Below are positions 1 through 64,000 of a DNA stretch of 64,000 bases, one piece after another. Both the position numbers and the translations under genes were made by a program. Source of the DNA: Escherichia coli. Its GTDB lineage: Bacteria; Pseudomonadota; Gammaproteobacteria; Enterobacterales; Enterobacteriaceae. Where the stretch lies: the NCBI RefSeq assembly GCF_050920415.1, contig NZ_CP169309.1; one strand, written 5' to 3'. The notes beneath the pieces are model-generated. The model had not been told where the DNA came from. It saw only the letters and a program-made list of their open reading frames with translations, and ran no database searches. Each line of letters begins with the position of its first letter. Position 1 is the first letter of the stretch.

Positions 1-50
1 GCAACGCGCCCGTTGGGTAAGTCCCGATCGAGGGATTCTGAGAGGTTAAT

Positions 51-464
51 ATGAACAATTTAATTATTACGACCCGACAATCGCCAGTACGTTTAATGGT
101 TGATTATGTTGCCACAACCATCTTATGGACATTATTTGCTTTGTTCATATTCTTATTCACCATGGATCTGCTGACGGGTTATTACTGGCAAAGCGAGGCC
201 AGAAGCCGACTTCAGTTCTATTTTTTGTTGGCAGTGGCGAATGCCGTCGTGTTAATTGTCTGGGCGCTGTACAATAAGCTGCGTTTTCAAAAACAGCAGC
301 ATCATGCAGCCTACCAATATACGCCGCAAGAATATGCAGAGAGCTTAGCAATACCTGATGAGCTCTATCAGCAACTACAAAAAAGCCACAGGATGAGCGT
401 ACACTTCACCAGCCAGGGGAAAATAAAAATGGTTGTTTCAGAAAAAGCGCTAGTCCGGGCATAA
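51..464 (+). CDS. pgaD: PgaD, poly-beta-1,6-N-acetylglucosamine synthesis accessory membrane protein
   Basis: 137-aa ORF with ATG at 51; hydrophobic N-terminus; translation matches recalled PgaD ([15 protein letters not shown]...); lies next to phoH as in E. coli. Confidence 0.9.
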
Positions 465-477
465 ACACCCAAAACAA

Positions 478-496
478 AGCCCGGTTTACCCGGGCT
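478..496. terminator. GC-rich hairpin between convergent pgaD and phoH
   Basis: inverted repeat agcccgg-ttta-cccgggct read directly from sequence. Confidence 0.45.
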
Positions 497-513
497 CTGC
501 GCTTATAACACAC

Positions 514-1578
514 TTAACTGTATGCATGTAGCGTACGTTGGCAAAGTGCCGAACGTACGCAATCCTCTTTACCGAATCGGATGATCCCGACCATTTCATC
601 TTCTTCGAAACGTTCCAGCGCGTCACTTAATCCGGAGCGCACGCCGCGAGGCAAATCGCATTGCGTGATATCACCGTTGACGATAACCGTCACGTTCTCC
701 CCGAGGCGGGTTAAAAACATTTTCATTTGCGCGGCAGTCACATTCTGCGCCTCGTCAAGAATGACGACTGCATTTTCAAAGGTACGTCCACGCATATAGG
801 CGAACGGCGCAATTTCCACCTTCCCTATTTCCGGTCGCAGGCAGTACTGCATAAAGGAAGCCCCTAAGCGACGGACCAGCACGTCGTAGACCGGGCGAAA
901 ATAGGGAGCAAACTTTTCTGCGATATCACCAGGTAAGAAACCAAGATCTTCATCGGCTTGCAGAACTGGACGGGTGACGATAATCCTGTCGACATCCTTA
1001 TGTATCAGGGCCTCTGCCGCTTTTGCGGCACTGATCCAGGTTTTTCCGCACCCGGCTTCGCCGGTGGCGAATATCAGCTGCTTACTCTCAATAGCCTTCA
1101 GATAGTGCAATTGCGCTTCATTTCGCGCGAGGATGGGCGAGGTATCGCGACTGTCGCGGGCCATACCAATGGCTTCTACGCCGCTCATCTGCACAAGCGA
1201 GGTGACCGATTCTTCTTCACGCTGCTTATGGCTGCGCGAATCCCGTCTCAGCACACGTTTTGCCTCGCGACGAGCTTTGATCACTGCTTTTTGTCTTCCC
1301 ATGGAGAGCACCTTGAGTTGTTTGTATTCATCACACGCGCCGTTGGCAGCGCGATTATGCGCACGAACATCAGAGGGTTGGCTTCCTTGTAAGCCATAGT
1401 TTGCTTTTGGATAAAATGCCGAAAAACGGCTACGCGCACCGTTTACGGCGTCGGTAACACATGAAAAGAAAGGATGAGGTTGAAAATGCAAAGTGACGAG
1501 ATGACTACCGGAGGAGAAATCTCCGCGAGTGGTGGAGCGTTGCTTAACAAAACATTGTCCAGTACAGGACGTTACCAT
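514..1578 (-). CDS. phoH: PhoH, phosphate-starvation-inducible ATPase
   Basis: 354-aa ORF with Walker A motif GEAGCGKT; matches recalled PhoH. Confidence 0.93.
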   Translation of the reverse strand: MVTSCTGQCFVKQRSTTRGDFSSGSHLVTLHFQPHPFFSCVTDAVNGARSRFSAFYPKANYGLQGSQPSDVRAHNRAANGACDEYKQLKVLSMGRQKAVIKARREAKRVLRRDSRSHKQREEESVTSLVQMSGVEAIGMARDSRDTSPILARNEAQLHYLKAIESKQLIFATGEAGCGKTWISAAKAAEALIHKDVDRIIVTRPVLQADEDLGFLPGDIAEKFAPYFRPVYDVLVRRLGASFMQYCLRPEIGKVEIAPFAYMRGRTFENAVVILDEAQNVTAAQMKMFLTRLGENVTVIVNGDITQCDLPRGVRSGLSDALERFEEDEMVGIIRFGKEDCVRSALCQRTLHAYS

Positions 1579-1726
1579 CCGCGATCTCCATAGTGACTGA
1601 CTATCACTGCCGGGAACTTCCGCTGCTACTTAATAATTACAACAGATCTCGCATTCATTGCAACAATATATTCACTTATATTTAACTATAAAACACCATT
1701 TCAGTGACATTAGTTTCTACTGGAAA

Positions 1727-1745
1727 GATGACAGAGTGATGACAG
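1727..1745 (-). promoter_or_regulatory. Pho box (PhoB binding site) upstream of phoH
   Basis: minus-strand CTGTCATCACTCTGTCATC: two CTGTCAT direct repeats spaced as in the Pho box consensus. Confidence 0.6.
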
Positions 1746-1780
1746 TGATGAAAAAAGCTGTGTGCTTTCAGCAGGATTCG

Positions 1781-2043
1781 CGTCAGGCATCAACGCACGA
1801 ATGCCGGATGCGGCGTGACCGCCTTATTCAGCCTACCGAACCCGCACCGATTGTAGGCATGATAAGACGCGCAAGCGTCGCATCAGGCATCAACGCACGA
1901 ACGCCGGATGCGGCGTGAACGCCTTATCCTGCCTACCGAACCCGCACCGATTGTAGGCATGATAAGACGCGCAAACGTCGCATCAGGCATCAGCGCACGA
2001 ACGCACGAACGCCTGGTGCGGCGTAAATGCCTTATCCGCCTCT
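1781..2043. repeat. BIME/REP tandem array, about 2.6 copies of a 100-bp unit
   Basis: unit beginning catcaggcatcaacgcacgaa... recurs at 1781, 1881 and 1981; each contains REP-like palindromes (gccggatgcggcgtgaacgcc, gtaggcatgataagacgcgc). Confidence 0.8.
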
Positions 2044-2048
2044 AAAAA

Positions 2049-3320
2049 TTAAACTCGCAATAATGCGCTTCCAAGATAATCGCTCGCGTCCTTCACCCCC
2101 GGCAGCGCAAAAAAATAACCGCCGCCGATGGGTTTAACGTATTCCTCCAGCGCTTCACCATTGAGCCTTTTTTGTACTGTCAGGAAGCCCTTTTCCAGAT
2201 CGTGTTGGTAGCAGACAAACAGCAACCCCATATCCAGTTGCCCGGAGTTGGTAACACCCAACGAATAACTGTAGCCACGACGCAGCATCAGACTAGACTC
2301 GCTCTCCGTCGTGCGGGGATTCGCCAGCCGGATATGGCTGTCCAGCGCGATCACCTTCCCTTCCGGATCACTGGCGTAATCGGGAACATCATGCTCATGC
2401 TGCATTCCCAGCGGCGCACCGGTTTGCTTATCGCGACCAAAAATTGTCTGCTGTTCTTTCAGCGGCGTTCTGTCCCAAAATTCCACTCGAAACTGAATCA
2501 AACGCACCGCCTGGTAGCTGCCGCCGATAGCCCACGCAGGCTCCAGCTGATCTGCCGTCACCCACACTACTTTTTGCATCACTTTCGCATTTTGGCTGTC
2601 AGGATTAGCAGTGCCGTCTTTGAAGCCCAACAAATTAATCGGCGTCTCTTTGCCTTTACTGCGCGCCGCGTGATCGGAAATAAACCCTTCCCGCTTCCAG
2701 CGCACGCTGAGCAAATCCGGCGTGTGTTTGATGATATCGCGCAGCGCATGGATCACCGTGTCCTGGGTGTTGGCGCAAATCTGTAGCAACACATCACCAT
2801 GACATAACGCCGCATCAAGCGAGTCGTTAGGGAAACGTGTCATCTTCTGCAACTTTTTCGGCATCTGCTGCGCAAGGCCAAAACGCTCATCAAACAATGA
2901 GTAGCCCACCGATAACGTGATGGTGAGATTATCGGGCGCAATGTAGCCGCCAAGAATGCCGGAATCGCGTGGCGGCAGGCGTGGATTTGGCGTTTCTGGT
3001 GCTGCTCCGCCCTGAGTCAGAAAAGCAAAACGCTGAGTCAACAAGCGAAACAATCGCTCAAGATCAGCTTTATCGCTGGCAAGCACATCAAACGCCACCA
3101 GCATCATTGCCGCCTGCTGCGGCGTCAGAATACCCGCCTGATGTTCGCCATAAAACGGCTGCGCTTCACTGCGCGCATCCGGTGAAAGCGTCCCCGGCGC
3201 ACTTTGCGTTTTTTGAGCATGCGCTACCGGACAACTTCCTGCCAGTGCCAGCGCGCCAATCCCTTTCAGTAAACGTCGGCGTGACGGTTCATTCACGCCG
3301 TTTTCATCTTCATACTGCAT
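2049..3320 (-). CDS. efeB: EfeB, Tat-secreted heme (DyP-type) peroxidase of the EfeUOB iron uptake system
   Basis: 423-aa ORF; twin-arginine signal ([16 protein letters not shown]); matches recalled EfeB/YcdB. Confidence 0.93.
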
Positions 3321-3325
3321 TACGC

Positions 3326-4453
3326 TTAATCCAGTCCCAGCACACCACGAAGTTGCGCCAGATCTTCCGCCAGCGCAGTAATCGGCCCTTTCAGCGCATT
3401 ACGGTCGGCATCGGTCAGCTTGTCGTAGGTTTCAAAACCGTCTTTAGTACGATATTTCGCCAGAATGGTATCGACCTTTTTGAAGTTAGCATCGACTTTT
3501 GCCAGCAGTTCCGGGTTGGCTTTTTGTAGTTGTGGACGCAGCAGATCGACAATTTTCTGCGAGCCTTCAACGTTAGCCTGGAAGTCCCACAGATCGGTGT
3601 GGCTGTAGCGATCTTCTTCACCGCTGATTTTGCTGGCTGCTACTTCCTCAATCAGTCCGGCTGCGCCGCCGACCACTTTTGAAGGTGGGAAAGCCAGTTC
3701 ACTGATGCGTTTTTGCAAATCGACCACATCGGTATAAAGCTGGTCAGCGTACTGATCCATCCCTTTGGTGGTGTTATCGCCAAACAATGCTTTTTCCAGA
3801 CGGTGGAAACCGGTGAATTTCGGATCGGCGGCTTTTTGCTCGTAATCATCTTCACGGGCGTCAATGCTGCCATCCAGATCGGAGAAAAGTTCAGCAATCG
3901 GTTCAATGCGCTCATAGTGCTGGCGCGTCGGCGCATACAGTGCTTTCGCTTTTTCGATATCGCCTGCTTTAATAGCGTCGGTAAAGGCTTTGGTGTCGGT
4001 CACCAGTTGCGTGGTTTCCGCCATGACATACGCTTTATATGCAGTAATTGCACCACCAAGACTTAACAGCGCATCACTTTGCGCCGCATCCGCCGTTGCC
4101 TCACCTTTGACGATCAACTTCCCTTTCGGGTTAGTCAGCAGACCGCAGGTCATATCGTATTCGCCAGGCTGTAAATTCGCCGTCATTTTCTGGCTAAAAC
4201 CAGGGGCGATATTTTCCCGCTCTTCCACCACCATCACGCCTTTGAGGATCTCCCACTCCAGCGCCTTCTGGCTGTGGTTCTGAATAATGAACTGTGTTTT
4301 CCCGGCGTTAACCGTAATGGTCATCGGTTCGCACTGTTTATCTGTCACAGTGACTTTGACCTGCGGAATATCAGCGGCGTTAGCCATAAAAGCAGAAGAG
4401 AACAGCGCAGCCACGCTCAACTGCAATGCGTTACGGCGGAAGTTAATGGTCAT
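3326..4453 (-). CDS. efeO: EfeO, periplasmic iron-binding component
   Basis: 375-aa ORF with signal peptide, 5 bp downstream of efeB start region; matches recalled EfeO/YcdO. Confidence 0.93.
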
Positions 4454-4510
4454 GACGAGACTATCCCTTTAAAGTATGTTGTAACTAAGCAAGAGTTTGC
4501 GTCATTTTCG

Positions 4511-5341
4511 TTACGCGGAGCGAGACGCTGTCGCCCCTGCGCGCGGCGGCAGAGCAAATGCCACCAGCGCCGGGATGAGATAAATAAACCAGACGGCGAC
4601 TTCGCTGACGCTCGGCGCTTCCTGATAACCAAAGATACCTTCCATCAGCGTACCGAACAGCGAGTGAGTTGAGAGCACCGCGCTCATATCGAAGGCGATT
4701 TCCTGAAAGTGGTTCCACAGCCCGGCTTCATGAAACGCGCGAATAGCACCAGCAGCCAGCCCTGCGGCGACGAAGAGAATAAACAGGCTGGTCCATTTAA
4801 AAAACGCGCCAAGATTGAGGCGAATACCGCCCCAGTAGAGCAGGAAGCCGAGCACCACGGCTGTAGCAAGACCGAGCATTGCACCCAGCGGAGGCCAGAT
4901 ACCGACATCTTGTTGAAACGCCGCCAGCAGGAAAAAGACCGACTCCAGTCCTTCCCTTGCAACGGCAAAAAAGACCATCATCACCAGCGCCCAGCCATGA
5001 TGATTCCCACGCTGCAATGCGCTATCGACTGCCTGTTCCAGTTGCACTTTGACGTTGCGCGACACTTTACGCATCCAGAAAACCATCCAGGTGAGGATCA
5101 CCACGGCAATCACCGCCACGATACCTTCGAACAATTCCTGCTCTTTTTGCGGAAATTCGCCGGTAGTTTCATTAATGAATATACCCAGCCCCAGGCACAA
5201 CGCAGCGGCTAGCAACACGCCAATCCACATGACACCAATCCATCGACCTCGCTGGGTACGCTTAAGATAGCTGGCAATCAGGCTGACAATCAGCGCGGCT
5301 TCAAGTCCTTCGCGCAACATAATGAGAAACGGAACAAACAT
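4511..5341 (-). CDS. efeU: EfeU, ferrous iron permease (FTR1 family), apparently intact
   Basis: continuous 276-codon frame from MFVPFLIMLREGLEAAL; REGLE motifs present; no frameshift visible (K-12 carries a frameshifted copy). Confidence 0.88.
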   Translation of the reverse strand: MFVPFLIMLREGLEAALIVSLIASYLKRTQRGRWIGVMWIGVLLAAALCLGLGIFINETTGEFPQKEQELFEGIVAVIAVVILTWMVFWMRKVSRNVKVQLEQAVDSALQRGNHHGWALVMMVFFAVAREGLESVFFLLAAFQQDVGIWPPLGAMLGLATAVVLGFLLYWGGIRLNLGAFFKWTSLFILFVAAGLAAGAIRAFHEAGLWNHFQEIAFDMSAVLSTHSLFGTLMEGIFGYQEAPSVSEVAVWFIYLIPALVAFALPPRAGATASRSA

Positions 5342-5394
5342 GCCACCCACCCTTAAACGTTTTTCTGAGTCAATCTATGCAAAGAAAAGTAAAT

Positions 5395-5460
5395 CGCAGT
5401 GATAGCGATTATCATTACGGTGAAGAAAAACACAAGCGGAATGTAGTGATAATGATGAGG
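5395..5460 (-). promoter_or_regulatory. putative Fur boxes in efeU promoter region
   Basis: gatagcgattatcattac and gtgataatgatgagg resemble the GATAATGATAATCATTATC Fur consensus; efeUOB is known to be Fur-regulated. Confidence 0.4.
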
Positions 5461-5490
5461 AAATGTAAATTTTTTTTGAGAGAAAATGCA

Positions 5491-5513
5491 GAGGGCAATC
5501 ACTGATTGCCCTC
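5491..5513 (-). terminator. hairpin downstream of putP
   Basis: gagggcaat-cactg-attgccctc stem-loop followed by a U-rich stretch on the minus-strand transcript. Confidence 0.5.
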
Positions 5514-5560
5514 TGCCTGCTTCTGATTATGACGTGGGATTTTCGGTAAAACGCCTTCCC

Positions 5561-7069
<1,509 letters not shown>

Positions 7070-7257
7070 CTAAAGTCTCCAAAAAATTATTATCGGCAAT
7101 GTCGAAACTTGCCGTTATATCTGCCACCGGAACGGGGTAACAGAGTTTATGTTTTCCCAGGGCGACCGTATCCTGCCGGAAGCGCTGGTTATTCACAATC
7201 GATTTAACACACCATTTACATTAAATTTTAGTGCTCAGCGATACTATTTTTCATCAG

Positions 7258-7465
7258 GTTGCACTCCCTCACATTTTTTGCGGTTGCACCTTTCAAAAAT
7301 GTTAACTGCCGCAGAGAAAAAGTCTGAGTTATTTTTTTAATCCCTGTCATATCGATTTCTTTTATTAACATTTCATTCATTTTTAAGCTTGCTACGCAGG
7401 TCACATTTAACATGGTTGCACAAAGTTGCAACATCATGGATATTTCACGATAACGTTAAGTTGCA
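7258..7465. promoter_or_regulatory. put control region with five PutA operator motifs (GTTGCA)
   Basis: GTTGCA at 7258, 7283, 7415, 7425 and 7460 in the putP-putA intergenic region. Confidence 0.75.
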
Positions 7466-7491
7466 CCTTTCAGAACAACAGGAGTAATGGC

Positions 7492-10400
7492 ATGGGAACC
7501 ACCACCATGGGGGTTAAGCTGGACGACGCGACGCGTGAACGCATTAAGTCTGCCGCGACACGTATCGATCGCACACCGCACTGGTTAATTAAGCAGGCGA
7601 TTTTTTCTTATCTTGAACAACTGGAAAACAGCGATACTCTGCCAGAGCTACCTGCGCTGCTTTCTGGCGCGGCCAATGAGAGCGATGAAGTACCGAATCC
7701 GGCAGAGGAACCACACCAGCCATTCCTCGACTTTGCCGAGCAAATTTTGCCACAGTCGGTTTCCCGTGCGGCTATCACCGCCGCCTATCGCCGCCCGGAA
7801 ACCGAAGCGGTTTCTATGCTGCTGGAACAAGCTCGCCTGCCGCAGCCGGTTGCTGAACAGGCTCATAAACTGGCGTATCAACTGGCCGATAAACTGCGTA
7901 ATCAAAAAAATGCCAGTGGTCGCGCAGGCATGGTTCAGGGATTATTGCAGGAGTTTTCGCTGTCATCGCAGGAAGGCGTGGCGCTGATGTGTCTGGCGGA
8001 AGCGCTATTGCGTATTCCCGACAAAGCCACCCGTGATGCGTTAATACGCGACAAAATCAGCAACGGTAACTGGCAGTCACATATTGGTCGTAGCCCGTCG
8101 CTGTTTGTTAATGCCGCCACCTGGGGGCTTCTCTTTACCGGCAAACTGGTTTCTACCCATAACGAAGCCAGCCTCTCTCGTTCGCTGAATCGCATTATCG
8201 GTAAGAGTGGCGAACCGCTGATCCGCAAAGGTGTGGATATGGCGATGCGTCTGATGGGCGAGCAGTTCGTCACTGGTGAAACCATCGCGGAAGCGTTAGC
8301 CAATGCCCGCAAGCTGGAAGAGAAAGGTTTCCGTTACTCCTACGATATGCTGGGCGAAGCCGCACTGACCGCAGCGGACGCGCAGGCATATATGGTTTCC
8401 TATCAGCAGGCGATTCACGCTATTGGTAAAGCCTCCAATGGTCGTGGCATCTATGAAGGTCCAGGCATTTCAATCAAGCTATCGGCGCTGCATCCGCGCT
8501 ACAGCCGCGCCCAGTACGATCGGGTAATGGAAGAGCTTTACCCACGTCTGAAATCATTAACCTTGCTGGCGCGTCAGTACGATATTGGTATTAACATTGA
8601 TGCCGAAGAGGCCGATCGTCTGGAGATCTCCCTCGATCTGTTGGAAAAGCTTTGTTTCGAGCCTGAACTGGCAGGCTGGAACGGCATCGGTTTTGTTATT
8701 CAGGCTTATCAAAAACGCTGCCCGCTGGTGATCGATTACCTGATTGATCTCGCCACCCGCAGCCGCCGTCGTCTGATGATTCGCCTGGTGAAAGGCGCGT
8801 ACTGGGATAGTGAAATCAAACGTGCGCAAATGGACGGCCTTGAAGGTTATCCGGTTTATACCCGCAAGGTGTATACCGATGTTTCTTATCTCGCTTGTGC
8901 GAAAAAGCTGCTGGCGGTGCCAAATCTCATTTACCCACAGTTTGCAACGCACAACGCCCACACGCTGGCGGCGATTTATCAACTGGCAGGTCAAAACTAC
9001 TATCCGGGTCAGTACGAGTTCCAGTGCCTGCATGGTATGGGCGAGCCACTGTATGAGCAGGTCACCGGGAAAGTTGCCGACGGCAAACTTAACCGTCCGT
9101 GTCGTATTTATGCTCCGGTCGGTACCCATGAAACACTGCTGGCATATCTGGTGCGTCGCCTGCTGGAAAACGGTGCTAACACCTCGTTTGTTAACCGTAT
9201 TGCTGATACCTCTTTGCCACTGGATGAACTGGTTGCCGATCCAGTCACTGCAGTAGAAAAACTGGCGCAACAGGAAGGGCAAACTGGATTACCCCATCCG
9301 AAAATTCCCCTGCCGCGCGATCTTTACGGTCACGGGCGCGACAACTCGGCAGGGCTGGATCTCGCCAATGAACACCGGCTGGCATCACTCTCCTCTGCCC
9401 TGCTCAACAGTGCACTGCAAAAATGGCAGGCCTTGCCAATGCTGGAACAACCGGTCGCGGCTGGTGAAATGTCACCCGTTATCAACCCGGCGGAACCGAA
9501 AGATATTGTGGGCTATGTGCGTGAAGCCACGCCGCGTGAAGTAGAACAGGCGCTGGAAAGTGCAGTTAATAACGCGCCAATCTGGTTTGCCACGCCTCCG
9601 GCCGAACGCGCGGCGATTTTGCATCGCGCTGCCGTACTGATGGAAAGTCAGATGCAGCAACTGATTGGTATTCTGGTACGTGAGGCCGGAAAAACCTTCA
9701 GTAACGCCATTGCCGAAGTGCGTGAAGCCGTCGATTTTCTCCACTACTACGCGGGACAGGTGCGGGATGATTTCGCTAACGAAACCCACCGTCCATTAGG
9801 GCCTGTGGTGTGTATCAGCCCGTGGAATTTCCCGCTGGCGATTTTCACCGGGCAAATCGCTGCCGCACTGGCGGCAGGTAACAGCGTACTGGCAAAACCG
9901 GCAGAACAAACGCCGCTGATTGCCGCACAAGGGATTGCCATTTTGCTGGAAGCGGGTGTACCGCCAGGCGTGGTGCAGTTGTTGCCCGGTCAGGGTGAAA
10001 CCGTAGGCGCGCAACTGACGGGTGATGATCGCGTGCGCGGGGTTATGTTTACCGGTTCAACCGAAGTCGCTACGTTACTGCAACGCAATATCGCCAGCCG
10101 CCTGGACGCTCAGGGCCGCCCAATTCCACTCATTGCGGAAACCGGCGGCATGAACGCGATGATTGTCGATTCCTCCGCCCTGACCGAACAGGTCGTCGTG
10201 GATGTACTGGCCTCGGCCTTCGACAGTGCAGGTCAGCGTTGTTCGGCGCTGCGCGTGCTGTGTCTGCAAGATGAAATTGCCGACCACACGTTAAAAATGC
10301 TGCGCGGTGCAATGGCCGAATGCCGGATGGGTAATCCGGGTCGCCTGACCACCGATATCGGTCCGGTGATTGATGGCGAAGCGAAGACCAATATTGAGCG

Positions 10401-11454
10401 CCATATTCAGACCATGCGTAGCAAAGGCCGTCCGGTGTTCCAGGCGGTGCGGGAAAACAGTGAAGATGCCCGCGAATGGCAAAGTGGCACCTTTGTCGCC
10501 CCGACGCTGATCGAACTGGATGATTTTGCCGAATTGCAAAAAGAGGTCTTTGGTCCGGTGCTGCATGTGGTGCGTTACAACCGTAACCAGTTGCCGGAAC
10601 TGATCGAACAGATTAACGCTTCCGGTTATGGTCTGACGCTTGGCGTCCATACGCGCATTGATGAAACCATTGCCCAGGTCACTGGCTCGGCCCATGTCGG
10701 TAATCTGTATGTTAACCGTAATATGGTGGGCGCAGTGGTTGGGGTGCAACCATTCGGCGGCGAAGGGTTGTCCGGCACCGGGCCGAAAGCAGGCGGCCCG
10801 CTCTATCTCTACCGTCTGCTGGCGAATCGCCCGGAAAGTGCGCTGGCGGTGACACTGGCGCGTCAGGATGCAGAGTATCCGGTCGATGCACAGTTGAAAG
10901 CCTCATTGACTCAGCCGCTAAATGCACTACGGGAATGGGCGGCAAACCGTCCAGAATTGCAGGCGTTATGTACGCAATATGGCGAGCTGGCGCAGGCAGG
11001 AACACAACGATTGCTGCCAGGGCCGACGGGTGAACGCAACACCTGGACGCTGCTGCCGCGTGAGCGCGTATTGTGTATCGCGGATGATGAACAGGATGCG
11101 CTGACTCAGCTCGCCGCCGTGCTGGCGGTGGGCAGCCAGGTACTGTGGCCGGATGACACGCTGCATCGTCAGTTAGTGAAGGCATTGCCATCGGCAGTCA
11201 GCGAACGTATTCAACTGGCGAAAGCGGAAAATATAACCGCTCAACCCTTTGATGCGGTGATCTTCCACGGTGATTCGGATCAGCTTCGCGCATTGTGTGA
11301 AGCCGTTGCCGCGCGGGATGGTGCAATTGTTTCAGTGCAGGGTTTTGCCCGTGGCGAAAGCAATATCCTGCTGGAACGGTTGTATATCGAGCGTTCGCTG
11401 AGCGTGAATACCGCTGCCGCTGGCGGTAACGCCAGTTTAATGACGATCGGTTAA
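7492..11454 (+). CDS. putA: PutA, bifunctional proline dehydrogenase / P5C dehydrogenase and transcriptional repressor
   Basis: 1320-aa frame from MGTTTMGVKLDD (ORF-track maximum starts upstream at 7426); matches recalled PutA. Confidence 0.95.
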   Translation: MGTTTMGVKLDDATRERIKSAATRIDRTPHWLIKQAIFSYLEQLENSDTLPELPALLSGAANESDEVPNPAEEPHQPFLDFAEQILPQSVSRAAITAAYRRPETEAVSMLLEQARLPQPVAEQAHKLAYQLADKLRNQKNASGRAGMVQGLLQEFSLSSQEGVALMCLAEALLRIPDKATRDALIRDKISNGNWQSHIGRSPSLFVNAATWGLLFTGKLVSTHNEASLSRSLNRIIGKSGEPLIRKGVDMAMRLMGEQFVTGETIAEALANARKLEEKGFRYSYDMLGEAALTAADAQAYMVSYQQAIHAIGKASNGRGIYEGPGISIKLSALHPRYSRAQYDRVMEELYPRLKSLTLLARQYDIGINIDAEEADRLEISLDLLEKLCFEPELAGWNGIGFVIQAYQKRCPLVIDYLIDLATRSRRRLMIRLVKGAYWDSEIKRAQMDGLEGYPVYTRKVYTDVSYLACAKKLLAVPNLIYPQFATHNAHTLAAIYQLAGQNYYPGQYEFQCLHGMGEPLYEQVTGKVADGKLNRPCRIYAPVGTHETLLAYLVRRLLENGANTSFVNRIADTSLPLDELVADPVTAVEKLAQQEGQTGLPHPKIPLPRDLYGHGRDNSAGLDLANEHRLASLSSALLNSALQKWQALPMLEQPVAAGEMSPVINPAEPKDIVGYVREATPREVEQALESAVNNAPIWFATPPAERAAILHRAAVLMESQMQQLIGILVREAGKTFSNAIAEVREAVDFLHYYAGQVRDDFANETHRPLGPVVCISPWNFPLAIFTGQIAAALAAGNSVLAKPAEQTPLIAAQGIAILLEAGVPPGVVQLLPGQGETVGAQLTGDDRVRGVMFTGSTEVATLLQRNIASRLDAQGRPIPLIAETGGMNAMIVDSSALTEQVVVDVLASAFDSAGQRCSALRVLCLQDEIADHTLKMLRGAMAECRMGNPGRLTTDIGPVIDGEAKTNIERHIQTMRSKGRPVFQAVRENSEDAREWQSGTFVAPTLIELDDFAELQKEVFGPVLHVVRYNRNQLPELIEQINASGYGLTLGVHTRIDETIAQVTGSAHVGNLYVNRNMVGAVVGVQPFGGEGLSGTGPKAGGPLYLYRLLANRPESALAVTLARQDAEYPVDAQLKASLTQPLNALREWAANRPELQALCTQYGELAQAGTQRLLPGPTGERNTWTLLPRERVLCIADDEQDALTQLAAVLAVGSQVLWPDDTLHRQLVKALPSAVSERIQLAKAENITAQPFDAVIFHGDSDQLRALCEAVAARDGAIVSVQGFARGESNILLERLYIERSLSVNTAAAGGNASLMTIG

Positions 11455-11460
11455 ATAGGT

Positions 11461-11488
11461 AGCCGGAGGATGTTACAACCTCCTCCGG
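11461..11488. terminator. hairpin between convergent putA and rutR
   Basis: ccggagga-tgttacaa-cctcctccgg inverted repeat. Confidence 0.55.
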
Positions 11489-11493
11489 CATCA

Positions 11494-12132
11494 TTAACGT
11501 GGTCGAATCCCCTCAAGAATAATCCGCTGCACGTTTTCAACCGTTTGATTGAAAAACACTTCATCGCGCAACGTGGCACCTGTCACCGCCTCCACCTGAG
11601 GGGCGAAATCGGCGTAATGTTGAGTGGAAGCCCAGATCATAAAAATCAAATGCTGCGGATCAATCGGCGCGAGTTTGCCGCTTTTAACCCAACCGGCAAT
11701 CAGCGCCGATTTCTCATCAATTAACGTTTTCAAATCGCCCGTTAGCTCATCCATTAATAACGGTGCGCCTGCCAGCATCTCCATACAGAACAGGCGCGAA
11801 GCCTGCGGATAATCGCGGGAGACTTCCAGCTTCAGACGGATGTACTCTTTAATCGCTGCCAGTGGGGCGAAATCTTCACGAAACGCCTTCAATGGTGCCA
11901 ACCAGATATCCAGAATTTGTCGCAGCACGGCAATATACAGCGCCTCTTTAGACGGGAAGTAATACAGCAGGTTGGTTTTTGAAACGCCTGCCAACTCTGC
12001 GATCTGCTCCAGCCTTGTGCCGTGAAAACCGAATTGTGAAAAAGTGTCCAGTGCTGCGCTAAGAATCGCTTTTTTCTTCGCGCTTACTGCGCGCGAACGC
12101 TTACCCGTTGTTTTCACTGCGCCTTGCGTCAT
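11494..12132 (-). CDS. rutR: RutR, TetR-family regulator of pyrimidine utilization
   Basis: 212-aa frame from MTQGAVKTTGKRSRAV; TetR-type HTH; matches recalled RutR. Confidence 0.93.
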   Translation of the reverse strand: MTQGAVKTTGKRSRAVSAKKKAILSAALDTFSQFGFHGTRLEQIAELAGVSKTNLLYYFPSKEALYIAVLRQILDIWLAPLKAFREDFAPLAAIKEYIRLKLEVSRDYPQASRLFCMEMLAGAPLLMDELTGDLKTLIDEKSALIAGWVKSGKLAPIDPQHLIFMIWASTQHYADFAPQVEAVTGATLRDEVFFNQTVENVQRIILEGIRPR

Positions 12133-12318
12133 GCGCTCTCCCCTCTTGTTGATTGGCAACAGGATAGCAAAACCCCCGCCCGGCCTCGACCTTCTGCACT
12201 CTCATCGCGCACGAATGCATGTTTTATGTGCAACTGTTTTGACCGTTTAGTCCACTTTTTTCCAGGCATTTTAGACAACTTAGCATTAACACATTAATAA
12301 CATTCACTTTTTAAAAAC

Positions 12319-12334
12319 TGGCATCCGCTTTGCA
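12319..12334 (+). promoter_or_regulatory. sigma54 (-24/-12) promoter of the rut operon
   Basis: TGGCATccgctTTGCA matches TGGCAC-N5-TTGCA about 30 bp upstream of rutA ATG; rut operon is known NtrC/sigma54-dependent. Confidence 0.75.
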
Positions 12335-12362
12335 AACAAGCCATTACGCGGCTGAAAAGGAT

Positions 12363-14203
<1,841 letters not shown>

Positions 14204-14214
14204 GGAGTTTAATG

Positions 14215-14601
14215 ATGCCGAAATCCGTAATTATTCCTGCTGGCAGCAGCGCACCGCTGGCCCCCTTCGTTCCCGGCACGATGGCTGATGGCGTGGTGTA
14301 TGTCTCCGGCACGCTGGCTTTTGATCAACATAACAACGTGCTGTTTGCCGATGACCCAAAGGCGCAAACCCGCCACGTGCTGGAGACAATTCGCAAGGTT
14401 ATCGAAACTGCGGGTGGCACGATGGCGGACGTGACCTTCAACAGCATCTTTATTACCGACTGGAAAAATTACGCCGCGATTAACGAAATCTACGCCGAGT
14501 TTTTCCCGGGTGACAAACCGGCGCGATTCTGCATTCAGTGCGGACTGGTAAAGCCTGACGCGCTGGTGGAAATCGCCACGATTGCGCATATCGCTAAGTG
14601 A
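14215..14601 (+). CDS. rutC: RutC, aminoacrylate peracid reductase (RidA family)
   Basis: 128-aa frame from [10 protein letters not shown]. Confidence 0.92.
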
Positions 14602-14608
14602 GGTGGCG

Positions 14609-15409
14609 ATGAAACTTTCACTCTCACCTCCCCCTTATGCTGATGCGCCCGTAGTGGTATTGATTTCGGGTCTTGGCGGCAGCGGCAATTACTGGTTGCC
14701 GCAACTGGCGGTGCTGGAGCAGGAGTATCAGGTAGTCTGTTACGACCAGCGCGGTACCGGAAATAATCCAGATACGCTGGCGGAAGACTACAGTTTGGCG
14801 CAGATGGCAGAGGAACTGCATCAGGCGCTGATGAGTGTGGGGATTGAGCGTTATGCGGTGATCGGCCATGCGCTCGGGGCGCTGGTGGGAATGCAGCTGG
14901 CGCTAGATTATCCCGCATCGGTCACTGCACTGGTCAGCGTTAACGGCTGGCTACGAATAAACGCCCATACCCGCCGCTGTTTTCAGGTTCGCGAACGATT
15001 ACTGCATAGCGGCGGCGCGCAGGCATGGGTGGAAGCGCAGCCGTTGTTCCTCTACCCCGCCGACTGGATGGCGGCCCGCGCCCCTCGCCTTGAAGCGGAG
15101 GACGCGCTGGCACTGGCGCATTTTCAGGGCAAAAACAATTTACTGCGTCGACTTAACGCCCTCAAACGTGCTGACTTTAGTCGCCATACGGATCGCATCC
15201 GCTGCCCGGTGCAAATCATCTGCGCCAGTGATGATCTGCTCGTGCCATCAGCATGTTCCAGTGAACTTCATGCCGCCCTGCCCGATAGCCAGAAAATGGT
15301 GATGCGCTATGGCGGACACGCCTGCAACGTGACTGATCCCGAAACGTTTAATGCTCTGTTACTCAACGGGCTTGCCAGCCTGTTATATCACCGTGAAGCC
15401 GCCCTGTAA
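14609..15409 (+). CDS. rutD: RutD, alpha/beta hydrolase
   Basis: 266-aa frame from [26 protein letters not shown]. Confidence 0.92.
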
Positions 15410-15418
15410 GGAATTGCT

Positions 15419-16009
15419 ATGAACGAAGCCGTTAGCCCTGGTGCGCTTAGCACCCTGTTCACCGATGCCCGCACTCACAACGGCTGGCGAGAGACACCCG
15501 TCAGCGATGAGACATTACGGGAGATTTATGCCCTGATGAAATGGGGGCCGACATCAGCTAACTGTTCTCCGGCACGGATCGTGTTTATCCGCACTGCAGA
15601 AGGAAAAGAACGTCTGCGCCCGGCGCTTTCCAGCGGCAATCTGCAAAAAACCCTGACCGCGCCCGTCACCGCGATCGTCGCCTGGGACAGTGAATTTTAT
15701 GAACGGTTACCACAGCTGTTTCCTCACGGCGATGCCCGCAGTTGGTTTACCTCCAGCCCACAACTTGCCGAAGAAACAGCGTTTCGCAACAGTTCCATGC
15801 AGGCGGCCTATCTGATCGTCGCCTGCCGGGCGCTGGGGCTGGATACCGGCCCGATGTCAGGCTTTGACCGTCAACACGTGGACGACGCCTTTTTTACGGG
15901 CAGCACGCTGAAGAGCAATCTGCTGATTAATATCGGCTATGGCGATAGCAGCAAGCTTTATGCGCGCCTGCCACGTCTGTCCTTTGAAGAAGCCTGCGGG
16001 CTGTTGTAA
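15419..16009 (+). CDS. rutE: RutE, malonic semialdehyde reductase (nitroreductase-like)
   Basis: 196-aa [17 protein letters not shown]... Confidence 0.92.
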
Positions 16010-16019
16010 GGAGCAAACT

Positions 16020-16514
16020 ATGAACATTGTCGATCAACAAACTTTTCGCGATGCGATGTCCTGCATGGGCGCGGCGGTCAATATCATCACCACGGACGGT
16101 CCCGCCGGGCGTGCTGGCTTCACCGCCAGCGCCGTCTGTAGCGTAACCGACACACCGCCCACATTACTGGTGTGCCTGAATCGTGGGGCGTCCGTCTGGC
16201 CGGTATTCAATGAAAATCGAACGCTGTGTGTAAATACACTTAGCGCCGGGCAGGAGCCGCTTTCAAACCTTTTTGGCGGCAAAACGCCCATGGAACACCG
16301 CTTTGCCGCCGCCCGCTGGCAGACTGGTGTGACCGGATGCCCGCAACTGGAAGAAGCACTGGTTTCATTTGACTGCCGCATCAGCCAGGTGGTGAGCGTC
16401 GGCACCCACGACATCCTGTTTTGCGCCATCGAAGCGATTCATCGTCACGCCACCCCCTACGGGCTGGTGTGGTTTGATCGCAGTTATCACGCGCTGATGC
16501 GCCCTGCTTGTTAA
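16020..16514 (+). CDS. rutF: RutF, flavin reductase
   Basis: 164-aa frame from [13 protein letters not shown]. Confidence 0.9.
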
Positions 16515-16534
16515 CCTCCTTAAGGAGACAGCTG

Positions 16535-17863
16535 ATGGCAATGTTCGGTTTTCCTCACTGGCAGTTAAAATCGACCTCTACAGAGAGCGGCGTGGTCGCG
16601 CCGGATGAACGATTGCCGTTTGCTCAGACGGCAATAATGGGCGTTCAACACGCGGTGGCAATGTTTGGCGCGACAGTGTTAATGCCGATTCTGATGGGGC
16701 TGGATCCCAATCTTTCCATTTTGATGTCGGGGATCGGCACGTTACTGTTTTTCTTTATTACCGGCGGGCGCGTCCCCAGTTATCTCGGTTCCAGCGCGGC
16801 TTTTGTCGGCGTGGTGATCGCCGCGACGGGCTTTAATGGTCAGGGAATTAATCCGAATATCAGCATCGCGCTGGGCGGGATTATCGCCTGTGGGCTGGTT
16901 TATACCGTCATTGGCCTGGTGGTGATGAAAATCGGTACGCGCTGGATTGAACGACTAATGCCGCCGGTTGTGACGGGTGCGGTGGTGATGGCGATTGGCC
17001 TGAACTTAGCGCCTATCGCGGTGAAAAGTGTATCGGCTTCGGCCTTTGATAGTTGGATGGCGGTAATGACGGTGCTGTGTATTGGGCTGGTGGCGGTGTT
17101 TACCCGTGGCATGATCCAGCGATTATTGATTCTCGTAGGATTAATTGTCGCCTGTCTGCTGTATGGCGTGATGACCAACGTTTTAGGGCTGGGAAAAGCC
17201 GTCGATTTTACTCTCGTCAGCCATGCTGCCTGGTTCGGTCTGCCACATTTTTCCACTCCTGCTTTTAATGGTCAGGCAATGATGCTGATTGCGCCCGTGG
17301 CGGTTATTCTGGTGGCGGAAAACTTAGGTCATCTGAAGGCGGTAGCCGGGATGACCGGACGCAATATGGATCCATATATGGGGCGGGCATTCGTAGGCGA
17401 TGGGCTGGCAACAATGCTTTCGGGTTCTGTCGGCGGTAGCGGCGTAACCACCTATGCTGAAAATATCGGTGTGATGGCCGTGACCAAAGTCTACTCGACG
17501 CTGGTGTTTGTTGCTGCCGCCGTCATCGCCATGCTGTTGGGCTTTTCGCCGAAATTTGGCGCACTAATCCATACCATTCCGGCACCGGTGATTGGTGGTG
17601 CGTCAATTGTTGTGTTCGGGTTAATTGCCGTCGCAGGCGCGCGGATCTGGGTACAAAATCGTGTGGATTTAAGTCAGAACGGTAATTTGATTATGGTCGC
17701 AGTAACCTTAGTGCTGGGTGCTGGTGATTTTGCTCTCACGCTGGGCGGTTTTACGTTGGGAGGGATCGGTACAGCAACCTTTGGCGCGATTTTACTCAAT
17801 GCGTTGTTGAGCAGAAGGTTGGTTGACGTTCCTCCGCCAGAAGTTGTTCATCAGGAACCATAA
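16535..17863 (+). CDS. rutG: RutG, pyrimidine permease (NCS2 family)
   Basis: 442-aa polytopic membrane frame from MAMFGFPHWQLK. Confidence 0.92.
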   Translation: MAMFGFPHWQLKSTSTESGVVAPDERLPFAQTAIMGVQHAVAMFGATVLMPILMGLDPNLSILMSGIGTLLFFFITGGRVPSYLGSSAAFVGVVIAATGFNGQGINPNISIALGGIIACGLVYTVIGLVVMKIGTRWIERLMPPVVTGAVVMAIGLNLAPIAVKSVSASAFDSWMAVMTVLCIGLVAVFTRGMIQRLLILVGLIVACLLYGVMTNVLGLGKAVDFTLVSHAAWFGLPHFSTPAFNGQAMMLIAPVAVILVAENLGHLKAVAGMTGRNMDPYMGRAFVGDGLATMLSGSVGGSGVTTYAENIGVMAVTKVYSTLVFVAAAVIAMLLGFSPKFGALIHTIPAPVIGGASIVVFGLIAVAGARIWVQNRVDLSQNGNLIMVAVTLVLGAGDFALTLGGFTLGGIGTATFGAILLNALLSRRLVDVPPPEVVHQEP

Positions 17864-17922
17864 ACAGAAAACCGCCGGGATTACCGGCGGTGCAGATTGT
17901 TGACAACGTGCGCATTGTTCAT

Positions 17923-18020
17923 GCCGGATGCGGCGTGAACGCCTTATCCGGCCTACAAAACAGTGCAAATTCAATATATTGCAATCTTCTGGTAGGCCTG
18001 ATAAGCATCGCGCATCAGGC
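17923..18020. repeat. REP/BIME elements downstream of rutG
   Basis: gccggatgcggcgtgaacgccttatccggcctac and inverted gtaggcctgataagcatcgcgcatcaggc palindromes. Confidence 0.8.
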
Positions 18021-18120
18021 AAGCTTACATTTGTCATCAGTATCAACCGCCGGGGTAACCGGCGGTGATGGCTTTTTGACGAGCGACAGACAAAAATGCA
18101 TGCGTCATTGATTAGCCCGG

Positions 18121-18294
18121 CTAGTTGTCGCTTTTACCGTGACTGCTCTTGCCACCTTTTTTACCTGCTTCAGATGCGCGCTGCGGGTCATTTTTGAAAT
18201 TACCCCCGCTGTGCTGTCCACCTTTTTTACCTGCTTCTGATGCTCTTTCGCGGTCTTCTGCAAAATTGCCGGAACCGCCTCGATGGTTTGCCAT
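18121..18294 (-). CDS. ymdF: YmdF, small stress-induced KGG-repeat protein
   Basis: 57-aa frame from MANHRGGSGNFAEDRE with repeated SEAGKKGG motifs. Confidence 0.85.
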   Translation of the reverse strand: MANHRGGSGNFAEDRERASEAGKKGGQHSGGNFKNDPQRASEAGKKGGKSSHGKSDN

Positions 18295-18648
18295 TACTGA
18301 CCTCCGTCTGGGTATAGACATCATATTGCATAGAATTAACGCGGCGTATGGCGGCTGCCATATTTTCGCTACGTGGGACTAAGCTTAGTGAACTGACGCG
18401 GGCAGACCCGCGTTTGGTAATATCCTGCAACAGCTTCTTAGCGAGAATAGATATCATCTCCAATAATTATCTATAAGCCGCTCTTATGATTAAAAAAACG
18501 CGATGAGATAAAAATGTGTCATTTTGCGACAAAATTGCGTGCTTGTGAAAGTTGTTATAAATCAAATAAGTGGTTGTGAAATTTGCACTCTGAAAAGGAC
18601 GTCTTATCTTTAAATAAGTGGTAGCGAATCGCTACGGAATAGAGATAA

Positions 18649-19263
<615 letters not shown>

Positions 19264-19283
19264 TCTTCAACAGGAGGATACGC

Positions 19284-19511
19284 ATGCCAACTCAAGAAGC
19301 GAAAGCTCATCACGTCGGTGAATGGGCATCTCTGCGCAATACGTCGCCGGAAATAGCCGAGGCCATTTTCGAAGTCGCCGGGTACGACGAAAAAATGGCG
19401 GAAAAGATTTGGGAAGAAGGTAGCGATGAAGTGTTAGTCAAAGCCTTTGCTAAGACCGATAAAGATTCGCTTTTTTGGGGCGAACAGACCATCGAACGTA
19501 AAAACGTTTAA
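19284..19511 (+). CDS. yccJ: YccJ, small conserved protein
   Basis: 75-aa ORF 20 bp after wrbA with RBS caggagga; matches recalled YccJ. Confidence 0.9.
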
Positions 19512-19517
19512 TCCTGA

Positions 19518-19545
19518 ACCTCCCCCGTGGTGAACGGGGGAGTTT
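19518..19545 (+). terminator. rho-independent terminator after yccJ
   Basis: ctcccccg-tggtgaa-cgggggag stem-loop followed by tttt. Confidence 0.7.
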
Positions 19546-19888
19546 TCGATTATTCATTGACCAACGTCTCATGCCCTGTTATTACTGTGAGATATTCAAT
19601 CACGTTATCAAATAAAAAAATCGATATCATTGCGGTAAGCTTGTTATTGATTATAAATATGGGTAATAAGCGATATCCAGCATGAATTTGATTGTACAGA
19701 GTATTTCCTATATAGCCATTGGTTAAATCTTGAAGATAAGATACCTCCGGCTGAAAAATCCATCCCGGCAATGAAGGATGTGATATTTTCGTAATTCTCT
19801 TGCAGAATAAACAACCCTGGATACGCTCTGAATACAAGGAAATTTTCCAATAAATTATTTATTCATCAATACTCCCCGGCGAGGATCA

Positions 19889-20407
19889 TCAAAATATCTC
19901 ATTATCTTTTAAAACTGCCCAGCCCGTTATAACGGACGTTATCTGGCGCACGCTGAAGTGGGCATGATACTCACTTTCATTAAAATGCTCGACATGATTT
20001 GCTAATCGCTTAGCTAGATAATTGACGTTCAGTCTGTGCCAAATTTTTAGCGAAAAATAGCAAATTTCAAGCCGGGAATTTATCAAAGCATCCTCATTTA
20101 CTTCACCATGAACAATAAAGTCACGCATAAACTGCAGGTGTTTAATTAATAAAATCCATTCACTTTCAGTAAGATAGTTTTTCCCACGCAGATTATAATA
20201 CAGAGATTTGATTAATGGGATCTTCTGCTTATGGCGCTTTGACCGCGCTGAGCACAATATTTGTTCTATCAGGCCAAGCGTCCCTTTCTGACGCAACCAG
20301 CACCGGAGTTCAGACTGCGCGCTAATGCCGCGAGCCACCGACAAATGTATTTGGGTAAGCAATGCGTATAAACCTAATAAAAACGCGTCGTGATAATACC
20401 GCTTCAT
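19889..20407 (-). CDS. hypothetical protein (172 aa), second gene of the AT-rich insert between yccJ and agp
   Basis: ATG at 20407 with good RBS (aaggtggg, 5-6 nt spacing); lies 12 bp downstream of the preceding ORF stop; visibly AT-rich; no homolog recognised; C-terminal RLANHVEH resembles an R-x(4-6)-H motif. Confidence 0.6.
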   Translation of the reverse strand: MKRYYHDAFLLGLYALLTQIHLSVARGISAQSELRCWLRQKGTLGLIEQILCSARSKRHKQKIPLIKSLYYNLRGKNYLTESEWILLIKHLQFMRDFIVHGEVNEDALINSRLEICYFSLKIWHRLNVNYLAKRLANHVEHFNESEYHAHFSVRQITSVITGWAVLKDNEIF

Positions 20408-20419
20408 TACCCACCTTTG

Positions 20420-20788
20420 TTATCGTAATTTTTTAAACAAATAATCATATAAAATTTCGGCAATGAATTCTGCATGTTCACGTCGCACAATGACATTCAT
20501 AACGTAATATTGCGCAGCAATTTCATTGATAAAATGTTCAGGCAGTATGAATACGCGTGCATAAGCCGAGTATATTTCCAGTATTTCATTTGAGATGTTT
20601 TCAAGATCAACGCAATAATTTGTCACATCATAAAAAAGATTAGCGTATTTTTTATTAATTATGCTAAGGCATATAAATGGGGCATTTAATTTTTCACACA
20701 ATTGCCAGTGCGTTCTTTCATTTTCTCCCTTCCATGTATACTTCATTTTGTCAGCCATCCTTTGATTTACGCGTCTGAAGTTTACCAC
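20420..20788 (-). CDS. hypothetical protein (108-122 aa), first gene of the AT-rich insert
   Basis: maximal ORF begins at a GTG (20788); ATG candidates at 20758 and 20746 (MKYTWKGENERTHW, weak AGGA about 11 nt upstream); no homolog recognised. Confidence 0.5.
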   Translation of the reverse strand: MVNFRRVNQRMADKMKYTWKGENERTHWQLCEKLNAPFICLSIINKKYANLFYDVTNYCVDLENISNEILEIYSAYARVFILPEHFINEIAAQYYVMNVIVRREHAEFIAEILYDYLFKKLR

Positions 20789-20893
20789 TGTGTCTGGGGT
20801 AAACCATGCGTTCTATGGTAAAAATTATACGAGATGTGGCGCTGCGTAATATTCTGCTCCCTCAATATATTTCTGGTGAATATGTTCCAGGTT

Positions 20894-20926
20894 AATTGGG
20901 AAGATCTGCATGTGATCTTCCCAATT
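20894..20926. other. perfect 13-bp inverted repeat hairpin at the agp-proximal edge of the insert
   Basis: aattgggaagatc-tgcatgt-gatcttcccaatt; followed by a T-rich stretch on the plus strand only. Confidence 0.6.
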
Positions 20927-20955
20927 TTATGACTACAAAATGTCAATAGCCGGGT

Positions 20956-22197
20956 TTATTTCACCGCTTCATTCAACACGCTATCAAACTTATCCATTGG
21001 GCAGAAACCATCAGCGTCTATCGGGCAGCCGGTTAATTCCAGCGTCACGCGCTGAGCCGGAGCCTGCAACGTTAACGCATCAGCATTACGCAACTGTTCC
21101 GCACTCTGGTACACATATTCAATTTTCATCAAATCGCGATTAGCTTTGCTGTCATGCCAACGCTGGAAAACGATTTTGCCGCCAATCGGCGTGCGTTCGT
21201 TCTGGTCATGCAACTGATACGGTTTGAAATCCAGTGCCGTTAACAGAGAGGCAATGTTTGAGTCGTGCCCCACCAGCACCGTGATTTTCGGTGCACTAGT
21301 TCGATCGGTGACCAGTGCTTTGTCGATATAACTGACCAGCGGTTTCGCAACATTGCGCGCCACTTCCGGTGAGGTAAACAGGCTATCCTGGTAGCCGTTT
21401 TTCAGCTTCGACAATACTTTCCACTGTTGGTCAGTTTTGATCTCTCCCCACGCCACCTGATCCATCGGGAAACCTTCGTAGTATTGCAAAGTAAACGCAT
21501 CTACCAGCGAGTTGCCGACTTTCAGCGGCCCGGAAACGCCCGGTTCTTGTTGATACTTCGCGCTAAAGGTGTTTTTGCCATCTACAAGCGAACACTGTTG
21601 CTTCTCTTTACAGGCAGGAGAATCTTTATAGTTAACGATTTTTTCCAGTAGCTTGTAGCTGTCGGTAAGCTGGAGTTTGCCGAGCTCTTTCTCCATTGCC
21701 GCCACCGCCTGTTCACTGAATGCGGCGGAATCATCGGTGATCACCGGGTTAAAGGTTGGGTCCATGGTGCCCATTTTTTCCTGGTGATGAACAGGAATAT
21801 CACACCCGGGGAATGCGCCGGTAATAAAGAACTGCGCGGTCGCGACGGTGCGTTGCAGACTATTGGCATAGGCATAAACGGTGTCCGGCGGCGGGCATTC
21901 ACCCGATTTCACCATCCCCTGCTCTGCCAGCCATTCACGCATGTAATGGCCCATATACACTTCGAGTACTCCCCCTTTAGTGGTGAGCTGCCCACCGGGA
22001 ACGTCCCATTCTGGCCATTTATTCGGCGTCGACTGCTCCAGCACACTGCCATTGTTCGCCAGCGGCGCACGTAAGTTATGGCGGCTCATCATGAGCACTT
22101 GCTGCAACTGATAGCCTTCCGGTACGGTTTGTGCCTGAGCATTTGAAGCGAGTAAAACTATCCCTGCCACAGCTGCGGCGATTAGCGTTTTGTTCAT
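20956..22197 (-). CDS. agp: Agp, periplasmic glucose-1-phosphatase (histidine acid phosphatase)
   Basis: 413-aa frame from [22 protein letters not shown]; RHNLRAP active-site motif; matches recalled Agp. Confidence 0.95.
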
Positions 22198-22488
22198 TCC
22201 TGGCACCTCTTTTGTTATCAATCACCAAAGAGTGTGACAGAAATATGACATTTTTCCGGGAACAGGTTCGCAAAATGGCTTGTTGAGTGCCTGTTTTTCT
22301 ATATTTGTCATTAAAAAAAGGCAAGATTTGACGCAACCTATACATGATTGGCCCCTGCCTCGTGTACGCCGTTGATGATTTCACCATGGGCTAGACAGAA
22401 TATCACCGACGTTATCGATACAGGGGCAATATTTACTAAAAAGAGAATGTGAGACTAATAAAAACTATTTTAGCACATGTCTTTATCA

Positions 22489-23742
22489 TTAAATGGCATA
22501 ACGATTTAAATAGTCCAGTTGCGCTTTCATTTCCTTATGGTTTAACTGGTATGACTGAGCAAAAAGTTCAGTAGGGAGGTAAACGTCATAATGATTGCCA
22601 GTATTCATTAAATAACCATACTCAAGATCTTCATCCGTTGAAAAGGATTCACTTCCCAAGGAGATTGATCCCACATTACAGGCAACAATAAACAATGAAC
22701 AAATGCTATCTGAAAGCACAGCAAGGAAATTCTTCACCGCTTTAACCTTTTCCGGAGAGTCGGTATTTAAAACAAGCGAACCCTTGTTATCATTAAATAT
22801 AAACTCGGGTAAATGCAATATGCATCTTTCGTCATTCAAGCAACTACCAATGAATTCTTTTTTAAACTTAATAAAATTCGACGCTAAAGAATTACCCATA
22901 TCCTGAATTTGGTTGTCAGAATGCAGATCAACGCCAAATAATGTCTTAATCTCTTCCCTGAGATTAAAGAATGCTGCATCAACAAAAGACTCAATCACTT
23001 GTTTATCAACAATTTTAATAAATTCGTCGTATACTTCTTTTTGCGTCTTTTGACTGCCAAGCGCCCATGAATAATCAACGTGTTTTATAACCAGTATGGC
23101 TCTTAACAGACAATATCCATCGCCATCTACAGGCGCGTATTTTAATTTATGTGCTTGATTAATTTCACTCTGAATAAAAGATATACCAGACAAATCAATA
23201 CCAGTAACTGAATCATATATTCCCGGCGTATTTATCCGTTTTGGCTGGACACTCGTAATTTCATCATCATCAAAGCAATACTCAGAAAAAACATCATTAC
23301 ACTCATTTAAGATATCAACATATGCTATAAATTTATACCAACAGCTACTTTTAAAGCCTGCAATAGCCTGTGAAAACATACCCGGCAAGGATATATTAAC
23401 AAGCTCTCTTTCTTGAAAATATTGTATAGTATAGGTAATGCCTCCTGAATCCCCTGAATAAGTGTTTGTATCATGAGTACGTAATGTTTTCATAAATGAA
23501 GATAAATCATTATCATTTTGCATTTCCTCTAATTCTGTTTCTAGTGATTCACACACCAGGCATGAAATATTTTCTTCTTTCCGCATGATTTCATTGTACA
23601 ACCGCATAAAACACTCTAGTTTTTGTTCAAAAAGCGTGATTGAACATTTTTGATTTTCTTCGCGCCTGGTTTTTATATCGGCCCAGGCTGTTTTCAAATA
23701 ATTATTAGCACTGCAACTTACTCCATGTATATTACTACCCAT
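22489..23742 (-). CDS. yccE: YccE-like uncharacterized protein
   Basis: 417-aa AT-rich ORF between agp and cbpA, the position of yccE in K-12; identity rests on position and size only. Confidence 0.7.
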   Translation of the reverse strand: MGSNIHGVSCSANNYLKTAWADIKTRREENQKCSITLFEQKLECFMRLYNEIMRKEENISCLVCESLETELEEMQNDNDLSSFMKTLRTHDTNTYSGDSGGITYTIQYFQERELVNISLPGMFSQAIAGFKSSCWYKFIAYVDILNECNDVFSEYCFDDDEITSVQPKRINTPGIYDSVTGIDLSGISFIQSEINQAHKLKYAPVDGDGYCLLRAILVIKHVDYSWALGSQKTQKEVYDEFIKIVDKQVIESFVDAAFFNLREEIKTLFGVDLHSDNQIQDMGNSLASNFIKFKKEFIGSCLNDERCILHLPEFIFNDNKGSLVLNTDSPEKVKAVKNFLAVLSDSICSLFIVACNVGSISLGSESFSTDEDLEYGYLMNTGNHYDVYLPTELFAQSYQLNHKEMKAQLDYLNRYAI

Positions 23743-23999
23743 ATATAGCGCCTATAAAATTTAATAAATAATGACGTCCTAGTTAAGCTTAAAATGCCTG
23801 ATTTAACTATCAAAAATCGCTCACCCTTTTACCTGTTTAAACTATGCTCAGCAATCCATCTTGACGCCACCTCCTCTCCACGATGATTTCAATAACATAT
23901 TCTGTGTTGGCATATGAAATTTTGAGGATTACCCTACACTTATAGGAGTTACCTTACAGGGGTTCCTTCAATTTGTGTTGATTTACGCGAGATAACGCT

Positions 24000-24920
24000 A
24001 TGGAACTAAAGGATTATTACGCCATCATGGGCGTGAAACCGACGGACGATCTCAAGACAATCAAGACCGCCTATCGTCGACTGGCCCGCAAATACCATCC
24101 AGACGTCAGCAAAGAACCGGATGCCGAAGCCCGCTTCAAAGAGGTCGCTGAAGCCTGGGAAGTGTTAAGTGATGAACAACGTCGCGCTGAGTATGATCAG
24201 ATGTGGCAACATCGCAACGATCCGCAATTTAACCGTCAATTCCATCATGACGACGGTCAGAGTTTTAACGCCGAAGATTTTGACGATATCTTCTCGTCAA
24301 TTTTCGGTCAGCATGCCCGCCAGAGCCGTCAACGCCCCGCCACACGCGGCCACGATATTGAAATCGAAGTGGCGGTATTCCTCGAAGAAACGCTTACTGA
24401 GCATAAGCGTACCATCAGCTATAACCTGCCGGTTTATAACGCCTTTGGCATGATCGAACAGGAAATCCCGAAAACGCTGAATGTGAAGATCCCGGCGGGC
24501 GTCGGCAATGGTCAACGCATCCGCCTGAAAGGCCAGGGAACGCCGGGCGAAAATGGCGGCCCAAATGGCGATTTGTGGCTGGTGATTCATATTGCGCCGC
24601 ATCCATTGTTTGATATTGTCGGCCAGGATCTGGAAATAGTGGTGCCGGTTAGCCCGTGGGAAGCGGCGCTGGGTGCTAAAGTCACCGTTCCAACACTGAA
24701 AGAAAGCATTTTGCTAACTATCCCGCCGGGCAGTCAGGCCGGGCAACGATTACGCGTTAAAGGCAAAGGCCTGGTGAGCAAAAAACAGACCGGCGATCTG
24801 TATGCGGTACTGAAAATCGTGATGCCGCCGAAACCGGATGAAAATACGGCCGCGCTGTGGCAGCAACTGGCAGACGCCCAGTCGTCTTTTGATCCACGTA
24901 AAGATTGGGGGAAAGCATGA
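24000..24920 (+). CDS. cbpA: CbpA, curved-DNA-binding DnaJ-like co-chaperone
   Basis: 306-aa ORF with J-domain (YYAIMGV...HPD); matches recalled CbpA. Confidence 0.95.
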
Positions 24921-25225
24921 TGGCTAATGTTACGGTGACTTTTACTATTACCGAATTTTGCCTACATACCGGCATCTCTGAAGAGGAATTGAATGAAATT
25001 GTCGGTTTGGGGGTGGTTGAACCGCGGGAGCGCCTGGAAACAACCTGGGTATTTGACGACCATGCCGCCATTGTGGTGCAACGTGCGGTACGCCTGCGTC
25101 ATGAACTGGCTCTGGACTGGCCGGGGATCGCGGTGGCGCTGACGTTAATGGATGATATTGCGCACCTGAAGCAGGAAAACCGCTTGCTGCGCCAGCGGCT
25201 TTCCCGGTTTGTGGCTCATCCGTGA
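24920..25225 (+). CDS. cbpM: CbpM, modulator of CbpA
   Basis: 101-aa frame from [13 protein letters not shown]; start overlaps cbpA stop (ATGATG). Confidence 0.9.
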
Positions 25226-25230
25226 GTTTG

Positions 25231-25370
25231 TTGCCTGATGCGACGCTTAACGCGTCTTATCAGGCCTACAAAGCGCACTGTCCCCGTAGGCCGGATAAGG
25301 TTCATGCCGCATCCGGCGGATCTGCCTTAATGTCTAATGCGACGCTCAACGCGTCTTATCTGGCCTACAA
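25231..25370. repeat. REP/BIME elements between cbpM and torD
   Basis: gcctgatgcgacgcttaacgcgtcttatcaggcctac, ccggataag...gccgcatccggc and a second gcgacgctcaacgcgtcttatctggcctac palindrome. Confidence 0.8.
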
Positions 25371-25376
25371 ACGGCA

Positions 25377-25976
25377 TTATCTGTTTTGGTTGTCGCACTC
25401 CACTAACGCCAGCAATAACTGGCTTAGTGCCGCGTAAAAACCAAAGCTGTCATACTGATGGCAACGTGCCGCAAACTCTGGTAACCATTGTTGCAGCGCC
25501 GTCAGTACTTTTTGCCGCAAACTGTCGATTCTTCGCGCAGGAACGGTCCCCTCTCCCAGCGAAAAATGCAGATGACTCAACAACTCGAGATAGATCGCCA
25601 GATGATCTGCCGGTTCGTTGAAATTGCCGCTGGTTTCCATCCCTGCCTCAACTAACAAGCGTTTAATCTCTTGCTCGTCCTGTTTGTAGGCCGATGCATA
25701 CGGCAGCGCCGCTTGTTTGTCGGTCATCAGAAACAGGCCGCAAAAGTCAGCGGCCAGTTCCAGACGGGCGTCGTCACGTACTGTCAGAGTGGCAATACGG
25801 TTTTCCAGCTCACTCACCGCCGCTGTGAGCGGCGGTTCGCTTTTTAGCAACGAAAACCATTCAGCCATCTGCGCACTGGCGATCTGCGTCAGTTGTTCAT
25901 CGTCCAGCTCACGGGAGAACAACTGCGCCAGCCAGGCGTAGACACAGGCAATCTGTTGTGCTGTCAGCGTGGTCAT
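25377..25976 (-). CDS. torD: TorD, TorA-specific chaperone
   Basis: 199-aa ORF overlapping torA stop; matches recalled TorD. Confidence 0.93.
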
Positions 25977-28519
25977 GATTTCACCTGCGACGCGGGAACA
26001 TATTCACACTGCGCCACCATCTCAACGGGGCCATTAAACGCCGTCACCTGCTCCACTGTTCCGTTGTACTTCTCAATTTCCACCAGCGTGGTATGCGCAC
26101 TGGTCGCCTGCGCCAGCTGCGAAGTACCGATGTCGATGGTCAACACGTTGGGGTTACCGTATTTACACAGTGCACCAGGCTCGCCGCCTTTATCTGGGTC
26201 GTACCATGCCCCTTCGTGAATTCGTGCCACGCCGGGTGCATAGCAGTCAGAAACCACTGCTCCAGCCAACACCTGACCACGAGCGTTAAAGACGCGCACC
26301 ACATCACCGTTACGAATACCGCGCGCACTGGCATCCTGCGGGCTAATAAATACTGGCTCTTTACCCGCAACCGTATATTGCTGACGCAAAGTTTCCGACT
26401 CACATAACTGCGAGTGAAGTCGGAAATCCGGATGCACAGATTGCAGATGCAACGGATACTTCTGCGAGCCGGGCCCACCGTGGGAGCGTTCGATTTTCTC
26501 AAACCACATCGGATGCCCCTGACAATCGTCGTAGTTCATATCAGCGATGGTTTTTGAGTAGATCTCAATCAGGCCACTCGGCGTGCCTAGTGGTTCGAGA
26601 TCCGGATCTTCCCGGAATGCCTGGTGGCGAACAAACATCTGCGGATGGTCAAACTCGACGTACTCTTTCTTATTCCAGAAGTCATCAAACGCTGGTAGAT
26701 GAACACCGCGTCCTTTGCCCTGTTGTACACCTTCTTGCCAGATGCGTTTCAGCCAGCCCATTTCGTCCAGCCCTTCGGTAAAGGCTTCTTCGCGATTAAA
26801 GCGGCGGCACAGCTCGCGGAAAATATCAAAGTCGTTGCGCGCCTCGAACTGCGGCGGCACCACCTGTTTCATGGCGATAATGCCACGGTTGGAGTGGTTG
26901 CCATACTGGTCGAGATCGTTACGCTCAAACTGCGTGGTCGCAGGCAGCACGATATCGGCAAAGCGGCAGGTTGAGGTCCACTGGTTATCTATGGCGATAA
27001 CCGTTTCCAGCTTGCGCCAGCCTTCAATAATGCGGTTGATCTGCTGATGGCGATGGAACGGGTTCGTTCCGGCAAAAATACACATTTTCAGCGGCGGCAG
27101 TTTTACCGATTTACCGTTCCAGTTGATCACTTTCCCCGGTTCGAGGATCGCATCGACAAAACGGGCAATCGGAATGGTGCTGCTGTAGCCTTTGTAATCA
27201 CTGTTGTCGTGAACAGGCGGAATCGACGAAGAGCCGGAGAAACCACTCAGAATAACGCCTTTACGTCCCGGCGTGCCTGCGCCGTTATAGTGCCAGCCAA
27301 AACCAAAGCCACCACCTGGCAGGCCAATTTGCCCCAGCATCGCCGCCAGAACCACAATCATCCACGCCCACTGTTCACCGTGCTGCATACGCTGTACGCA
27401 CCAACCAGCAATAATCTGCGTTCTGTTCGCCGCCATCTGCCGCGCCAGTCCACGAATGGTTTCGGCATCAATGCCAGTCAGTTTTTCAGCCCATGCGGCA
27501 TCTTTCGGCTGACCGTCTTTCTCGCCCAGCAGATAGGGCAGGAACTGCTCAAAACCCACACAGTAGTTAGCGAGGAAGTTTTTGTCGTACAGGTTTTCGC
27601 TGTACAACGTATGCGCCAGCGCCAGTTGCAGCGGCACGTCAGTTTGCGGGTTAACCGCAATGTGCTTCACATGCTCGCGTCCCAGATACTCATGAGTGGA
27701 TGTAACAACCGGATCGATGCTGATGACCTGAATTTCACCGGCGGCGACTTTCGCTTTCAACTGCGCGTAATATTCATAAACATCGTGATCCGGGCACCAC
27801 CAGTTCGCTTGCTGGTTTTTCAGCAAATCGGAGCCCCACAGCACAATGGTTTTGCTGTTCTGCAATACCAGCGGCCAGGAGGTTTGCTGTTCATACACTT
27901 CCATTGAGCCAACTACACGCGGCAGGATCACCTGCGCAGCACCGGTGGAGTAATCCCCACCCGTACCCACGCTATTACCATGTAAGGCAATCGCTTTCGC
28001 CAACATCCCCGACGCGTTATGGAACATCCCCGTCGACTGCCAACCACTGGCGGTCAACAAGGCACTCGGCCCGTGAGTTTTCTGTACGCGTTCCAGTTCT
28101 TCATAGAACATGTCGAGGGCTTCATCCCAGCTCACGCGCACAAAACGGTTATCACCTCGCTGGGAGGTGTCGCTCAGATGGCGCTTACGTAGCCAGTCCA
28201 CGCGTACCATCGGATAACGAATACGCACCGCGTTGTGTACGTGGTCCGGCAATCCGGCGATCATTTTCGACGGATATTTATCCAGTTCGAACGGTTTTGC
28301 CGCCACAAAGCGACCATCCTTCACCGTCGCGCGGATAGCCCCCCAGTGCGACCCGGTAAGAATGCCCTCTTTCGAGGTGACAGCCTCAGTCGCCGCTTGC
28401 GCCGCAGTCGCACGGCGCGGCGTTAACAGTGACGGCCCCAGCATCCCGGCGACAGTTAAGCCGCCGAGTTGTGCCAGAAAACGTCGACGTGATGCCTGAA
28501 AGAGATCGTTATTGTTCAT
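25973..28519 (-). CDS. torA: TorA, TMAO reductase (molybdoenzyme, Tat substrate)
   Basis: 848-aa ORF; twin-arginine signal [12 protein letters not shown]; matches recalled TorA. Confidence 0.95.
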
Positions 28520-29691
28520 TATTTTTCTTCCTTCTTATCGCCGTGAGCCTTACCTGCGGTATCAGACGCATTCATTTGCAGATATTTCAGCAAGGTGCGT
28601 TCTTCACGTTTATCGAGGCTGGTAAAGCCAATCATGCCGTTGAGCGTGCCAATCCAACCATTAGCGTCAAAGTGGGCGATTTCCGGTGCGCCGTGGCATT
28701 GATTACAGGTGCCGTTGTACAGCGAATCCGCATAAGCCCAGATCGGTTTGATATCGTTCACCATGTCGCCTTTCTTCATCCACGCGGTGGCCTGCAATTT
28801 GCTCCACTCGGTATTGGTGTCGGCAACGGTGGTTTTCTCCAGCGTTTTCACCTGCTGCTGAACATCGCCACGAATCGAGGCAACAAAGATGCGTTTGCCA
28901 GGGAACTGGGTGAGTACACGCTGACGTCCTGCGCTTTCCGTCCAGCCAGTGATTTCAATTTGCAGCCAGTCGCCGTCACGTTTAAGGACTTTCACTTCCG
29001 AAGCAGGCAGCAGAGAACCAGACGCTTCTTTATCGCCTTTCGCCGCATAAATTGGCTTAATATCAATGGAGTACAGCGTATCACCACTATCATTTGCACT
29101 GGCGCGCAGCTCATCGAATTGCTTACGGAAGCCGCTACTCATATCCGGCAACTGGTGGGCAATACCTTTATGACAGTCGATGCAGGATTGATTATCTTTC
29201 GCTGCCACCTTCATCTGACGTGCCGCTTCAGGATGTTGCTTCGCATGATCCATCGCGTCGTAGTTATGGCAGGAGCGGCAGGTTGCCGAGTTGTTTTCTT
29301 TCATTCGCGCCCATTCACGCTCGGCAAGTTCCGCGCGTTTGGCTTCGAATTTCTCAGGTGTATCAATGGAGTGGGCAATAAAGGTCTGGTAGATGTCGTT
29401 GCTCGCTTCCAGTTTACGCTTCACCATGCCTGGAATATCTGGCGGGATATGGCAGTCATGGCATTCAGCTCGCACACCGGAGGCGTTCTGGAAATGCACC
29501 GACTGTTTATATTCTTCATACACCGGTTGCATACTGTGGCAACTGACACAAAATTCGGTTGTGCTGGTGACTTTGATACCCACGTGAGGTAACACAATCA
29601 GCGCAATGCCAATCACAATCCCAATAGCGACCAGCGCCAGTACCGACCAACGAGCACTGGGTCGACGTAACGCGTTCCAGAGTTTCCGCAT
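28519..29691 (-). CDS. torC: TorC, pentaheme c-type cytochrome
   Basis: 390-aa frame from MRKLWNALRRPSARW; multiple CxxCH heme motifs; ORF-track maximum extends to 29739. Confidence 0.93.
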   Translation of the reverse strand: MRKLWNALRRPSARWSVLALVAIGIVIGIALIVLPHVGIKVTSTTEFCVSCHSMQPVYEEYKQSVHFQNASGVRAECHDCHIPPDIPGMVKRKLEASNDIYQTFIAHSIDTPEKFEAKRAELAEREWARMKENNSATCRSCHNYDAMDHAKQHPEAARQMKVAAKDNQSCIDCHKGIAHQLPDMSSGFRKQFDELRASANDSGDTLYSIDIKPIYAAKGDKEASGSLLPASEVKVLKRDGDWLQIEITGWTESAGRQRVLTQFPGKRIFVASIRGDVQQQVKTLEKTTVADTNTEWSKLQATAWMKKGDMVNDIKPIWAYADSLYNGTCNQCHGAPEIAHFDANGWIGTLNGMIGFTSLDKREERTLLKYLQMNASDTAGKAHGDKKEEK

Positions 29692-29739
29692 AATAGCCCC
29701 TGTAAAATTATGGTTTAGTGAAGCGATCTTAATGAGCAA

Positions 29740-29802
29740 ATATGAACAGCGGCACTGGTCAGGATGAACGGCTTACGGCAGAATATGAACAGATATGAAC
29801 AG
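29740..29802 (-). promoter_or_regulatory. tor boxes (TorR binding decamers) in torC promoter
   Basis: four decamers on the torC strand: CTGTTCATAT (x3) and CCGTTCATCC, at 29740-49, 29762-71, 29783-92 and 29793-802. Confidence 0.85.
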
Positions 29803-29820
29803 AATGAGTAAAACTCTCTG

Positions 29821-30513
29821 ATGCCACATCACATTGTTATTGTTGAAGATGAGCCGGTTACCCAGGCGCGATTACAAACCTACTTCACTCAGGAGGGGTA
29901 TACGGTTTCCGTTACGGCGAGCGGTGCCGGGCTGCGTGAAATTATGCAAAACCAGCCAGTGGATTTAATTCTGCTGGATATCAATTTGCCCGATGAAAAT
30001 GGCCTGATGTTAACCCGCGCCCTGCGGGAACGTTCGACGGTGGGTATTATTCTGGTTACCGGACGCAGCGATCGGATTGACCGTATTGTTGGGCTGGAAA
30101 TGGGCGCAGACGATTACGTCACCAAGCCGCTGGAACTGCGCGAACTGGTGGTACGGGTGAAAAATCTGCTCTGGCGAATCGACCTCGCGCGACAGGCTCA
30201 ACCGCTCACTCAGGACAACTGCTATCGCTTTGCCGGTTATTGCCTGAATGTGTCGCGCCATACGCTGGAGCTTGATGGCGAACCGATTAAACTAACCCGC
30301 GCAGAGTATGAAATGTTGGTGGCATTTGTGACCAATCCGGGCGAAATTCTCAGCCGTGAACGTCTGCTGCGTATGCTTTCTGCGCGCCGGGTGGAAAACC
30401 CCGACCTGCGCACCGTCGATGTGTTAATTCGTCGTTTACGTCATAAACTCAGCGCGGATTTACTGGTGACACAACATGGCGAAGGTTATTTCTTAGCCGC
30501 TGATGTGTGCTGA
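29821..30513 (+). CDS. torR: TorR, OmpR-family response regulator
   Basis: 230-aa ORF; receiver plus winged-helix domains; matches recalled TorR. Confidence 0.95.
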   Translation: MPHHIVIVEDEPVTQARLQTYFTQEGYTVSVTASGAGLREIMQNQPVDLILLDINLPDENGLMLTRALRERSTVGIILVTGRSDRIDRIVGLEMGADDYVTKPLELRELVVRVKNLLWRIDLARQAQPLTQDNCYRFAGYCLNVSRHTLELDGEPIKLTRAEYEMLVAFVTNPGEILSRERLLRMLSARRVENPDLRTVDVLIRRLRHKLSADLLVTQHGEGYFLAADVC

Positions 30514-31514
30514 TAAAAATAGACCGGACGAAATCCCCCTGGTGACAGCGAGCGGCGGATATGTTCGCGGTCGGCATTTTTCGGCGTCAGGACTAAAATC
30601 GGTGGGCTGACATTATCAGACACCGATTGTCCCTGTAATTGCCTGATCGCTTGCTCAACCGCCAGTTCCCCCTGCCAGACCATTTGATCGCTGGCAGCCA
30701 TAATCACTCTTCCCCGCTTCAACCCGCGATACACCTGATGTGAAAGATAAAACGACACCACGGTAAGCGGCGTTTTCAGGTTACGCCCTTCACCCATTGC
30801 CGCCTCTGCCGCAATCGCCGTTCCGGCCACAACGTCGATTTCTGGATGGCGCTCCAACATCTCCTGCAACAGGTTACGCTGGATTTCAATATCGTTGTCG
30901 CCGAGCGCAATATCGACAATACGCACCGGGCTTCCGGCAATGGCGGCGCGGAAACCCTCTACCATCTCCTTACTGCCCCCGGCGTTATCGGGGCCGGGCA
31001 TCAACAGCACGTTCAGTGGTTTTCCGTGACTCCATTGCACCAGATATCGCCCTGGTTGATAGCCCATCTGAAACCACGGCACACCAACGCGGCTTTTCAC
31101 CTGGGGAGCATCAATAGCATTTACCAGTTCGATCACCGGCAGACTTGCTACCTGCTTTTGCAGGTCGGGAAATGACGTCGTGCTACTACCGAGCAAAATG
31201 GCCTCTGCCCCCCACTGTTTGCACTGGTCGATTTGTGCTTGCTGGGTAGCCAACTGGCTGTAGCCGCCTGCCTCCAGCACTTTTAAATCCACACCGTAGC
31301 GGCGAGCAGCCTCCTGCATACCATAGTTCAACGATAACCAGTATGAATCTTTCAGGCTGGGATAAAGCGCGCACAGTTTCCATGAACGTTTGGCTTTAAG
31401 CGGTGTAGAGGGTTGCACCGAGAAATGCTGCGCATCATGCCAGCGCAACAAGTTATCAGCCGAAAATCCAGGCAACATGAAAAGGGAAAGAAGTAACAAT
31501 AGCAGTACGCGCAT
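30486..31514 (-). CDS. torT: TorT, periplasmic TMAO-binding protein
   Basis: 342-aa ORF with signal peptide; 3' end overlaps torR 3' end by 28 bp (convergent). Confidence 0.93.
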
Positions 31515-31596
31515 GATAGCCTCATCAATAATAAGGCTTTATGCTAGATGCATTCCGCTTTGCGACTCAACCTTTTTCACCTTAAGTACACTGACC

Positions 31597-34341
31597 GTGA
31601 ATTTAACCCTGACCCGAAGACTCTGGATGGGCTTTGCCCTGATGGCGCTGTTAACCCTGACCAGTACCCTGGTGGGATGGTACAACCTGCGATTTATCAG
31701 CCAGGTGGAAAAAGACAATACTCAGGCATTGATTCCTACCATGAATATGGCGCGCCAGTTGAGCGAAGCCAGCGCCTGGGAACTTTTCGCCGCACAGAAC
31801 CTGACCAGTGCCGATAACGAAAAGATGTGGCAGGCGCAGGGGCGAATGCTCACCGCACAAAGCCTGAAGATTAACGCGTTGCTGCAAGCGTTACGGGAAC
31901 AAGGTTTTGATACCACCGCTATTGAACAACAGGAGCAGGAGATCTCCCGTTCGTTACGTCAACAAGGGGAACTGGTGGGGCAGCGTTTGCAACTGCGCCA
32001 GCAACAACAGCAACTCAGCCAGCAGATAGTCGCTGCTGCCGATGAGATCGCACGCCTGGCACAAGGTCAGGCGAATAATGCGGCAACCTCCGCCGGAGCG
32101 ACCCAGGCTGGGATTTACGATTTGATCGAACAACATCAGCGTCAGGCCGCAGAAAACGCACTTGATCGGCTGATTGATATCGATCTTGAGTACGTTAACC
32201 AGATGAATGAACTGCGCCTTAGCGCCCTGCGGGTGCAGCAAATGGTGATGAATCTGGGGCTGGAACAGATCCAGAAAAATGCGCCAACGCTGGAAAAGCA
32301 GCTCAATAATGCGGTGAAAATTCTGCAACGTCGGCAAATACGCATTGAAGATCCGGGAGTTCGTGCTCAGGTCGCAACAACGTTAACTTCCGTTAGCCAA
32401 TATAGCGATTTGCTGGCGCTGTATCAGCAGGACAGTGAAATCAGCAATCACCTGCAAACTCTCGCCCAAAATAACATCGCCCAGTTCGCGCAGTTTAGTA
32501 GCGAAGTCAGTCAACTGGTCGACACCATTGAGCTGCGTAATCAGCATGGCCTGGCGCATCTGGAAAAAGCCAGTGCACGCGGGCAATACAGCCTGTTATT
32601 GCTGGGGATAGTTTCACTTTGTGCATTGATTCTGATCCTCTGGCGCGTAGTTTATCGCTCAGTCACGCGTCCACTTGCCGAACAAACGCAGGCGCTGCAA
32701 CGACTGCTGGACGGTGATATCGACTCCCCTTTTCCGGAAACCGCTGGCGTGCGGGAGCTGGACACCATCGGGCGGCTGATGGATGCGTTTCGCAGCAGTG
32801 TTCATGCGCTTAATCGCCACCGCGAACAGCTGGCGGCGCAGGTAAAAGCGCGCACAGCCGAATTGCAGGAATTGGTGGTCGAACATCGACAGGCACGGGC
32901 GGAAGCAGAAAAAGCCAGCCAGGCAAAATCGGCGTTTCTGGCGGCAATGAGCCATGAGATCCGCACACCGCTGTACGGTATTCTCGGCACCGCGCAACTG
33001 CTGGCGGATAATCCCGCACTTAATGCCCAGCGTGATGATTTGCGGGCAATTACTGACTCTGGTGAATCGTTGCTGACCATCCTTAACGACATTCTCGATT
33101 ATTCGGCTATCGAAGCGGGTGGCAAGAATGTTTCGGTCAGCGATGAGCCCTTTGAACCGCGCCCGCTGCTGGAAAGTACCCTGCAATTAATGAGCGGACG
33201 GGTGAAAGATCGCCCAATTCGCCTGGCAACGGCAATTGCCGACGATGTACCAACTGCGTTAATGGGCGATCCGCGACGAATTCGTCAGGTCATTACCAAC
33301 CTGTTGAGCAACGCCCTGCGTTTCACTGACGAAGGGCACATTATCCTGCGTAGTCGCACTGATGGCGAGCAATGGCTACTCGAAGTAGAAGACAGCGGCT
33401 GCGGTATTGATCCCGCGAAACTGGCAGAAATCTTCCAGCCATTTGTTCAGGTAAGCGGCAAACGCGGCGGCACCGGGCTGGGGCTGACTATCAGTAGCCG
33501 TCTGGCCCAGGCGATGGGTGGCGAACTGAGCGCCACCAGTACGCCGGAGGTTGGAAGCTGTTTTTGTTTACGCTTGCCGTTACGTATTGCCACGGCACCC
33601 GTGCCCAAAACAGTCAATCAGGCGGTACGTCTGGACGATTTGCGTTTGCTGTTAATTGAAGATAACCCGCTAACCCAGCGAATTACCGTCGAAATGCTGA
33701 ACACCAGTGGTGCGCAGGTCGTTGCGGTAGGAAATGCCGCGCAGGCAATAGATGCATTGCAAAATAGCGAACCGTTTGCTGCCGCACTGGTGGATTTTGA
33801 TCTGCCGGATATAGACGGCATTACCCTTGCCCGGCAACTGGCACAGCAATATCCGTCACTGGTTTTGATTGGCTTTAGCGCCCATGTCATCGACGAAACA
33901 CTGCGCCAGCGTACCAGTTCATTATTTCGCGGGATTATACCTAAACCGGTGCCGCGTGAAGTGCTCGGTCAGTTACTGGCGCACTATCTCCAACTGCAAG
34001 TCAATAACGATCAACCGTTGGATATATCGCAACTCAATGAAGATGCTCAGTTAATGGGAACAAAGAAGATCCACGAATGGCTGGCATTATTTAAACAACA
34101 TGCCCTGCCGCTTCTCGATGAAATCGACATTGCCCGCGCCAGTCAGGATAGCGAGAAAATAAAGCGTGCCGCGCATCAGCTAAAAAGCAGTTGCTCAAGT
34201 CTGGGAATGCGTAGCGCCAGCCAGTTATGCGCACAACTGGAGCAGCAGCCATTATCTGCCCCCCTTCCACACGAAGAAATTACACGCAGTGTTGCCGCTC
34301 TGGAAGCATGGTTGAATAAGAAAGACCTGAACGCGATTTGA
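31597..34341 (+). CDS. torS: TorS, hybrid sensor histidine kinase
   Basis: 914-aa frame from a GTG start ([19 protein letters not shown]); HisKA/HATPase, receiver and HPt regions; ORF-track maximum starts at 31390. Confidence 0.9.
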
Positions 34342-34412
34342 ATCAATATCAGCCAGTTAAGAACAACTAGAATAGTGGCATTTGGTATGCAACTTAACGG
34401 ACTGGCAAAATC

Positions 34413-35486
34413 ATGACAGAGAAAAGAAGAACCCGCTGGCAGCGGCGGCCAGGGACGACGGGCGGCAAATTACCGTGGAATGACTGGCGCAATGCCACGA
34501 CCTGGCGTAAAGCGACGCAATTATTACTGTTGGCAATTAATATTTATATTGCCATCACGTTCTGGTATTGGGTGCGCTATTACGAAACGGCAGGTAGTAC
34601 GACATTTGTCGCCAGGCCAGGAGGCATCGAAGGCTGGCTACCGATTGCCGGTCTGATGAATCTGAAATATAGCCTTGCAACAGGCCAGTTACCGTCCGTC
34701 CACGCCGCCGCGATGCTGTTATTGGTCGCTTTTATCGTCATCAGTCTATTACTAAAAAAGGCCTTTTGTTCATGGTTATGCCCGGTTGGTACGCTTTCTG
34801 AATTCATCGGCGATCTCGGTAACAAACTGTTTGGTCGGCAATTTGTCCTTCCCCGCTGTCTGGATATTCCTCTGCGCGGCGTGAAGTATTTGCTGTTGAG
34901 TTTTTTTCTCTATATCGCGTTATTGATGCCCGCTCAGGCTATTCACTATTTTATGTTGTCGCCCTACAGCGTGGTGATGGACGTTAAAATGCTCGATTTC
35001 TTTCGTCATATGGGGACATCGACATTAATCAGCGTGACCGTTTTGCTGATTGTCAGTCTGTTTATTCGCCATGCCTGGTGTCGTTATCTTTGCCCATATG
35101 GCGCGCTGATGGGCGTGGTTTCGCTATTGTCGCCGTTTAAGATTCGTCGCAATGCCGAAAGTTGTATCGACTGTGGCAAATGCGCAAAAAATTGCCCATC
35201 GCGGATCCCGGTCGATAAATTAATTCAGGTACGAACCGTGGAATGTACCGGTTGTATGACTTGCGTAGAGTCATGTCCGGTAGCCTCAACATTGACCTTT
35301 TCACTGCAAAAACCTGCGGCAAATAAAAAAGCCTTTGCGTTGTCTGGCTGGTTAATGACGCTACTGGTTCTGGGGATTATGTTTGCGGTGATTGGTTACG
35401 CAATGTATGCGGGAGTATGGCAAAGCCCGGTGCCGGAGGAATTGTACCGACGCTTAATTCCGCAAGCGCCAATGATTGGTCACTAA
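34413..35486 (+). CDS. yccM: YccM, predicted 4Fe-4S membrane protein
   Basis: 357-aa ORF with multiple TM segments and CxxCxxCxxxCP ferredoxin motifs. Confidence 0.88.
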   Translation: MTEKRRTRWQRRPGTTGGKLPWNDWRNATTWRKATQLLLLAINIYIAITFWYWVRYYETAGSTTFVARPGGIEGWLPIAGLMNLKYSLATGQLPSVHAAAMLLLVAFIVISLLLKKAFCSWLCPVGTLSEFIGDLGNKLFGRQFVLPRCLDIPLRGVKYLLLSFFLYIALLMPAQAIHYFMLSPYSVVMDVKMLDFFRHMGTSTLISVTVLLIVSLFIRHAWCRYLCPYGALMGVVSLLSPFKIRRNAESCIDCGKCAKNCPSRIPVDKLIQVRTVECTGCMTCVESCPVASTLTFSLQKPAANKKAFALSGWLMTLLVLGIMFAVIGYAMYAGVWQSPVPEELYRRLIPQAPMIGH

Positions 35487-35534
35487 ATTAGCAACAAGCG
35501 GAACATCACCTCGCACGGGGTGATGTTCACAAAA

Positions 35535-35708
35535 TCACATTATTTTGATTTTGACATCATAGCTTTCAAGCCCGGTCATTTTTTCTCGTGCGGTGAAGCG
35601 AATTTCAGAGACTTCTTTCCCTGTATTCTTGTTCAGCTCGGCGATTTTTTGCGCGATAAAGTCAGCGATTTCCGTTTCGGCTTGTTTTTTTAACTCTTCA
35701 ATATTCAC
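35535..35708 (-). CDS. gnsB: GnsB-like small protein (57 aa)
   Basis: hand translation from a GTG start gives VNIEELKKQAETEIADFIAQKIAELNKNTGKEVSEIRFTAREKMTGLESYDVKIKIM, Gns family; RBS gagg upstream; not in the ORF track. Confidence 0.65.
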   Translation of the reverse strand: MNIEELKKQAETEIADFIAQKIAELNKNTGKEVSEIRFTAREKMTGLESYDVKIKIM

Positions 35709-35928
35709 TGTTAACCTCTTCTGGTCTTAAAAGACAGCAACACGCCAGTAAGGTGTTGGTTCCCGGTACCCTGGTCAGGTAAGAAATGTTATAAGCCATC
35801 TCCCCTAAAGATTCAATAATCAACAGGTTATCGCTTACTATACATACAGCGTTAAAGAAAAATAAGGCAGATATAAAAAAGGCTCCACGAGGGAGCCTAA
35901 TCTTATTTTGTGAAATCCAGCGGCGCAT
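35698..35928 (-). CDS. ymcE: YmcE/Sfa-like small membrane protein (76 aa)
   Basis: frame from MRRWISQNKIRLPRGAFFISALFFF; position between gnsB and cspG as in K-12. Confidence 0.55.
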   Translation of the reverse strand: MRRWISQNKIRLPRGAFFISALFFFNAVCIVSDNLLIIESLGEMAYNISYLTRVPGTNTLLACCCLLRPEEVNSEY

Positions 35929-36101
35929 GGTCAGTGCGTATTTGCAGCGCGACGTTATCAAAGGTGATCATCGTCGATTTACAAAAAATACACTTTGCCC
36001 CTAAAGGATTTCGCTCCGTCACATCGAATGCCGATGTGCGGTACTGTGAACCATGACAACATGGACAGCGGAAATGGAGATGTTGAGTAATAACGGCAAC
36101 C

Positions 36102-36314
36102 TTAGAGCGTAACAACGTTCGCTGCCGCGGGACCACGTTGCCCCTGCTCAATAGAAAATTCAACTTTCTGATTTTCGTTCAGCGTGCGGAATTCATTGCT
36201 CTGGATGGCGGTGAAATGGACGAAAACGTCTTTGCTGCCATCATCAGGAGTGATAAAGCCAAAACCTTTATCTGCGTTAAACCATTTTACTAAACCAGTC
36301 ATTTTATTAGACAT
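36102..36314 (-). CDS. cspG: CspG, cold shock protein
   Basis: 70-aa [24 protein letters not shown]... with CSD RNP motifs. Confidence 0.95.
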
Positions 36315-36599
36315 ATTTTACTTCCTTCATTTTGGGCCTTTCGGCAAACAGGGCTTTAATACAGAAACTACTTAGTGTTCAGGAGAGAGACTCAAAAGAA
36401 GGGGATAATGCCTGATAATGAGAACTGCTTTAGTAAACTACTTTGTATGCTGTCTGTCTTTCAAACCGACGCAGCTATTAACGCATGATAATTGAGATTA
36501 AGCAATTTTTATTTTAGCCGTCCGGCGGTCTTAAATATCGCTGGCTTTATTTTATTAACCCCGTATAGTGCAGCGCAGTATTTTCAGTAAGGAATTTGT

Positions 36600-36812
36600 T
36601 TGTCCCGTAAAATGACAGGAATTGTCAAAACCTTTGATCGCAAAAGCGGCAAAGGATTCATTATCCCCTCCGACGGTCGTAAAGAAGTCCAGGTCCATAT
36701 TTCCGCATTCACTCCCCGCGACGCAGAAGTGCTTATACCAGGATTACGCGTGGAATTTTGCCGCGTAAATGGCCTACGCGGACCAACAGCGGCAAATGTT
36801 TATCTCTCTTAA
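36600..36812 (+). CDS. cspH: CspH, cold shock-like protein
   Basis: 70-aa CSD protein; begins with TTG at 36600 (internal ATG at 36612); RBS aaggaa. Confidence 0.85.
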
Positions 36813-37253
36813 GATGACGCAGCTTGTTTAAAGCTGGCTGTTTTTATTAAAAAAGCTCAATAGTCAACATCGCACATTATAACAAAAGTTACTTTCACCC
36901 CAGAAAACAAATCCATTTAGCCGAATATCTCTGCACCTAATAGTTATAAATGCTACTTAACAGTCAATCATAGTACCGCTTGAAACTATATCACCAACAA
37001 TAGTTAATAGCTTTCTTAACAATTTTCTTATCTTTAATTTGTATTTTTCTAAGATTTATCTTATGCTCACAAGTCGTATTTCCAGAGGGAAATCGTTAAC
37101 AATCTTATATTTCTCTCTGCGCGCCTTTCCCACTCGCGGTATATAGTACCGACGGTATGCGGAAAGGGAGATTTCACAAGGATGTTATACTCAAAGTAGA
37201 CAATCCTGATCTCAAGCGTACGTATTGTCCATGCGATGAATAAAGGAAAAGTT

Positions 37254-37559
37254 ATGAAACACAAGCTTTCTGCAATCCTTATGGCCTTCATGTTGACGAC
37301 GCCAGCTGCGTTTGCTGCACCAGAAGCAGCAAACGGGACCGAGGCAACGACGGGTACTACTGGCACCACAACGACCACTACTGGTGCCACTACGACTGCT
37401 GCTACCACCGGTGGCGTAGCTGCTGGCGCTGTCGGCACGGCGACGGTTGTCGGTGTGGCAACGGCTGTTGGTGTGGCGACTTTGGCAGTAGTTGCAGCAA
37501 ATGACAGTGGCGATGGCGGTTCTCATAACACCTCAACCACCACGTCCACTACGCGCTAA
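37254..37559 (+). CDS. gfcA: GfcA, threonine-rich small protein of group 4 capsule operon
   Basis: 101-aa frame from MKHKLSAILMAFMLTTPAAFA with a long Thr/Gly/Ala low-complexity tract. Confidence 0.88.
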   Translation: MKHKLSAILMAFMLTTPAAFAAPEAANGTEATTGTTGTTTTTTGATTTAATTGGVAAGAVGTATVVGVATAVGVATLAVVAANDSGDGGSHNTSTTTSTTR

Positions 37560-37665
37560 TACTGCTTTAACGCGTCAAAATTAAAGTTAAATGATACCCG
37601 GTTGCGATATTCGTACCGGGCTTTAGAGATTTGCATTTTTTTAATTAACCTTTCAAGGATTAAAG

Positions 37666-38310
37666 GTGCGCCCTCTTATTTTATCGATTTTCGCACTATT
37701 TCTTGCGGGATGTACACACAGCCAGCAAAGTATGGTCGATACATTTCGCGCCAGCCTTTTCGATAATCAGGATATCACCGTAGCGGATCAGCAGATCCAG
37801 GCGTTGCCTTATTCCACGATGTATTTACGCCTTAATGAAGGGCAACGAATCTTTGTGGTACTGGGATATATAGAACAAGAACAAAGCAAATGGTTATCCC
37901 AGGATAACGCCATGCTGGTTACCCACAATGGACGTCTTTTAAAAACCGTCAAACTTAATAATAATCTGCTGGAAGTGACAAATTCCGGGCAGGACCCTCT
38001 GCGTAACGCGCTGGCAATAAAAGACGGCAGCCGCTGGACGCGCGATATTCTCTGGAGTGAAGACAATCATTTTCGCTCTGCGACCCTGAGTTCCACTTTT
38101 TCCTTTGCTGGATTAGAGACGCTGAATATTGCGGGTCGCGATGTGCTGTGTAATGTCTGGCAGGAAGAGGTGACTTCCACGCTGCCAGAAAAACAGTGGC
38201 AAAACACATTCTGGGTCGATTCGGCTACTGGCCAGGTTCGTCAAAGTCGGCAAATGTTAGGCGCAGGGGTTATTCCCGTAGAAATGACGTTTCTTAAACC
38301 CGCACCATGA
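37666..38310 (+). CDS. gfcB: GfcB lipoprotein
   Basis: 214-aa ORF with lipobox LFLAGC. Confidence 0.9.
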   Translation: MRPLILSIFALFLAGCTHSQQSMVDTFRASLFDNQDITVADQQIQALPYSTMYLRLNEGQRIFVVLGYIEQEQSKWLSQDNAMLVTHNGRLLKTVKLNNNLLEVTNSGQDPLRNALAIKDGSRWTRDILWSEDNHFRSATLSSTFSFAGLETLNIAGRDVLCNVWQEEVTSTLPEKQWQNTFWVDSATGQVRQSRQMLGAGVIPVEMTFLKPAP

Positions 38311-39053
38311 ATAAATTACAGTCGTATTTCATTGCCAGCGTACTTTACGTAATGACACCCCATGCCTTTGCGCAAGGAACGGTGACTATTTATCTGCCTG
38401 GCGAACAACAGCCCCTTTCCGTTGGCCCCGTGGAGAATGTTGTCCAGTTGGTGACACAACCGCAACTGCGCGATCGCCTCTGGTGGCCTGGAGTCTTGCT
38501 GACCGACTCCGCGGCGAAAGCTAAAGCGCTTAAAGACTACCAACATGTCATGGCACAGCTTGCTTCCTGGGAAGCAGAAGCTGACGACGATGTGGCGGCA
38601 ACGATTAAATCCGTGCGCCAGCAGTTACTCAATCTCAATATCACTGGTCGCTTACCGGTCAAACTGGACCCTGATTTTGTACGAGTGGATGAGAACAGCA
38701 ATCCCCCGCTGGTCGGGGACTATACGCTCTATACCGTACAGCGCCCAGTGACTATTACTCTGCTGGGTGCGGTTACTGGGGCTGGGCAATTGCCCTGGCA
38801 GGCAGGCCGTAGCGTTACCGATTATCTGCAAGATACCCCCCGTCTTGCAGGCGCGGACAAGAATAACGTTATGGTGATTACGCCTGAGGGTGAGACTGTC
38901 GTCGCCCCTGTTGCCCTGTGGAATAAAAGACATGTGGAACCACCGCCTGGCAGCCAGCTTTGGTTGGGCTTTTCTGCGCATGTACTGCCCGAAAAATATG
39001 CTGATTTAAATGACCAGATTGTGTCTGTTTTAACGCAACGTGTTCCTGACTGA
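38307..39053 (+). CDS. gfcC: GfcC, periplasmic capsule assembly protein
   Basis: 248-aa ORF with signal peptide, overlapping gfcB stop. Confidence 0.9.
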
Positions 39054-41149
39054 TGAAGAAGAACTCTTATCTTTTAAGCTGCCTGGCCATTGCCGTCTCC
39101 AGTGCCTGTCATGCTGAAGTATTAACCTACCCGGATCCGCTGGGGTCGTCGCAATCAGACTTTGGCGGCACAGGATTGTTGCAGATGCCAAATGCGCGCA
39201 TCGCACCGGAAGGTGAATTCAGCGTCAACTACCGGGATAACGATCAATACCGTTTCTACTCCACGTCCGTGGCGCTGTTCCCATGGCTGGAAGGCACCAT
39301 TCGTTATACGGATGTGCGCACGCGCAAATATAGCCAGTGGGAAGATTTCAGCGGCGATCAGTCATACAAAGACAAATCTTTCGATTTTAAACTTCGCCTG
39401 TGGGAAGAAGGTTACTGGCTACCGCAAGTGGCGTTTGGTAAACGTGATATTGCTGGTACGGGTCTGTTTGACGGTGAATATTTGGTGGCCAGCAAGCAAG
39501 CGGGGCCATTTGATTTCACCCTCGGGATGGCGTGGGGCTACGCCGGTAATGCGGGCAATATTACCAACCCGTTTTGCCGGGTGAGCGATAAATATTGTCA
39601 TCGCGCAGAGTCTCACGATGCGGGAGATATCAGCTTTAGCGATATCTTTCGTGGCCCGGCTTCCATCTTTGGCGGCATTGAGTATCAAACGCCGTGGAAT
39701 CCCCTGCGTCTGAAACTCGAATACGATGGCAACAATTACCAGAATGATTTTGCGGGCAAATTGCCGCAGGCAAGCCATTTCAATTTCGGTGCTGTGTATC
39801 GTGCTGCCAGCTGGGCAGATCTTAACCTTAGCTACGAGCGCGGTAACACATTGATGTTTGGCTTCACGTTACGGACCAATTTCAACGATCTGCGCCCTGC
39901 CCTGCGCGATACGCCAAAACCGGCATATCAACCTGCGCCGGAATCTGAAGGATTGCAGTACACCACAGTAGCGAACCAACTTACCGCGCTGAAGTACAAC
40001 GCAGGTTTTGAAGCACCGGAAATTCAGCTGCGCGATAAGACGCTGTATATGTCTGGTCAACAATACAAATACCGTGATTCTCGCGAAGCGGTCGATCGTG
40101 CCAACCGGATTCTGGTGAATAACCTGCCGCAAGGCGTTGAGAAGATTAGCGTGACGCAAAAGCGCGAGCATATGGCGATGGTGACGACCGAAACCGACGT
40201 AGCCAGCCTGCGCAAACAGCTCGCCGGTACCGCGCCTGGTAAAGCAGAGCCACTGCAACAACAACGTGTTGAAGTAGAAGATCTTTCTGCCTTTGGTCGG
40301 GGCTACCGTATTCGTGAAGATCGCTTTAGCTATTCTTTCAACCCAACACTTTCGCAGTCGCTGGGCGGTCCGGAAGATTTTTATATGTTCCAGTTGGGGC
40401 TGATGTCCAGTGCCCGCTACTGGTTTACCGACCACCTGCTGCTTGATGGCGGTATTTTCACCAATATTTACAACAACTACGACAAGTTTAAGTCTTCGCT
40501 GTTACCCGCGGACTCTACCTTGCCCCGCGTGCGCACGCATATCCGTGATTACGTTCGCAATGACGTTTATCTCAACAACTTACAGGCGAACTATTTTGCC
40601 GACTTAGGCAACGGTTTCTATGGCCAGGTGTACGGCGGTTATCTGGAAACGATGTATGCCGGTGTTGGTTCCGAGCTGCTTTATCGCCCGCTCGATGCCA
40701 GCTGGGCGCTGGGGGTGGACGTTAACTACGTGAAGCAGCGTGACTGGGACAACATGATGCGCTTCACCGATTATTCCACGCCAACAGGTTTCGTGACGGC
40801 TTACTGGAACCCGCCGACGCTCAATGGCGTACTGATGAAACTCAGCGTTGGGCAATATCTGGCAAAAGATAAAGGGGCAACCATCGACGTCGCCAAACGC
40901 TTTGACAGCGGTGTGGCAGTAGGAGTATGGGCGGCAATCAGTAACGTATCTAAAGATGACTACGGCGAAGGCGGCTTTAGTAAAGGGTTTTATATCTCGA
41001 TTCCGTTTGACTTGATGACCATTGGACCTAACCGCAACCGCGCGGTGGTTTCGTGGACACCATTGACGCGTGATGGTGGACAAATGCTGTCACGCAAATA
41101 CCAGCTCTATCCAATGACGGCAGAGCGAGAAGTACCGGTTGGACAATAA
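39053..41149 (+). CDS. gfcD: GfcD, outer-membrane beta-barrel lipoprotein
   Basis: 698-aa ORF, start overlapping gfcC stop. Confidence 0.9.
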
Positions 41150-41194
41150 CCTGACGTAATTCATAACATTACAATGACTGATAAATATAAACCA

Positions 41195-42334
41195 ATGAAA
41201 AAGAACATTTTTAAGTTTTCGGTACTGACATTGGCTGTTCTGTCTTTGACAGCATGTACCCTTGTTCCTGGTCAGAATTTATCGACCAGTAACAAGGATG
41301 TCATTGAACTACCTGACAATCAGTATGACCTGAACAAAATGGTCAATATCTATCCCGTCACGCCAGGATTGATTGATCAGCTGCGCGCCAAACCGATTAT
41401 GTCGCAGGCTAACCCGGAGCTGGAGCAACAAATCGCGAACTATGAATATCGCATCGGCATTGGCGATGTGTTGATGGTGACGGTCTGGGATCACCCGGAA
41501 CTAACCACACCCGCAGGGCAATATCGTAGCGCCAGTGATACTGGCAACTGGGTTAACGCTGATGGTGCAATTTTCTACCCTTATATTGGTCGCCTGAAAG
41601 TGGCCGGGAAAACGCTTACCCAAGTACGCAACGAGATTACAGCGCGTCTGGACTCAGTCATTGAAAGCCCGCAAGTCGATGTCAGCGTCGCGGCGTTCCG
41701 ATCGCAAAAAGCGTACGTCACCGGCGAAGTCAGCAAATCGGGTCAGCAGCCGATTACCAATATTCCTCTGACCATCATGGATGCGATTAACGCCGCGGGC
41801 GGTCTGACCGCAGATGCAGACTGGCGCAACGTGGTGCTCACCCAGAATGGCGTAAAGACCAAAGTGAACCTCTATGCGCTGATGCAGCGTGGCGACTTGC
41901 GCCAGAACAAACTGCTGCACCCGGGCGATATTTTATTTATTCCGCGCAACGATGATCTGAAAGTCTTCGTGATGGGTGAAGTGGGTAAACAGAGCACGCT
42001 GAAAATGGACCGCAGCGGTATGACCCTGGCGGAAGCACTGGGTAACGCTGAGGGTATGAATCAAGATGTCGCTGATGCGACGGGGATTTTTGTTATTCGT
42101 GCAACGCAAAACAAGCAGAATGGCAAAATCGCCAATATTTATCAGCTGAATGCGAAGGACGCATCGGCAATGATACTCGGAACGGAATTCCAGCTTGAAC
42201 CTTACGACATTGTTTATGTCACTACCGCGCCGCTGGCTCGTTGGAACCGTGTGATTTCTCTGCTGGTACCGACGATTTCCGGGGTGCATGACCTGACAGA
42301 GACTTCACGGTGGATTCAAACATGGCCCAACTAA
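41195..42334 (+). CDS. gfcE: GfcE, Wza-like outer-membrane polysaccharide export protein
   Basis: 379-aa frame from [21 protein letters not shown] (lipobox). Confidence 0.9.
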
Positions 42335-42768
42335 AATTTAACTCAATCCTGGTGGTTTGTACCGGCAACATTTGCCGTTCGCCCATTGGCGAACGCTTGC
42401 TGCGTAAACGTCTGCCAGGCGTAAAAGTCAAATCGGCAGGTGTTCATGGTCTGGTAAAGCACCCTGCAGATGCAACAGCGGCAGATGTTGCCGCTAATCA
42501 TGGCGTATCTCTTGAAGGACATGCCGGACGTAAGCTTACTGCTGAGATGGCACGAAATTACGATCTGATTCTGGCAATGGAGTCGGAACATATTGCTCAG
42601 GTTACGGCAATCGCTCCCGAGGTCCGCGGGAAGACAATGCTGTTTGGGCAATGGCTGGAACAGAAAGAGATCCCTGATCCCTATCGTAAAAGCCAGGACG
42701 CATTTGAACATGTTTACGGCATGTTGGAGCGCGCCAGTCAGGAATGGGCGAAGCGCCTTAGCCGGTAA
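42322..42768 (+). CDS. etp: Etp, low-molecular-weight protein tyrosine phosphatase
   Basis: 148-aa frame from [21 protein letters not shown] (CX5R P-loop). Confidence 0.92.
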
Positions 42769-42787
42769 TTTGAGTTTATAAAATACG

Positions 42788-44968
42788 ATGACAACTAAAA
42801 ATATGAATACGCCACCAGGCAGCACTCAGGAGAATGAGATCGATCTGCTTCGTCTGGTCGGCGAGTTATGGGATCACCGTAAGTTTATTATCAGCGTGAC
42901 TGCGTTATTCACGCTGATCGCTGTCGCTTACTCGCTGTTAAGCACGCCAATTTATCAGGCAGATACTCTGGTCCAGGTTGAGCAGAAACAGGGCAACGCC
43001 ATTCTCAGCGGCCTGAGCGATATGATCCCTAACTCATCGCCCGAGTCAGCACCGGAGATCCAACTGCTGCAATCGCGCATGATTCTCGGTAAAACCATTG
43101 CTGAACTGAATCTGCGCGACATAGTTGAGCAAAAGTATTTTCCGATTGTGGGTCGCGGCTGGGCGAGATTAACCAAAGAGAAACCAGGTGAGCTGGCGAT
43201 CAGTTGGATGCACATTCCACAACTGAATGGCCAGGATCAACAACTGACACTCACAGTTGGGGAAAACGGCCACTATACGCTGGAAGGTGAAGGGTTCACC
43301 GTCAATGGTATGGTCGGCCAGCGTCTGGAAAAAGACGGCGTTGCTCTGACTATCGCGGACATTAAGGCCAAACCAGGAACGCAGTTTGTCCTGAGCCAGC
43401 GTACCGAACTGGAAGCGATTAACGCGTTGCAGGAAACCTTTACCGTTAGCGAACGCAGTAAAGAAAGCGGGATGCTGGAACTTACCATGACCGGTGATGA
43501 TCCCCAGTTGATTACTCGTATTCTGAACAGCATCGCTAACAACTATTTGCAACAGAATATCGCTCGCCAGGCGGCGCAGGATTCACAAAGCCTTGAATTC
43601 TTACAGCGCCAGTTGCCAGAAGTGCGCAGCGAGCTGGACCAGGCGGAAGAAAAACTCAACGTTTATCGCCAGCAGCGCGATTCGGTTGACCTTAACCTGG
43701 AAGCCAAAGCCGTTCTTGAGCAGATTGTTAACGTTGATAATCAACTCAATGAGCTGACCTTCCGCGAGGCCGAGATCTCCCAGCTGTATAAGAAAGATCA
43801 CCCAACTTATCGTGCGCTGCTGGAAAAACGCCAGACGCTGGAGCAAGAACGCAAACGCCTGAATAAGCGGGTATCGGCAATGCCTTCCACTCAACAGGAA
43901 GTATTGCGTTTAAGCCGTGACGTAGAAGCGGGCCGTGCGGTATATCTGCAATTACTTAACCGCCAGCAGGAGTTGAGTATTTCGAAATCCAGTGCGATTG
44001 GTAACGTGCGGATTATCGACCCGGCAGTCACTCAGCCGCAGCCAGTAAAACCGAAAAAAGCGTTGAATGTGGTGCTTGGTTTTATTCTTGGCCTGTTTAT
44101 TTCGGTGGGTGCCGTGCTGGCGCGTGCGATGTTGCGTCGTGGTGTAGAAGCACCGGAACAACTGGAAGAGCACGGCATCAGCGTTTATGCCACTATCCCG
44201 ATGTCCGAGTGGCTGGATAAGCGTACCCGTCTGCGTAAGAAAAATTTATTTTCTAATCAGCAGCGCCATCGTACTAAAAATATCCCCTTCCTGGCGGTGG
44301 ATAACCCGGCGGATTCTGCTGTGGAAGCCGTACGTGCGCTACGAACCAGTCTGCACTTCGCTATGATGGAGACAGAGAATAACATTCTGATGATCACCGG
44401 TGCGACGCCAGACAGTGGTAAAACGTTCGTCAGTTCAACTCTGGCGGCGGTGATCGCCCAGTCCGATCAAAAAGTGTTATTTATTGATGCTGACTTACGT
44501 CGTGGTTATTCGCATAACCTGTTTACCGTGAGTAATGAACATGGCTTGTCGGAATATCTGGCAGGGAAAGATGAGCTCAACAAAGTGATCCAGCATTTTG
44601 GCAAAGGAGGCTTTGATGTGATTACTCGCGGTCAGGTGCCACCTAACCCGTCTGAACTGCTGATGCGCGATCGGATGCGTCAATTACTGGAATGGGCGAA
44701 CGACCATTACGATCTGGTGATTGTCGATACGCCGCCGATGCTGGCGGTGAGCGATGCTGCGGTCGTGGGGCGCTCTGTCGGCACCAGCCTGCTGGTTGCG
44801 CGTTTTGGCTTGAACACCGCCAAAGAGGTGAGCTTGTCAATGCAGCGTCTGGAACAGGCTGGCGTTAATATTAAAGGCGCAATCCTCAATGGTGTGATTA
44901 AACGCGCCAGCACCGCTTACAGTTATGGCTATAACTATTACGGTTATAGTTACTCCGAGAAAGAGTAA
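42788..44968 (+). CDS. etk: Etk, Wzc-like BY-kinase (tyrosine autokinase)
   Basis: 726-aa ORF; Walker A GATPDSGKT; C-terminal Tyr cluster YSYGYNYYGYSY. Confidence 0.93.
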   Translation: MTTKNMNTPPGSTQENEIDLLRLVGELWDHRKFIISVTALFTLIAVAYSLLSTPIYQADTLVQVEQKQGNAILSGLSDMIPNSSPESAPEIQLLQSRMILGKTIAELNLRDIVEQKYFPIVGRGWARLTKEKPGELAISWMHIPQLNGQDQQLTLTVGENGHYTLEGEGFTVNGMVGQRLEKDGVALTIADIKAKPGTQFVLSQRTELEAINALQETFTVSERSKESGMLELTMTGDDPQLITRILNSIANNYLQQNIARQAAQDSQSLEFLQRQLPEVRSELDQAEEKLNVYRQQRDSVDLNLEAKAVLEQIVNVDNQLNELTFREAEISQLYKKDHPTYRALLEKRQTLEQERKRLNKRVSAMPSTQQEVLRLSRDVEAGRAVYLQLLNRQQELSISKSSAIGNVRIIDPAVTQPQPVKPKKALNVVLGFILGLFISVGAVLARAMLRRGVEAPEQLEEHGISVYATIPMSEWLDKRTRLRKKNLFSNQQRHRTKNIPFLAVDNPADSAVEAVRALRTSLHFAMMETENNILMITGATPDSGKTFVSSTLAAVIAQSDQKVLFIDADLRRGYSHNLFTVSNEHGLSEYLAGKDELNKVIQHFGKGGFDVITRGQVPPNPSELLMRDRMRQLLEWANDHYDLVIVDTPPMLAVSDAAVVGRSVGTSLLVARFGLNTAKEVSLSMQRLEQAGVNIKGAILNGVIKRASTAYSYGYNYYGYSYSEKE

Positions 44969-44984
44969 AACTGAAGGTAAGGTG

Positions 44985-45018
44985 GCCGGATGCGGCGTGA
45001 ACGCCTTTTCCGGCCTAC
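44985..45018. repeat. REP element after etk
   Basis: gccggatgcggcgtgaacgccttttccggcctac. Confidence 0.8.
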
Positions 45019-45051
45019 GCATCAGACAGTTCTTCGTTTGTCATCAGCTTC

Positions 45052-45084
45052 AGAGCATTCAGGTAACTGAATGCTCTTTTTTTA
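45052..45084 (+). terminator. rho-independent terminator between etk and appA
   Basis: agagcattcag-gtaa-ctgaatgctct followed by ttttttt. Confidence 0.65.
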
Positions 45085-45088
45085 TGCA

Positions 45089-46387
45089 TTACAAACTGCA
45101 CGCCGGTATGCGTGCTTCATTCACGATTTGCGTAAAACCGGCCAACGAACACATACCCTGCGCGTTTCGCTCTTCACATCCTGCCAGAGTCAGCTTCACC
45201 TCTCCGGGCGGCGACTTTAATGATAGCGGCGTTTTATCACGCATCTGCTGTAAAGTCTGGAATACCACCGAAACCTGAATCCACTGGCTGTTATCGCTTA
45301 GCCGACGCCAGCGTTCAAACACCAGTTCACCACCTGGCGGCGTGTTATCCGGCTGACCTGGAAGCGTCCAGTTGAGCTCCAGTGCGCCGCCGAGATTTGC
45401 CAGATTAGTATCGTGTCCGGCGATAAACAGCACTGAAGTGGGTAATGTCACACCATACACCTGTTTTTGCGGTGGATGGGGCATCAACGCTGTCATGATC
45501 AAATCCAACAACGGGGTGGCACGACTGCGGGCAACCTCTGGCGTGCGTTGTAGCAAATAAAACTGCGCGTTATGCAGGCTTAGCAAGGTGTTCCACTGGT
45601 GTGAATCGGTGATCCTTCCCCACCCCGGCTCCGGCATTCCCTGTGCTTGTTGCAGGAGAAATATCTCCGTCAGCATTGACGCCAGGCTTACCGCACCGGT
45701 TAATGAGACATTGTCGGCGCTCACCTTGAGTTCCGATGGTAATACCTGCGTTAATGAACAGCTTTCGTCCTGTTTCTCACGGTTAAGGCACAAGTTTGAT
45801 TGTGGGAAATTAAGCACCTGTTCCAGTTCGCGAAACGCCGTTTGCCGATGCCCGGTAAAGTCAGCAATTGACCCTCCTGCCCTGCTGAGGATCGCGTCAG
45901 TCACGTTCGCGTTATCCAGTTGGCAAATGCCAGTTTTTAGAGGATTAAATAACGGATCGGGACTGGACGTATCTGCCTGGGTATGTACGGTTATTGCACA
46001 GTCAGGTGCCAGCCCGGCAGCGAAGGCTTCGCCTGTTTTACGGGTACGCTCGTCGACATCAGCAATAATCGCGACCTGACCAGGCTGCGGGCAGCCCTTT
46101 TTCGCCAGCAATCCGTCAGCCACCAGACGCTGGCGTTGGTAATGTCCGAGATAAGCGATTAGCTCACCACCGCGCGGTGTCAGCCACCCCAGTTTTACCG
46201 GCCATGTTGGCCATGCGTCTGGGGTGACATCCTGCATCAGTTGCGTGGCCTTGGTTGGGGCACGCACACCATGACGACTGACAATCACCACACTTTCCAG
46301 CTTCAGCTCCGGCTCACTCTGAGCGAATGCAGATTGCGGGGTGAACGGAATCAGAAGAGATAAGAATGGGATCAAGATCGCTTTCAT
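45089..46387 (-). CDS. appA: AppA, periplasmic acid phosphatase/phytase
   Basis: 432-aa frame from MKAILIPFLSLLIP; RHGVRAP motif. Confidence 0.95.
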   Translation of the reverse strand: MKAILIPFLSLLIPFTPQSAFAQSEPELKLESVVIVSRHGVRAPTKATQLMQDVTPDAWPTWPVKLGWLTPRGGELIAYLGHYQRQRLVADGLLAKKGCPQPGQVAIIADVDERTRKTGEAFAAGLAPDCAITVHTQADTSSPDPLFNPLKTGICQLDNANVTDAILSRAGGSIADFTGHRQTAFRELEQVLNFPQSNLCLNREKQDESCSLTQVLPSELKVSADNVSLTGAVSLASMLTEIFLLQQAQGMPEPGWGRITDSHQWNTLLSLHNAQFYLLQRTPEVARSRATPLLDLIMTALMPHPPQKQVYGVTLPTSVLFIAGHDTNLANLGGALELNWTLPGQPDNTPPGGELVFERWRRLSDNSQWIQVSVVFQTLQQMRDKTPLSLKSPPGEVKLTLAGCEERNAQGMCSLAGFTQIVNEARIPACSL

Positions 46388-46466
46388 CGATATGTTTCCG
46401 CTTTTCATATCCGACATTATTGATTGCCTGATGCGACGCTAATGCGCCTCATCAGGCTTACGTTCG

Positions 46467-46559
46467 TTAACTTTTCAGACGCGGGTCCAGCCATACCAAC
46501 ACAAGGGTGGAGAGCGAACACATCAACAAAATGCCGACGAACCAAAGTAAATACCACAT
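46467..46559 (-). CDS. appX: AppX (CydX-like) small subunit of cytochrome bd-II
   Basis: hand translation gives MWYLLWFVGILLMCSLSTLVLVWLDPRLKS (30 aa) between appB and appA; not in the ORF track. Confidence 0.7.
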   Translation of the reverse strand: MWYLLWFVGILLMCSLSTLVLVWLDPRLKS

Positions 46560-46571
46560 TGTTCCTGCTCC

Positions 46572-47708
46572 TTAGTACAGCTCGTTTTCGTTACGGCGGA
46601 GAGTTTCTGTCGTCATGCGCCCCCACATTTTGTAGTAGCTCCAGAGAGTGTAGAGCAACACAATGGGCAAAAATATCAGCACGATTACCAACATAATGCT
46701 CAGCGTCAACTGGCTGGAAGTGCTGTCCCACAACGTCAGGCTGGAGATCGGACTTACGCTCGAAGGCATGACAAAAGGGAACAGCGTGATGCCTGCCGTG
46801 AAAATTACGCCAAATTGCATCAATGACGCCATCAAAAATCCCCATCCCGGGCGACCACGATAAATCGCCATCACCGTCAGCAATGGACAGAAGAACCCCA
46901 GCAGCGGGAAGATCCACAAAACAGGCGATTCGACGAAATTATTCATCCAGGCACCAGGTAGCACTGCCACCAGTTTCATTAACGGGTTGGAAGGACCGTT
47001 CACATCCTGGGCGAGCAGTACAAAGCCATCAATACCGACCCACAGCCAGTAACCCGCCAGTAAAAAGCACAGCATCACCAGTAGAGCAGCACGTTTGGTC
47101 GCCAACTGAGAACGCAGATGAATAACACCAACGGTTTTCAACTGTAACCAAACGCCACCTTGCAAAATCACCATCCCAAGGCTGAGCAAGCCGCACAATA
47201 AAGGGAATGGCGTCAACAGTTGCCAAAAGCTGCCGAGATACTCCACGCGTAATTGTGGTGTGAAGGCAAACGGCACGCCGAGTAACAAGTTGCCGAATAC
47301 GATACCAAAGACGACCGGCGGCACCAGACTGCCGATGACCAGGCCGGCATCCCACATTTTACGCCAGCGTGCATTGGCGATTTTTCCTCGATAATCAAAG
47401 GCCAGCGGGCGGAAGAACAGCGAGCACAGCACCAGGATCATCGCCACATAAAAACCGGAAAACGCTGCTGCATACACTCTGGGCCAGGCGGCAAATAATG
47501 CCCCACCTGCGAGGATTAACCAGACCTGATTGCCTTCCCAGTGCGCGCCAACGCTGTTTATCACTATCCGGCGTTCATCATCATTACGCGCCACCAGCGG
47601 CAGCAGACAGCCGATCCCCATGTCAAATCCATCGGAGATCATAAAGACCACCAGGATCACGCCAATCAGCAGCCACCAGATGAAGCGCAATGTTTCATAA
47701 TCAAACAT
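46572..47708 (-). CDS. appB: AppB, cytochrome bd-II oxidase subunit II
   Basis: 378-aa polytopic ORF; matches recalled AppB. Confidence 0.95.
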
Positions 47709-47719
47709 GATTTTCTCCT

Positions 47720-49264
47720 TTACCCCTGTTGCTGCGTCGGTTGTTCACTCTGCATCGCGCTCGGCCCCAGACGGGCATATTTCTGCATCAGGTAGACTTC
47801 GGCGATTAAGAACAGGGTGTAAAGCCCTACGATCATGATCAGTGAGAAAGCCAGTTGTCCTGTGGTTAAAGCGGAGTGCGCGGAGTATGTCGGTAAGATG
47901 TCCTGTATCGCCCACGGCTGACGACCAAACTCGGTCATAAACCACCCGGCTTCAATCGCAATCCACGGCAGCGGCAAACTCCAGAGCGCCATTTTCAGTA
48001 CCCAGCGATGCTGGTCGATTTTGCCACGCAGCGTCTGGACAAGCGCAATCAGCATCACCAGTAGCAGCAGAGAACCACAGCCCACCATGATGCGGAAACT
48101 CCAGAATACCGGCGCAACCTGAGGTATCGCGCCACGCATCGCCGCCTGGTACTGTGCAGCTGTGACATGGTTCATATCCGGCGCATAGCGGGAGAGCAAC
48201 ATGCCGTAACCAAGGTCGCCTTCCAGCTCCCGGAATGCCTGCAACACATGCGGCTCACGATTGCCTTGCGATATTTCCTGCATTAACAGCCAGGCCATAC
48301 GTCCGCGTTGCAAGCGTGGGTAGGTTTCAGCCATCAAATTCTTCAGACCCGGCACGGGTTTATCTAATGAGTGAGTGGCGAGGATCCCTAGCAGCGCAGG
48401 AATTTTGATGGCAAAGGCGTTACGCTCTTGATCCTGTTCCGGCCAGGCAACTACATGGAACGGTGCAGGTGCAGGTTCCGTTTGCCACTCCCCTTCCATT
48501 GCCGCCAGTTTTACCGGTTGTACTTGCGCGACTTCATACGCAGAACTGTCTCCGAGTTGCAGCGTACCGATAATCGCCAGAGTACCGAAGACGGAACCGA
48601 TGGCAAACGAGCGTAATGCAACATCGCGCTCCCGTCCGCGCAGTAAATACCAGGCGCTGATCGCCATAATAAACATGGCCCCGGTCACGTAGCCCGCCAT
48701 TACGGTGTGCACAAATTTCACCTGGCTGACCGGGTTAAAGACCAGCTCGCTGAAGCTGGTCATTTCCATACGAAGGGTGTCGATATCAAAATGCGCACCG
48801 GTCGGGTATTGCATCCAACCGTTGGCATTCAATATCCACAACGCAGAGAGATTTGAACCGAACGCCACCAGCCACGTCACCAGCAGGTGCTGGTATTTAT
48901 TCAGCCGTTGCCAGCCGAAGAAGAATAGCCCGACAAAGGTGGATTCGAGGAAGAAGGCCATTAACGCTTCCATTGCCAGCGGTGCACCAAAAATATCGCC
49001 CACATAGTTGGAATAGAATGACCAGTTAGTACCAAACTGAAACTCCATCGTCAGGCCGGTAGCCACGCCAAGAGCAAAGTTGATACCGAAGAGCTTACCC
49101 CAGAAGCGCGTCATATCGCGGTAGATTGTTTTGCCGGTGACCACGTAAATGGTTTCCATGATAGCCAGCAAAAAAATCAGCCCCAGGGTAAGGGGTACAA
49201 ATAAAAAGTGATACAGCGCGGTCAGAGCAAACTGCCAGCGCGATAAATCAATGACATCCCACAT
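47720..49264 (-). CDS. appC: AppC, cytochrome bd-II oxidase subunit I
   Basis: 514-aa frame from [15 protein letters not shown]. Confidence 0.95.
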
Positions 49265-49397
49265 GCGCACTCCTGTAGGCGAAGAGAGAAAAATAACCCG
49301 TTAATGGTAGATCTCCCTCTTTATCCTGAAACTCTACGACCAGAGGTATTCGCCGATTGCGATATTCATAAGCCTGAAAGCGATACTTACCGTCTTT

Positions 49398-50255
49398 TTA
49401 CGTCGATGCACCTTCCGCCAGCCACTGACATACCTCACTAAGCCGCTGCGCAGAGTCGACCAAATCTTCTGGCGCTGCCAGCACCACTTCAGGTATTGGG
49501 CAGATTTCGTAACTCTCAAGTAACGGGCCTTTTAAGGTGTCCGTACAGCGTAAATGCCAGACATGCCGCAGGCCGGTCGCGTTGATATAGCTCTCGCCGT
49601 AGCCAATGGTGCGAATCTGAATATTTCCCGGCCCACAGAGACGTGAGAGAAAAAGCCGATCAGCCTCGCTGATAGGTAATTGCGTCAGATTAATGCTGTG
49701 CGGCTGCGCGTCAGGATTACGTACATGTGCTAGTAATTCATGCGCCAACGGTAGGCCATTCATCAGGCCATCAATGGGCGGCGGTAACAGCGAATCTGTC
49801 GGCAAGACGTTTTGCGTTGCCGCCTGCCACAATGCCAGCGGCGCGCAGCCAGCCTCCAGTTTGTCCTCCAGCAACTGTTCGCCGCAACGTCTGCGCACCC
49901 GCCATAATCCGCAGAAGATCGCCTCCTGTATTTCACTTTCACTGTCGTCAGCCTGCTGAATGCGCACTGACACTTCCCCTTCCCCGAGAAGCGTATTGAT
50001 AAAGTGACGATCGTCGGCGTTGAGATTTAACAGATCGACTGCCAGCACCTCGCCCAGCGGCGGCTGGCGCTCGCTTAGCTGATGTTGTAACTCGTTTAAT
50101 AGCGCAATCACCTGCGGGCTGTGAGCACATTGCTCCAGGGCCGCCATACTCGGTTCATCATTCACCTGACAGGTGATCGGCAGTGGATTCATGCTGAAAC
50201 TGTCATCGTTCGGTTGGGTTCCTGGCCCCAGCAGATGGAAAAAAGTTTCGCTCAT
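49398..50255 (-). CDS. hyaF: HyaF, hydrogenase 1 maturation protein
   Basis: 285-aa frame from [12 protein letters not shown]; overlaps hyaE by 4 bp. Confidence 0.92.
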
Positions 50256-50650
50256 GAGGCACGCTCCTGTTGCGGTTCGACAAGCCCGCGCATCAGGTTT
50301 ATCAGTTCCGCCCACGGGTGAATACCATTCAGCACGCCGCGATAGCTACCACCGGTAAACACCAGTGTGGCGGGAAAACGAAATACGCCAAAACGATCAC
50401 CGATGGCTTCGCTTTGCTCAAGGTCGGCAATCGCTACCTGCCATGTATAATCAGGAAACTCGCGCAGTAATTCGCCAATCATTACCGGATTATCGCTGAC
50501 CTCTGGCGTGCGTTTCGGGTCACTGCTTAATAACACCACACCGTCTGGCGCTTGCGTAAGCCAGTCGTCAAGACGGGATTCACTGATCGGCGTCCAGCCG
50601 CGCGCCAGCATACGTTGCCACAACGCATCAAATGGCGTGTCGTTGCTCAT
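50252..50650 (-). CDS. hyaE: HyaE, hydrogenase 1 chaperone
   Basis: 132-aa ORF. Confidence 0.92.
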
Positions 50651-61881: not shown

Positions 61882-62544
61882 ATGAAAACCGGCATCGTGA
61901 CCACCTTGATTGCATTATGTTTGCCGGTATCCGTTTTTGCCACCACGCTGCGGCTTTCAACCGATGTCGATCTTCTGGTACTCGACGGCAAGAAGGTTTC
62001 CAGCTCTCTGCTGCGCGGTGCGGACAGCATTGAACTGGATAATGGACCACATCAGTTAGTGTTTCGCGTTGAGAAGACGATTCATCTTTCCAATAGTGAA
62101 GAACGGCTGTATATCTCCCCACCACTAGTGGTCAGTTTTAATACCCAGCTCATCAACCAGGTCAATTTTCGCCTGCCTCGCCTGGAGAATGAGCGGGAAG
62201 CTAACCATTTTGATGCCGCGCCGCGCCTTGAATTGTTGGATGGCGATGCGACGCCGATTCCGGTAAAGCTGGATATTCTCGCCATTACCTCAACGGCAAA
62301 AACGATTGATTATGAGGTCGAGGTTGAACGTTATAACAAATCCGCGAAACGCGCTTCACTACCGCAATTTGCCACGATGATGGCAGATGACAGTACGCTG
62401 CTTTCGGGTGTTTCCGAGCTGGATGCTATTCCACCGCAGTCTCAGGTGCTCACAGAACAACGGCTGAAGTATTGGTTTAAACTGGCTGACCCACAAACGC
62501 GAAATACTTTTCTGCAATGGGCGGAAAAACAACCATCTTCCTGA
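61882..62544 (+). CDS. yccT: YccT, conserved secreted protein (DUF2057)
   Basis: 220-aa ORF with signal peptide. Confidence 0.88.
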
Positions 62545-62639
62545 GATTTTTGTGCCTGTGCGCAGGCTTTTTCGGTCTTTCTCTTGCAGCGATAAGTGCT
62601 TACAGTAATCTGTAGGAAAGTTAACTACGGATGTACATT

Positions 62640-63098
62640 ATGGAACTGACGACACGTACTTTACCTGCGCGGAAACATATTGCGCTGGTGGCACACGATC
62701 ACTGCAAACAAATGCTGATGAGCTGGGTGGAACGGCATCAACCGTTACTGGAACAACACGTACTGTATGCAACAGGCACTACCGGTAACTTAATTTCCCG
62801 CGCGACCGGCATGAACGTCAACGCGATGTTGAGTGGCCCAATGGGGGGGGACCAGCAGGTTGGCGCATTGATCTCAGAAGGTAAAATTGATGTATTGATT
62901 TTCTTCTGGGACCCACTAAATGCCGTGCCGCACGATCCTGACGTGAAAGCCTTGCTGCGTCTGGCGACGGTATGGAACATTCCGGTTGCCACCAACGTGG
63001 CAACGGCAGACTTCATTATCCAGTCACCGCATTTCAACGACGCGGTCGATATTCTGATCCCCGATTATCAGCGTTATCTCGCGGACCGTCTGAAGTAA
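62640..63098 (+). CDS. mgsA: MgsA, methylglyoxal synthase
   Basis: 152-aa frame from [23 protein letters not shown]. Confidence 0.95.
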
Positions 63099-63129
63099 TA
63101 TTACACAGGTGGCAAACGCCACCTGTTTC

Positions 63130-64000
63130 CTACGGTTTTCTCGCCACCGGCACATCCAGATTTTTCAGTATTTCGACAAAGGGAGAGGGATTCTCTTTGT
63201 TAAACAATGCCCATACCCGATGGCGTGCCCGGGTCAGCGCCACGTACATTAACCGCCGTTCTTCAGCGTCCGGAAAATCCTCAACCGGGGGTAGTAGCGC
63301 CTCTTCCATAATCGACTCCCGCGCCGCAGCCGGAAAACCATCACTCCCCTCCTGCAAGCCAACGATGATGACGTAATCCGCCTGTTGCCCTTTGCTGGCA
63401 TGAATGGTCATAAAATCGATTTGCAACTTCGGCCAGCGTGTTGCCGCTTTTTCCAGGCTGGCAGGCCTCATGTGATGGTAACGCGCCAGGATCAGAATGC
63501 GCTCTTCCGGTTTGGCATAACCAGAGAGCTTATCCAGCAAAGCATCAAGTTGACTCTCATCCAATAACGTGACGGCTTTTTTGTCTCCATTGGTTAAGCT
63601 GTTTAGCGGCTTTTTCAGCTGGCCAGGGTTCTGCTGAATAAAACGGTTTGCCACCTCACCGATACGACTGTTAAAACGGTAAGTCGTGTCTAAATCACAG
63701 CGATCGCCTTCACCAAAGTTTTCATGGAAAGCGGTGGTGAGCGACATTTGCGCACCGCTGAAACGGTAAATCGCCTGCCAGTCATCGCCAACGGCGAACA
63801 ACGTCGTTTGACTGTTTTGCTTGCGTAATGCCGCTAACAACGCTGCACGCTGCGGCGAGATATCCTGAAATTCATCAACCAGAATATGCTTCCACGGGCT
63901 GATAAAGCGACCTTTCTCCAGAATCACAATCGCCTGGTGAATAAGGCCGGAAAAATCGACAGCGTTTTCTGCCTTCAGCGCACCTTTCCAGGCTTTTAAT
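63130..64000 (-). CDS. helD: HelD (DNA helicase IV), C-terminal part; gene runs off the window
   Basis: frame ends ...EILKNLDVPVARKP at 63130; UvrD-type helicase C-terminal motifs (VALTRAR); N-terminus lies beyond 64000. Confidence 0.88.
   Translation of the reverse strand, partial: LKAWKGALKAENAVDFSGLIHQAIVILEKGRFISPWKHILVDEFQDISPQRAALLAALRKQNSQTTLFAVGDDWQAIYRFSGAQMSLTTAFHENFGEGDRCDLDTTYRFNSRIGEVANRFIQQNPGQLKKPLNSLTNGDKKAVTLLDESQLDALLDKLSGYAKPEERILILARYHHMRPASLEKAATRWPKLQIDFMTIHASKGQQADYVIIVGLQEGSDGFPAAARESIMEEALLPPVEDFPDAEERRLMYVALTRARHRVWALFNKENPSPFVEILKNLDVPVARKP

Follow-up and report, generated by a model that had tools for sequence, protein, structure and literature searches.

A tandem BIME-2 array of strain-variable unit number between efeB and phoH in Escherichia coli

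The efeB-phoH gap and the layout of its repeats

The DNA analyzed here ("the window") is a stretch of 64,000 nucleotides from E. coli, matched at 100% by the genome of E. coli MFDS1022581 (NZ_CP169399.1). Near one end of the window, a repeat array lies wholly within the 470-bp gap that runs from the efeB stop codon (2049-2051) to the start of phoH. The array, efeB, and phoH are co-oriented on the minus strand, with the array 3′ of efeB and upstream of phoH. A sequence-only reading of the window had placed a repeat between these two genes, and their coordinates agree with that location. The features that frame the array are:

514 to 1578, minus strand: phoH (open reading frame [ORF] list; annotation of K-12 and of the genome identical to the window)
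1658 to 1918, plus strand: 86-aa ORF with a TTG start, which begins antisense in the phoH promoter region and ends inside the second Y REP
1728 to 1745, minus strand: Pho box of the phoH promoter, CTGTCAT CACT CTGTCAT (the single match in 64 kb, with 0 expected by chance)
2049 to 3320, minus strand: efeB, the last gene of efeUOB (ORF list; RefSeq annotation of the genome identical to the window and of K-12)

The Pho box is perfect, lies 32 bp from the array edge, and sits in a flank that is conserved in all alleles described below. The fixed limit of the array on the downstream side is marked by this box.

Since the efeU frame is open in the window (279 aa; 4511-5350, minus strand), the efeUOB operon, for which the array is the 3′ untranslated region (UTR), is probably functional in the window strain. 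The efeU gene of K-12 is a frameshifted pseudogene. The phoH product is 262 aa according to PGAP in the genome identical to the window versus 354 aa in the K-12 record; the longer form is possible, supported by the window ORF at 514-1578 on the minus strand. Antisense to phoH, within its 3′ end, Rfam family Ysr251, a Yersinia antisense small RNA, gave a strong match (519-712, plus strand; 194 bits, gathering score 100).

Tandem Repeats Finder (TRF) reported one array at 1778-2004, with a period of 100, 2.3 copies, 94% matches, 0 indels, and a score of 405, in agreement with the 100-bp tandem repeat claimed earlier. A gapless repeat search detected 92% identity between the 100-nt copies at 1771-1870 and 1871-1970, together with a three-copy family at 1778, 1878, and 1978 (spacing 100 + 100). 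The starts proposed before, 1781, 1881, and 1981, are in register with this family and at most 3 nt off. A further family from the same search, which contains the Y palindrome, starts at 1787, 1887, and 1995, with spacings of 100 and then 108. The last Y REP is displaced to this final spacing because an 8-bp tandem duplication, CGCACGAA at 1994-2012 (TRF period 8, 2.4 copies), lies inside the third copy. Once the 8-bp insertion and the degenerate third Y REP are counted, the array ends at about 2042 and holds about 2.55 units. Thus, the earlier figure of about 2.6 copies stands for the array as a whole, but owing to the 8-bp duplication, exact 100-bp periodicity is confined to the first 2.3 copies.

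REPs were located by approximate matching to Y, Z1, and Z2 consensus sequences consistent in form with those of Ton-Hoang et al. 2012 (PMC3333891). From the phoH side to the efeB side, the parts of the array are:

1778 to 1788, plus strand: Z2 REP remnant at the phoH-side edge, the 11-nt tail end TCGCGTCAGGC, in register with the 3′ ends of both complete Z2 REPs (allele alignment)
1789 to 1802: tail-to-tail linker, copy 1, ATCAACGCACGAAT, 14 nt, between the Z2 remnant and Y
1803 to 1836, minus strand: Y REP, copy 1, GTAG-first on the minus strand; 3 edits; hairpin of -13.2 kcal/mol on the efeB-sense strand
1837 to 1852: head-to-head linker, copy 1, short S type, CGAACCCGCACCGATT, 16 nt, flanked by the CTAC of Y and the GTAG of Z2
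1853 to 1888, plus strand: Z2 REP, copy 1; 1 edit; hairpin of -14.8 kcal/mol; partly inside the naRNA4 match at 1856-1933
1889 to 1902: tail-to-tail linker, copy 2, ATCAACGCACGAAC, which aligns to the linker of the naRNA4 model
1903 to 1936, minus strand: Y REP, copy 2; 1 edit; hairpin of -14.9 kcal/mol
1937 to 1952: head-to-head linker, copy 2, 16 nt, identical to copy 1
1953 to 1988, plus strand: Z2 REP, copy 2; 2 edits; hairpin of -12.6 kcal/mol
1989 to 2010: tail-to-tail linker, copy 3, 22 nt owing to the 8-bp duplication (TRF; alleles with inserts of 162, 170, and 178 bp)
2011 to 2042, minus strand: Y′, a degenerate terminal Y REP that has lost its GTAG; 6 edits; fold of -9.4 kcal/mol without the canonical REP stem

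The order is Z2 remnant, Y, Z2, Y, Z2, Y′, that is, two full units flanked by a Z2 remnant (toward phoH) and a degenerate Y (toward efeB). The unit sums to 100 bp from a Y REP of 34, a head-to-head linker of 16, a Z2 REP of 36, and a tail-to-tail linker of 14, the last with the 14-nt consensus ATCAACGCACGAA(T/C). In the consensus scan, the REP strands alternate in the order -, +, -, +, -. The GTAG foot is kept in the four intact REPs and lost in Y′, which lies 6 nt from the efeB stop codon. With four well-formed REPs no more than 3 edits from the Y or Z2 consensus, a degenerate fifth, and orientation alternating in the 100-bp unit, the earlier description of the repeat as a REP-containing BIME proved correct. 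On the efeB-sense strand, the four intact REPs form canonical mismatched hairpins of -12.6 to -14.9 kcal/mol, and Y′ does not. The 301-nt UTR folds at -136 kcal/mol (z = -3.8 versus shuffles), partly through long-range pairing between Y and Z2.

Outside the gap, three regions of the window are worth recording. A second REP cluster, Z2-Y-Z2, occupies 25229-25368, with copies that are more degenerate (6 edits each). At 36048-36470 on the minus strand lies a cspA-type thermoregulator 5′ UTR (Rfam RF01766, 157 bits), presumably that of a cold-shock gene paralogue. Between 55292 and 56936, a plus-strand tRNA-Ser(tga) is close to a tightly spaced tRNA-Gly(tcc)/tRNA-Arg(tct) pair of the minus strand, and a match to the small RNA STnc100 lies between them. 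This arrangement may mark the insertion of an island or prophage at a tRNA gene.

Type and alleles of the array

BIME-2 elements consist of z2 and y REPs with a short S linker and s, l, or r flanks, and occur as multiple tandem copies whose number varies between strains; BIME-1 elements combine z1 and y with a long L linker, often with an IHF site, and occur as single copies (PMC3333891). The array in the gap has REPs of the Y and Z2 types, successive REPs in inverted orientation, a short linker, tandem copies of variable number, and a GTAG foot in its four intact REPs. We therefore regard it as an ordinary BIME-2 of alternating Y and Z2 REPs, with a probability of about 90%. We also considered CRISPR as a candidate and rejected it, because the palindromes are separated by the same sequences in every unit.

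The sequence-only reading had further suggested that such an array can bind IHF or gyrase. REP clusters as a group have been listed among the sites that IHF binds (PMC3333891), and an element of the BIME-1 class (RIP/RIB) that acts through IHF binding would account for such a property. We consider this explanation highly improbable. The two REPs other than Y are of the Z2 type (36 nt, 1-2 edits), the head-to-head linker measures only 16 nt, the consensus scan gave no match to a Z1 REP in 1770-2050, and there is no match to the IHF consensus WATCAANNNNTTR in 1700-2060. As it is the L linker of BIME-1 that binds IHF (PMC3333891), the IHF part of the suggestion was dropped for an array with no Z1 REP, no long linker, and no WATCAANNNNTTR. 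The gyrase part was kept, since gyrase is the documented partner of the BIME-2 class.

Elsewhere in the window, a likely BIME-1 is found at 17923-18020, where a Y REP (17923-17956, minus strand) and a Z1 REP (17992-18020, plus strand) are separated by a 35-nt linker. Rfam family ES036 (CssrF) matches at 17957-17999, in the linker of this pair (38.5 versus a gathering score of 37.6). The exact IHF consensus was not found at 17923-18020.

To describe variation at the locus, we compared complete E. coli genomes using an 801-nt query across the array, which matched 5,425 of 5,426. Identity reached 99% or more in one genome only. Among 59 locus matches taken at even intervals along the ranking, 54 spanned 673-681 bp instead of 801, one spanned 575 bp, and three spanned 653-662 bp. 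At the top of the ranking, at least 12 of the 5,426 genomes (H61, H64, H65, and H67-H75) had spans equal to that of the window or 8 bp shorter. At least 12 of 5,426 genomes thus carry two units, and the exact allele of the window is present in one. A query built only from the two unique flanks gave an independent, likewise evenly spaced sample, in which 49 of the 51 genomes with both flanks had one unit, one had no unit, and one, the top-ranked, had two. Overall, one unit is present in about 95% of sampled genomes.

About 790 of 5,417 genomes matched only the phoH-side 200 nt of the flank-only query (megablast; the efeB flank was 2049-2248). The 3′ end of efeB therefore appears to be much more polymorphic than the phoH promoter side, and the BIME is placed at the boundary between the two.

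We fetched 15 alleles and measured the insert as the length between conserved anchors, GCTGTGTGCTTTCAGCAGGATT and the efeB stop codon. The insert classes were:

44 bp: no complete REP (Z1323HEC0399)
143-145 bp: one unit and a Y′ shortened by an 18-bp deletion (K-12, O157:H7, Escherichia sp. E1V33)
150 bp: one unit and an intact Y′, with a different phoH-side junction (UTI89 and two other strains)
162 bp: one unit and an intact Y′, 8-bp motif once (RMDEC465, AR_0077)
170 bp: one unit and an intact Y′, 8-bp motif twice (EC42405)
178 bp: one unit and an intact Y′, 8-bp motif three times (2017-02-2CC)
262 bp: two units and Y′ (2013C-4282, Z0117EC0005)
270 bp: two units and Y′ with the 8-bp duplication (window)

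Several inserts differ by exactly one 100-bp unit (44/144, 162/262, and 170/270). The earlier expectation that copy number varies between strains was thus confirmed by genome comparison at the locus, with 0, 1, or 2 units in exact 100-bp steps. The window strain carries an unusually long allele, the longest among the matches listed from 5,426 complete genomes.

Comparison of units suggested how the long allele arose. The two units of the window, A and B, differ from one another at 5-6 of 100 positions. Unit B is the same as the single unit of RMDEC465 (0 differences in 100), while the Y REP of unit A is the same as that of AR_0077. The long allele therefore looks like the product of unequal exchange between different one-unit alleles rather than of a fresh duplication, and these identities indicate a probable mosaic origin. 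In the divergent strain E69, we found an independent two-unit array, with units identical at 99 of 100 positions; none of the 5,426 genomes carries this allele. In Escherichia sp. E1V33, the structure is that of K-12, except that the head-to-head linker is of the kind found in REP325. Together, the E69 array and the E1V33 linker argue that gain and loss of units and sequence turnover have been recurrent at this site.

From the allele series, whole 100-bp units would be gained or lost by unequal recombination or slippage between units, possibly aided by a REP-associated transposase, and alleles would also be shuffled through recombination between strains. In E. coli E50 (L014), the same site holds a single Y REP and, after it, an unrelated hairpin, ATGCCCGAT...ATCGGGCAT. 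The anchors were not found in ETEC4067 (L013). In a cross-species scan, an exact 24-mer from the Pho box had matches in only two species representatives, so that the history of the array in the genus is only partly resolved.

The allele series also bears on the 86-aa ORF. One could suppose that this ORF is a real small gene and the repeat a repetitive coding region, as the frame is open in the window and the 86-aa version also occurs in four other alleles. However, the ORF begins with TTG, has no Pfam family, and is unannotated in the RefSeq genome identical to the window. Across the 15 alleles, its length is 43, 44, 46, 59, 65, 86, 97, 101, or 115 aa and the C-termini are unrelated; the alleles differ by 100, 18, and 8 bp, which are not multiples of three; and its N-terminal half runs antisense across the phoH promoter and Pho box. 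The chance that it is a gene is vanishingly small. As the sequence-only reading had held, the ORF is spurious, an artefact of an open frame through the repeats. REP arrays yield unstable ORFs of this kind, which is a reason for gene callers to mask them.

Possible roles in efeUOB and phoH expression

In any efeUOB transcript that passes the efeB stop codon, the array is the 3′ UTR of efeB, with Y read GTAG-first as in the transcript of REP325 and naRNA4. The earlier claim that such arrays affect upstream mRNA is refined by this geometry: the upstream mRNA is the minus-strand efeUOB transcript, and the gene downstream is phoH. No intrinsic terminator (a G+C-rich stem followed by a T run) was found at 1579-2048 on either strand, and there was no promoter-like site on the minus strand inside or just upstream of the array. 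phoH has its own Pho-box promoter.

The Rfam family naRNA4 (RF02564) represents the 77-nt Y-linker-Z2 unit of REP325 (PMC4550694). On the minus strand of the array, 1856-1933 matched this family with 72 bits, where the gathering score is 59.5; this was the sole match above threshold in the 64-kb window. The same interval scored only 41 bits on the plus strand, and two neighboring units scored 40.2 and 28.7 bits, below threshold. Judged from sequence, the strand bias of these scores shows the array to be in the same transcript sense as REP325.

These matches raise the question of whether the array encodes a nucleoid-associated RNA of the naRNA4 type, which would bind HU, bridge cruciform DNA, and condense the chromosome. 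The best match exceeds the gathering score on the transcribed strand, other units match more weakly, and the original report assigned this nucleoid role to REP325 RNA (PMC4550694). However, the Rfam model describes one Y-linker-Z2 pair, and a BIME-2 unit so arranged should match it regardless of function; the match therefore marks a BIME-2 unit and not necessarily a small RNA gene. Moreover, the minus strand shows no promoter-like site within the array or immediately before it. A 2026 preprint, whose authors include the senior author of the original report, describes REP325 and naRNA4 as without measurable nucleoid compaction, and finds no REP-REP contacts in Hi-C (bioRxiv 10.64898/2026.03.23.713779). 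We therefore view a nucleoid RNA as very unlikely. A separate Rfam match, to MIR918, was rejected as a chance match to a long imperfect hairpin (32.5 bits versus a gathering score of 268).

A role in the efeUOB transcript is easier to reconcile with the geometry of the locus. According to the same preprint, REP325 is a partly Rho-dependent attenuator that lowers transcription into the downstream gene by about 8- to 10-fold and stabilizes the upstream transcript; the effects of REPs are strongly context-dependent, and mRNA half-life is not generally extended by terminal REPs (bioRxiv 10.64898/2026.03.23.713779). As the efeB-phoH geometry is the same as that of REP325 and there is no other terminator, the most likely role of the array would be the same, namely, to protect efeUOB mRNA and to limit read-through into phoH. 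By analogy, the four stable REP hairpins in the RNA would block 3′-to-5′ exonucleases and so shield efeUOB mRNA. The same hairpins would lower read-through into phoH, as REP325 does for yjdM/yjdN, which would keep the iron- and acid-regulated efeUOB operon apart from the phosphate-regulated phoH gene. A translation-coupled effect of the stop-proximal REP is doubtful, because this REP is the degenerate Y′, which forms a poor hairpin.

At the DNA level, gyrase would bind and cleave preferentially at the Y REPs. BIME-2 elements are enriched in gyrase cleavage sites, most of them in Y REPs, though only a subset of elements carries such sites, and the supplements of the gyrase Topo-Seq map contain no mention of efeB, phoH, or ycdB (PMC6379681). 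We put the odds that either functional effect, in RNA or in DNA, would be measurable at this locus at about even. A literature search for efeB, phoH, and REP together found nothing relevant. The K-12 record NC_000913.3 shows no REP feature between the two genes, but the copy used has none at REP325 either, so this is uninformative.

A less probable but serious alternative is that the array has no selected function and is a neutral, self-propagating remnant of REP/RAYT activity in an intergenic gap that tolerates it. Natural isolates include alleles with 0, 1, and 2 units, most strains have a terminal Y that is in decay or has been deleted, and both the different content of the site in E50 and the different type of head-to-head linker in E1V33 fit this explanation. 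On the other hand, a BIME-2 is present at the site in every lineage examined, including a divergent Escherichia species, except for the rare 0-unit allele and E50, with its single Y REP. The four intact REPs also keep near-consensus sequences and stable hairpins, and the same architecture has measurable effects at yjdM-yjdN (bioRxiv 10.64898/2026.03.23.713779).

If the array acts in this way, the number of units (0, 1, or 2) and the presence of the stop-proximal Y could form a heritable, strain-specific dial that sets the level of efeUOB mRNA and the iron- or acid-induced leak into phoH. This idea, drawn from analogy, is speculative and on balance improbable. Were it true, the rare long allele of the window strain would be a regulatory variant and not a neutral length polymorphism. 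More practically, the locus offers a clean natural allele series, with 0, 1, or 2 units and with or without the terminal REP, between co-oriented genes of different regulons. This series could be used to test the recent terminator-stabilizer model of REP function beyond REP325.

Comparison with known REP systems

BIME-2 arrays, 100-bp units, and variation in copy number between strains have been known since the 1990s, and the element between efeB and phoH is of this known kind. As a discovery it matters little; the value of the locus is practical.

The array resembles BIME-1 (RIP, for REP-IHF-REP) in that a Y REP is paired with an inverted second REP. However, BIME-1 uses Z1, a long linker with an IHF site, and a single copy, none of which apply to the array. 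With the BIME-2 family in the nomenclature of Gilson, Bachellier, and Hofnung (PMC3333891), it has in common the alternation of Y and Z2, the short head-to-head linker, and tandem units that vary between strains. Nothing essential differs, and the Y on the efeB side of the window array is degenerate.

The closest comparison is REP325, the model BIME-2 element, which lies between yjdM and yjdN in K-12 and is the source of naRNA1-6. Its period is also exactly 100 bp, with 5.8 copies and 96% matches versus about 2.5 units in the window array. The linkers differ in sequence: REP325 has AGTCGGCACCGTT and GGAGGGTGCGGGAATTT, whereas the window array has ATCAACGCACGAAC and CGAACCCGCACCGATT. At 14 nt, the tail-to-tail linker ATCAACGCACGAAC falls in the length class of the REP325 l linker, one of the published s, l, and r types, but has another sequence. 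Despite these differences, REP325 has the same order of Y and Z2 and the same orientation relative to the transcript, and like the array described here, it is located between two co-oriented genes.

Follow-up and report, generated by a model that had tools for sequence, protein, structure and literature searches.

EfeU is an inner-membrane channel and a homologue of the yeast protein Ftr1p, and the mutagenesis literature indicates that the glutamates of its REXXE motifs are needed for iron translocation. The two systems differ in their partner proteins. Whereas yeast Ftr1p works with the multicopper oxidase Fet3p, the bacterial permease is partnered by EfeO and EfeB, which act on Fe2+ in the periplasm, with EfeB possibly also acting on haem.

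Within Escherichia coli, the efe operon of O157:H7 is functional and growth under iron restriction is restored by it, whereas the system of MG1655 is non-functional owing to a frameshift in efeU (PMC2808357, PMC7549933). The title of Cao et al. (2007) describes EfeUOB of O157:H7 as a low-pH Fe2+ transporter, and EfeU (YcdN) of the strain Nissle 1917 was shown to be active by Grosse et al. (2006), as that study is cited. For transport activity, the roles of the partner proteins, and regulation, we draw on this background (Grosse et al. 2006; Cao et al. 2007). What the present analysis establishes is that the gene and the operon are intact, that the protein belongs to the family, carries its motifs, and matches the O157:H7 protein exactly, and that the promoter-proximal DNA is conserved.

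The window analysed is a 64-kb stretch of E. coli DNA that corresponds to positions 3098702-3162701 of NZ_CP169399.1 (E. coli MFDS1022581, a food isolate from Korea), with only 6 mismatches, at window positions 10446, 11393, 22260, 22951, 55023, and 60758. We are highly confident that positions 4511-5341 on the minus strand are a wild-type, intact efeU, which heads an intact efeU-efeO-efeB operon in an E. coli strain other than K-12. The locus is the standard efeUOB in its common form, intact and already characterised, and its biology is known. The coding sequence and its two signature motifs, with coordinates counted from the ATG at 5341, are as follows.

4511-5341, minus strand: efeU coding sequence, inner-membrane FTR1-family iron permease (ORF, Pfam, NCBIfam, RefSeq WP_000497942.1, identity to the Sakai protein)
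5300-5314, minus strand: first REGLE (REXXE) motif, residues 10-14, inside hydrophobic segment 1, residues 5-23 (motif search and hydropathy)
4943-4957, minus strand: second REGLE (REXXE) motif, residues 129-133, inside hydrophobic segment 4, residues 119-137 (motif search and hydropathy)

The first-pass annotation had described a single uninterrupted frame of 276 codons encoding an FTR1-type permease with REGLE motifs, without giving the strand, and both parts of this description hold. In the six-frame ORF list and in the raw sequence, the frame, on the minus strand, opens with an ATG at 5341 and closes with a TAA at 4511-4513, giving 831 nt, or 276 codons and a stop, and neither source revealed an internal stop codon or a frameshift between these positions. 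The RefSeq coding sequence WP_000497942.1 in the near-identical NZ_CP169399.1 has the same coordinates. An in-frame GTG at 5350, three codons upstream, would extend the ORF to 279 amino acids (4511-5350), but was rejected as the start since it falls within the purine-rich stretch AAGGGTGGGTGG ahead of the ATG, and since the ATG is used by RefSeq and by all compared strains.

Assignment to the FTR1 family is supported by three profiles. The Pfam FTR1 profile (PF03239) is matched at E=1.8e-89 and 300 bits, against a curated cutoff of 25.3, over residues 1-275 and thus full-length; the NCBIfam EfeU equivalog NF041756 scores 331 bits (cutoff 255), and TIGR00145 scores 352 bits (cutoff 304). A Pfam MFS_1 match of 27 bits fell below its cutoff of 33.4 and was dismissed as noise from the hydrophobic segments. 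Several ORFs of 60-167 amino acids overlap the gene, antisense to it or in another frame, and might suggest that the long frame is itself a chance or shadow ORF, or that a frameshift had been misread. We give this reading no credence. The FTR1 and EfeU equivalog matches exclude a chance ORF, with profile matches here reaching E values of ~1e-89 to 1e-105, the protein is 100% identical to the Swiss-Prot entry from O157:H7, and the RefSeq coding sequence has identical coordinates.

The full-length profile match and the two REXXE motifs are features that EfeU of the window has in common with yeast Ftr1p and the FTR1 family. By hydropathy alone (Kyte-Doolittle peaks over 19 residues), the protein has seven hydrophobic segments, at residues 5-23, 38-56, 70-88, 119-137, 152-170, 185-203, and 248-266; the segment at 119-137 peaks at 1.59, a value lowered by its two glutamates and an arginine. 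A sequence search of the PDB with EfeU returned no chain at E<=0.001; judged in this way, the family of FTR1 permeases would lack a solved structure.

The predicted protein was compared with functional alleles, a check proposed along with the initial description. EfeU of O157:H7 Sakai (ECs_1263, EFEU_ECO57) is identical at 276/276 residues, and the exact sequence falls in the UniRef cluster represented by Swiss-Prot EFEU_ECO57 and is found on at least 1000 contigs. At the nucleotide level, the two genes differ at 41 of 831 positions (95.1% identity). Every one of these differences is synonymous (dS 0.24, dN 0), indicating strong purifying selection. In the case of Nissle 1917 (NZ_CP022686.1), efeU is likewise an intact 831-nt gene, with 93.6% nucleotide identity to the window, and its product is identical at 273/276 residues; the three substitutions, M8I, A263V, and A276M, all fall outside the REGLE motifs. 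The 100% identity to the O157:H7 protein, taken together with the literature, leads us to infer that the EfeU of the window transports iron.

The K-12 allele provides the contrast. In MG1655 (NC_000913.3), efeU (b4490, formerly ycdN) is annotated as an 830-nt pseudogene, and the pairwise alignment of this orthologous locus with the window contains a single gap, at gene nucleotide 106, where K-12 reads GGATT-GTG and the window reads GGATTGGTG.

5235-5236, minus strand: GG pair at gene nucleotides 106-107, codon 36; one G is lost in K-12 and both are present in the window (pairwise and four-way alignments, direct reading)

The 1-bp deletion that defines the K-12-type pseudogene allele is thus absent from the window, in agreement with the initial statement that this efeU is unlike the frameshifted K-12 gene. 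Without the G, translation of the K-12 gene ends in ...RGRWIV*, at a stop that follows codon 36, past the first transmembrane segment only, with the remaining protein encoded in the +2 frame. Besides the deletion, the MG1655 and window genes differ at 38 further positions, all of them synonymous, and restoring the missing G to K-12 yields a protein identical to that of the window, meaning that the K-12 pseudogene has undergone no further decay.

A by-product of the analysis is an estimate of how frequent the K-12 allele is. The efeU gene is present in 5,417 of 5,426 complete E. coli genomes, and the exact deletion allele, counted by exact matches to a 61-nt K-12 probe with the deletion at its centre, was found in 368 of the 5,426. 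Laboratory K-12 derivatives account for four of the five exact-probe matches that were sampled (ER1709, AML003, J53, and K-12). For the other matching genomes, each sampled full-length match (H61-H114) spans 62 nt, which shows that the extra base is present. An intact efeU is therefore the species norm at this site, and its intactness says little about the strain. The further claim that the window is not from K-12 is correct, but far stronger support for it than the efeU frame comes from a nucleotide divergence of ~5-6% across the region: identity to MG1655 is 94.2-94.4% for putP and the efeUOB segment, and 97% at the phoH end.

Comparison with some older reference records is less straightforward. 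In CFT073 NC_004431.1 and Nissle NZ_CP007799.1, efeU is annotated as frameshifted, owing to an extra C after gene nucleotide 80 that is found in these two records alone among the 5,426 genomes.

L006, 14529-15360: efeU with extra C, CFT073 NC_004431.1 (alignment)
L008, 1451-2282: efeU with extra C, Nissle NZ_CP007799.1 (alignment)

The gene is 831 nt long in three other CFT073 assemblies, in four records named Nissle, and in several engineered Nissle derivatives. Given an intact gene in other assemblies explicitly named CFT073 or Nissle 1917, the extra C is probably a sequence error of the older records and not biology. FDAARGOS_497 was considered as a resequenced CFT073 and dropped, the accessions of its putP and EfeU proteins being different from those of CFT073. 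Both affected records are widely used, and a naive comparison of efeU with either would be misled by a spurious +1 insertion that is absent from newer assemblies of the same strains.

Upstream of efeU, the spacer that separates it from putP (window 5342-5560) is 219 bp long. The ~125 bp nearest the ATG are near-identical to K-12, whereas upstream of about -125 the sequence differs from K-12 and matches Nissle. The Nissle 1917 spacer is a collinear 219 bp with 15 mismatches. The candidate regulatory elements of this region are as follows.

5401-5419, minus strand: candidate Fur box CGTAATGATAATCGCTATC, matching GATAATGATAATCATTATC at 15/19 positions, identical in K-12 and Nissle (consensus scan)
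5408-5435, minus strand: candidate sigma-70 promoter, TTGTGT-16 nt-GATAAT, with the -10 element inside the Fur box (read from the sequence by eye)
5469-5440: alternative promoter candidate, TTTACA-18-TACATT (promoter scan)
5379-5393, plus strand: CpxR-box-like GCAAAGAAAAGTAAA, 9/10 to GTAAA-N5-GTAAA, between the promoter and the start codon (pattern scan)
5488-5516, minus strand: 13-bp GC-rich hairpin with a T-rich tail, the likely putP terminator, present in Nissle too (terminator scan)

The hairpin, the candidate Fur box, and the CpxR-like box are common to the window and Nissle 1917, and the CpxR-like box, a candidate site by consensus match, is identical in K-12 as well. Both regulators have been connected with the gene: efeU is among the genes bearing a Fur box (PMC4145685) and is listed as negatively regulated by CpxR (PMC9600279). 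The putP terminator would likely insulate efeU from upstream transcription. In other strains, the spacer is more extended, with 542 bp and a TRIP1b repeat in K-12, and 2.67 kb that includes the 1344-nt gene ECs_1262 in Sakai. Set against the 219 bp of the window and Nissle, these lengths mark the DNA just upstream of the efeU promoter as a variable insertion hotspot.

Downstream of efeU, the two partner genes lie on the same strand, with gaps of 57 nt between efeU and efeO and 5 nt between efeO and efeB (ORF list), followed by a cluster of inverted repeats.

3326-4453, minus strand: efeO, 375-amino-acid periplasmic cupredoxin and imelysin (M75) protein, intact (Pfam Cupredoxin_1 and Peptidase_M75; NCBIfam EfeO, 774 bits)
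2049-3320, minus strand: efeB, 423-amino-acid Tat-exported DyP-type haem peroxidase/deferrochelatase, intact (Pfam Dyp_perox_N/C; NCBIfam TIGR01412, 609 bits)
1813-1969, no strand assigned: REP/BIME-type inverted repeats downstream of efeB, between efeB and phoH (inverted-repeat search)

The succession of efeU, efeO (cupredoxin and M75 domains), and efeB (Tat signal and DyP peroxidase), all intact, is that of the tripartite EfeUOB operon, and the scores of EfeO and EfeB lie far above the NCBIfam equivalog cutoffs (for EfeB, 609 bits against 428). The Sakai locus (ECs_1263-1265) has the same gene order, the same gene lengths (831/1128/1272 nt), and the same flanking genes, putP and phoH. The REP/BIME repeats are the probable 3' end of the operon transcript. 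An Rfam match to naRNA4 (CssrE) lies within the repeat cluster at 1856-1933 on the minus strand (72 bits), and a match to Ysr251, a Yersinia antisense sRNA, lies at 519-712 on the plus strand (194 bits), antisense to the 3' part of phoH.

Divergence is unevenly distributed along the operon. Relative to Sakai, dS is 0.24 for efeU, 0.13 for efeO, and 0.31 for efeB, with 0, 1 (V29I), and 14 amino acid changes, respectively. EfeB departs from its Sakai, K-12, and Nissle counterparts at 12-14 residues (14 in the case of Sakai or K-12), with dN about 0.016 and dN/dS about 0.05, and its exact allele was found on 86 contigs, whereas the exact EfeU and EfeO sequences were each found on at least 1000. 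It is conceivable, if doubtful, that the efe operon of cryptic clade I is a recombination mosaic, and that the divergent EfeB has changed in its peroxidase or deferrochelatase properties whereas EfeU is kept absolutely invariant; this would mean that selection acts differently on the periplasmic and the membrane components.

The limited distribution of this EfeB allele and its 14 differences from Sakai and K-12, together with the intergenic DNA beyond about -125 that differs from K-12, might also be taken to mean that efeU is intact and yet EfeUOB is non-functional or silent in the source strain, with the divergent EfeB or the distal promoter differences as the cause. EfeB nevertheless scores well above its cutoff, and at a dN/dS of about 0.05 it retains the twin-arginine motif SRRRLLK and D235, H329, and R347, which we take to serve in catalysis and as haem ligands in O157 EfeB. 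The intergenic architecture, for its part, is that of Nissle 1917, whose EfeU is active (Grosse et al. 2006, as cited). In addition, the complete lack of non-synonymous change in EfeU over a dS of 0.24 argues for selection on the operon in this lineage. Loss of function in the face of such conservation is highly improbable.

With efeO and efeB intact, and with the promoter-proximal region and its candidate Fur box conserved, it is reasonable to conclude that EfeUOB ferrous-iron uptake is likely functional in the source strain, as was originally proposed. In the model that we favour, EfeU would be an FTR1-family permease of the inner membrane with seven segments, and the glutamate-bearing REGLE motifs of segments 1 and 4, both hydrophobic, would be the presumed sites of iron binding and translocation. 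Together with periplasmic EfeO and the Tat-exported haem peroxidase EfeB, it would import iron given as Fe2+, chiefly when the pH is low and iron is limiting. Fur-Fe2+, acting at the promoter, would repress transcription, and CpxR would do so when the pH is higher, such that the operon would be induced by low iron and by acid.

A functional operon could also serve a different main role, namely the extraction of iron from haem by the deferrochelatase activity of EfeB rather than the uptake of free Fe2+. The RefSeq name for EfeB, 'deferrochelatase/peroxidase', fits such a role, and a 2009 study by Letoffe and colleagues reportedly described haem-iron extraction by EfeB/YfeX. The published functional tests, as far as their titles tell, describe a low-pH Fe2+ transporter, and a predominantly haem-directed role seems unlikely. 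Sequence does not distinguish between the two roles, a question that concerns the known system as a whole and not the window. For the source strain, uptake of ferrous iron remains the preferred reading. Like most E. coli, the strain has the genes for the low-pH EfeUOB route that is missing from K-12, a point of use when a cryptic clade I isolate is annotated or its metabolic or virulence functions are inventoried.

The placement of the strain follows from genome comparison. After NZ_CP169399.1, the next closest genomes are ~98% identical to the window and form a small group including 2013C-4282 and EC42405, whereas most E. coli, including K-12 derivatives, are ~95.5% identical over 20 kb. Both named strains are listed as cryptic clade I (PMC10100065), and by sequence similarity the window groups with them.

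Two other segments of the window were noted in passing. At 19555-20900, the alignment of most E. coli genomes ends (the last aligned position being 19554), and two hypothetical genes on the minus strand, at 19889-20407 and 20420-20746, which lie between yccJ and agp, are missing from most genomes. At 55292-57869, a degraded mobile-element remnant adjoins a tRNA-Ser gene (55292-55379); it contains an Ail/Lom fragment (55641-55841), tRNA-Gly and tRNA-Arg genes (56787-56936), and an integrase fragment (57699-57869), as well as an Rfam match to STnc100 at 56284-56476.

Follow-up and report, generated by a model that had tools for sequence, protein, structure and literature searches.

Here we describe an AT-rich insert between yccJ and agp in an Escherichia coli chromosome which, with a probability that we put at roughly three in four, is a toxin-less, partly decayed heterogeneous polyimmunity locus of three unrelated orphan immunity genes, as judged from sequence comparison and from the settings in which relatives of these genes occur. 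Loci of this kind are already known from polymorphic toxin systems, and the insert is a fresh example. The features on which the argument draws, all within the stretch of 64 kb that was analysed (the window), are the following:

18667-19263, plus strand: wrbA
19284-19511, plus strand: yccJ
19520-19546, plus strand: intrinsic terminator of yccJ, at the left edge of the insert (terminator scan; hairpin 19520-19542, then a T-run)
19548-20954, no strand: AT-rich accessory insert (filled/empty-site alignment and GC content)
19550-19866, minus strand: remnant of gene C, a pseudogene here, with intact forms of 100-105 aa (alignment to intact copies)
19889-20407, minus strand: gene B, 172 aa, WP_000833427.1, with homologues behind ART-HYD1-like Rhs toxins
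20408-20419, minus strand: A-B spacer, 12 bp, with the Shine-Dalgarno-like AAAGGTGGG of gene B (sequence reading)
20420-20746, minus strand: gene A, 108 aa, WP_000878101.1 ('hypothetical protein'), with homologues behind Rhs toxin tips
20824-20829, minus strand: putative promoter, a perfect -10-like TATAAT with a weak -35 (sequence reading)
20894-20926, minus strand: hairpin with a 13-bp perfect stem and a 7-nt loop (sequence reading)
20956-22197, minus strand: agp

Alignment of filled against empty sites places the insert at 19548-20954 (~1,407 bp), from the yccJ terminator to the agp stop codon. An earlier reading of this DNA from its sequence only had noticed AT-rich DNA between the yccJ terminator and agp, and the comparison of GC content with the flanks that it proposed agrees (32-42% in the insert against roughly 50-55%). 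As that reading had stated of K-12, agp and yccJ are convergent and a few tens of bp apart in a K-12-like genome, which has a 37-bp gap and no insert; in the empty site the yccJ terminator hairpin, with a differing loop, directly adjoins agp. Comparison of the yccJ-agp interval across E. coli, likewise proposed, shows that the genes are not core and upholds a rare accessory insert at an otherwise empty site: 5 of 5,426 complete genomes carry it, and 5,417 have the empty site. The locus is likewise occupied in E. albertii and E. fergusonii. The insert holds three genes, A, B and C, all co-directional, where the sequence-only reading had counted two; A and B were correctly recognised, and C, at 19550-19866, was missed, its 340 bp having been taken as empty. 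Similarly, the ~1.4 kb extent stood, with the right end moved from 20926 to about 20954, and the perfect hairpin taken to mark that end is present but lies within the insert.

Neither an integrase or recombinase was found near the insert, nor direct repeats or an IS element flanking it. An att-like target duplication, in which the 3' end of agp would be copied at the left end of the insert, was considered and rejected, since the match is too weak (the best local match is 19 nt and was reached by 7 of 1,000 shuffles). Because flanking direct repeats, an IS element and an integrase are all missing, the mechanism of origin can be approached only by inference, and either homologous exchange via the flanks or ancestral presence followed by loss may have produced the present distribution.

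Inside the insert, the two minus-strand ORFs of 108-122 and 172 aa lie 12 bp apart as first read, and the spacer bears out the tight coupling and shared direction proposed for them; B and C are separated by 22 bp. With AAAGGTGGG upstream of the gene B ATG, the spacing and common orientation suggest that A and B are co-transcribed. A consensus promoter scan reported none for the insert; the TATAAT at 20824-20829, which precedes the start codon of gene A by 78 nt and lies within a conserved 150-nt leader, was missed by that scan because its -35 is poor. The hairpin at 20894-20926, some 29 nt beyond the stop codon of agp, is kept in all carriers, with outer-stem mismatches in one further carrier sequence (L007), E. 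albertii and E. fergusonii, and within E. coli it occurs only in the five insert-bearing genomes. In these strains it may serve as the terminator of agp or as a structure at an RNA end; because no U-run follows it on the minus strand, the terminator role is a tentative one.

From the placement of its homologues, gene A is predicted to encode an orphan immunity protein, whose toxin counterparts would belong to an uncharacterised family of Rhs C-termini of ~95 aa. The ORF of gene A encodes 108 aa from an ATG, a start supported by alignment to distant homologues, or 122 aa from an upstream GTG, and the protein matches nothing in Pfam, NCBIfam, PADLOC, PHROGs or PDB. Homologues with 49-54% identity (E 3e-30 to 8e-38) stand behind Rhs C-termini in E. 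coli JNE120442 (L041), on a Phytobacter plasmid (L027) and in Kosakonia (L034), the last being the single locus returned when genome contigs were scanned for A relatives. In JNE120442 the order is VgrG, DcrB/Eag, Rhs (2753-7348) and the A homologue (7351-7683), whose identity to gene A of the window is 52% (E 8e-38); the tip of this Rhs protein, WP_286356113.1, consists of the residues that follow DPLGL. On the Phytobacter plasmid an orphan Rhs C-terminus ends 2 bp before the A homologue, and in Kosakonia the A homologue overlaps an Rhs C-terminus of the same type by 4 bp. The Rhs C-termini of all three loci share one common domain of ~95 aa, a toxin tip with no match in Pfam or NCBIfam.

Gene B is likewise predicted to be an orphan immunity protein, of a family that follows ART-HYD1-like Rhs toxins. 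The family is small, with only 12 relatives found by a profile search of 1.84 billion representative proteins. In three independent loci, from Citrobacter werkmanii (L014, CP019986.1), Enterobacter (L017-L020) and Proteus vulgaris (L038), a gap of 0-4 bp separates the B homologue from the end of an Rhs toxin, and the C-terminal domains of these toxins are mutual homologues (51% identity, E 1e-33 to 1e-41). Those C-termini match Pfam Tox-ART-HYD1 (PF15633) at a marginal i-E of 6.4e-4, give a weak echo of Pfam TreTu_C, and include one that is 32% identical (E 3e-8) to a HYD1 ART annotated by PGAP in E. coli S10, whose own Rhs toxin is paired with an unrelated immunity protein of 154 aa. Toxin-less settings are also found: in Superficieibacter (L035) a B homologue stands alone, and in Proteus alimentorum (L036) another closes a same-strand run of small ORFs without Pfam matches, beside an integrase fragment. 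Gene B itself has no match above noise in Pfam, NCBIfam, PADLOC or PHROGs, and a search of its profile against PDB chains gave nothing meaningful; EspA, which came up in the PDB searches with the B and A profiles (E 0.033), was set aside as coiled-coil noise. The AF2 model of B is all-alpha, a generic four-helix bundle (pLDDT 80.7) that looks non-enzymatic.

Two characterised pairs are among the systems closest to B. Tre23 of Photorhabdus laumondii is an ART-HYD1 Rhs toxin with 23S rRNA as the substrate of its ADP-ribosylation, and Tri23 neutralises it by binding directly to it (PMC8661411); the B-associated toxins resemble Tre23 in being Rhs C-termini that match Tox-ART-HYD1 and lie in VgrG-chaperone-PAAR/Rhs loci, and by analogy direct binding is the mechanism that we propose for B. 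Unlike Tre23/Tri23, the window has no toxin, and the PF15633 match of the partner toxins is marginal (i-E 6.4e-4). Members of the B family are present in Xenorhabdus, and given these, B is possibly related to Tri23 (Plu0352). For RhsA-Tox-ART-HYD1 effectors of Salmonella, immunity candidates with no recognised domain have been listed (PMC10469887). In Salmonella Typhimurium, TreTu is an Rhs ART toxin that targets EF-Tu (PMC9825190, PDB 7ZHM), and its immunity protein TriTu is small, with a five-stranded beta-sheet and two helices, and occludes the TreTu active site (PMC9825190). What the two cases share is delivery of an ART toxin by Rhs and the small size of its cognate immunity protein, along with the TreTu_C echo; unlike TriTu, however, B is modelled as all-alpha, and its profile matches no PDB chain.

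Gene C, where intact, is predicted from the placement of a distant relative to be an immunity-type protein. Intact copies lie at 8541-8843 of L007 and at 6009-6323 of strain N3 (L002), whereas the copy in the window carries three lesions, a 2-bp deletion (ATG AAT AAA TAA), a CAA>TAA change and a 1-bp insertion; C has no start codon in either E. fergusonii or E. albertii. Gene C and the remnant ORFs have no match above noise in Pfam, NCBIfam, PADLOC or PHROGs. The C family aligns with a Streptomyces family (hhalign probability 96.6%, E 6.9e-10, 44 bits), of which one member (L029) lies 12 bp after a HINT-type polymorphic toxin, with a tip that has no match in Pfam or NCBIfam, and another adjoins an SMI1/KNR4 gene; the immunity placement of C thus comes from the single case of L029 and from weak tblastn seeds.

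The three genes show no detectable similarity to each other, and their homologue sets are separate. Loci with B homologues lack A and C homologues, those with A homologues lack B and C, and the three families never occur together outside Escherichia; for both A and B, the family of the toxin C-terminus co-varies with that of the immunity protein. Consistent with an array of immunity genes only, 19548-20954 contains no ORF resembling an Rhs protein or a toxin, the 64-kb window as a whole has neither T6SS nor Rhs nor toxin genes, and tblastn of the partner toxins against the window gave only a chance-level match outside the insert. K-mer-seeded protein searches with the insert proteins returned Escherichia orthologues only, distant blastn found no diverged paralogues of A or B elsewhere in E. 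coli beyond the five carriers, and the best family-library candidates, Rad10 (0.043) and DNase_II (0.081), were dismissed as noise-level matches; the proteins do belong to no named family in Pfam, NCBIfam, PADLOC or PHROGs, as the sequence-only reading had held. Immunity is usually allele-specific, and the homologues in cognate positions are only ~52% (A) and 23-37% (B) identical to the proteins of the window, whose own cognate toxins were not found. That the alleles of A and B in the window are expressed, still bind any toxin and match given toxin alleles is something we infer.

Heterogeneous polyimmunity loci of polymorphic toxin systems have been delineated by published criteria (Zhang, Aravind et al. 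2012, PMC3482391); they, and more broadly the orphan immunity genes of T6SS/Rhs/CDI systems, are what the insert most resembles. The insert shares with polyimmunity loci tandem, same-strand, closely spaced genes of unrelated immunity-type families uninterrupted by toxin cassettes, a gene content that differs from strain to strain, and relatives that directly follow toxin C-termini elsewhere. Extended loci hold 4-19 genes, and an adjacent recombinase is frequent but not obligatory (PMC3482391); the insert has only three genes and, unlike many such loci, no recombinase beside it, though the B homologue of L036 does adjoin an integrase fragment. It further departs from the known loci in occupying a fixed core-genome site in three Escherichia species with no obvious mobile element, in that the A, B and C families fall outside the Pfam Imm/SUKH collections, and in that the array is visibly decaying.

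A quite different reading would pair A and B as an anti-phage or toxin-antitoxin module in which B is the toxin, a HEPN-like RNase, and A the antitoxin. Tight coupling of two genes with a strong RBS in AT-rich accessory DNA would fit such a module, and B, like the HEPN toxins of HepT/MNT systems, is a small all-alpha bundle with many HEPN-annotated Foldseek matches, all below threshold (E 0.2-1.2, TM 0.25-0.40). Unlike those toxins, however, B has no conserved R-x4-6-H, no Pfam HEPN/DUF86 match and no MNT-type partner, and its genomic context is that of polymorphic-toxin immunity rather than of a toxin-antitoxin module. The RLANHVEH stretch earlier proposed as a HEPN-like motif fails in that R134 is Q in the Escherichia orthologue P0003 and the R position is not fixed across the family; an alternative motif, R95-x4-H100, was rejected as absent in P0012-P0022, so that the 13-sequence alignment of the B family shows conservation of neither candidate for R-x(4-6)-H. 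What that family does conserve is a core of (A)xVEHFNQ, with invariant E83, R125, E140 and H141. Furthermore, neither protein matches PADLOC, which speaks against the suggested anti-phage pair, nor Pfam or NCBIfam; homologues of A and B never occur together outside Escherichia, each family standing behind a different Rhs toxin, and B homologues occur without A (L035, L023, L036) as A homologues do without B. B is also frameshifted beside an intact A in many strains, whereas A is never lost alone, which excludes A as a toxin restrained by B but says nothing of B as a toxin. Missing co-occurrence and missing motif conservation thus largely refute such a module, to which we give very little credence. 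The earlier thought of a toxin/immunity pair was right about the setting, a toxin/immunity conflict, and wrong about the pair, since each family follows a different polymorphic toxin and the two do not travel jointly outside Escherichia.

Two further readings accept much of the same gene anatomy. The insert could be a non-functional relic, the leftovers of an ancestral Escherichia locus or of a lost toxin system, drifting with no present benefit; we regard this as unlikely, and it overlaps our preferred explanation in assigning the same gene identities and differs only on present-day usefulness. Decay is plain to see: C has become a pseudogene in the window as in E. fergusonii and E. albertii, a frameshift interrupts B in three of the five carriers with complete genomes (N3, 2013C-4282 and WL297), a truncated B allele of 119 aa is found on 261 contigs of public assemblies, above any intact allele, and different members of the array are pseudogenised in different carriers. 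The insert is missing from 5,417 of 5,426 genomes, and the scan found no clear promoter; indeed, decay of the array and its absence from 99.9% of complete E. coli genomes argue against a strong current benefit. Against drift alone, every carrier examined has an intact A, with the same sequence in three of them, and dN/dS is 0.09-0.26 for A and 0.17-0.24 for B, about 0.2 across lineages with dS up to 0.5, a signature of long-term purifying selection; values of 0.09-0.26 for the two genes mean that they are real coding genes under relaxed purifying selection, and past selection on both was purifying. Moreover, gene B of this E. coli and that of E. fergusonii are nearly identical (dS 0.037, against 0.25 for wrbA), which implies that an intact copy was transferred recently and has been kept. 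Among E. coli genomes, A and B differ at a dS of 0.34-0.37, compared with 0.03-0.06 for wrbA and yccJ, and the alleles of A, B and the adjacent agp/yccE descend from lineages that long predate those of the core genes on either side. One might read this as an ancient genus-wide immunity locus at yccJ-agp, kept polymorphic by warfare, in which B would represent a novel immunity fold, all-alpha, and block ART-HYD1 toxins that target rRNA; this we consider less likely still than a relic. Under that scenario the alleles would have been exchanged across species, as the B dS of 0.037 between E. coli and E. fergusonii illustrates, and the B family might be a catalytically dead HEPN derivative.

Returning to the polyimmunity locus that we favour, we propose that the insert packs three orphan immunity genes head-to-tail downstream of agp. 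The product of each would be a small protein of the cytoplasm, able to bind and block a single kind of toxin domain that competitors inject as part of polymorphic toxins of the Rhs/type VI secretion or a related type. The target of A would be the ~95-aa Rhs C-terminal toxin carried by some E. coli strains, that of B an ART-HYD1-like ADP-ribosyltransferase Rhs tip and that of C some further toxin, so that the bearer may be protected without carrying the weapons. The array, at one chromosomal site in E. coli, E. albertii and E. fergusonii, would move among the three species by homologous recombination of its flanks and be lost piecemeal, this strain having A and B intact and C as a pseudogene.

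The value of this assignment lies mainly in annotation and in the choice of toxin/immunity pairs for study, rather than in a new kind of biology. Through it, two proteins that RefSeq calls hypothetical (WP_000878101.1 and WP_000833427.1), and their families, which had no annotation, gain a function that can be tested, with partner toxin tips found in Citrobacter/Salmonella, Enterobacter, Proteus and some E. coli, and it removes a false lead, in that the insert is not a new anti-phage or HEPN system. More broadly, it suggests that immunity genes can stand by themselves in an E. coli chromosome, at an ordinary place in the core genome apart from any T6SS or rhs element, and such genes would bear on how strains resist contact-dependent weapons in the gut.

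The window spans pgaD to helD, an ordinary stretch of E. coli chromosome, and carries between yccJ and agp some 1.4 kb of DNA with a GC content of 32-42%, compared with roughly 50-55% in the flanks. In a K-12-like genome these two convergent genes lie 37 bp apart, and alignment of this empty site with the filled one places the limits of the insert at ~19548-20954. Given its rarity (5 of 5,426 complete E. coli genomes) and the empty site in 5,417 of them, the AT-rich insert described by the sequence-only reading is confirmed, although its right end falls at 20954, beyond the hairpin at which that reading had stopped. The window is 100% identical to strain MFDS1022581, and the features of the locus are:

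18667-19263, + strand: wrbA, left flank
19284-19511, + strand: yccJ, left flank
19520-19542 plus T-run: yccJ terminator, from a terminator scan
19550-19866, - strand: remnant of gene C, from a 100-105-aa gene intact in E. coli locus L007 (8541-8843) and strain N3
19889-20407, - strand: gene B, 172 aa
20420-20746, - strand: gene A, 108 aa
20829-20824, - strand: TATAAT, a perfect hexamer without a good -35
20894-20926: perfect hairpin, unique to the insert and kept among carriers
20956-22197, - strand: agp, right flank

All insert genes thus lie on the minus strand, in the same direction as agp. The earlier description holds for the pair of ORFs and the 12 bp between them, for the AAAGGTGGG ribosome-binding site and for the perfect hairpin; what it had left as 340 empty bp contains a third gene, C. 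The ATG start of A is backed by alignment with distant homologues, and A is intact in all carriers examined. C is decayed: in the window a 2-bp deletion makes it open ATG AAT AAA TAA, its other lesions being CAA>TAA and an insertion of 1 bp, while E. fergusonii and E. albertii have a mutated start codon. In the carriers N3 and 2013C-4282 the loss of 1 bp shifts the frame of B and shortens it to 119 aa (WL297 was scored as truncated from the same 1-nt shorter match), and this allele is found on 261 public contigs, more than any intact allele. The 3' end of C (19593-19611) also resembles that of agp (20970-20987), reading ATTCAATCACGTTATCAAA versus ATTCAA-CACGCTATCAAA and encoding FDNVIEY versus FDSVLNE; the score was reached by 7 of 1,000 dinucleotide shuffles, and the likeness may be fortuitous or a relic of the insert's origin or deletion.

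E. albertii and E. fergusonii have these genes too, likewise between agp and yccJ. The window's insert is bordered by no IS element, integrase or direct repeat. In E. albertii (L004 8928-10299, and L005/L006) an IS3-family transposase (HTH_Tnp_1/rve) sits between B, or a C remnant, and yccJ, so mobile elements also strike this site. One E. fergusonii locus (L010 4356-7662) holds agp-aligned DNA (about 90-95% identity) with no called gene, which may be an agp pseudogene in that assembly, and different genes (LysR, DAO, RidA) in its cbpAM-agp interval. Elsewhere in the window, the hyaA-yccA interval (about 55290-57870) contains a decayed integrated element next to tRNA-Ser, made up, in the RefSeq annotation of the identical strain, of an Ail/Lom fragment, a small hypothetical gene, tRNA-Gly and tRNA-Arg genes and a truncated integrase.

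None of A, B or C matched Pfam, NCBIfam, PADLOC or PHROGs, and word-seeded searches returned Escherichia orthologues only. Scanning 1.84 billion representative proteins in full with a B-profile HMM yielded only 12 proteins, the named members all from Enterobacterales (Superficieibacter, Citrobacter/Salmonella, Enterobacter, Proteus and Xenorhabdus), and their genomic contexts are decisive. In Citrobacter werkmanii the B homologue comes after VgrG, DUF2169 and PAAR-Rhs genes and overlaps the last by 4 bp, an arrangement repeated in Enterobacter (L017-L020); in a T6SS cluster of Proteus vulgaris, 4 bp separate an orphan Rhs C-terminus from the homologue behind it. The toxin tips of these three loci are mutually homologous (51% identity, E 1e-33 to 1e-41), match Pfam Tox-ART-HYD1 (i-E 6.4e-4) and share 32% identity (E 3e-8) with what PGAP annotates as a HYD1 ADP-ribosyltransferase in E. 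coli S10. The characterised Tox-ART-HYD1 member, Tre23, ADP-ribosylates 23S rRNA and is blocked through direct binding by its immunity protein Tri23 (PMC8661411). In S10 itself (L042 5037-5844) the HYD1-tip Rhs toxin, whose rhs gene is frameshifted, precedes a 154-aa protein with no relation to the B family, so that at least two unrelated immunity families serve ART-HYD1-type tips.

Two B homologues lack a toxin: that of Superficieibacter stands alone, and that of Proteus alimentorum, beside an integrase fragment, ends a long same-strand run (L036 1-7483) of at least eight small ORFs without a Pfam match, one being DUF6707. The ORF directly upstream of this homologue carries a barstar-like GYIGRDFHGFDD motif, and the run looks like a larger polyimmunity locus.

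For A, tblastn against plasmids, one genome-collection scan and blastn of E. coli genomes recovered homologues (49-54% identity) in three places. The homologue begins 2 bp past a full-length VgrG-Eag-Rhs effector gene in E. coli JNE120442 and 2 bp past an orphan Rhs C-terminus on a Phytobacter plasmid, and overlaps such a C-terminus by 4 bp in Kosakonia; all three loci share a ~95-aa toxin tip that belongs to no known family. For C, weak tblastn seeds on Streptomyces plasmids were assembled into one family that matches the C family (hhalign probability 96.6%, E 6.9e-10; hmmsearch 44 bits), with one member 12 bp past a HINT-type polymorphic toxin and another adjoining an SMI1/KNR4 gene.

Divergence across the insert and its flanks is a mosaic. 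Compared with L007, dS is 0.34-0.37 for A and B and 0.02-0.04 for wrbA and yccJ; compared with E. fergusonii, it is 0.037 for B and 0.25 for wrbA. This pattern suggests old allele lineages swapped across species by homologous recombination via the flanks. Judged by dN/dS (0.09-0.26 for A and 0.17-0.24 for B, versus 0-0.07 for wrbA, yccJ and agp), A and B are real genes under relaxed purifying selection. The window agp allele is 92.5% identical to K-12-type agp, and even against other insert-bearing E. coli its dS is 0.24-0.28 (wrbA and yccJ, 0.02-0.06), with a sharp boundary at the yccJ terminator that suggests old or introgressed haplotypes. Beside agp, an AT-rich (31-37% GC) yccE-like gene (22489-23742, - strand), annotated only as 'hypothetical' or YccE family, is unusually divergent among E. 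coli, with 81-89% nucleotide identity to N3, L007 and a K-12-like genome (wrbA/yccJ, ~99%), and is either missing from the loci of E. albertii and E. fergusonii or not recognisable there.

As defined in the literature (PMC3482391), a heterogeneous polyimmunity locus has tandem, co-oriented, tightly spaced genes of unrelated immunity families, with no toxin cassettes between them and strain-variable content, and the insert fits this. Toxin genes were found in neither the insert nor the window, by toxin-tip tblastn and window annotation. A, B and C are most likely cytoplasmic binders; if expressed and still binding matching toxin alleles, each would block one incoming toxin domain from a competitor's Rhs/T6SS (or related) system, and the bearer would be protected without owning the weapons. 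Immunity is usually allele-specific, and window A is ~52% and B 23-37% identical to the cognate-position homologues.

The sequence-only reading had instead tentatively suggested a two-gene toxin/immunity or anti-phage pair, and had noted a loose HEPN-like motif, RLANHVEH, in B. Such a pair is disfavoured: the A, B and C families do not co-occur outside Escherichia in the homologue loci examined, defence libraries gave no match, and the motif is not conserved. Its R134 is Q in one Escherichia orthologue, and across the 13-sequence alignment of the B family this arginine shifts in position; the conserved core is (L)A(D)xVEHFNQ, with E83, R125, E140 and H141 invariant. R95-DFIV-H100 has the look of a classic HEPN motif yet is confined to Escherichia. 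A Foldseek search of the B model against AFDB50 returned family members, then uncharacterised Bacteroidota proteins of 165-195 aa (E 1e-3 to 6e-2), with HEPN-annotated models appearing below threshold only (E >= 0.2, TM <= 0.40). A dead HEPN-like ancestry of B is possible; nothing supports B as a nuclease. B is also unlike TriTu, which confers immunity to the Salmonella ART toxin TreTu and whose solved structure is alpha/beta (PMC9825190). The other rival, a pure relic, is identical to the polyimmunity explanation except that the genes would no longer be of use. Decay and rarity favour it; on the other side, purifying selection has acted over the long term, every carrier examined has kept A, and an intact B has passed between species in recent times, which argues that A and B, at least, still served the cell not long ago.

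Polyimmunity loci, like orphan immunity genes, are already well known, and this locus is no new kind of system. What is new are three immunity-type families absent from Pfam's Imm collections, the specific association of B-family genes with ART-HYD1-like Rhs tips and of A-family genes with an Rhs tip that has no name, and a fixed core-genome location common to three Escherichia species, of use for annotation and as a source of testable toxin/immunity pairs.

Follow-up and report, generated by a model that had tools for sequence, protein, structure and literature searches.

An AT-rich tail between agp and yccJ of Escherichia coli as the pseudogene of a putative immunity family

What is the stretch of AT-rich DNA that lies without an annotated gene next to yccJ in a few Escherichia coli strains? 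The window analysed here is a stretch of 64,000 nucleotides of E. coli DNA (assembly GCF_050920415.1, contig NZ_CP169309.1), and the tail in question occupies positions 19550-19888. The initial annotation, made from the letters alone, left three options open, i.e. a degraded third gene of a small gene module, a small RNA, or the recombination scar of an insert.

The module between agp and yccJ

The order of the locus is rutG, ymdF, wrbA and yccJ (all on the plus strand), then a 1.4-kb AT-rich module whose genes are on the minus strand, and then agp. The features are as follows.

19520..19542, plus strand: hairpin of the intrinsic terminator of yccJ (terminator scan and comparison with K-12)
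19550..19866, minus strand: pseudogene of module gene 3, 317 bp (alignment to intact copies)
19889..20407, minus strand: module gene 2, 172 aa, intact in the window (NCBI annotation)
20420..20746, minus strand: module gene 1, 108 aa, intact (NCBI annotation)
20956-22197: agp (allele compared with those of L006, L007 and L023)

Comparison with K-12 places the start of the module no more than about 8 bp from the T-run of the yccJ terminator. In K-12 and in almost all other E. coli the stop codon of agp follows directly after this terminator, and the spacer is 37 bp. The module is present in five of 5426 complete E. coli genomes, namely those of the window strain, N3, N96, WL297 and 2013C-4282. 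Positions 19200-21100 of the window are 100% identical to E. coli MFDS1022581. A search of the literature on the yccJ-agp spacer found nothing relevant.

The two ends of the module and the neighbouring spacers show some further peculiarities. The open reading frame of gene 1, as called mechanically, has 122 aa from a GTG (20420-20788, minus strand), whereas NCBI has it begin with the ATG at 20746, and this shorter form of 108 aa is backed by a homolog from a plasmid of Phytobacter. The 209-bp spacer between agp and gene 1 contains a perfect 13-nt inverted repeat, AATTGGGAAGATC n7 GATCTTCCCAATT, at 20894-20926, which has no T-run after it on the minus strand and which could be a terminator of agp or an operator of the module. 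In E. coli AB66 (L038:640-800) a REP/BIME-type element sits within the yccJ-agp spacer with the terminator hairpin of yccJ duplicated on either side, and a REP cluster resembling it is found in the window at about 17890-18050, between rutG and ymdF. Other E. coli with odd yccJ-agp spacers were considered as bearers of module remnants and rejected: one of these spacers contains a REP element, and in the other case it is only the agp allele that diverges.

The remnant of a third gene

The initial description of the tail as AT-rich holds: its 339 bp have a GC content of 34.8%, as compared to 37.3% for the whole module and 50.9% for the window. Its sizeable minus-strand ORFs are only the two that start with TTG, of 95 aa (19550-19837) and 68 aa (19644-19850), and the list of ORFs contains in addition one of 52 aa on the plus strand that starts with GTG. 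In E. coli MFDS1022581, whose genome is identical, NCBI annotates no gene at the place of 19550-19888. The longest stop-free stretch of the tail is nevertheless 102 codons, versus 53.5 +/- 13.3 in 5000 shuffles, of which 0.5% reach 102; in other words, the open frames are longer than expected by chance in AT-rich DNA, which hints at a coding past.

The remark that there are only TTG starts without a ribosome binding site is correct for the list of ORFs but not for the DNA, since an ATG with a GGGGAG in front of it is present at 19866-19864. The frame from this ATG runs into a TAA after three codons, and it is for this reason that it is missing from the list. The position of the binding site is purine-rich in all aligned copies, i.e. 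GGxGAG or GGxGGG, and GAxGAA in L009/L010.

The initial annotation proposed a comparison with other versions of the insert, and a third intact gene is indeed found in several Escherichia assemblies. N3, which is 94.5% identical over the module, has an annotated 104-aa CDS with an ATG start (WP_042004103.1) at the position of the tail. In a large protein collection the close clusters have 105 aa (P0002, from GCA_024754905.1), 104 aa (P0001) and 100 aa (P0003), and the contigs of these relatives carry agp, a 108-aa gene, a 172- or 177-aa gene, the 100-105-aa gene and then yccJ in convergent orientation. The window copy and the intact copy of L007, which has the same flanks, share 93.4% nucleotide identity over 319 aligned positions. 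Once its lesions are repaired the window copy encodes 105 aa, 96 of which are identical to the intact L007/P0002 protein, and in a tblastn comparison residues 4-85 and 84-105 of gene 3 fall into two different frames of the window. The tail is the pseudogene of the last gene in an operon of three (108, 172 and 104-105 aa) that a minority of Escherichia have between agp and yccJ. The dead gene takes up 317 of its 339 bp, and the remaining 22 bp separate it from gene 2 and contain the ribosome binding site. Of the three initial options it is the degraded gene that stands, with three disabling lesions mapped.

19872..19877, minus strand: Shine-Dalgarno sequence GGGGAG, 5 nt upstream of the original ATG (read from the sequence)
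19855..19860, minus strand: lesion 1, a 2-bp deletion in an A-run (A5 to A3, 19858-19860; alignment with L007)
19644..19646, minus strand: lesion 2, a CAA to TAA nonsense mutation at codon 75 (G to A at 19646 on the plus strand; alignment)
19614..19620, minus strand: lesion 3, a +1 insertion in a homopolymer T-run (7 versus 6; alignment and tblastn)
19644..19850, minus strand: 68-aa TTG ORF, codons 7-74 of the dead gene in the original frame, its TTG being an internal Leu codon
19550..19837, minus strand: 95-aa TTG ORF, the last ~22 codons of which (DNVIEYLTVITGHETLVNE) are in the original frame and the rest out of frame

The first lesion brings a TAA (19857-19855) into frame at codon 4, just behind ATG-AAT; it is common to the window, WL297 and 2013C-4282 and absent from N96, N3 and L007. 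The second terminates the 68-aa ORF and takes off the last helix of the protein. It is common to the window, WL297, 2013C-4282 and N96, i.e. four of the five complete genomes, and for this reason it is probably the oldest. The third shifts the C-terminal 20-odd codons to the frame of the 95-aa ORF. It is unlikely that the lesions are assembly errors, since two other complete genomes share them.

The relatives of gene 3 were collected by an exhaustive phmmer (HMMER) search of 1.84 billion representative proteins with a cut-off of E<=1e-3. There are 49 representative relatives, nearly all of them of about 100 aa, with the common motif GMY..Y....FI.GMD....G..L.GF..WL. A word-indexed search with the profile of the family gave only 10 clusters, and a genome-locus search with the family alignment (A5) gave no loci. 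Two matches in several stretches, P0014 and P0019, turned out on reading to be spurious, as they are repeat proteins (low-complexity, SBBP-like). The confident AlphaFold model of the intact protein (pLDDT 91, pTM 0.83) is a small bundle of five helices with a long C-terminal one at residues 81-103, and the protein is probably cytoplasmic.

Where it is intact, gene 3 is a real gene, given that dN/dS among the intact copies is 0.17-0.38 and that the variable sites are in excess at third codon positions (9/13/26 at positions 1/2/3, p=0.007); the intact copies are under purifying selection. Elsewhere the gene has been lost in different ways. The N96 copy has its own nonsense mutation at codon 23 plus a -1 indel. 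In Escherichia albertii GCA_001514595.1 (L021:5539-7299), where the module is at the same site, gene 3 is cut to 50 aa and an IS3-family element lies between the truncated gene and yccJ. Judging from the aligned copies gene 3 has thus decayed more than once, with independent inactivations shown in other lineages. In N3, WL297 and 2013C-4282, three of the five complete genomes, a frameshift shortens gene 2 to 119 aa, and gene 1 is the only module gene intact in all five; four of them have the identical protein, WP_000878101.1. A two-gene module of gene 1 and an intact gene 3, without gene 2, is found in L009/L010 (SRR7799232, SRR31920192). These two assemblies are Escherichia-like, and their wider flanks are unlike those of E. 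coli: rutR adjoins ymdF, and there are different genes upstream of agp.

A part of the window copy might still be translated, if ribosomes started at the ATG at 19866, stopped at codon 4 and reinitiated at the TTG at 19850. This would give a 68-aa fragment comprising helices 1-4, perhaps with part of the function. The ATG and the GGGGAG are intact, the TTG is 4 nt past the premature TAA, and the ORF retains the original frame together with the conserved GMD and GF..WL motifs. However, we consider this unlikely. Three independent lesions have accumulated, and the fragment lacks the long C-terminal helix (81-103) that is part of the bundle. Two of its substitutions moreover affect conserved residues: M19L replaces a nearly invariant residue of the family, and G47R a commonly conserved Gly of GF..WL. 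The sister genomes carry further lesions, which is the pattern of relaxed selection.

A family in the immunity position of toxin loci

The pseudogene reading leaves the question of what the intact gene is for. None of the 49 family members matches Pfam at E<=0.01, and there is no match for the family in NCBIfam, PADLOC or PHROGs. Scans of the three module proteins and the two TTG ORFs against Pfam, PADLOC, NCBIfam and PHROGs likewise gave nothing meaningful; the matches to Rad10, DNase_II and DUF4260 (E 0.03-0.07) are sub-threshold noise. The family is uncurated and belongs to none of the curated Imm families.

The genomic neighbourhood of the relatives is more telling. In Hahella sp. CR1 the family member P0040 (L016/L017) starts 6 nt past an Rhs gene, the last piece of which encodes RHS repeats, the RHS core end, a PT-TG pre-toxin domain and a tip of ~93 aa. 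P0040 and two other members, P0006 (L013/L014) and P0007 (L015), all begin 2-6 nt after ORFs with a homologous tip, and the ~93-aa tips of these loci are 46-57% identical (E 3e-26). P0006 and P0007 are much closer to the E. coli protein than the Hahella member is, each with E ~3e-12 in the exhaustive search.

As an independent test, loci were fetched from 100,044 species-representative genomes by the putative toxin tip alone. Ten loci were retrieved, i.e. those of a Deltaproteobacteria MAG, Cellvibrio (L027), six Streptomyces, a Myxococcales MAG and Nonomuraea, and in nine of them the next ORF after the tip matches the HMM of the gene 3 family (E 4e-15 to 5e-24). Taken together with the three earlier loci (L013/L014, L015 and L016/L017) there are 13 loci, and a family member is found directly downstream of the tip and co-oriented with it in 12 of these (11 or 12 of them distinct), with gaps of ~2-30 nt. 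The carriers of the tip among the retrieved loci are Rhs proteins that have a PT-HINT pre-toxin domain, and one ALF-repeat protein.

The tip itself (seen at L016:7699-7992, at L015:755-1054 and in L026-L035) sits on Rhs proteins of Proteobacteria and on a Streptomyces protein with ALF repeats. It has an invariant Cys, His and Asp and the pattern GC..CAR ... W.HH.VVV.GRVYDAF ... FGF. No sequence match was found for it in Pfam, NCBIfam or the PDB, and its structure model is too weak to assign a fold. In Streptomyces sp. LBL (L028) two pairs of tip and family member stand in tandem.

By this arrangement the gene 3 family appears to occupy the immunity position of polymorphic toxin loci, and from gene order and homology we infer that the gene 3 protein is an immunity protein. 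The intact protein would then bind and neutralise the toxin domain when a competitor injects it. The toxin tip is absent from the 64-kb window and from every Escherichia locus fetched, and the Escherichia copies, having no adjacent toxin, would be orphan immunity genes that provide protection only. We regard it as quite probable that the tail is the pseudogene of a gene from such a family, the intact form of which would neutralise a toxin and would be an orphan in Escherichia.

Two observations count against too close a reading. The Escherichia protein is only 24-38% identical to its toxin-linked relatives, and immunity proteins are usually specific; for these reasons the Escherichia protein may recognise another partner or act otherwise. 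In addition, the relatives in L018-L020 are solitary among unrelated genes.

The other two genes of the module have similar relations. A homolog of gene 1, 54% identical, is found on plasmid pTMTA97303 of Phytobacter diazotrophicus (L037:3844-5333), where it starts 3 nt after an unannotated ORF (3844-4998) for an orphan Rhs C-terminal fragment, in an array that includes an AHH toxin, an Imm43 protein and a TNT-related toxin, which points to gene 1 as another orphan immunity gene. A homolog of gene 2, 29% identical, is found in Proteus mirabilis H63 (L036:1232-6480) directly behind the C-terminal tip (5569-6000) of a locus with DcrB, prePAAR/PAAR and Rhs. In the H63 record the reading frame continues from the tip into the gene 2 homolog without a stop codon, and the Rhs gene is broken in two near the core end. 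We note that the PLSDB entries NZ_OL790811.1 and NZ_OL790812.1, the gene tables of which are almost empty (45 features), are Proteus mirabilis replicons of ~4.08 Mb and are evidently chromosomes filed as plasmids. The plasmid search found no homolog of gene 3. All three genes of the module look like immunity genes without their toxins, and because all three have relatives behind toxin tips, the module is best read as a decaying, toxin-less cluster of orphan immunity genes.

Genes 2 and 3 might instead have been a toxin-antitoxin or another two-component pair with no relation to interbacterial toxins, the likeness of gene 3 to a family in immunity position being one of shared fold only. They are small adjacent genes without known domains, 22 nt apart, and they decay together in WL297 and 2013C-4282. 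However, gene 3 occurs with gene 1 and without gene 2 in L009/L010, the pair has no match in PADLOC, and the homolog of gene 2 sits behind an Rhs toxin tip. Moreover, P0006 and P0007 stand out at E ~3e-12 among 1.8 billion proteins, which speaks for homology and not for a chance fold. A pair of this kind is therefore highly improbable.

In the window strain the tail most likely yields no functional protein and would only form the untranslated 3' end of the transcript of genes 1 and 2. The chance that it acts as a regulatory small RNA, the initial suggestion, or as a structured element in the 3' UTR of the module is very slim. It is AT-rich DNA without an intact ORF downstream of an operon, and it has a promoter-like site (19679-19650, minus strand) and a terminator-like hairpin (19780-19761, minus strand). 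On the other hand, the counts of such sites are at or below the expectation from shuffles, the hairpin falls within the stretch that encodes the conserved FIAGMDFS motif, Rfam gives no match at E<=1, and the fold z-scores are -0.57 and -0.76. The variation between copies is codon-like, with the excess of third-position substitutions given above.

Origin of the module and its known counterparts

The idea of a junction scar, i.e. an att site or the end of a mobile element left by the integration of an insert, can be set aside as having hardly any probability: the low GC content of the module (37% versus 51%), its absence from 5421 of 5426 complete E. coli genomes, its position abutting the yccJ terminator and the short similarity TTATTCA / TTATTTCA at the two junctions speak for it, but the gene remnant and the 22-bp spacer account for the whole tail, the TTATT(T)CA strings are the stop and last codons of two minus-strand genes, and neither an integrase nor a terminal inverted repeat nor a real direct repeat is present. 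No significant repeats flank the module and there is no recombinase inside it.

The word insert is itself doubtful, as E. albertii and divergent lineages of E. coli have the module at this site between agp and yccJ too. Because of this shared site, a loss of the module from most E. coli seems at least as likely as a gain. The divergence of the module alleles (78-92%) is equal to or above that of the flanks. Between the window and L023, wrbA and yccJ are 99% identical, the module genes 86-89% and agp 94.7%; by these values the module alleles are older than the E. coli flanks. Ancestral presence followed by widespread loss, or allelic exchange via the flanks, would fit these values at least as well as insertion. 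Among the E. coli genomes searched, the same 1.4-kb unit was found neither at other chromosomal sites nor on a mobile element with matching ends.

Differences are also seen outside the module genes. The agp alleles differ by ~5% between E. coli strains in which wrbA and yccJ are 99-100% identical (window versus L006, L007 and L023), and the terminator loop just past the yccJ stop differs between strains with and without the module. Since both the loop and the agp alleles differ, the divergent block runs from the yccJ stop into agp.

Orphan immunity genes and arrays are known from polymorphic toxin, T6SS-Rhs and CDI systems, e.g. the arrays of Vibrio cholerae (PMC5361080), the Rhs orphan immunities of Serratia (PMC10539506) and the orphan immunity genes of gut Bacteroidales (PMC12247911). 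The module is like these arrays in that small genes of immunity-position families are clustered without a toxin gene and in that it is strain-variable, AT-rich in comparison to the host and often decayed. It differs from them in its location, which is away from T6SS, Rhs and CDI loci, not on a recognisable mobile element, and at one fixed site between two housekeeping genes in several Escherichia species. Its families are absent from Pfam and NCBIfam, and its protective role is putative.

The resemblance to the pairs of Rhs C-terminal toxins and RhsI immunity proteins (PMC3150448) lies in the relatives: those of gene 3 begin 2-30 nt after Rhs-CT domains, and the homologs of genes 1 and 2 likewise follow such domains. 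In contrast, there is no Rhs core, PAAR or CT domain within the 64 kb of the window, which has only the immunity-like genes, the third of them dead. In size, all-helical fold and genomic position, and in being fused at times to other immunity-like domains (P0039), the gene 3 family resembles the Imm1-Imm74 and SUKH immunity families of Pfam, and it is set apart from them by the lack of any Pfam match at E<=0.01 (0 of 49 representatives) or NCBIfam match. These Pfam families were reportedly described by Zhang et al. in 2012.

As a pseudogene the tail is no different from ordinary bacterial ones: two of its lesions are indels in A/T-runs, the third is a C to T nonsense mutation, and related strains carry other lesions. 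The tail is ordinary in kind, a pseudogene that would belong to the orphan-immunity class. Its decay may have come about because the cognate toxin was met too rarely to keep the gene, so that protection stopped paying.

The tail itself matters little: annotation pipelines are right to call no protein here, and a pseudogene flag would be better than a blank. What is gained is a first lead to the function of three Escherichia 'hypothetical proteins', which are probably encoded by orphan immunity genes, and an uncurated putative toxin domain of ~93 aa that is paired with an uncurated putative immunity family of ~100 aa in 12 of 13 loci and can be tested by co-expression. As a small, non-mobile case in Escherichia, the module would also add to what is being learnt about bacteria that keep, and later lose, antidotes to toxins which they do not produce. 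A broader proposal, for and against which we see an equal case, is that the module is an 'immunity-only' cluster of three genes at a fixed site across Escherichia, each gene coming from a different family of Rhs-toxin immunity proteins, with gene 3 belonging to an uncurated pair of a Cys-His-Asp toxin domain and a five-helix immunity protein in Proteobacteria and Actinobacteria. If this is true, the decay states of the individual strains would record which competitors' toxins each lineage still meets.

Follow-up and report, generated by a model that had tools for sequence, protein, structure and literature searches.

The window analysed here, a stretch of 64,000 nt, belongs to an E. coli chromosome and shows the gene order rutG, ymdF, wrbA, yccJ, agp, yccE-like gene and cbpA. 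In K-12, yccJ and agp are convergent and separated by 37 nt containing one hairpin. In the window, a 1406-bp segment (19550-20955, about 36% GC) lies between this ancestral hairpin and the stop codon of agp. The features of the locus, listed from agp towards yccJ, are as follows.

20956-22197, minus strand: agp, the upstream gene and the source of any read-through
20894-20926, no strand assigned: perfect 13-bp hairpin AATTGGGAAGATC-N7-GATCTTCCCAATT, dG -17.9 kcal/mol, beginning 29 nt past the agp stop
20747-20955, minus strand: non-coding spacer of 209 nt from the agp stop to the gene 1 start, part of the insert and absent from K-12
20420-20746, minus strand: gene 1 (WP_000878101, 108 aa), an orphan homologue of an Rhs-CT immunity protein, intact in every copy
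19889-20407, minus strand: gene 2 (WP_000833427, 172 aa), an orphan related to the immunity protein that accompanies ART-HYD1-like Rhs toxins
19550-19850, minus strand: remnant of gene 3, which has a frameshift in the window; the copies of L010 and strain N3 are intact (100-104 aa)
19520-19542, no strand assigned: the ancestral yccJ/agp hairpin CTCCCCCGT..ACGGGGGAG, now bordering the cassette on its distal side

The ends of the insert were compared between the window (19543-19556 and 20950-20962) and the K-12 locus (L002, 1640-1655). The distance from the gene 3 stop codon TAA to the yccJ hairpin equals the distance from the K-12 agp stop to that hairpin (GAGTTTTCgaTTAttca against GAGTTTTCtgTTAtttca), and because the two stops are equally placed, the two loci differ by a clean 1406-bp indel between two ..GAA(A)TAA ends. 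The segment was carried by five of the 5426 complete E. coli genomes (strains MFDS1022581, 2013C-4282, WL297, N96 and N3), each time at the agp-yccJ site, and was absent from the other 5421. Beyond these five genomes it was found only in Escherichia, also between agp and yccJ, and the carriers were E. albertii, a probable E. fergusonii assembly and a divergent E. coli lineage (L010). Its occurrence in E. albertii suggests that the presence or absence of the cassette is an old polymorphism. The agp allele beside the cassette (20956-22197) is unusually diverged from other E. coli agp genes (dS 0.24-0.28) and identity between the cassette and the probable E. fergusonii copy reaches 96-99%, which together suggest that the region has been exchanged by recombination.

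Gene content of the insert

The 122-aa ORF of the original prediction opens at GTG 20788, but the PGAP annotation and the alignments of homologues both point to a 108-aa gene starting at ATG 20746. The GTG start was dropped, since the end-to-end alignments begin at the ATG equivalent to 20746 and the ATG of the homologue follows directly after the Rhs stop codon, which supports the same start. Gene 1 is 54% identical to an ORF of the Phytobacter plasmid pTMTA97303 (L028), which begins 2 nt past an orphan Rhs-CT fragment and sits in an array of AHH/Imm43 and TNT-like cassettes, and 49% identical to a Kosakonia ORF (L030) that overlaps an orphan Rhs-CT. The Rhs-CTs beside these two relatives belong to one toxin family. 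A reading of gene 1 as a toxin remnant was rejected, because the protein has no similarity to Rhs-CTs, is helical throughout and can be aligned over its full length with proteins encoded in the immunity position. Its AlphaFold model (pLDDT 60) was too poor for a fold search. The regions around the two relatives (L028 4700-10800 on pTMTA97303, and L030 100-5000 on the chromosome of Kosakonia sp. S29) are long arrays in which orphan Rhs-CT fragments alternate with small immunity-type ORFs, one behind each fragment, and several of the toxin domains in these arrays had no match in Pfam.

An exhaustive HMMER search recovered relatives of gene 2 at 27-37% identity. In four independent contexts (L017, L020-23, L027 and L029, the last from Proteus mirabilis) these relatives lie directly after, or overlap, the end of an Rhs protein; in L017 this is a PAAR-Rhs protein of 1487 aa with a 4-nt overlap. 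The Rhs C-terminal domains in all four contexts are one family, with the pattern ..VRH[HY]TS..G.P.GVH[VI]E[VI].PFGD..YVEF.., and two further relatives of gene 2 are orphans themselves or stand within immunity-like arrays. The partner toxin domain matched the Pfam model Tox-ART-HYD1 at E=4.5e-5 with 24.5 bits, which is under the 25-bit cut-off. The gene 2 model is all-helical (pLDDT 79) and gave no real match in a PDB profile search or in a Foldseek search. A HEPN-like assignment was considered and rejected, as the match was weak (E=0.43) and the family does not have the conserved Rx4-6H motif.

No relatives of gene 3 were found outside Escherichia. Searches of genes 1-3 against Pfam, NCBIfam, PADLOC and PHROGs gave sub-threshold noise only and no named immunity family (Imm*, SUKH or others). 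The gaps between the cassette genes are 12 nt in the window and 6 nt in L010. Frameshifts affect gene 3 in the window, N96, 2013C-4282, WL297 and L013, and gene 2 in N3, 2013C-4282 and WL297 (gene 2 of L003, L005 and L006); E. albertii has an IS3-family element in place of most of gene 3 (L007 4928-6299). Gene 2 or gene 3 is therefore broken in most carriers, and expression of the cassette may for this reason lack current selection, while gene 1 is intact everywhere. The dN/dS values (about 0.2 for both genes, 0.19-0.26 for gene 1) indicate purifying selection, so genes 1 and 2 are, or were, expressed and are real genes. In the metagenome contig L014 (1-160), the end of an IS66-family element (..CGCTGTACGCTTAC) lies 2 nt before the equivalent of ATG 20758, so that the entire spacer, with the candidate promoter, is cut off from genes 1 and 2; both genes are intact in this contig.

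Homologues of both gene 1 and gene 2 are placed directly downstream of Rhs C-terminal toxin domains. No cognate toxin gene lies beside the cassette itself, which has agp and the 209-nt spacer upstream and no adjacent rhs sequence. The insert is predicted, from these neighbourhoods, to be a small array of stand-alone orphan Rhs-immunity-type genes. Orphan immunity arrays occur in V. cholerae, and acquired interbacterial defence islands in Bacteroidales. One known orphan Rhs immunity gene is SMDB11_2280 of Serratia marcescens Db10, and orphan proteins of this kind are able to protect when expressed at native levels (PMC10539506); the cassette resembles such genes in carrying Rhs-CT immunity homologues of several unrelated types in tandem, with no cognate toxin. 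The known Rhs orphans, however, form the tail of an rhs/T6SS locus and are transcribed together with it, whereas the cassette stands alone between two core genes, and its closest relatives beside a toxin share only 27-54% identity with it. Tre23 and its immunity protein Tri23 (Plu0352), from Photorhabdus laumondii, are the characterised ART-HYD1 Rhs toxin/immunity pair (PMC8661411), and the partner toxins of gene 2 resemble Tre23 in matching Tox-ART-HYD1 and in carrying the H-Y/H-T N-terminal signature; this parallel concerns the partner toxin domain, whose match lies just under the Pfam cut-off.

The spacer and its TATAAT hexamer

The interval 20789-20893, for which a promoter had been proposed, spans exactly from the foot of the post-agp hairpin to the GTG of the 122-aa ORF. 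The following promoter-like features, all on the minus strand, are located in it.

20851-20880, minus strand: promoter-like site TTCACC-18-CAGAAT (-35 20880-20875, -10 20856-20851), crude score 7.95
20847-20852, minus strand: ATATTA, the best "-35" at 17-nt spacing from TATAAT (two of six matches), which does not look functional and lies in a stretch that varies freely in L010
20824-20829, minus strand: perfect -10-like hexamer TATAAT, a consensus match with a predicted start at about 20816-20819 and a 5' UTR of about 70 nt

The sequence-level description in the original prediction was accurate: the perfect minus-strand TATAAT is present (read 20829 to 20824), the distance of about 70 nt to the ATG candidates corresponds to 65 nt for ATG 20758 and 77 nt for ATG 20746, and a convincing -35 is indeed absent. 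The hexamer has the A at position 2 and the T at position 6 of a sigma-70 -10 element. Neither a TTGACA-like -35 at a spacing of 16-18 nt nor the TGn of an extended -10 accompanies it, the bases preceding TATAAT being CTCG, and the site was missing from the automatic promoter scan of the window because its -35 fails. A sigma-S reading was rejected since the -13C is absent.

The site was scored with a crude sigma-70 weight matrix based on frequencies from published compilations. The TATAAT site scored 9.2, which is at the 99.9th percentile of the window, where 136 positions score as well, and it is the top minus-strand score between the hairpin and the start codon. The window contains 11 TATAAT hexamers against 24 expected, and 4 of the 11 lie inside the 1.4-kb insert. 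Among 5000 Markov-1 random 209-mers of spacer composition, 12% contained TATAAT and 46% reached a score equal to or above that of the site. The insert has 6.2 sites per kb per strand with a score of 9.2 or more, and the remainder of the window 0.97. The TATAAT hexamer is at chance level for the AT-rich DNA of the insert.

The conservation of the spacer was compared across carriers. The five E. coli copies are 97.6-100% identical and uninformative, and identity falls to 0.876 for E. albertii and 0.923 for L010. All E. coli copies, L010 and L013 carry TATAAT at this position and E. albertii carries TATGAT, so that the critical -12T, -11A and -7T are retained in every lineage. The block from -35 to +1 has an identity of 0.838 to E. 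albertii and 0.892 to L010, which is not above that of the whole spacer, and is among the least conserved parts of it. Against L010, the spacer as a whole had fewer mismatches (16 of 209) than the third codon positions of genes 1 and 2 (47 of 280; p=0.003), and against E. albertii the corresponding difference was not significant (p=0.20). The best conserved part of the interval 20789-20893 is the block GGAACATATTCACCAGAAATATATTGAG, which holds the TTCACC-18-CAGAAT site, placed 27 nt upstream of TATAAT; its -10 is TAGAAT in L013 and L015 and TAGCAA in L010. A further promoter-like site, TTGATA-18-TGAAAT (-10 20963-20958, score 9.3), lies within the last codons of agp, upstream of the hairpin.

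Several other explanations of the spacer were examined. It is not a repeated or mobile element, as no second copy was found in E. coli genomes or plasmids, and its derivation from a decayed toxin-CT coding region received no support from the lone tblastn match to the partner toxin, at E=8. A scan of 19300-21200 with Rfam at E<=1 gave no match. The conserved block, judged by eye, did not fit the consensus when read as a sigma-54 site (TGGAAC..CACCA) or as a CRP half-site.

Transcription of the cassette

The hairpin after agp has the stable, G+C-containing stem of an intrinsic terminator, and its 9-bp core is retained in E. albertii and L010. A U-run 3' of the hairpin is absent on the agp (minus) strand, where the tail is TTAACCTGG (TTAACC) with a T-score of 1.8; the U-run TTTTAT is on the plus strand only (T-score 3.5). 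The hairpin would thus terminate agp transcripts leakily at best, and they are likely to run on into the cassette because the U-run is lacking in that direction.

A spacer of 209 nt against gaps of 12 nt is what established operon-distance statistics associate with the border of a transcription unit. A promoter somewhere in 20789-20893 is plausible in view of this spacer and the 12- and 6-nt gaps, the hairpin after agp and the conservation of the spacer. A separate transcription unit is also favoured by the purifying selection on the genes and by their homology to immunity genes, a class with own promoters (PMC3857813). The proposal that the insert genes are transcribed independently, rather than only by read-through from agp, therefore stood in part: the architecture favours a separate unit, but the hexamer on which it was based is at chance level and read-through is likely as well. 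An own promoter and read-through from agp probably coexist. Counting against a promoter at TATAAT itself are the absence of a -35 or TGn, the chance-level score and a block that is not preferentially conserved, and we give the hexamer somewhat less than an even chance of being the -10 in use.

Our preferred reading, held tentatively and at a little under even probability, is that the cassette is expressed weakly by a -10-driven sigma-70 promoter within 20816-20880 together with partial read-through from agp. Such a promoter would transcribe the cassette at a low level; the best single -10 candidate for it would be TATAAT (20829-20824), with a start near 20817, and transcripts crossing the hairpin that lacks a U-run would add to its output. 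H-NS silencing may modulate the promoter in DNA of about 36% GC. The site resembles -10-driven sigma-70 promoters of AT-rich acquired DNA in its perfect TATAAT, AT-rich setting and plausible 5' UTR length, and is unlike them in having neither a -35 nor an extended -10 and in being statistically no different from the many hexamers of this kind in the insert. The predicted arrangement would be one of dual expression, as for T6SS immunity genes: tsiV1-3 of V. cholerae have their own promoters inside the effector gene, as shown by reporter fusions (Miyata et al. 2013, PMC3857813). The likeness lies in immunity-type genes downstream of another gene, with both read-through and an own upstream promoter possible; the difference is that the upstream gene here is the unrelated housekeeping gene agp.

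It is also possible, though we regard it as rather unlikely, that TATAAT is a chance hexamer and that the cassette owes its transcription entirely to read-through out of agp, whose promoter is CRP-dependent, or is essentially H-NS-silent and decaying. The chance statistics, the missing -35 and the lack of preferential conservation of the -35 to +1 block agree with this, as do the frameshifts in genes 2 and 3 of several strains, and the hairpin without a U-run in the agp direction means that read-through alone could suffice. In L014, moreover, the IS66 element removes the spacer from gene 1 and genes 1 and 2 are still intact. Against it, a 209-nt spacer and a hairpin of -17.9 kcal/mol are unusual within an operon, the spacer is conserved above third codon positions in the comparison with L010, and no copy of gene 1 is disrupted, its dN/dS being 0.09-0.26; CRP-dependent expression alone would also, we infer, serve immunity poorly.

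That the promoter is real but placed elsewhere, at TTCACC-18-CAGAAT or at the agp-internal TTGATA-18-TGAAAT, is unlikely. Their scores of 7.95 and 9.3 bear comparison with the 9.2 of TATAAT, but both sites are likewise at chance level. The position of the former in the best conserved block GGAACATATTCACCAGAAATATATTGAG and the improvement of its -10 to TAGAAT in L013 and L015 speak for it, and the change of CAGAAT to TAGCAA in L010 against it, while a transcript from the agp-internal site must pass through the hairpin.

Promoter-like sites on the plus strand, TTCACA-17-TTTCAT and CTTTCA-16-TATACT, are present in the 5' end of gene 1 (20693-20742), and together with the U-run of the hairpin (20894-20931) they could yield an antisense RNA of about 180-200 nt over the RBS of gene 1. 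The idea that the conserved spacer serves this strand, with hairpin and TTTTAT ending an RNA begun in gene 1 and overlapping its RBS, and with TATAAT incidental, draws on the U-run lying on the plus strand only (3.5 against 1.8), the plus-strand -10s at 20716-20721 (score 9.6) and 20737-20742 (score 8.1) and the first 50 nt or so of gene 1, nearly invariant across lineages, but is very improbable, as these sites are consensus matches only, no Rfam family is found, the plus-strand ORF at 20806-20895 is not conserved as a protein and such an RNA would be compatible with a sense promoter as well. This ORF was discarded as a small protein by inspection, since 8 of its 29 residues differ in E. albertii, where its stop is lost.

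Putative orphan immunity between agp and yccJ

Taken alone, the promoter question is a routine one, a weak candidate in acquired AT-rich DNA, and the value of the analysis lies in the re-annotation of the insert. Two "hypothetical proteins", present in a few genomes of E. coli, E. albertii and probably also E. fergusonii, are homologous to Rhs immunity proteins and are encoded away from rhs loci. If they are expressed from an own promoter, Escherichia would have in them a simple example of stand-alone orphan immunity that lends itself to testing, and such a case would help to study how bacteria without the toxin acquire and regulate protection against the type VI effectors of competitors. A wider interpretation, which we put forward as doubtful, is that the cassette between agp and yccJ serves Escherichia as a free-standing islet for interbacterial defence: an orphan Rhs-immunity array with its own constitutive promoter in 20816-20880, maintained by purifying selection since before the split of E. 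coli and E. albertii, which would protect toxin-less carriers from two Rhs effectors deployed by other Enterobacterales, one an ART-HYD1-like ADP-ribosyltransferase and the other an untyped toxin.

On the other side of agp, the yccE-like gene (22489-23742, minus strand) encodes 417 aa at 34% GC. The protein had no match in Pfam, where the OTU model was not hit, or in the PDB, and it contains the motifs DGDGYCLLRA and GNHYD, which we take to recall OTU-type cysteine proteases.

Follow-up and report, generated by a model that had tools for sequence, protein, structure and literature searches.

The perfect hairpin at positions 20894-20926 of the window, the 64,000-nucleotide stretch of Escherichia coli DNA analysed here, is an ordinary feature: a further stem-loop of a known kind at the 3′ end of a gene. 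It arrived with a 1.4-kb AT-rich insert (~19550-20955) that separates the ancestral terminator from the stop codon of agp. It is present in a single copy, and the displaced ancestral terminator persists just beyond the other end of the insert (Table 1). The favoured reading, given a probability of roughly 45%, is that the hairpin is a stem-loop lacking a U-tract at the 3′ end of agp, where it separates agp from a small gene cassette; the functional steps of this reading we infer.

The hairpin itself is real and is as perfect as the first-pass annotation had described it. Its two 13-nt arms, AATTGGGAAGATC (20894-20906) and GATCTTCCCAATT (20914-20926), are 100% complementary and enclose the 7-nt loop TGCATGT. 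Folded as RNA in a 66-nt context, the region reaches -22.1 kcal/mol on the plus strand and -21.7 kcal/mol on the minus strand (z about -4.4 and about -4.6, respectively), and none of 200 shuffled sequences is equally stable. Without context, the stem-loop folds at -18.5 kcal/mol (plus) and -17.9 kcal/mol (minus) as RNA; as DNA the hairpin gives -12.1 kcal/mol (z -5.5). Perfect 13-bp inverted repeats with a loop of 3-10 nt are expected 0.01 times per dinucleotide-shuffled window, which places the hairpin far beyond chance. The stem is AU-rich, with G-C pairs at 5 of 13 positions. The window holds other perfect hairpins of at least 13 bp, at 5488-5516 and 61262-61293, each with long T or A runs beside it. 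A gap of 29 nt parts the new hairpin from the agp stop codon (20956-20958), in line with the 30 bp given earlier, and on its other side 147 nt lead to the first cassette gene, upstream of which the hairpin lies.

Table 1. Features at the insert-bearing yccJ-agp junction, in window coordinates. Gene annotation is that of RefSeq for strain MFDS1022581, to which the window is 100% identical.
Feature	Position	Strand	Remarks
yccJ	19284..19511	+	last gene of wrbA-yccJ; 99.6% identical across all lineages
Ancestral terminator of wrbA-yccJ and agp	19520..19542	.	stem as in the K-12 37-bp spacer; terminator-like in the scan
Cassette gene 3	19550..19850	-	degraded in the window; intact in N3 and L007-L009 (100-104 aa)
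Cassette gene 2, 172-aa protein	19889..20407	-	relatives directly 3′ of PAAR-Rhs toxin genes
Cassette gene 1, 108-aa orphan protein	20420..20746	-	homologues in E. coli only
Leader, hairpin to first cassette gene	20747..20893	-	non-coding; perfect TATAAT at 20829-20824, poor -35
Unannotated 29-codon ORF	20806..20895	+	TAA stop overlaps the foot of the stem
Hairpin	20894..20926	.	13-bp arms, 7-nt loop, two GATC in the top of the stem
Spacer, hairpin to agp stop	20927..20955	.	29 nt; agp-side insert boundary at ~20951-20955
agp (glucose-1-phosphatase)	20956..22197	-	RefSeq annotation of MFDS1022581; reads towards the hairpin

The insert differs from its surroundings in composition (G+C 33-41%, against roughly 50% in the flanks). 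The similarity of the window to K-12-type genomes starts at 20956, precisely with the agp stop codon. The hairpin belongs to the insert, whose agp-side boundary is 25-29 bp away. In K-12, the convergent genes yccJ and agp are separated by a 37-bp spacer that carries the hairpin CTCCCCCGCttctcGCGGGGGAG followed by TTTTCTG, mapped by RNA-seq as a terminator common to agp and wrbA-yccJ (T-1066062; Conway et al., 2014, PMC4161252). The hairpin of K-12-type junctions, CTCCCCCGC..GCGGGGGAG, is different from the new one and persists in the window at 19520-19542, so the new hairpin is not the ancestral bidirectional agp/yccJ terminator. The comparison with insert-less genomes that the first-pass annotation had proposed is thereby answered: those genomes carry a different hairpin (5401 of 5417 are of K-12 type), and the new hairpin came with the insert.

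The GC-rich ancestral terminator still adjoins yccJ in the window; agp now lies 1.4 kb away from it, beyond three genes. The stop codon of cassette gene 3 falls 37-38 nt from the yccJ stop, the place that the agp stop occupies in K-12. Judged from these junctions, the insertion of the cassette fell precisely between the stop codon of agp and its former terminator, the one in common with wrbA-yccJ. The pentamer TTATT is common to both insert junctions (19548-19554 and 20951-20960) and could reflect a 5-bp microhomology, a target duplication or chance in AT-rich DNA.

The ancestral terminator was also compared at L002 (2969-2991), L003 and L007. Its stem is essentially conserved across the lineages, with a small change in N3, and its loop reads ttctc with an extra C-G pair in K-12 and tggtgaa, cagtgtgaa or tagcgaa in the other lineages; a stem that is kept while the loop varies is the pattern that would be expected of a functional terminator. 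The wrbA-yccJ side of the locus is 97-100% identical to K-12, and the agp-side segment (20956-23850, covering agp and yccE) is hypervariable, agp showing ~91-99% identity per 100 nt and yccE 73-95%. In L007, divergence from K-12 peaks in the first 100 nt of agp beside the insert (92%), and scattered blocks of lower identity follow further on; this unevenness implies that the alleles are mosaic. A perfect TTGACA (20941-20946, minus strand) stands directly 3′ of the agp stop without a usable -10 hexamer at a spacing of 15-19 nt, the nearest good hexamer (TAAAAT) being 11 nt away, and is probably not a promoter.

Its weak tails and the failure of a simple terminator scan to call it show that the hairpin is no canonical intrinsic terminator, whichever strand is considered. 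The stem-loop is stable (13 bp, about -18 kcal/mol, z about -4.5); its stem is not G+C-rich, and no proper U-tract stands directly 3′ of the stem on either strand. The first-pass annotation had assigned a U-tract to the plus-strand transcript only and had seen no obvious agp terminator in the hairpin. Both points hold, since the agp-sense strand has no U-tract and the sole U-run is on the plus strand, though it is short, interrupted and preceded by AA. The plus-strand tail reads TTATGACT after the whole stem and AATTTTAT after the 9-bp GC core only, and the agp-sense tail reads AACCTGGA; U makes up 4-5 of the 8 bases after the stem on the plus strand and 1-2 in the agp sense. The hairpin follows agp on the minus strand. 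On the plus strand, where the tail is better, no annotated gene lies upstream, as the earlier reading had remarked, and the only candidate there is the unannotated 29-codon ORF.

The classical discriminant for hairpin-plus-tail terminators is reportedly that of d'Aubenton Carafa from 1990. Computed here with modern energies, its values are approximate: +52 in the yccJ sense (plus strand) and +13 in the agp sense (minus strand) for the shared K-12 terminator, -2 (to -17) and -35 to -28 for the new hairpin, and -19 and -5 for its L007 variant.

A class of Rho-dependent 3′ ends has been described in which a stable stem-loop is not followed by U-rich sequence (Dar and Sorek, PMC6061677). The hairpin presents what a protective 3′ stem-loop would: a stable structure soon after a stop codon with no U-rich tail. 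Downstream in the agp sense, the C/G ratio in 78-nt windows is 1.1-1.7, a mild excess over a background with a median of 0.95 and a 90th percentile of 1.44, and this bias is weakly compatible with a Rho-dependent end. The possibility that agp continues, or that an ORF reads through the hairpin, was considered and set aside: 58 codons past the agp stop are open in the window, and the frame is closed by a TAG in L007.

In carriers of the insert, agp transcripts would meet a stem-loop 29 nt past the stop codon. The stem-loop most likely would act as RNA, as the replacement 3′-end structure of agp. It could pause or weakly stop RNA polymerase, and Rho would then probably complete termination within the untranslated 147 nt downstream. 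By blocking 3′-to-5′ exonucleases, the same structure might define and stabilise the end of the agp mRNA. The cassette, which apparently has a -10 element of its own, would be insulated from agp transcription, and antisense transcripts running out of the cassette in the direction of agp may also be stopped, by the short plus-strand U-run.

Several observations count for this agp 3′-end role. With the ancestral terminator displaced to 19520-19542, a replacement 3′-end structure for agp is the most economical explanation, and the succession of agp, stem-loop, perfect TATAAT and a next gene on the same strand is the usual order of gene, stem-loop, promoter and gene. The stability of the stem-loop and the C/G ratio downstream are further points in its favour. 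The change of the agp-sense discriminant from -35 to -5 in L007, with a stem pair kept as U.G, speaks for a function in that sense, and the lack of an Rfam family, of a second copy and of a partner at the far end of the insert supports the same role by exclusion. Against it stand the agp-sense tail with 1-2 U in 8 bases, the negative discriminant, the missing scan call and the AU-rich stem. The same is true of the restriction to three lineages, the lack of compensatory change, a conservation like that of the flanks and the mildness of the C/G bias.

The alleles of the insert fall into three sequence lineages only (the window type, N3, and L007/L008/L009), and two stem changes are all that they offer for comparison. 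The arms are invariant in all five complete-genome carriers, and N3 has a single A-to-G substitution in the loop. In L007, L008 and L009 the arms read AAATGGGAAGATC and AATCTTCCCAATT, with two changes, both at the ends of the stem. At the DNA level neither is compensated and a 9-bp core is left. In agp-sense RNA, with one of them a U.G wobble replaces a C-G pair, pairing is kept and the stem has 10 bp; in plus-strand RNA the same change is a C.A mismatch, and the plus-strand stem-loop falls to -10.9 kcal/mol. The other change makes the agp-sense tail read CCCA followed by UUUAACC. Resting on two substitutions, the L007 changes hint at a signal that is specific to the agp-sense strand. L007 also loses one of the GATC sites of the hairpin.

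Identity to L007 is 94% for the hairpin, 92% for the leader and 88% for the cassette genes. Conservation of the hairpin does not significantly exceed that of its flanks, and the difference is not convincing. The leader is 98.6% identical to that of N3 and 91.8% identical to that of L007, slightly above the cassette genes, and the 108-aa protein of L007/L008/L009 is 84% identical to that of the window.

The leader TATAAT is conserved in L007 and, on its sequence, could drive the cassette. On the opposite strand, 8 of the 10 codons of the 29-codon ORF that differ across lineages are non-synonymous, and the ORF is probably not coding; a BLASTP comparison finds no similarity to WrbA. A remnant of a wrbA-like 3′ end (19222-19239 against 20875-20892, 15 of 18 nt identical) was also entertained and rejected, the match being at chance level and BLASTP giving no alignment.

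None of the three cassette proteins matches Pfam, PADLOC or NCBIfam; no DNA-binding domain was found in them, and no integrase, transposase or recombinase gene is present in the insert. The AlphaFold model of the 108-aa protein is too poor to judge its fold (pLDDT 46), which might include a cryptic helix-turn-helix. The ~100-aa gene 3 protein likewise has homologues in E. coli only; in the window the gene is split into two overlapping ORFs of 95 and 68 aa, and intact copies lie at 1510-1824 of L003 and 4880-5182 of L007. In N3, WL297 and 2013C-4282, the annotation gives the 172-aa gene 360 bp instead of 519 bp. The cassette thus seems to be decaying in some lineages.

The 172-aa protein has 10 relatives among 1.84 billion representative sequences. 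In two branches of the family (37% and 31% identity), the gene immediately follows a PAAR-Rhs toxin gene: the Rhs genes end at 4004 and 4001, and the genes in the immunity position both start at 4001 (4001-4534 in L011 and 4001-4498 in L014). Side-by-side reading of the translations shows C-terminal toxin domains that look clearly similar in the two Rhs proteins. A gene directly 3′ of an Rhs toxin gene is the standard toxin/immunity arrangement (PMC3150448). No significant tblastn match to the Rhs C-terminal domains, and hence no toxin remnant, was found in the window. Relatives directly after toxin genes, combined with the lack of a toxin at the locus, are found for the 172-aa protein only, and for this reason its gene is read as probably an orphan Rhs-type immunity gene. 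Taken whole, the insert looks like a small cassette of orphan immunity-type genes, with no Rhs or T6SS locus anywhere near it.

Of 5426 complete E. coli genomes, 5 carry the insert, each time at the yccJ-agp junction, and a contiguous K-12-type yccJ/agp junction is found in 5401 of 5417 E. coli genomes. Only 5 of the remaining 16 are explained by the insert; the other ~11 might hold other insertions at the same site. A metagenome scan with a conserved flank returned two human-gut contigs, both of the N3 type. Neither the plasmid nor the phage collections contain a match to the insert, and a plasmid or phage origin was discarded on that ground. The 100,044 species representatives lack the insert as well.

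The search for further copies of the hairpin, also proposed in the first-pass annotation, likewise gave none in any genome. The 86 nt around it have no further match in any E. coli genome outside the five carriers, the exact hairpin has no copy in one genome each of 100,044 species, and no second copy exists within the window or any E. coli genome. Its single-copy status, which holds for the window and across the E. coli genomes, also removes the hairpin from the REP elements, MITEs and IS ends. When the loop is left free, the 9-bp core has 9 matches among species representatives, all in unrelated phyla, where roughly 4-9 would be expected by chance on the author's own estimate. Rfam 15 contains no matching family: the best overlapping hits reach 16-19 bits (E above 2), and the gathering scores are 54-100.

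The hairpin might also do nothing at present. As a functionless relic, it would be a structure from the donor (for example, the terminator of a neighbouring gene) or a by-product of insertion, retained while the insert is young or rarely recombines. This is unlikely, although the rarity of the cassette (5 of 5426 genomes) agrees with it, as does its decay, seen in the broken gene 3 of the window and the shorter gene 2 annotation in three carriers. The uncompensated L007 substitutions at the DNA level and a conservation no better than that of the flanks point the same way, and TTATT at both junctions would fit illegitimate recombination. Elsewhere in the insert the lineages have diverged by up to 12-18%, yet each keeps a stem of at least 9-10 bp in place, and a perfect 13-bp palindrome would be unlikely to survive such divergence without constraint. 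An intrinsic terminator on the plus strand, a rather unlikely alternative, would end a short transcript (ORF, noncoding RNA or spurious antisense RNA) from the divergent promoter region and so keep transcription from running antisense into agp. The only U-run, AAUUUUAU after the 9-bp GC core, is on that strand, the discriminant is best there (about -2 against -35 in the agp sense), and the polarity is that of the ancestral terminator. The 29-codon ORF, whose TAA overlaps the foot of the stem, has GGGG 6 nt before its ATG and is open in all lineages, and a weak -10 (TATACT at 20737) lies upstream. Even so, the discriminant is below zero, the U-run is short, interrupted and placed after AA, and the non-synonymous codons of the ORF (8 of 10) show no trace of purifying selection. 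The L007 version has a C.A mismatch for its closing pair in a stem-loop of -10.9 kcal/mol, no convincing promoter was found, and Rfam offers no match.

The suggestion of a protein-binding palindrome, made in the first-pass annotation, is not supported. An operator would let a dimeric regulator, encoded by the host or by the cassette, control the cassette promoter, possibly with the involvement of Dam methylation. The symmetry of the palindrome is perfect, the centres of its half-sites are 20 bp apart and thus on the same face of the helix, and its two GATC sites are 11 bp apart in the stem. The palindrome, its centre at about -93, also precedes the only perfect -10 of the leader, itself slightly better conserved than the cassette genes. 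What makes an operator improbable is that Pfam, NCBIfam and PADLOC reveal no DNA-binding domain in the three cassette proteins and that no second copy exists anywhere, hence no regulon. In addition, the palindrome does not cover the -35/-10 region, lying ~65 bp upstream of the TATAAT with its centre ~83 bp upstream; one GATC is lost in L007, and arms of 13 bp exceed typical half-sites. A bolder proposal, and a long shot, treats palindrome and leader as a regulatory module of the cassette. The palindrome would then be either an operator for a cryptic DNA-binding protein, such as the 108-aa orphan (possibly Dam-sensitive), or the terminator of a divergent 29-aa micro-protein or small RNA controlling the orphan immunity genes. 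A role in recombination or mobility, as a terminal inverted repeat or an attC-like or REP-like site, is largely refuted and very improbable, and the earlier idea that the hairpin marks the insertion junction is likewise unsupported. It is true that no more than 30 bp part the hairpin from the insert boundary and that palindromes are common at such sites. However, nothing at the other boundary resembles it (the alignment scores 9, and the null mean is 10.4), genes for an integrase, transposase or recombinase are lacking from the insert, and inspection finds no integron core sites (GTTRRRY / RYYYAAC). The hairpin, moreover, is single-copy in each carrier genome and absent elsewhere, and the plasmid and phage collections lack the insert.

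On its own, the hairpin is of little consequence, a stem-loop in an allele that ~0.1% of sequenced E. coli have. The locus offers a small example of a foreign cassette that landed exactly between a stop codon and a terminator, bringing its own stem-loop on one side and borrowing the shared terminator of the host on the other. The cassette persists as three diverged alleles within the hypervariable agp-yccE segment. Apparently a set of orphan immunity-type genes, it is relevant to the ways in which bacteria gain defence against one another and introduces no new principle.

The putative agp 3′-end stem-loop resembles the class described in PMC6061677 in being stable, in lying soon after a stop codon without a U-rich tract, and in a slight excess of C over G downstream. 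It differs from that class in belonging to a rare accessory insert rather than to the core genome and in the mildness of its C/G bias.

The shared K-12 terminator lies at a similar distance from the agp stop (8 nt in K-12, 29 nt here) and has the same polarity, with a U-run in the yccJ sense and a poor tail in the agp sense. The two hairpins are unrelated in sequence, and G-C pairs make up 5 of 13 here against 9 of 9 in K-12 (8 of 9 in the window copy). The U-tract of the new hairpin is far weaker (discriminants of -2 and -35 against +52 and +13), and it faces no convergent annotated gene. The two hairpins of the window that look like canonical intrinsic terminators (5488-5516 and 61262-61293) likewise have a long perfect stem, a short loop and a place at a gene end, but in them 6-8 U directly follow a GC-rich stem, which the new hairpin lacks.

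REP elements are intercistronic stem-loops that stabilise the upstream segment of an mRNA and occur in hundreds of copies per genome. The new hairpin is single-copy and has no REP consensus, but as a stem-loop without a U-tract between genes on the same strand it could, like them, give agp and the cassette different mRNA levels.

Follow-up and report, generated by a model that had tools for sequence, protein, structure and literature searches.

Near-cognate start codons of torS, gnsA and cspH in a segment of the Escherichia coli chromosome

The genes torS, gnsA and cspH of Escherichia coli are most likely each translated from a near-cognate codon that is read by the initiator fMet-tRNA, namely GTG 31597, GTG 35708 and TTG 36600, respectively, a reading to which we assign a probability of about 0.9. 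The DNA analyzed here, referred to as the window, is a stretch of 64,000 nucleotides of an E. coli chromosome and is 100% identical to strain MFDS1022581. All three are ordinary, already annotated E. coli genes, whose non-ATG starts are correct but already known. Both the RefSeq PGAP annotation of the identical strain and the curated record of K-12 MG1655 place GTG, GTG and TTG at the same coordinates as in the window, in agreement with the three starts that an earlier note on this DNA had proposed, and neither annotation uses an upstream in-frame codon for any of them. The evidence read directly comprises the positions and codons, the geometry of the Shine-Dalgarno (SD) sequences, conservation, and the agreement with curated annotation and with profile models, the profile models and the PGAP starts being partly dependent on the K-12 annotation; from it we infer the N-termini of TorS, GnsA and CspH in vivo. 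In each of the three genes the near-cognate codon lies at the upstream edge of protein-level conservation, and an upstream extension is excluded.

Of 5426 E. coli genomes, 5403 carry the 31-mer spanning the torS start (-3 to +28), 5364 carry an exact copy of that of cspH and 4833 of that of gnsA, and no ATG variant of any of the three 31-mers occurs. The 15 nt 5' of the torS GTG are polymorphic within E. coli, and a 31-mer of the window shifted to include them (-15 to +16) is present in only 22 genomes. As for start-site data, torS, gnsA and cspH have no entry in the tables of tetracycline ribosome profiling (TetRP), which list revised sites only, in the TRAINSPOTTER supplements or in the supplement of Stringer et al. 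The features are collected in Table 1.

Table 1. Positions of the genes, ribosome-binding elements and alternative starts considered in the window.
Feature	Position	Strand	Description
Rejected torS upstream extension	31390..31596	+	In-frame TTG 31390, ATG 31477 and ATG 31513; overlaps torT
torS CDS	31597..34341	+	914 aa; start GTG 31597-31599; PGAP, K-12, NF008543, conservation
Rejected downstream torS start	31627..31629	+	ATG; would give 904 aa
gnsA CDS	35535..35708	-	57 aa; start GTG 35708-35706; PGAP, K-12, PF08178, PDB 4xo1/4xo2
ymcE CDS (annotated)	35698..35928	-	76 aa, ATG; final 11 nt overlap the start of gnsA; NF007379 equivalog
gnsA Shine-Dalgarno AAGAGG	35715..35720	-	6-nt spacer to GTG; within 3' end of ymcE
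ymcF CDS	35903..36091	-	62 aa; annotated ATT start 36091-36089; 10 nt after cspG stop; PGAP and K-12
cspG CDS	36102..36314	-	70 aa, ATG start; annotation
cspH Shine-Dalgarno AAGGA	36589..36593	+	6-nt spacer to TTG; overlaps in-frame stop TAA 36588-36590
cspH CDS	36600..36812	+	70 aa; start TTG 36600-36602; PGAP, K-12, NF012008, conservation
In-frame ATG, four codons into cspH	36612..36614	+	Possible secondary start, 66-aa form; invariant, without SD

The identity of TorS is supported by profile models, structure and gene context. Residues 1-913 align to positions 1-913 of the 914 positions of the NF008543 equivalog (1896.5 bits, cut-off 982), residue 5 falls on position 2 of TIGR02956 (956 bits, cut-off 676.5), and residues 34-320 are matched by the periplasmic sensor domain of PDB 3i9w, 'Sensor protein torS'. 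The gene order torD-torA-torC / torR / torT / torS in the window provides the context expected for TorS. The earlier note had ascribed a plausible ribosome-binding site to each gene, which is borne out for gnsA (-6.5 kcal/mol) and cspH (-6.1 kcal/mol) but not for torS, where the best anti-SD pairing upstream of the GTG reaches -0.9 kcal/mol and no ribosome-binding site is recognizable. As torS has no SD, its start is placed by comparative evidence alone. The GTG is kept in E. albertii, E. whittamii, Citrobacter and three records titled Providencia, and in several of the relatives compared an in-frame stop lies 2 to 13 codons 5' of it. In two genomes, an integrase island has entered 11-25 nt upstream of the GTG, leaving the GTG and the coding sequence unaltered. 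A promoter scan of the torT-torS intergenic region returned no match to the sigma-70 consensus and thus sets no limit on the 5' end of torS, and local mRNA folding is uninformative (-6.5 kcal/mol for the GTG window vs -9.4 and -12.2 kcal/mol at the downstream ATGs).

The same comparison leaves next to no probability for a torS start at one of the three upstream in-frame codons, that is, for the maximal open reading frame being real. The upstream frame is open in the window as well as in E. albertii and a further E. coli; however, it is interrupted by in-frame stops in Citrobacter, the Providencia-titled records, Salmonella, E. coli E69 and E. whittamii, and in two genomes foreign DNA takes the place of the segment. 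Furthermore, the opposite strand of the segment encodes the torT signal peptide, none of the three codons is preceded by an SD, and the profile models begin at the GTG. A torS gene read from TTG 31390 would extend 125 nt into the divergent torT (30486-31514, minus strand), a candidate that the comparative data refute. The statement of the earlier note that the maximal reading frames are over-extended thus holds for torS and does not apply to gnsA and cspH, whose maximal frames already begin at the GTG and the TTG.

A start of torS downstream of the GTG, at ATG 31627, has to be weighed as well; it would yield a protein of 904 aa, reportedly the TorS length that was originally published. A text search for this length returned nothing relevant, and the version-2 protein accession NP_415513.2 is the sole sign of a change in the torS annotation that this analysis met. 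No ATG precedes ATG 31627 within the conserved portion of the frame, and the GTG lacks an SD; however, ATG 31627 lacks one likewise (-1.0 kcal/mol), and the nine codons that separate the two are conserved as protein (NLTLTRRLW, NLSLTRRLW or TPSLTRRLW) while changing synonymously (CGA/AGA, CTC/CTG/TTG, ACC/ACT). In Salmonella arizonae/diarizonae, the ATG is replaced by CTG and a TAA-ATG stands one codon 5' of where E. coli has the GTG, so that TorS must start upstream in these strains, at the ATG adjacent to the position of the E. coli GTG. The alignment to TIGR02956, which already begins at residue 5, points in the same direction, and a start at ATG 31627 would drop the Arg-Arg preceding transmembrane helix 1. 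Taken together, we consider this downstream start very improbable. Initiation at the GTG would give a TorS product whose first ten residues include a pair of arginines on the cytoplasmic side of transmembrane helix 1, and a weak initiation site of this kind would suit a sensor kinase that is needed in few copies.

The gene starting at position 35708, which the earlier note had called gnsB, is gnsA by both sequence and context. Past the start codon, its product matches K-12 GnsA residue for residue, as against 66.7% identity to K-12 GnsB, and the gene lies in the order yccM-gnsA-ymcE-ymcF-cspG, whereas gnsB of K-12 belongs to the Qin prophage (ynfN, ydfO) and starts with ATG. No second gnsA/gnsB copy was found in the window. 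GnsA residues 1-54 align to positions 1-54 of the 54 positions of the GnsA/GnsB family profile PF08178 (122.3 bits, cut-off 27), and the PDB entries 4xo1 and 4xo2, both 'Protein GnsA', contain the same residues 1-57. The GTG is the first possible canonical start after an in-frame stop, and the next one does not occur before residue 44. At the position of the GTG, gnsB (K-12 Qin prophage and phages) and the homologues of Citrobacter and Franconibacter carry an ATG that the same SD precedes, an (A)GAGG equivalent being kept in gnsB, Citrobacter and Franconibacter, and the N-terminus MNIE(E/D)LK is common to all full-length GnsA homologues inspected. The GTG follows the strong AAGAGG and falls in the final 11 nt of the ymcE frame as annotated, an arrangement in which the two genes could be translationally coupled, provided that ymcE is translated. 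The ymcE frame itself is poorly conserved: E. coli E69 retains 55% identity, and in E. whittamii the match breaks into two HSPs.

The neighboring ymcF carries the rarest start of this region, the annotated ATT, which is absent from the earlier note. PF23641 aligns to residues 1-62 of the 62 residues of YmcF, and the ATT is kept in Escherichia species, in ynfQ of K-12 and in a Citrobacter prophage. In ynfQ, an in-frame TAG lies eight codons upstream of the ATT, with no ATG, GTG or TTG between them. The experimental source for ymcF and ynfQ is reportedly D'Lima et al. 2017 (J Proteome Res 16:3722).

For cspH, the TTG is the first possible canonical start after the in-frame TAA four codons upstream. 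The CspH protein matches the NF012008 equivalog over residues 1-70 of 70 (176.1 bits, cut-off 141), the cold-shock domain PF00313 covers residues 5-69, and the alignments to the CspA and CspG profiles likewise pair residue 1 with the first profile position. The comparison of the CspH/CspF subfamily covered ten genes from eight genera (Escherichia, Salmonella, Raoultella, Edwardsiella, Shimwellia, Kluyvera, Yokenella and Serratia) and the phage PHB10. All ten have the TTG, preceded at a constant distance by an SD (AAGGA or the variants AGGAA and AAGG), and the sequence of the spacer varies. Codons 2-4 show synonymous or conservative changes (TCC/TCT/TCA, CGT/CGC, AAA/AGA) and never a stop or an indel. 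Translation from the TTG would yield the N-terminus MSRKMTG, matching the MSxKMTG of CspB, CspG and CspI. According to PMC11648934, Lys4 is conserved at the N-terminus of Csps; since it exists in CspH only if the TTG is used, we count its conservation in favor of the TTG start.

The evidence on cspH also bears on a rather unlikely alternative, which we nevertheless rate above the other readings set against the near-cognate starts: that all or part of cspH translation begins at ATG 36612, giving a protein of 66 aa beginning MTGIVK, the TTG being a non-start or one of two starts. In the ten subfamily genes this ATG is as invariant as the TTG. Many predicted family members outside NCBI (ENA, Logan, JGI) are 66 aa long, the one inspected beginning at the equivalent Met, and the annotators of phage PHB10 chose the equivalent ATG. 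In the near-identical paralogue cspF, a site identical to ATG 36612 of cspH is listed by TetRP as '+12 ATG, multiple', with signals at +12 of 94 and 75, whereas the TTG gave 47 and 0 (PMC4909307 Table S2), and the +12 signal exceeds the TTG signal in two of the three TetRP samples. However, the +12 reads fall in a 40-nt stretch that is identical between cspF and cspH, and the positional resolution of TetRP is limited by the authors' own account (PMC4909307). The invariance of the ATG needs no start function, since the Met is also internal in CspB, CspG and CspI, where an ATG start lies four codons upstream. Moreover, no SD is in range of ATG 36612, where the anti-SD duplex amounts to +0.4 kcal/mol as compared with -6.1 kcal/mol for the AAGGA serving the TTG, and this AAGGA is 18 nt away from it. 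The TTG triplet persists in all ten genes despite the varying adjacent spacer, and both the pattern of changes in codons 2-4 and the conserved Lys4 argue for translation of the segment that the shorter form would lack. We therefore retain the TTG as the start of cspH, with ATG 36612 as a possible secondary start; CspH and CspF may each exist as two N-terminal proteoforms.

Among the 64 annotated CDS of the window, six have non-ATG starts, four of which are found within the seven consecutive genes from torS to cspH. With a genome-wide rate of non-ATG starts of 18% assumed, a post-hoc binomial test gives P = 0.023, and 0.12 if the three genes of the earlier note are considered alone. As a meaningful feature, a local cluster was rejected: the effect is mild and post hoc (P about 0.02-0.1), and the reading is further weakened in that cspH and ymcF share their non-ATG starts with paralogues of the Qin prophage.

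Why the weak codons persist can be approached by inference. It is conceivable, if doubtful, that selection rather than chance keeps the weak start codons of the cold-shock island as a regulatory device, or that two CspH/CspF proteoforms are made. In the eight genera, the TTG of cspH/cspF is never seen as ATG, and none of the 5,426 E. coli genomes shows ATG between the same flanks. Candidate regulatory routes would be start-codon discrimination by initiation factor 3 or termination-reinitiation coupling. The reading takes in the ATT of ymcF and ynfQ, placed 10 nt behind the csp stop codon. If the proposal were true, the 70-aa (TTG) and 66-aa (ATG at +12) forms of CspH and CspF would differ in the N-terminal Lys4, which has been implicated in the target specificity of Csps.

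For the three near-cognate starts themselves, the significance goes little beyond annotation hygiene: curated non-ATG starts gain comparative backing that is independent of annotation. Naive longest-frame calls, such as torS from 31390, and calls that prefer ATG, such as a 66-aa CspH/CspF or a 904-aa TorS, are wrong or incomplete.

All three genes have close counterparts in K-12. The TMAO sensor kinase gene torS (b0993, NP_415513.2) shares the synteny (torR-torT / torS-yccM), the GTG start, the length of 914 aa and the first 22 residues, and the window differs from it only by strain-level substitutions and the polymorphic upstream non-coding bases. K-12 gnsA (b4517, YP_588446.1) encodes an identical 57-aa protein, with 30 identical nt upstream, the GTG start and the overlap with the 3' end of ymcE, and shows no notable difference, whereas gnsB (b1550), at the 66.7% identity given above, starts with ATG and adjoins ynfN in the Qin prophage. 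The ATT-initiated small proteins of ymcF and ynfQ represent the same locus, the annotated ATT being kept 10 nt after the csp stop codon. The start context of K-12 cspH (b0989) is identical to that of the window, although an IS1D that separates cspH from gfcA in K-12 is missing from the window. Finally, cspF of K-12 (b1558), the Qin paralogue of cspH, shares with it the TTG, the spacing of the SD and the first 38 nt of the coding sequence, and its protein is 75.7% identical to CspH.

The starts assigned to torS (GTG, 31597, + strand), to a 57-aa gene (GTG, 35708, - strand) and to cspH (TTG, 36600, + strand) are borne out by the PGAP annotation and by curated K-12 MG1655, which carries the same genes at equal lengths (torS 914 aa, gnsA 57 aa, cspH 70 aa). 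The extracted sequences have GTG, GTG and TTG, respectively, as annotated starts in the window and in K-12 alike, in identical or nearly identical contexts. On the K-12 chromosome these starts lie at 1,056,178 (torS, - strand), 1,052,067 (gnsA, + strand) and 1,051,175 (cspH, - strand), with the in-frame ATG at +12 of cspH at 1,051,163. The comparison with curated K-12 annotations thus favours the earlier note, and none of the three starts is placed at an upstream in-frame codon. The 57-aa gene, which that note had named gnsB, is gnsA: past the start codon its product does not differ from GnsA at any residue, and its identity to GnsB is 66.7%. The non-ATG starts are therefore a real finding, slightly mislabelled and not novel, all of it being already present in curated K-12 annotation and RefSeq. 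The 5.7 kb around torS-cspH are 100% identical to E. coli MFDS1022581 (NZ_CP169399.1) and 95-99% identical to nearly all of 5,426 complete E. coli genomes. We infer the in vivo N-termini of TorS, GnsA and CspH from sequence comparison, which makes a strong case for them; in the ribosome-profiling and start-site literature searched, none of the three has a directly determined start.

Annotated features of the torT-cspH region and further genes with non-ATG starts (window coordinates)
Feature	Coordinates	Strand	Annotation
torT	30486-31514	-	PGAP
torS	31597-34341	+	PGAP
yccM	34413-35486	+	PGAP
gnsA	35535-35708	-	PGAP
ymcE	35698-35928	-	PGAP
ymcF	35903-36091	-	PGAP
cspG	36102-36314	-	PGAP
cspH	36600-36812	+	PGAP
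gfcB	37666-38310	+	annotated GTG start
hypothetical protein, 97 aa	57341-57634	+	annotated GTG start

A plausible ribosome-binding site had been claimed for each start. Pairing with the anti-Shine-Dalgarno (SD) sequence supports this for gnsA (AAGAGG, 6-nt spacer, -6.5 kcal/mol) and cspH (AAGGA, 6-nt spacer, -6.1 kcal/mol), but not for torS, where the sequence upstream of GTG pairs at -0.9 kcal/mol. The view that the maximal ORFs are over-extended holds for torS alone; in gnsA and cspH the GTG or TTG is already the first canonical start past an in-frame stop.

For torS, ten loci from other genomes were compared in frame. GTG is kept in E. albertii, E. whittamii, further E. coli, one Citrobacter and three Providencia-titled records, and several of these loci have in-frame stops 2 to 13 codons upstream of it. 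In arizonae and diarizonae, two subspecies of Salmonella enterica, this stretch reads TAA ATG TCA ACG CC. TCA CTG ACC CGC AGA TTA TGG CTG: directly after a stop comes an ATG, which precedes the E. coli GTG position by one codon. On this in-frame comparison, an upstream extension of torS is rejected. A shorter, 904-aa TorS from the internal ATG at 31627 is rejected as well: this codon is CTG in arizonae and diarizonae, and the nine codons between GTG and ATG (peptide variants including TPSLTRRLW) differ largely synonymously (CGA/AGA, AGA/CGA, CTC/CTG/TTG, ACC/ACT) and are therefore translated. Among the 5,426 E. coli genomes, 5,403 contain the 31-mer spanning -3 to +28 and none its ATG variant, whereas just 22 share the window's 31-mer spanning -15 to +16; the boundary of conservation therefore lies at the GTG. 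The equivalog model NF008543 aligns TorS residues 1-913 with profile positions 1-913 of 914, and the broader TIGR02956 places residue 5 on position 2; the solved sensor domain (3i9w) spans residues 34-320. Read from GTG, ten residues precede a hydrophobic helix, and this start would place two arginines on its cytoplasmic side, as the positive-inside rule predicts.

In E. coli E69 and E. whittamii (L004 1-6000 and L007 1-6000, their torS loci), an island of ~4.6-5.6 kb with a phage-type integrase lies between torT and torS. Its junction, at which a segment of ~10-15 nt is duplicated, corresponds to window position ~31572-31586, only 11-25 nt before the torS GTG, and the torS coding sequence is intact. 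This arrangement suggests an integration site that would part torS from its native upstream DNA. The torT-torS locus is also found in the Providencia-titled records L009, L010 and L013, in which the N-terminal third of TorS is 72% identical to E. coli, above the 64-65% of Salmonella arizonae; horizontal transfer or mislabelled assemblies could account for this closeness.

In cspH, an in-frame TAA (36588-36590) four codons upstream of TTG leaves only TTG 36600 and ATG 36612 as possible starts. We compared ten genes of the CspH/CspF subfamily (window cspH, its K-12 Qin prophage paralogue cspF, and one each from Salmonella, phage PHB10, Raoultella, Edwardsiella, Shimwellia, Kluyvera, Yokenella and Serratia). 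TTG is present in all ten, always 6 nt past an AAGGA-like SD with variable spacer bases, and codons 2-4 vary synonymously or conservatively, free of stops and indels. Of the 5,426 genomes, 5,364 contain the exact 31-mer covering SD, TTG and ATG, and none contains its ATG-for-TTG variant. CspH aligns from residue 1 on the CspH, CspF, CspA and CspG profiles. Its first residues, MSRKMTG, correspond to MSNKMTG in CspB, CspG and CspI, three proteins that start with ATG. Lys4 of the Csp N-terminus has been discussed as a conserved residue (PMC11648934), and in CspH it exists only with the TTG start.

Use of ATG 36612 as a start at all appears unlikely, and as the sole start far less probable still. 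Tetracycline-inhibited ribosome profiling lists a new '+12 ATG' site of class 'multiple' for cspF, at which two of the three samples gave more signal than at TTG (PMC4909307 Table S2). Many non-NCBI predicted family proteins have 66 aa, the one inspected beginning at the +12 Met, as does the phage PHB10 annotation. Since the two paralogues share every base from -1 to +38, counted from TTG, the cspF +12 reads may not assign uniquely, and the profiling authors themselves state a limited positional resolution (PMC4909307).

All ten CspH/CspF genes also share a -10-like hexamer (TATAGT, TATACT or TATAAT; window 36564-36569, + strand) ~30 nt upstream of TTG, implying a short leader of ~24 nt. Phage Tritos (L019, 301-503) holds an unannotated cspF-like gene with CTG for TTG and a disrupted frame whose translation contains internal stops, probably a decaying copy. 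Between cspH and gfcA, K-12 has an IS1D (L002 779-1546), from which the window (36813-37253) and MFDS1022581 are free.

The rarest start in the interval had been overlooked in the earlier note, namely the annotated ATT of ymcF (36089-36091, - strand), 10 nt past the cspG stop. It is kept in E. albertii, E. whittamii, the K-12 Qin paralogue ynfQ and a Citrobacter prophage. In ynfQ, an in-frame TAG lies eight codons upstream with no intervening ATG, GTG or TTG, and therefore a non-canonical start is required there. Directly past the ymcF stop and within annotated ymcE, a terminator-like hairpin is followed by a T-run (35880-35898, - strand; AGGCTCCCTCGTGGAGCCT TTTTT). Identity of the ymcE product is only 55% in E. 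coli E69, and its match in E. whittamii breaks into two HSPs, whereas its neighbours gnsA and ymcF reach 91-98%; hairpin and poor conservation cast doubt on whether ymcE encodes a conserved protein.

Non-ATG starts occur in 6 of the 64 annotated CDS of the window: GTG in torS, gnsA, gfcB and one hypothetical gene, ATT in ymcF and TTG in cspH. Against an assumed genome-wide non-ATG rate of ~18%, the presence of four of the six within seven consecutive genes gives P ~0.02, a post-hoc value. The cspH TTG and ymcF ATT are shared with cspF and ynfQ and are thus inherited rather than independent events, and we reject the cluster as a meaningful feature. Past tRNA-Ser, 55292-57869 is island or prophage debris by annotation, with an Ail/Lom fragment, a frameshifted hypothetical gene, an integrase fragment, and tRNA-Gly and tRNA-Arg on the opposite strand.

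The gnsA ORF offers no further canonical start before residue 44, and its GTG falls within the final 11 nt of ymcE as annotated, an overlap that would allow translational coupling. The 31-mer at this start is exact in 4,833 of the 5,426 genomes, the ATG variant in none. At the DNA level, ATG occupies the GTG position in gnsB (K-12, phages), three Citrobacter and two Franconibacter loci, and the same (A)GAGG precedes it by 5-6 nt. MNIE(E/D)LK is the N-terminus of every full-length family member inspected. Where predicted proteins are longer, they read through at the C-terminus, are fused to ymcE or come from gnsB-type genes called too far upstream, and none extends upstream of the gnsA GTG. Pfam PF08178 aligns GnsA over 1-54 of 54. 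The window holds a single gnsA/gnsB copy; K-12 gnsB is an ATG-started Qin prophage gene adjoining ynfN. Residues 1-57 of the crystallised GnsA (4xo1, 4xo2) are the same as those of the window protein.

Follow-up and report, generated by a model that had tools for sequence, protein, structure and literature searches.

The gfc locus and its genes

The window analysed here, a single stretch of 64,000 nt of Escherichia coli DNA, has seven co-oriented genes between cspH and appA, the latter read from the other strand. The arrangement is seen in the ORF map and in the RefSeq annotation for the near-identical genome of E. coli MFDS1022581, in which 6 of the 64,000 positions differ. It is this placement, flanked by cspH and appA, that marks the locus as gfc. 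The genes (gfcABCDE-etp-etk) and the other features discussed below are listed in Table 1.

Table 1. Features of the cspH-gfc region, and two reading frames of an insertion elsewhere in the window
Feature	Position	Strand	Description and basis
Hypothetical ORF, 172 aa	19889-20407	-	In 1.4-kb insertion; annotation of near-identical genome
Hypothetical ORF, 108 aa	20420-20746	-	In 1.4-kb insertion; annotation of near-identical genome
cspH	36600-36812	+	Cold shock-like protein, TTG start, 70 aa; NCBIfam NF012008 CspH equivalog, 176 bits (cut-off 141)
cspH-gfcA spacer	36813-37253		441 bp, 35.6% G+C, uninterrupted, without IS1
Terminator-like hairpin and T-run after cspH	36820-36846	+	CAGCTTGTTTAAAGCTG then GCTGTTTTTA; consensus terminator scan
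Candidate extended -10 element	37183-37191	+	TGtTATACT; read from the sequence, invariant in 7 sequences, prediction
Invariant leader upstream of gfcA	37202-37253	+	100% identical in 7 of 7 aligned sequences, including E. albertii
Empty IS1 target	37221-37229		CGTATTGTC, single copy in window; 24 bp to gfcA ATG
Shine-Dalgarno-like AAGGA	37243-37247	+	6 nt before gfcA ATG; sequence
gfcA	37254-37559	+	Threonine-rich inner membrane protein, 101 aa; 99/101 identical to K-12; RefSeq annotation of near-identical genome
gfcB	37666-38310	+	Lipoprotein, 214 aa, lipobox LAGC; PF11102 YjbF, E = 4e-69; 212/214 identical to K-12
gfcC	38307-39053	+	248 aa; PF20616 and PF06251 (GfcC_N/GfcC_C); 244/248 identical to K-12
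gfcD	39053-41149	+	YjbH-family outer membrane protein, 698 aa; PF06082, E = 4e-270; 692/698 identical to K-12
gfcE	41195-42334	+	Wza-like polysaccharide export lipoprotein, 379 aa; NCBIfam NF011658, 702 bits; 378/379 identical to K-12
etp	42322-42768	+	LMW-PTP; NCBIfam NF008486 equivalog, 334 bits; 100% identical to K-12
etk	42788-44968	+	BY-kinase, 726 aa; NCBIfam NF007350 equivalog, 1594 bits; 725/726 identical to K-12

All seven reading frames have their K-12 length, without internal stops or gaps, and encode proteins 98.0-100% identical to those of K-12. GfcA, for which there is no family model, was identified by its 98% identity to K-12 GfcA; the NF011658, NF008486, and NF007350 scores are all above their cut-offs. 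GfcB and GfcE have N-termini of the lipoprotein type. Etk has the Walker A lysine (K545) and a C-terminal tyrosine cluster, and Etp the C13-X5-R motif, D119, and Y121; the roles of these residues are as described previously (PMC3366997). The operon had been predicted to be intact, and the full-length reading frames, family models, and catalytic motifs all bear this out. Over its length 194 codons differ from K-12, with an amino acid changed in only 16 of them; the seven genes are therefore under purifying selection.

The cspH-gfcA spacer

CspH is 100% identical to its K-12 counterpart. The original prediction, which put a gap of about 440 bp between cspH and gfcA at 36813-37253, had the coordinates right; the measured length is 441 bp. 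The spacer is AT-rich, particularly over its first 288 bp (31.9% G+C), while the window as a whole has 50.9% G+C.

The original prediction saw no IS1 and no IS-length insertion upstream of gfcA, and every search agreed with this. A blastn comparison of the K-12 IS1 copy with the whole 64 kb gave chance matches only, of at most 27 nt; a degenerate pattern for the IS1 inverted repeats, searched with a tolerance of 3 mismatches, had 0 matches across the window; exact IS1 left and right ends, searched for in both orientations, were absent from it; and a tblastn search of the window for insA/insB, with three IS1 ORF products as queries, had a best E of 0.2. The ORF map shows no reading frame of at least 40 aa lying wholly inside 36813-37066. 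The features that define an IS1 (terminal inverted repeats of ~23 bp, the 768-bp element itself, insA/insB, and a 9-bp duplication) are thus all absent from the window, and neither IS1 ends nor a transposase remnant was found in 36813-37253.

An alignment with the K-12 region upstream of gfcA breaks only where K-12 holds IS1. With the element removed from K-12, the spacer aligns without indels (450 nt against 450 nt) to K-12, to O157:H7, and to two other E. coli, including an APEC O2 strain. It is then ~92% identical to K-12, and this identity is unevenly spread: ~10% of positions differ in the distal spacer, and the final ~100 bp before gfcA are the same in both. If there are regulators that bind the distal part, their behaviour could differ from that in K-12.

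The hairpin just after cspH has a stem that is kept in the E. coli alignment, and would presumably act as a terminator. A repeat search of the spacer gave just short two-copy matches, which were taken as chance, and an Rfam search of 36000-38000 (E up to 10) left the spacer empty. A JUMPStart/ops element was considered and rejected: Rfam was negative, and the likeness that CGCGGTAT and GACGGTAT bear by eye to the ops core, GGCGGTAG, fails at the last G and is not conserved in K-12. The only clear hit of that search lies outside the spacer: a cspA-type thermoregulator (RF01766, 157 bits, 36048-36470, minus strand) in the leader of cspG, the neighbour upstream of cspH. There is also a weak, sub-threshold Rfam thermoregulator match before cspH (36493-36663).

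The K-12 insertion and its empty target site

The K-12 reference locus aligned with the window comes from a K-12 derivative (L001). Its IS1 (IS1D) is 768 bp long, with ends GGTAATGACTCC... and ...GGCAGCATCACC, and lies after the position equivalent to 37229 of the window, 24 bp upstream of the gfcA ATG, flanked by two copies of the 9-bp direct repeat CGTATTGTC. That K-12 carries IS1 at the gfcA promoter, as the original prediction stated, is therefore confirmed by alignment as well as by earlier reports, one of IS1 in the ymc (gfc) promoter of K-12 and not in that of pathogenic strains (PMC2516531), and one placing IS1D in the gfcA promoter region (PMC12428005). This difference between K-12 and pathogens is already published, textbook knowledge.

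The K-12 IS1 end adjoining gfcA (L001 2845-2874) has a promoter-like TGGAGA-18-TACACT facing outward to gfcA, so the K-12 operon may not be fully silent; this sequence is listed for gfcA among the RpoD holoenzyme sites found by genomic SELEX (PMC3946193).

How common the uninterrupted state is was estimated by searching 5,426 complete E. coli genomes for a 201-bp segment with the insertion point in its middle. Such a query is too short to bridge a 768-bp insertion, and interrupted sites consequently appear as two half-matches. The site is present in 3,615 of the 5,426 genomes and uninterrupted in 3,179 of these, so that ~88% of gfc-positive genomes are IS1-free; this is the majority state of the species. 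The exact junction between the K-12 flank and IS1 occurs in 401-403 genomes. Among the matches listed, these include ER2796, ER1709, and O16:H48 mouse-gut K-12 isolates, and those sampled are mostly K-12 laboratory derivatives, though a handful are listed as isolates from humans; DH5alpha has a split site. The original prediction treated the absence of IS1 as noteworthy, a view these counts do not sustain. In ~1,800 of the 5,426 complete genomes, among them EC958 and other human isolates, the gfc operon is missing altogether and cspH adjoins appA.

The window has CGTATTGTC once, which marks the site as empty and, on this evidence, never occupied by IS1. The empty site is also found in E. albertii and Escherichia sp. 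MOD1-EC7003; judging from this distribution, it is the ancestral state and the K-12 insertion is lineage-specific. An empty site could also be secondary, left by an IS1 that was excised precisely, but this seems highly improbable here. Nothing in the data specifically supports it, and against it are the one, unscarred copy of CGTATTGTC, the same empty site in O157:H7, the APEC O2 strain, and other E. coli as well as in MOD1-EC7003 and E. albertii, and the restriction of IS1 occupancy to ~403 genomes, the sampled ones being mostly K-12 derivatives. We therefore regard the window, with high confidence, as having an ordinary wild-type cspH-gfcA region ahead of a group 4 capsule export operon that is intact, with the K-12 IS1D a lineage-specific insertion at CGTATTGTC and the corresponding site in the window one that was never occupied.

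Promoter and leader

Conservation of the spacer was followed in an alignment of seven sequences: five E. coli alleles, Escherichia sp. MOD1-EC7003, and E. albertii. A scan of the genome collection with a degenerate gfcA N-terminal pattern returned only the last two, limiting the footprint to this number. Although the E. albertii cspH-to-gfcA region is just 82% identical overall, the fraction of invariant columns rises towards gfcA, from 30-50% in the distal 170 bp to 73-90% at ~37017-37136 and 100% from 37202 to the start codon. Conservation of this order suggests a regulatory role for the leader (37202-37253). A near-invariant stretch from E. coli to E. albertii spans 37197-37262, and the K-12 IS1 target lies inside it.

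Just upstream of the leader is a candidate extended -10 element, TGtTATACT; neither TGTTATACT nor the leader downstream shows any variation across the alignment, from E. coli out to E. albertii. A strict sigma-70 consensus scan of the spacer found no plus-strand promoter, there is no convincing -35 element for this candidate, and a literature search on the gfcA transcription start found no mapped start. In S. sonnei, however, capsule was restored by a fragment said to carry its own promoter and starting ~293 bp upstream of gfcA (primer CAGCCAGTTATAGTACCACTTG, PMC4368438; its position was mapped by eye onto the E. coli alignment). This supports a location for the native promoter in the spacer's conserved proximal ~220 bp, where TGtTATACT would be the best candidate. 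Transcription from it would start near 37198 and produce a leader of ~56 nt. With a start at this point, the K-12 IS1 would lie ~30 nt inside the leader, parting promoter from gene.

The leader might also act after transcription. As candidate mechanisms, it could be the target of an sRNA or of CsrA, or an anti-Rho element shielding the C-rich gfcA transcript. The sequence ACAAGGATGT at 37176-37185 matches the core of the CsrA SELEX consensus; in Escherichia sp. MOD1-EC7003 its GGA is replaced by GGT. A literature search for gfcA together with CsrA found nothing. The gfcA Shine-Dalgarno sequence can pair with gfcA codons 5-6. RNA folding of 37100-37275 gave no significant structure (z = -1.56, with 14 of 200 shuffles as good), and the changes in this region in MOD1-EC7003 and E. 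albertii are not compensatory. It seems unlikely that the stretch from ~37197 to the gfcA start is a leader, not described before, which controls the group 4 capsule post-transcriptionally and inside which the K-12 IS1 landed. Strongly conserved across species, the gfc promoter and leader are the one point here that is perhaps worth further work.

From an intact operon to a capsule

The polymer of a group 4 capsule is the O-antigen, so that a Wzx/Wzy O-antigen cluster, located outside the window, is needed as well as the gfc operon. MFDS1022581 has one, of O2/O50-family type, between galF and gnd; it includes rfbBDAC, wzx, and wzy. RefSeq/PGAP calls two acyltransferase fragments in this cluster (L013 18529-18996) pseudogenes, but the region is one continuous ORF of 155 aa, with a TTG start and hexapeptide-repeat character, and its labelling as pseudogenes is probably an artefact of annotation. 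Given how little this genome differs from the window, the capsule substrate is probably available in the strain too. It is accordingly plausible, as far as gene content can indicate, that the strain has the genetic capacity to export a Wzx/Wzy-made O-antigen as a group 4 capsule.

Whether it does so is a different matter. The suggestion that the strain may express a group 4 capsule is plausible as to capacity, in view of the intact operon, but an undisrupted promoter is a weak guide to expression. EHEC has the same active, IS1-free operon, yet its gfcA mRNA is ~30-fold below that of EPEC and no capsule is visible in N-minimal medium (PMC3853201), while in K-12 etk is expressed, with etk-dependent phenotypes, despite IS1 (PMC2516531). 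Premature Rho termination may be a further control point, since K-12 gfcA RNA reportedly ranks among the best natural Rho substrates, with a strong Rho-dependent terminator zone in gfcA (PMC9160355). The 106-bp spacer between gfcA and gfcB (37560-37665) has a GC-rich inverted repeat, ACCCGGT...ACCGGGC, with no clean T-run after it; taken with the Rho zone, it is a hint that attenuation may take place after gfcA, ahead of the remaining genes.

Two readings of the locus can be set against each other. In one, the absence of IS1 implies transcription of the operon and, with it, production of a group 4 (O-antigen) capsule by the strain. The intact spacer and seven genes, the O2/O50-type Wzx/Wzy cluster of MFDS1022581, and the precedents of EPEC (PMC3853201) and S. 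sonnei (PMC4368438), which have IS1-free operons and a capsule, are all in its favour, but the EHEC result goes against it, as do reports of temporal regulation of the capsule (PMC3853201) and of the Rho terminator zone in K-12 gfcA. Moreover, since ~88% of gfc-positive genomes lack IS1 at this site, its absence predicts little. Weighing these, we put production of a capsule at somewhat under an even chance.

The other reading, which we hold possible but on the doubtful side, is that the operon is near-silent under ordinary conditions, as in EHEC, through H-NS-type silencing or early Rho termination, and that the absence of IS1 is phenotypically neutral. The low G+C content of the spacer, above all of its distal part, relative to the window counts in its favour, as do the low expression in EHEC and the gfcA Rho zone. 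A search for data on H-NS binding at the spacer found none, however, and the strong purifying selection indicated by only 16 amino acid changes in 194 differing codons of the seven genes, together with a leader invariant across species, argues for use of the operon in some circumstances. Whether and when an O-antigen capsule is made would depend on regulation beyond what the sequence reveals.

For annotation, the value of the locus is that the strain very probably carries the genetic capacity for an O-antigen capsule. The strain did not escape an IS1; the element is an oddity of the K-12 laboratory lineage, which makes a poor reference for loci of surface polysaccharides.

Other differences from K-12 and strain identity

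The window is ~96% identical to K-12 overall, with several local departures. The efeU gene (4511-5341, minus strand) is an intact ORF according to the annotation of the near-identical genome, and a frameshifted pseudogene in the K-12 derivative, a further K-12 lesion from which the strain is free. Between yccJ and agp there is an insertion of 1.4 kb with respect to K-12 (19555-20955); its two hypothetical ORFs (Table 1) had no Pfam or PADLOC matches. A yccE-like region at 22000-24000 is 86-89% identical to K-12, against ~96% elsewhere in the window, and the 417-aa product of an ORF there (22489-23742, minus strand) had no Pfam match. A second insertion relative to K-12, of 2.5 kb (55414-57973), adjoins tRNA-Ser(tga) (55292-55379). 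Inside it are tRNA-Gly(tcc), tRNA-Arg(tct), and fragments of Ail/Lom and of an integrase; it resembles what is left of an integrated element after decay.

The cspH-to-gfcA allele is rare, found at 99% identity or more in 7 of the 5,426 complete genomes, and several of its spacer variants match the states of E. albertii and MOD1-EC7003 rather than those common in E. coli. Both observations point to a less-sampled, early-branching E. coli lineage, which has no bearing on the IS1 question.

Comparison with known systems

Two paralogous systems share families with the operon. In the yjbEFGH exopolysaccharide operon, GfcB, GfcC, and GfcD have their counterparts in the YjbF, GfcC, and YjbH families; in wza-wzb-wzc, GfcE, Etp, and Etk have theirs in the Wza, Wzb, and Wzc families, although Etk and Etp score higher on their own equivalog models, above the cut-offs, than as Wzc and Wzb. 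The gfc operons (formerly ymcDCBA-yccZ-etp-etk) of EPEC O127:H6, EHEC O157:H7, and Shigella sonnei have the same seven genes as the window, in the same order and the same position between cspH and appA, and match the same family models. The differences from them are allelic only, the cspH-to-gfcA stretch (961 bp) being ~93-94% identical to that of most E. coli, and the O157:H7 spacer is IS1-free and colinear, as in the window. The K-12 locus too has the same genes, with 98-100% protein identity, and differs in its IS1D: the 768-bp element and 9-bp duplication are present in K-12 and absent from the window.
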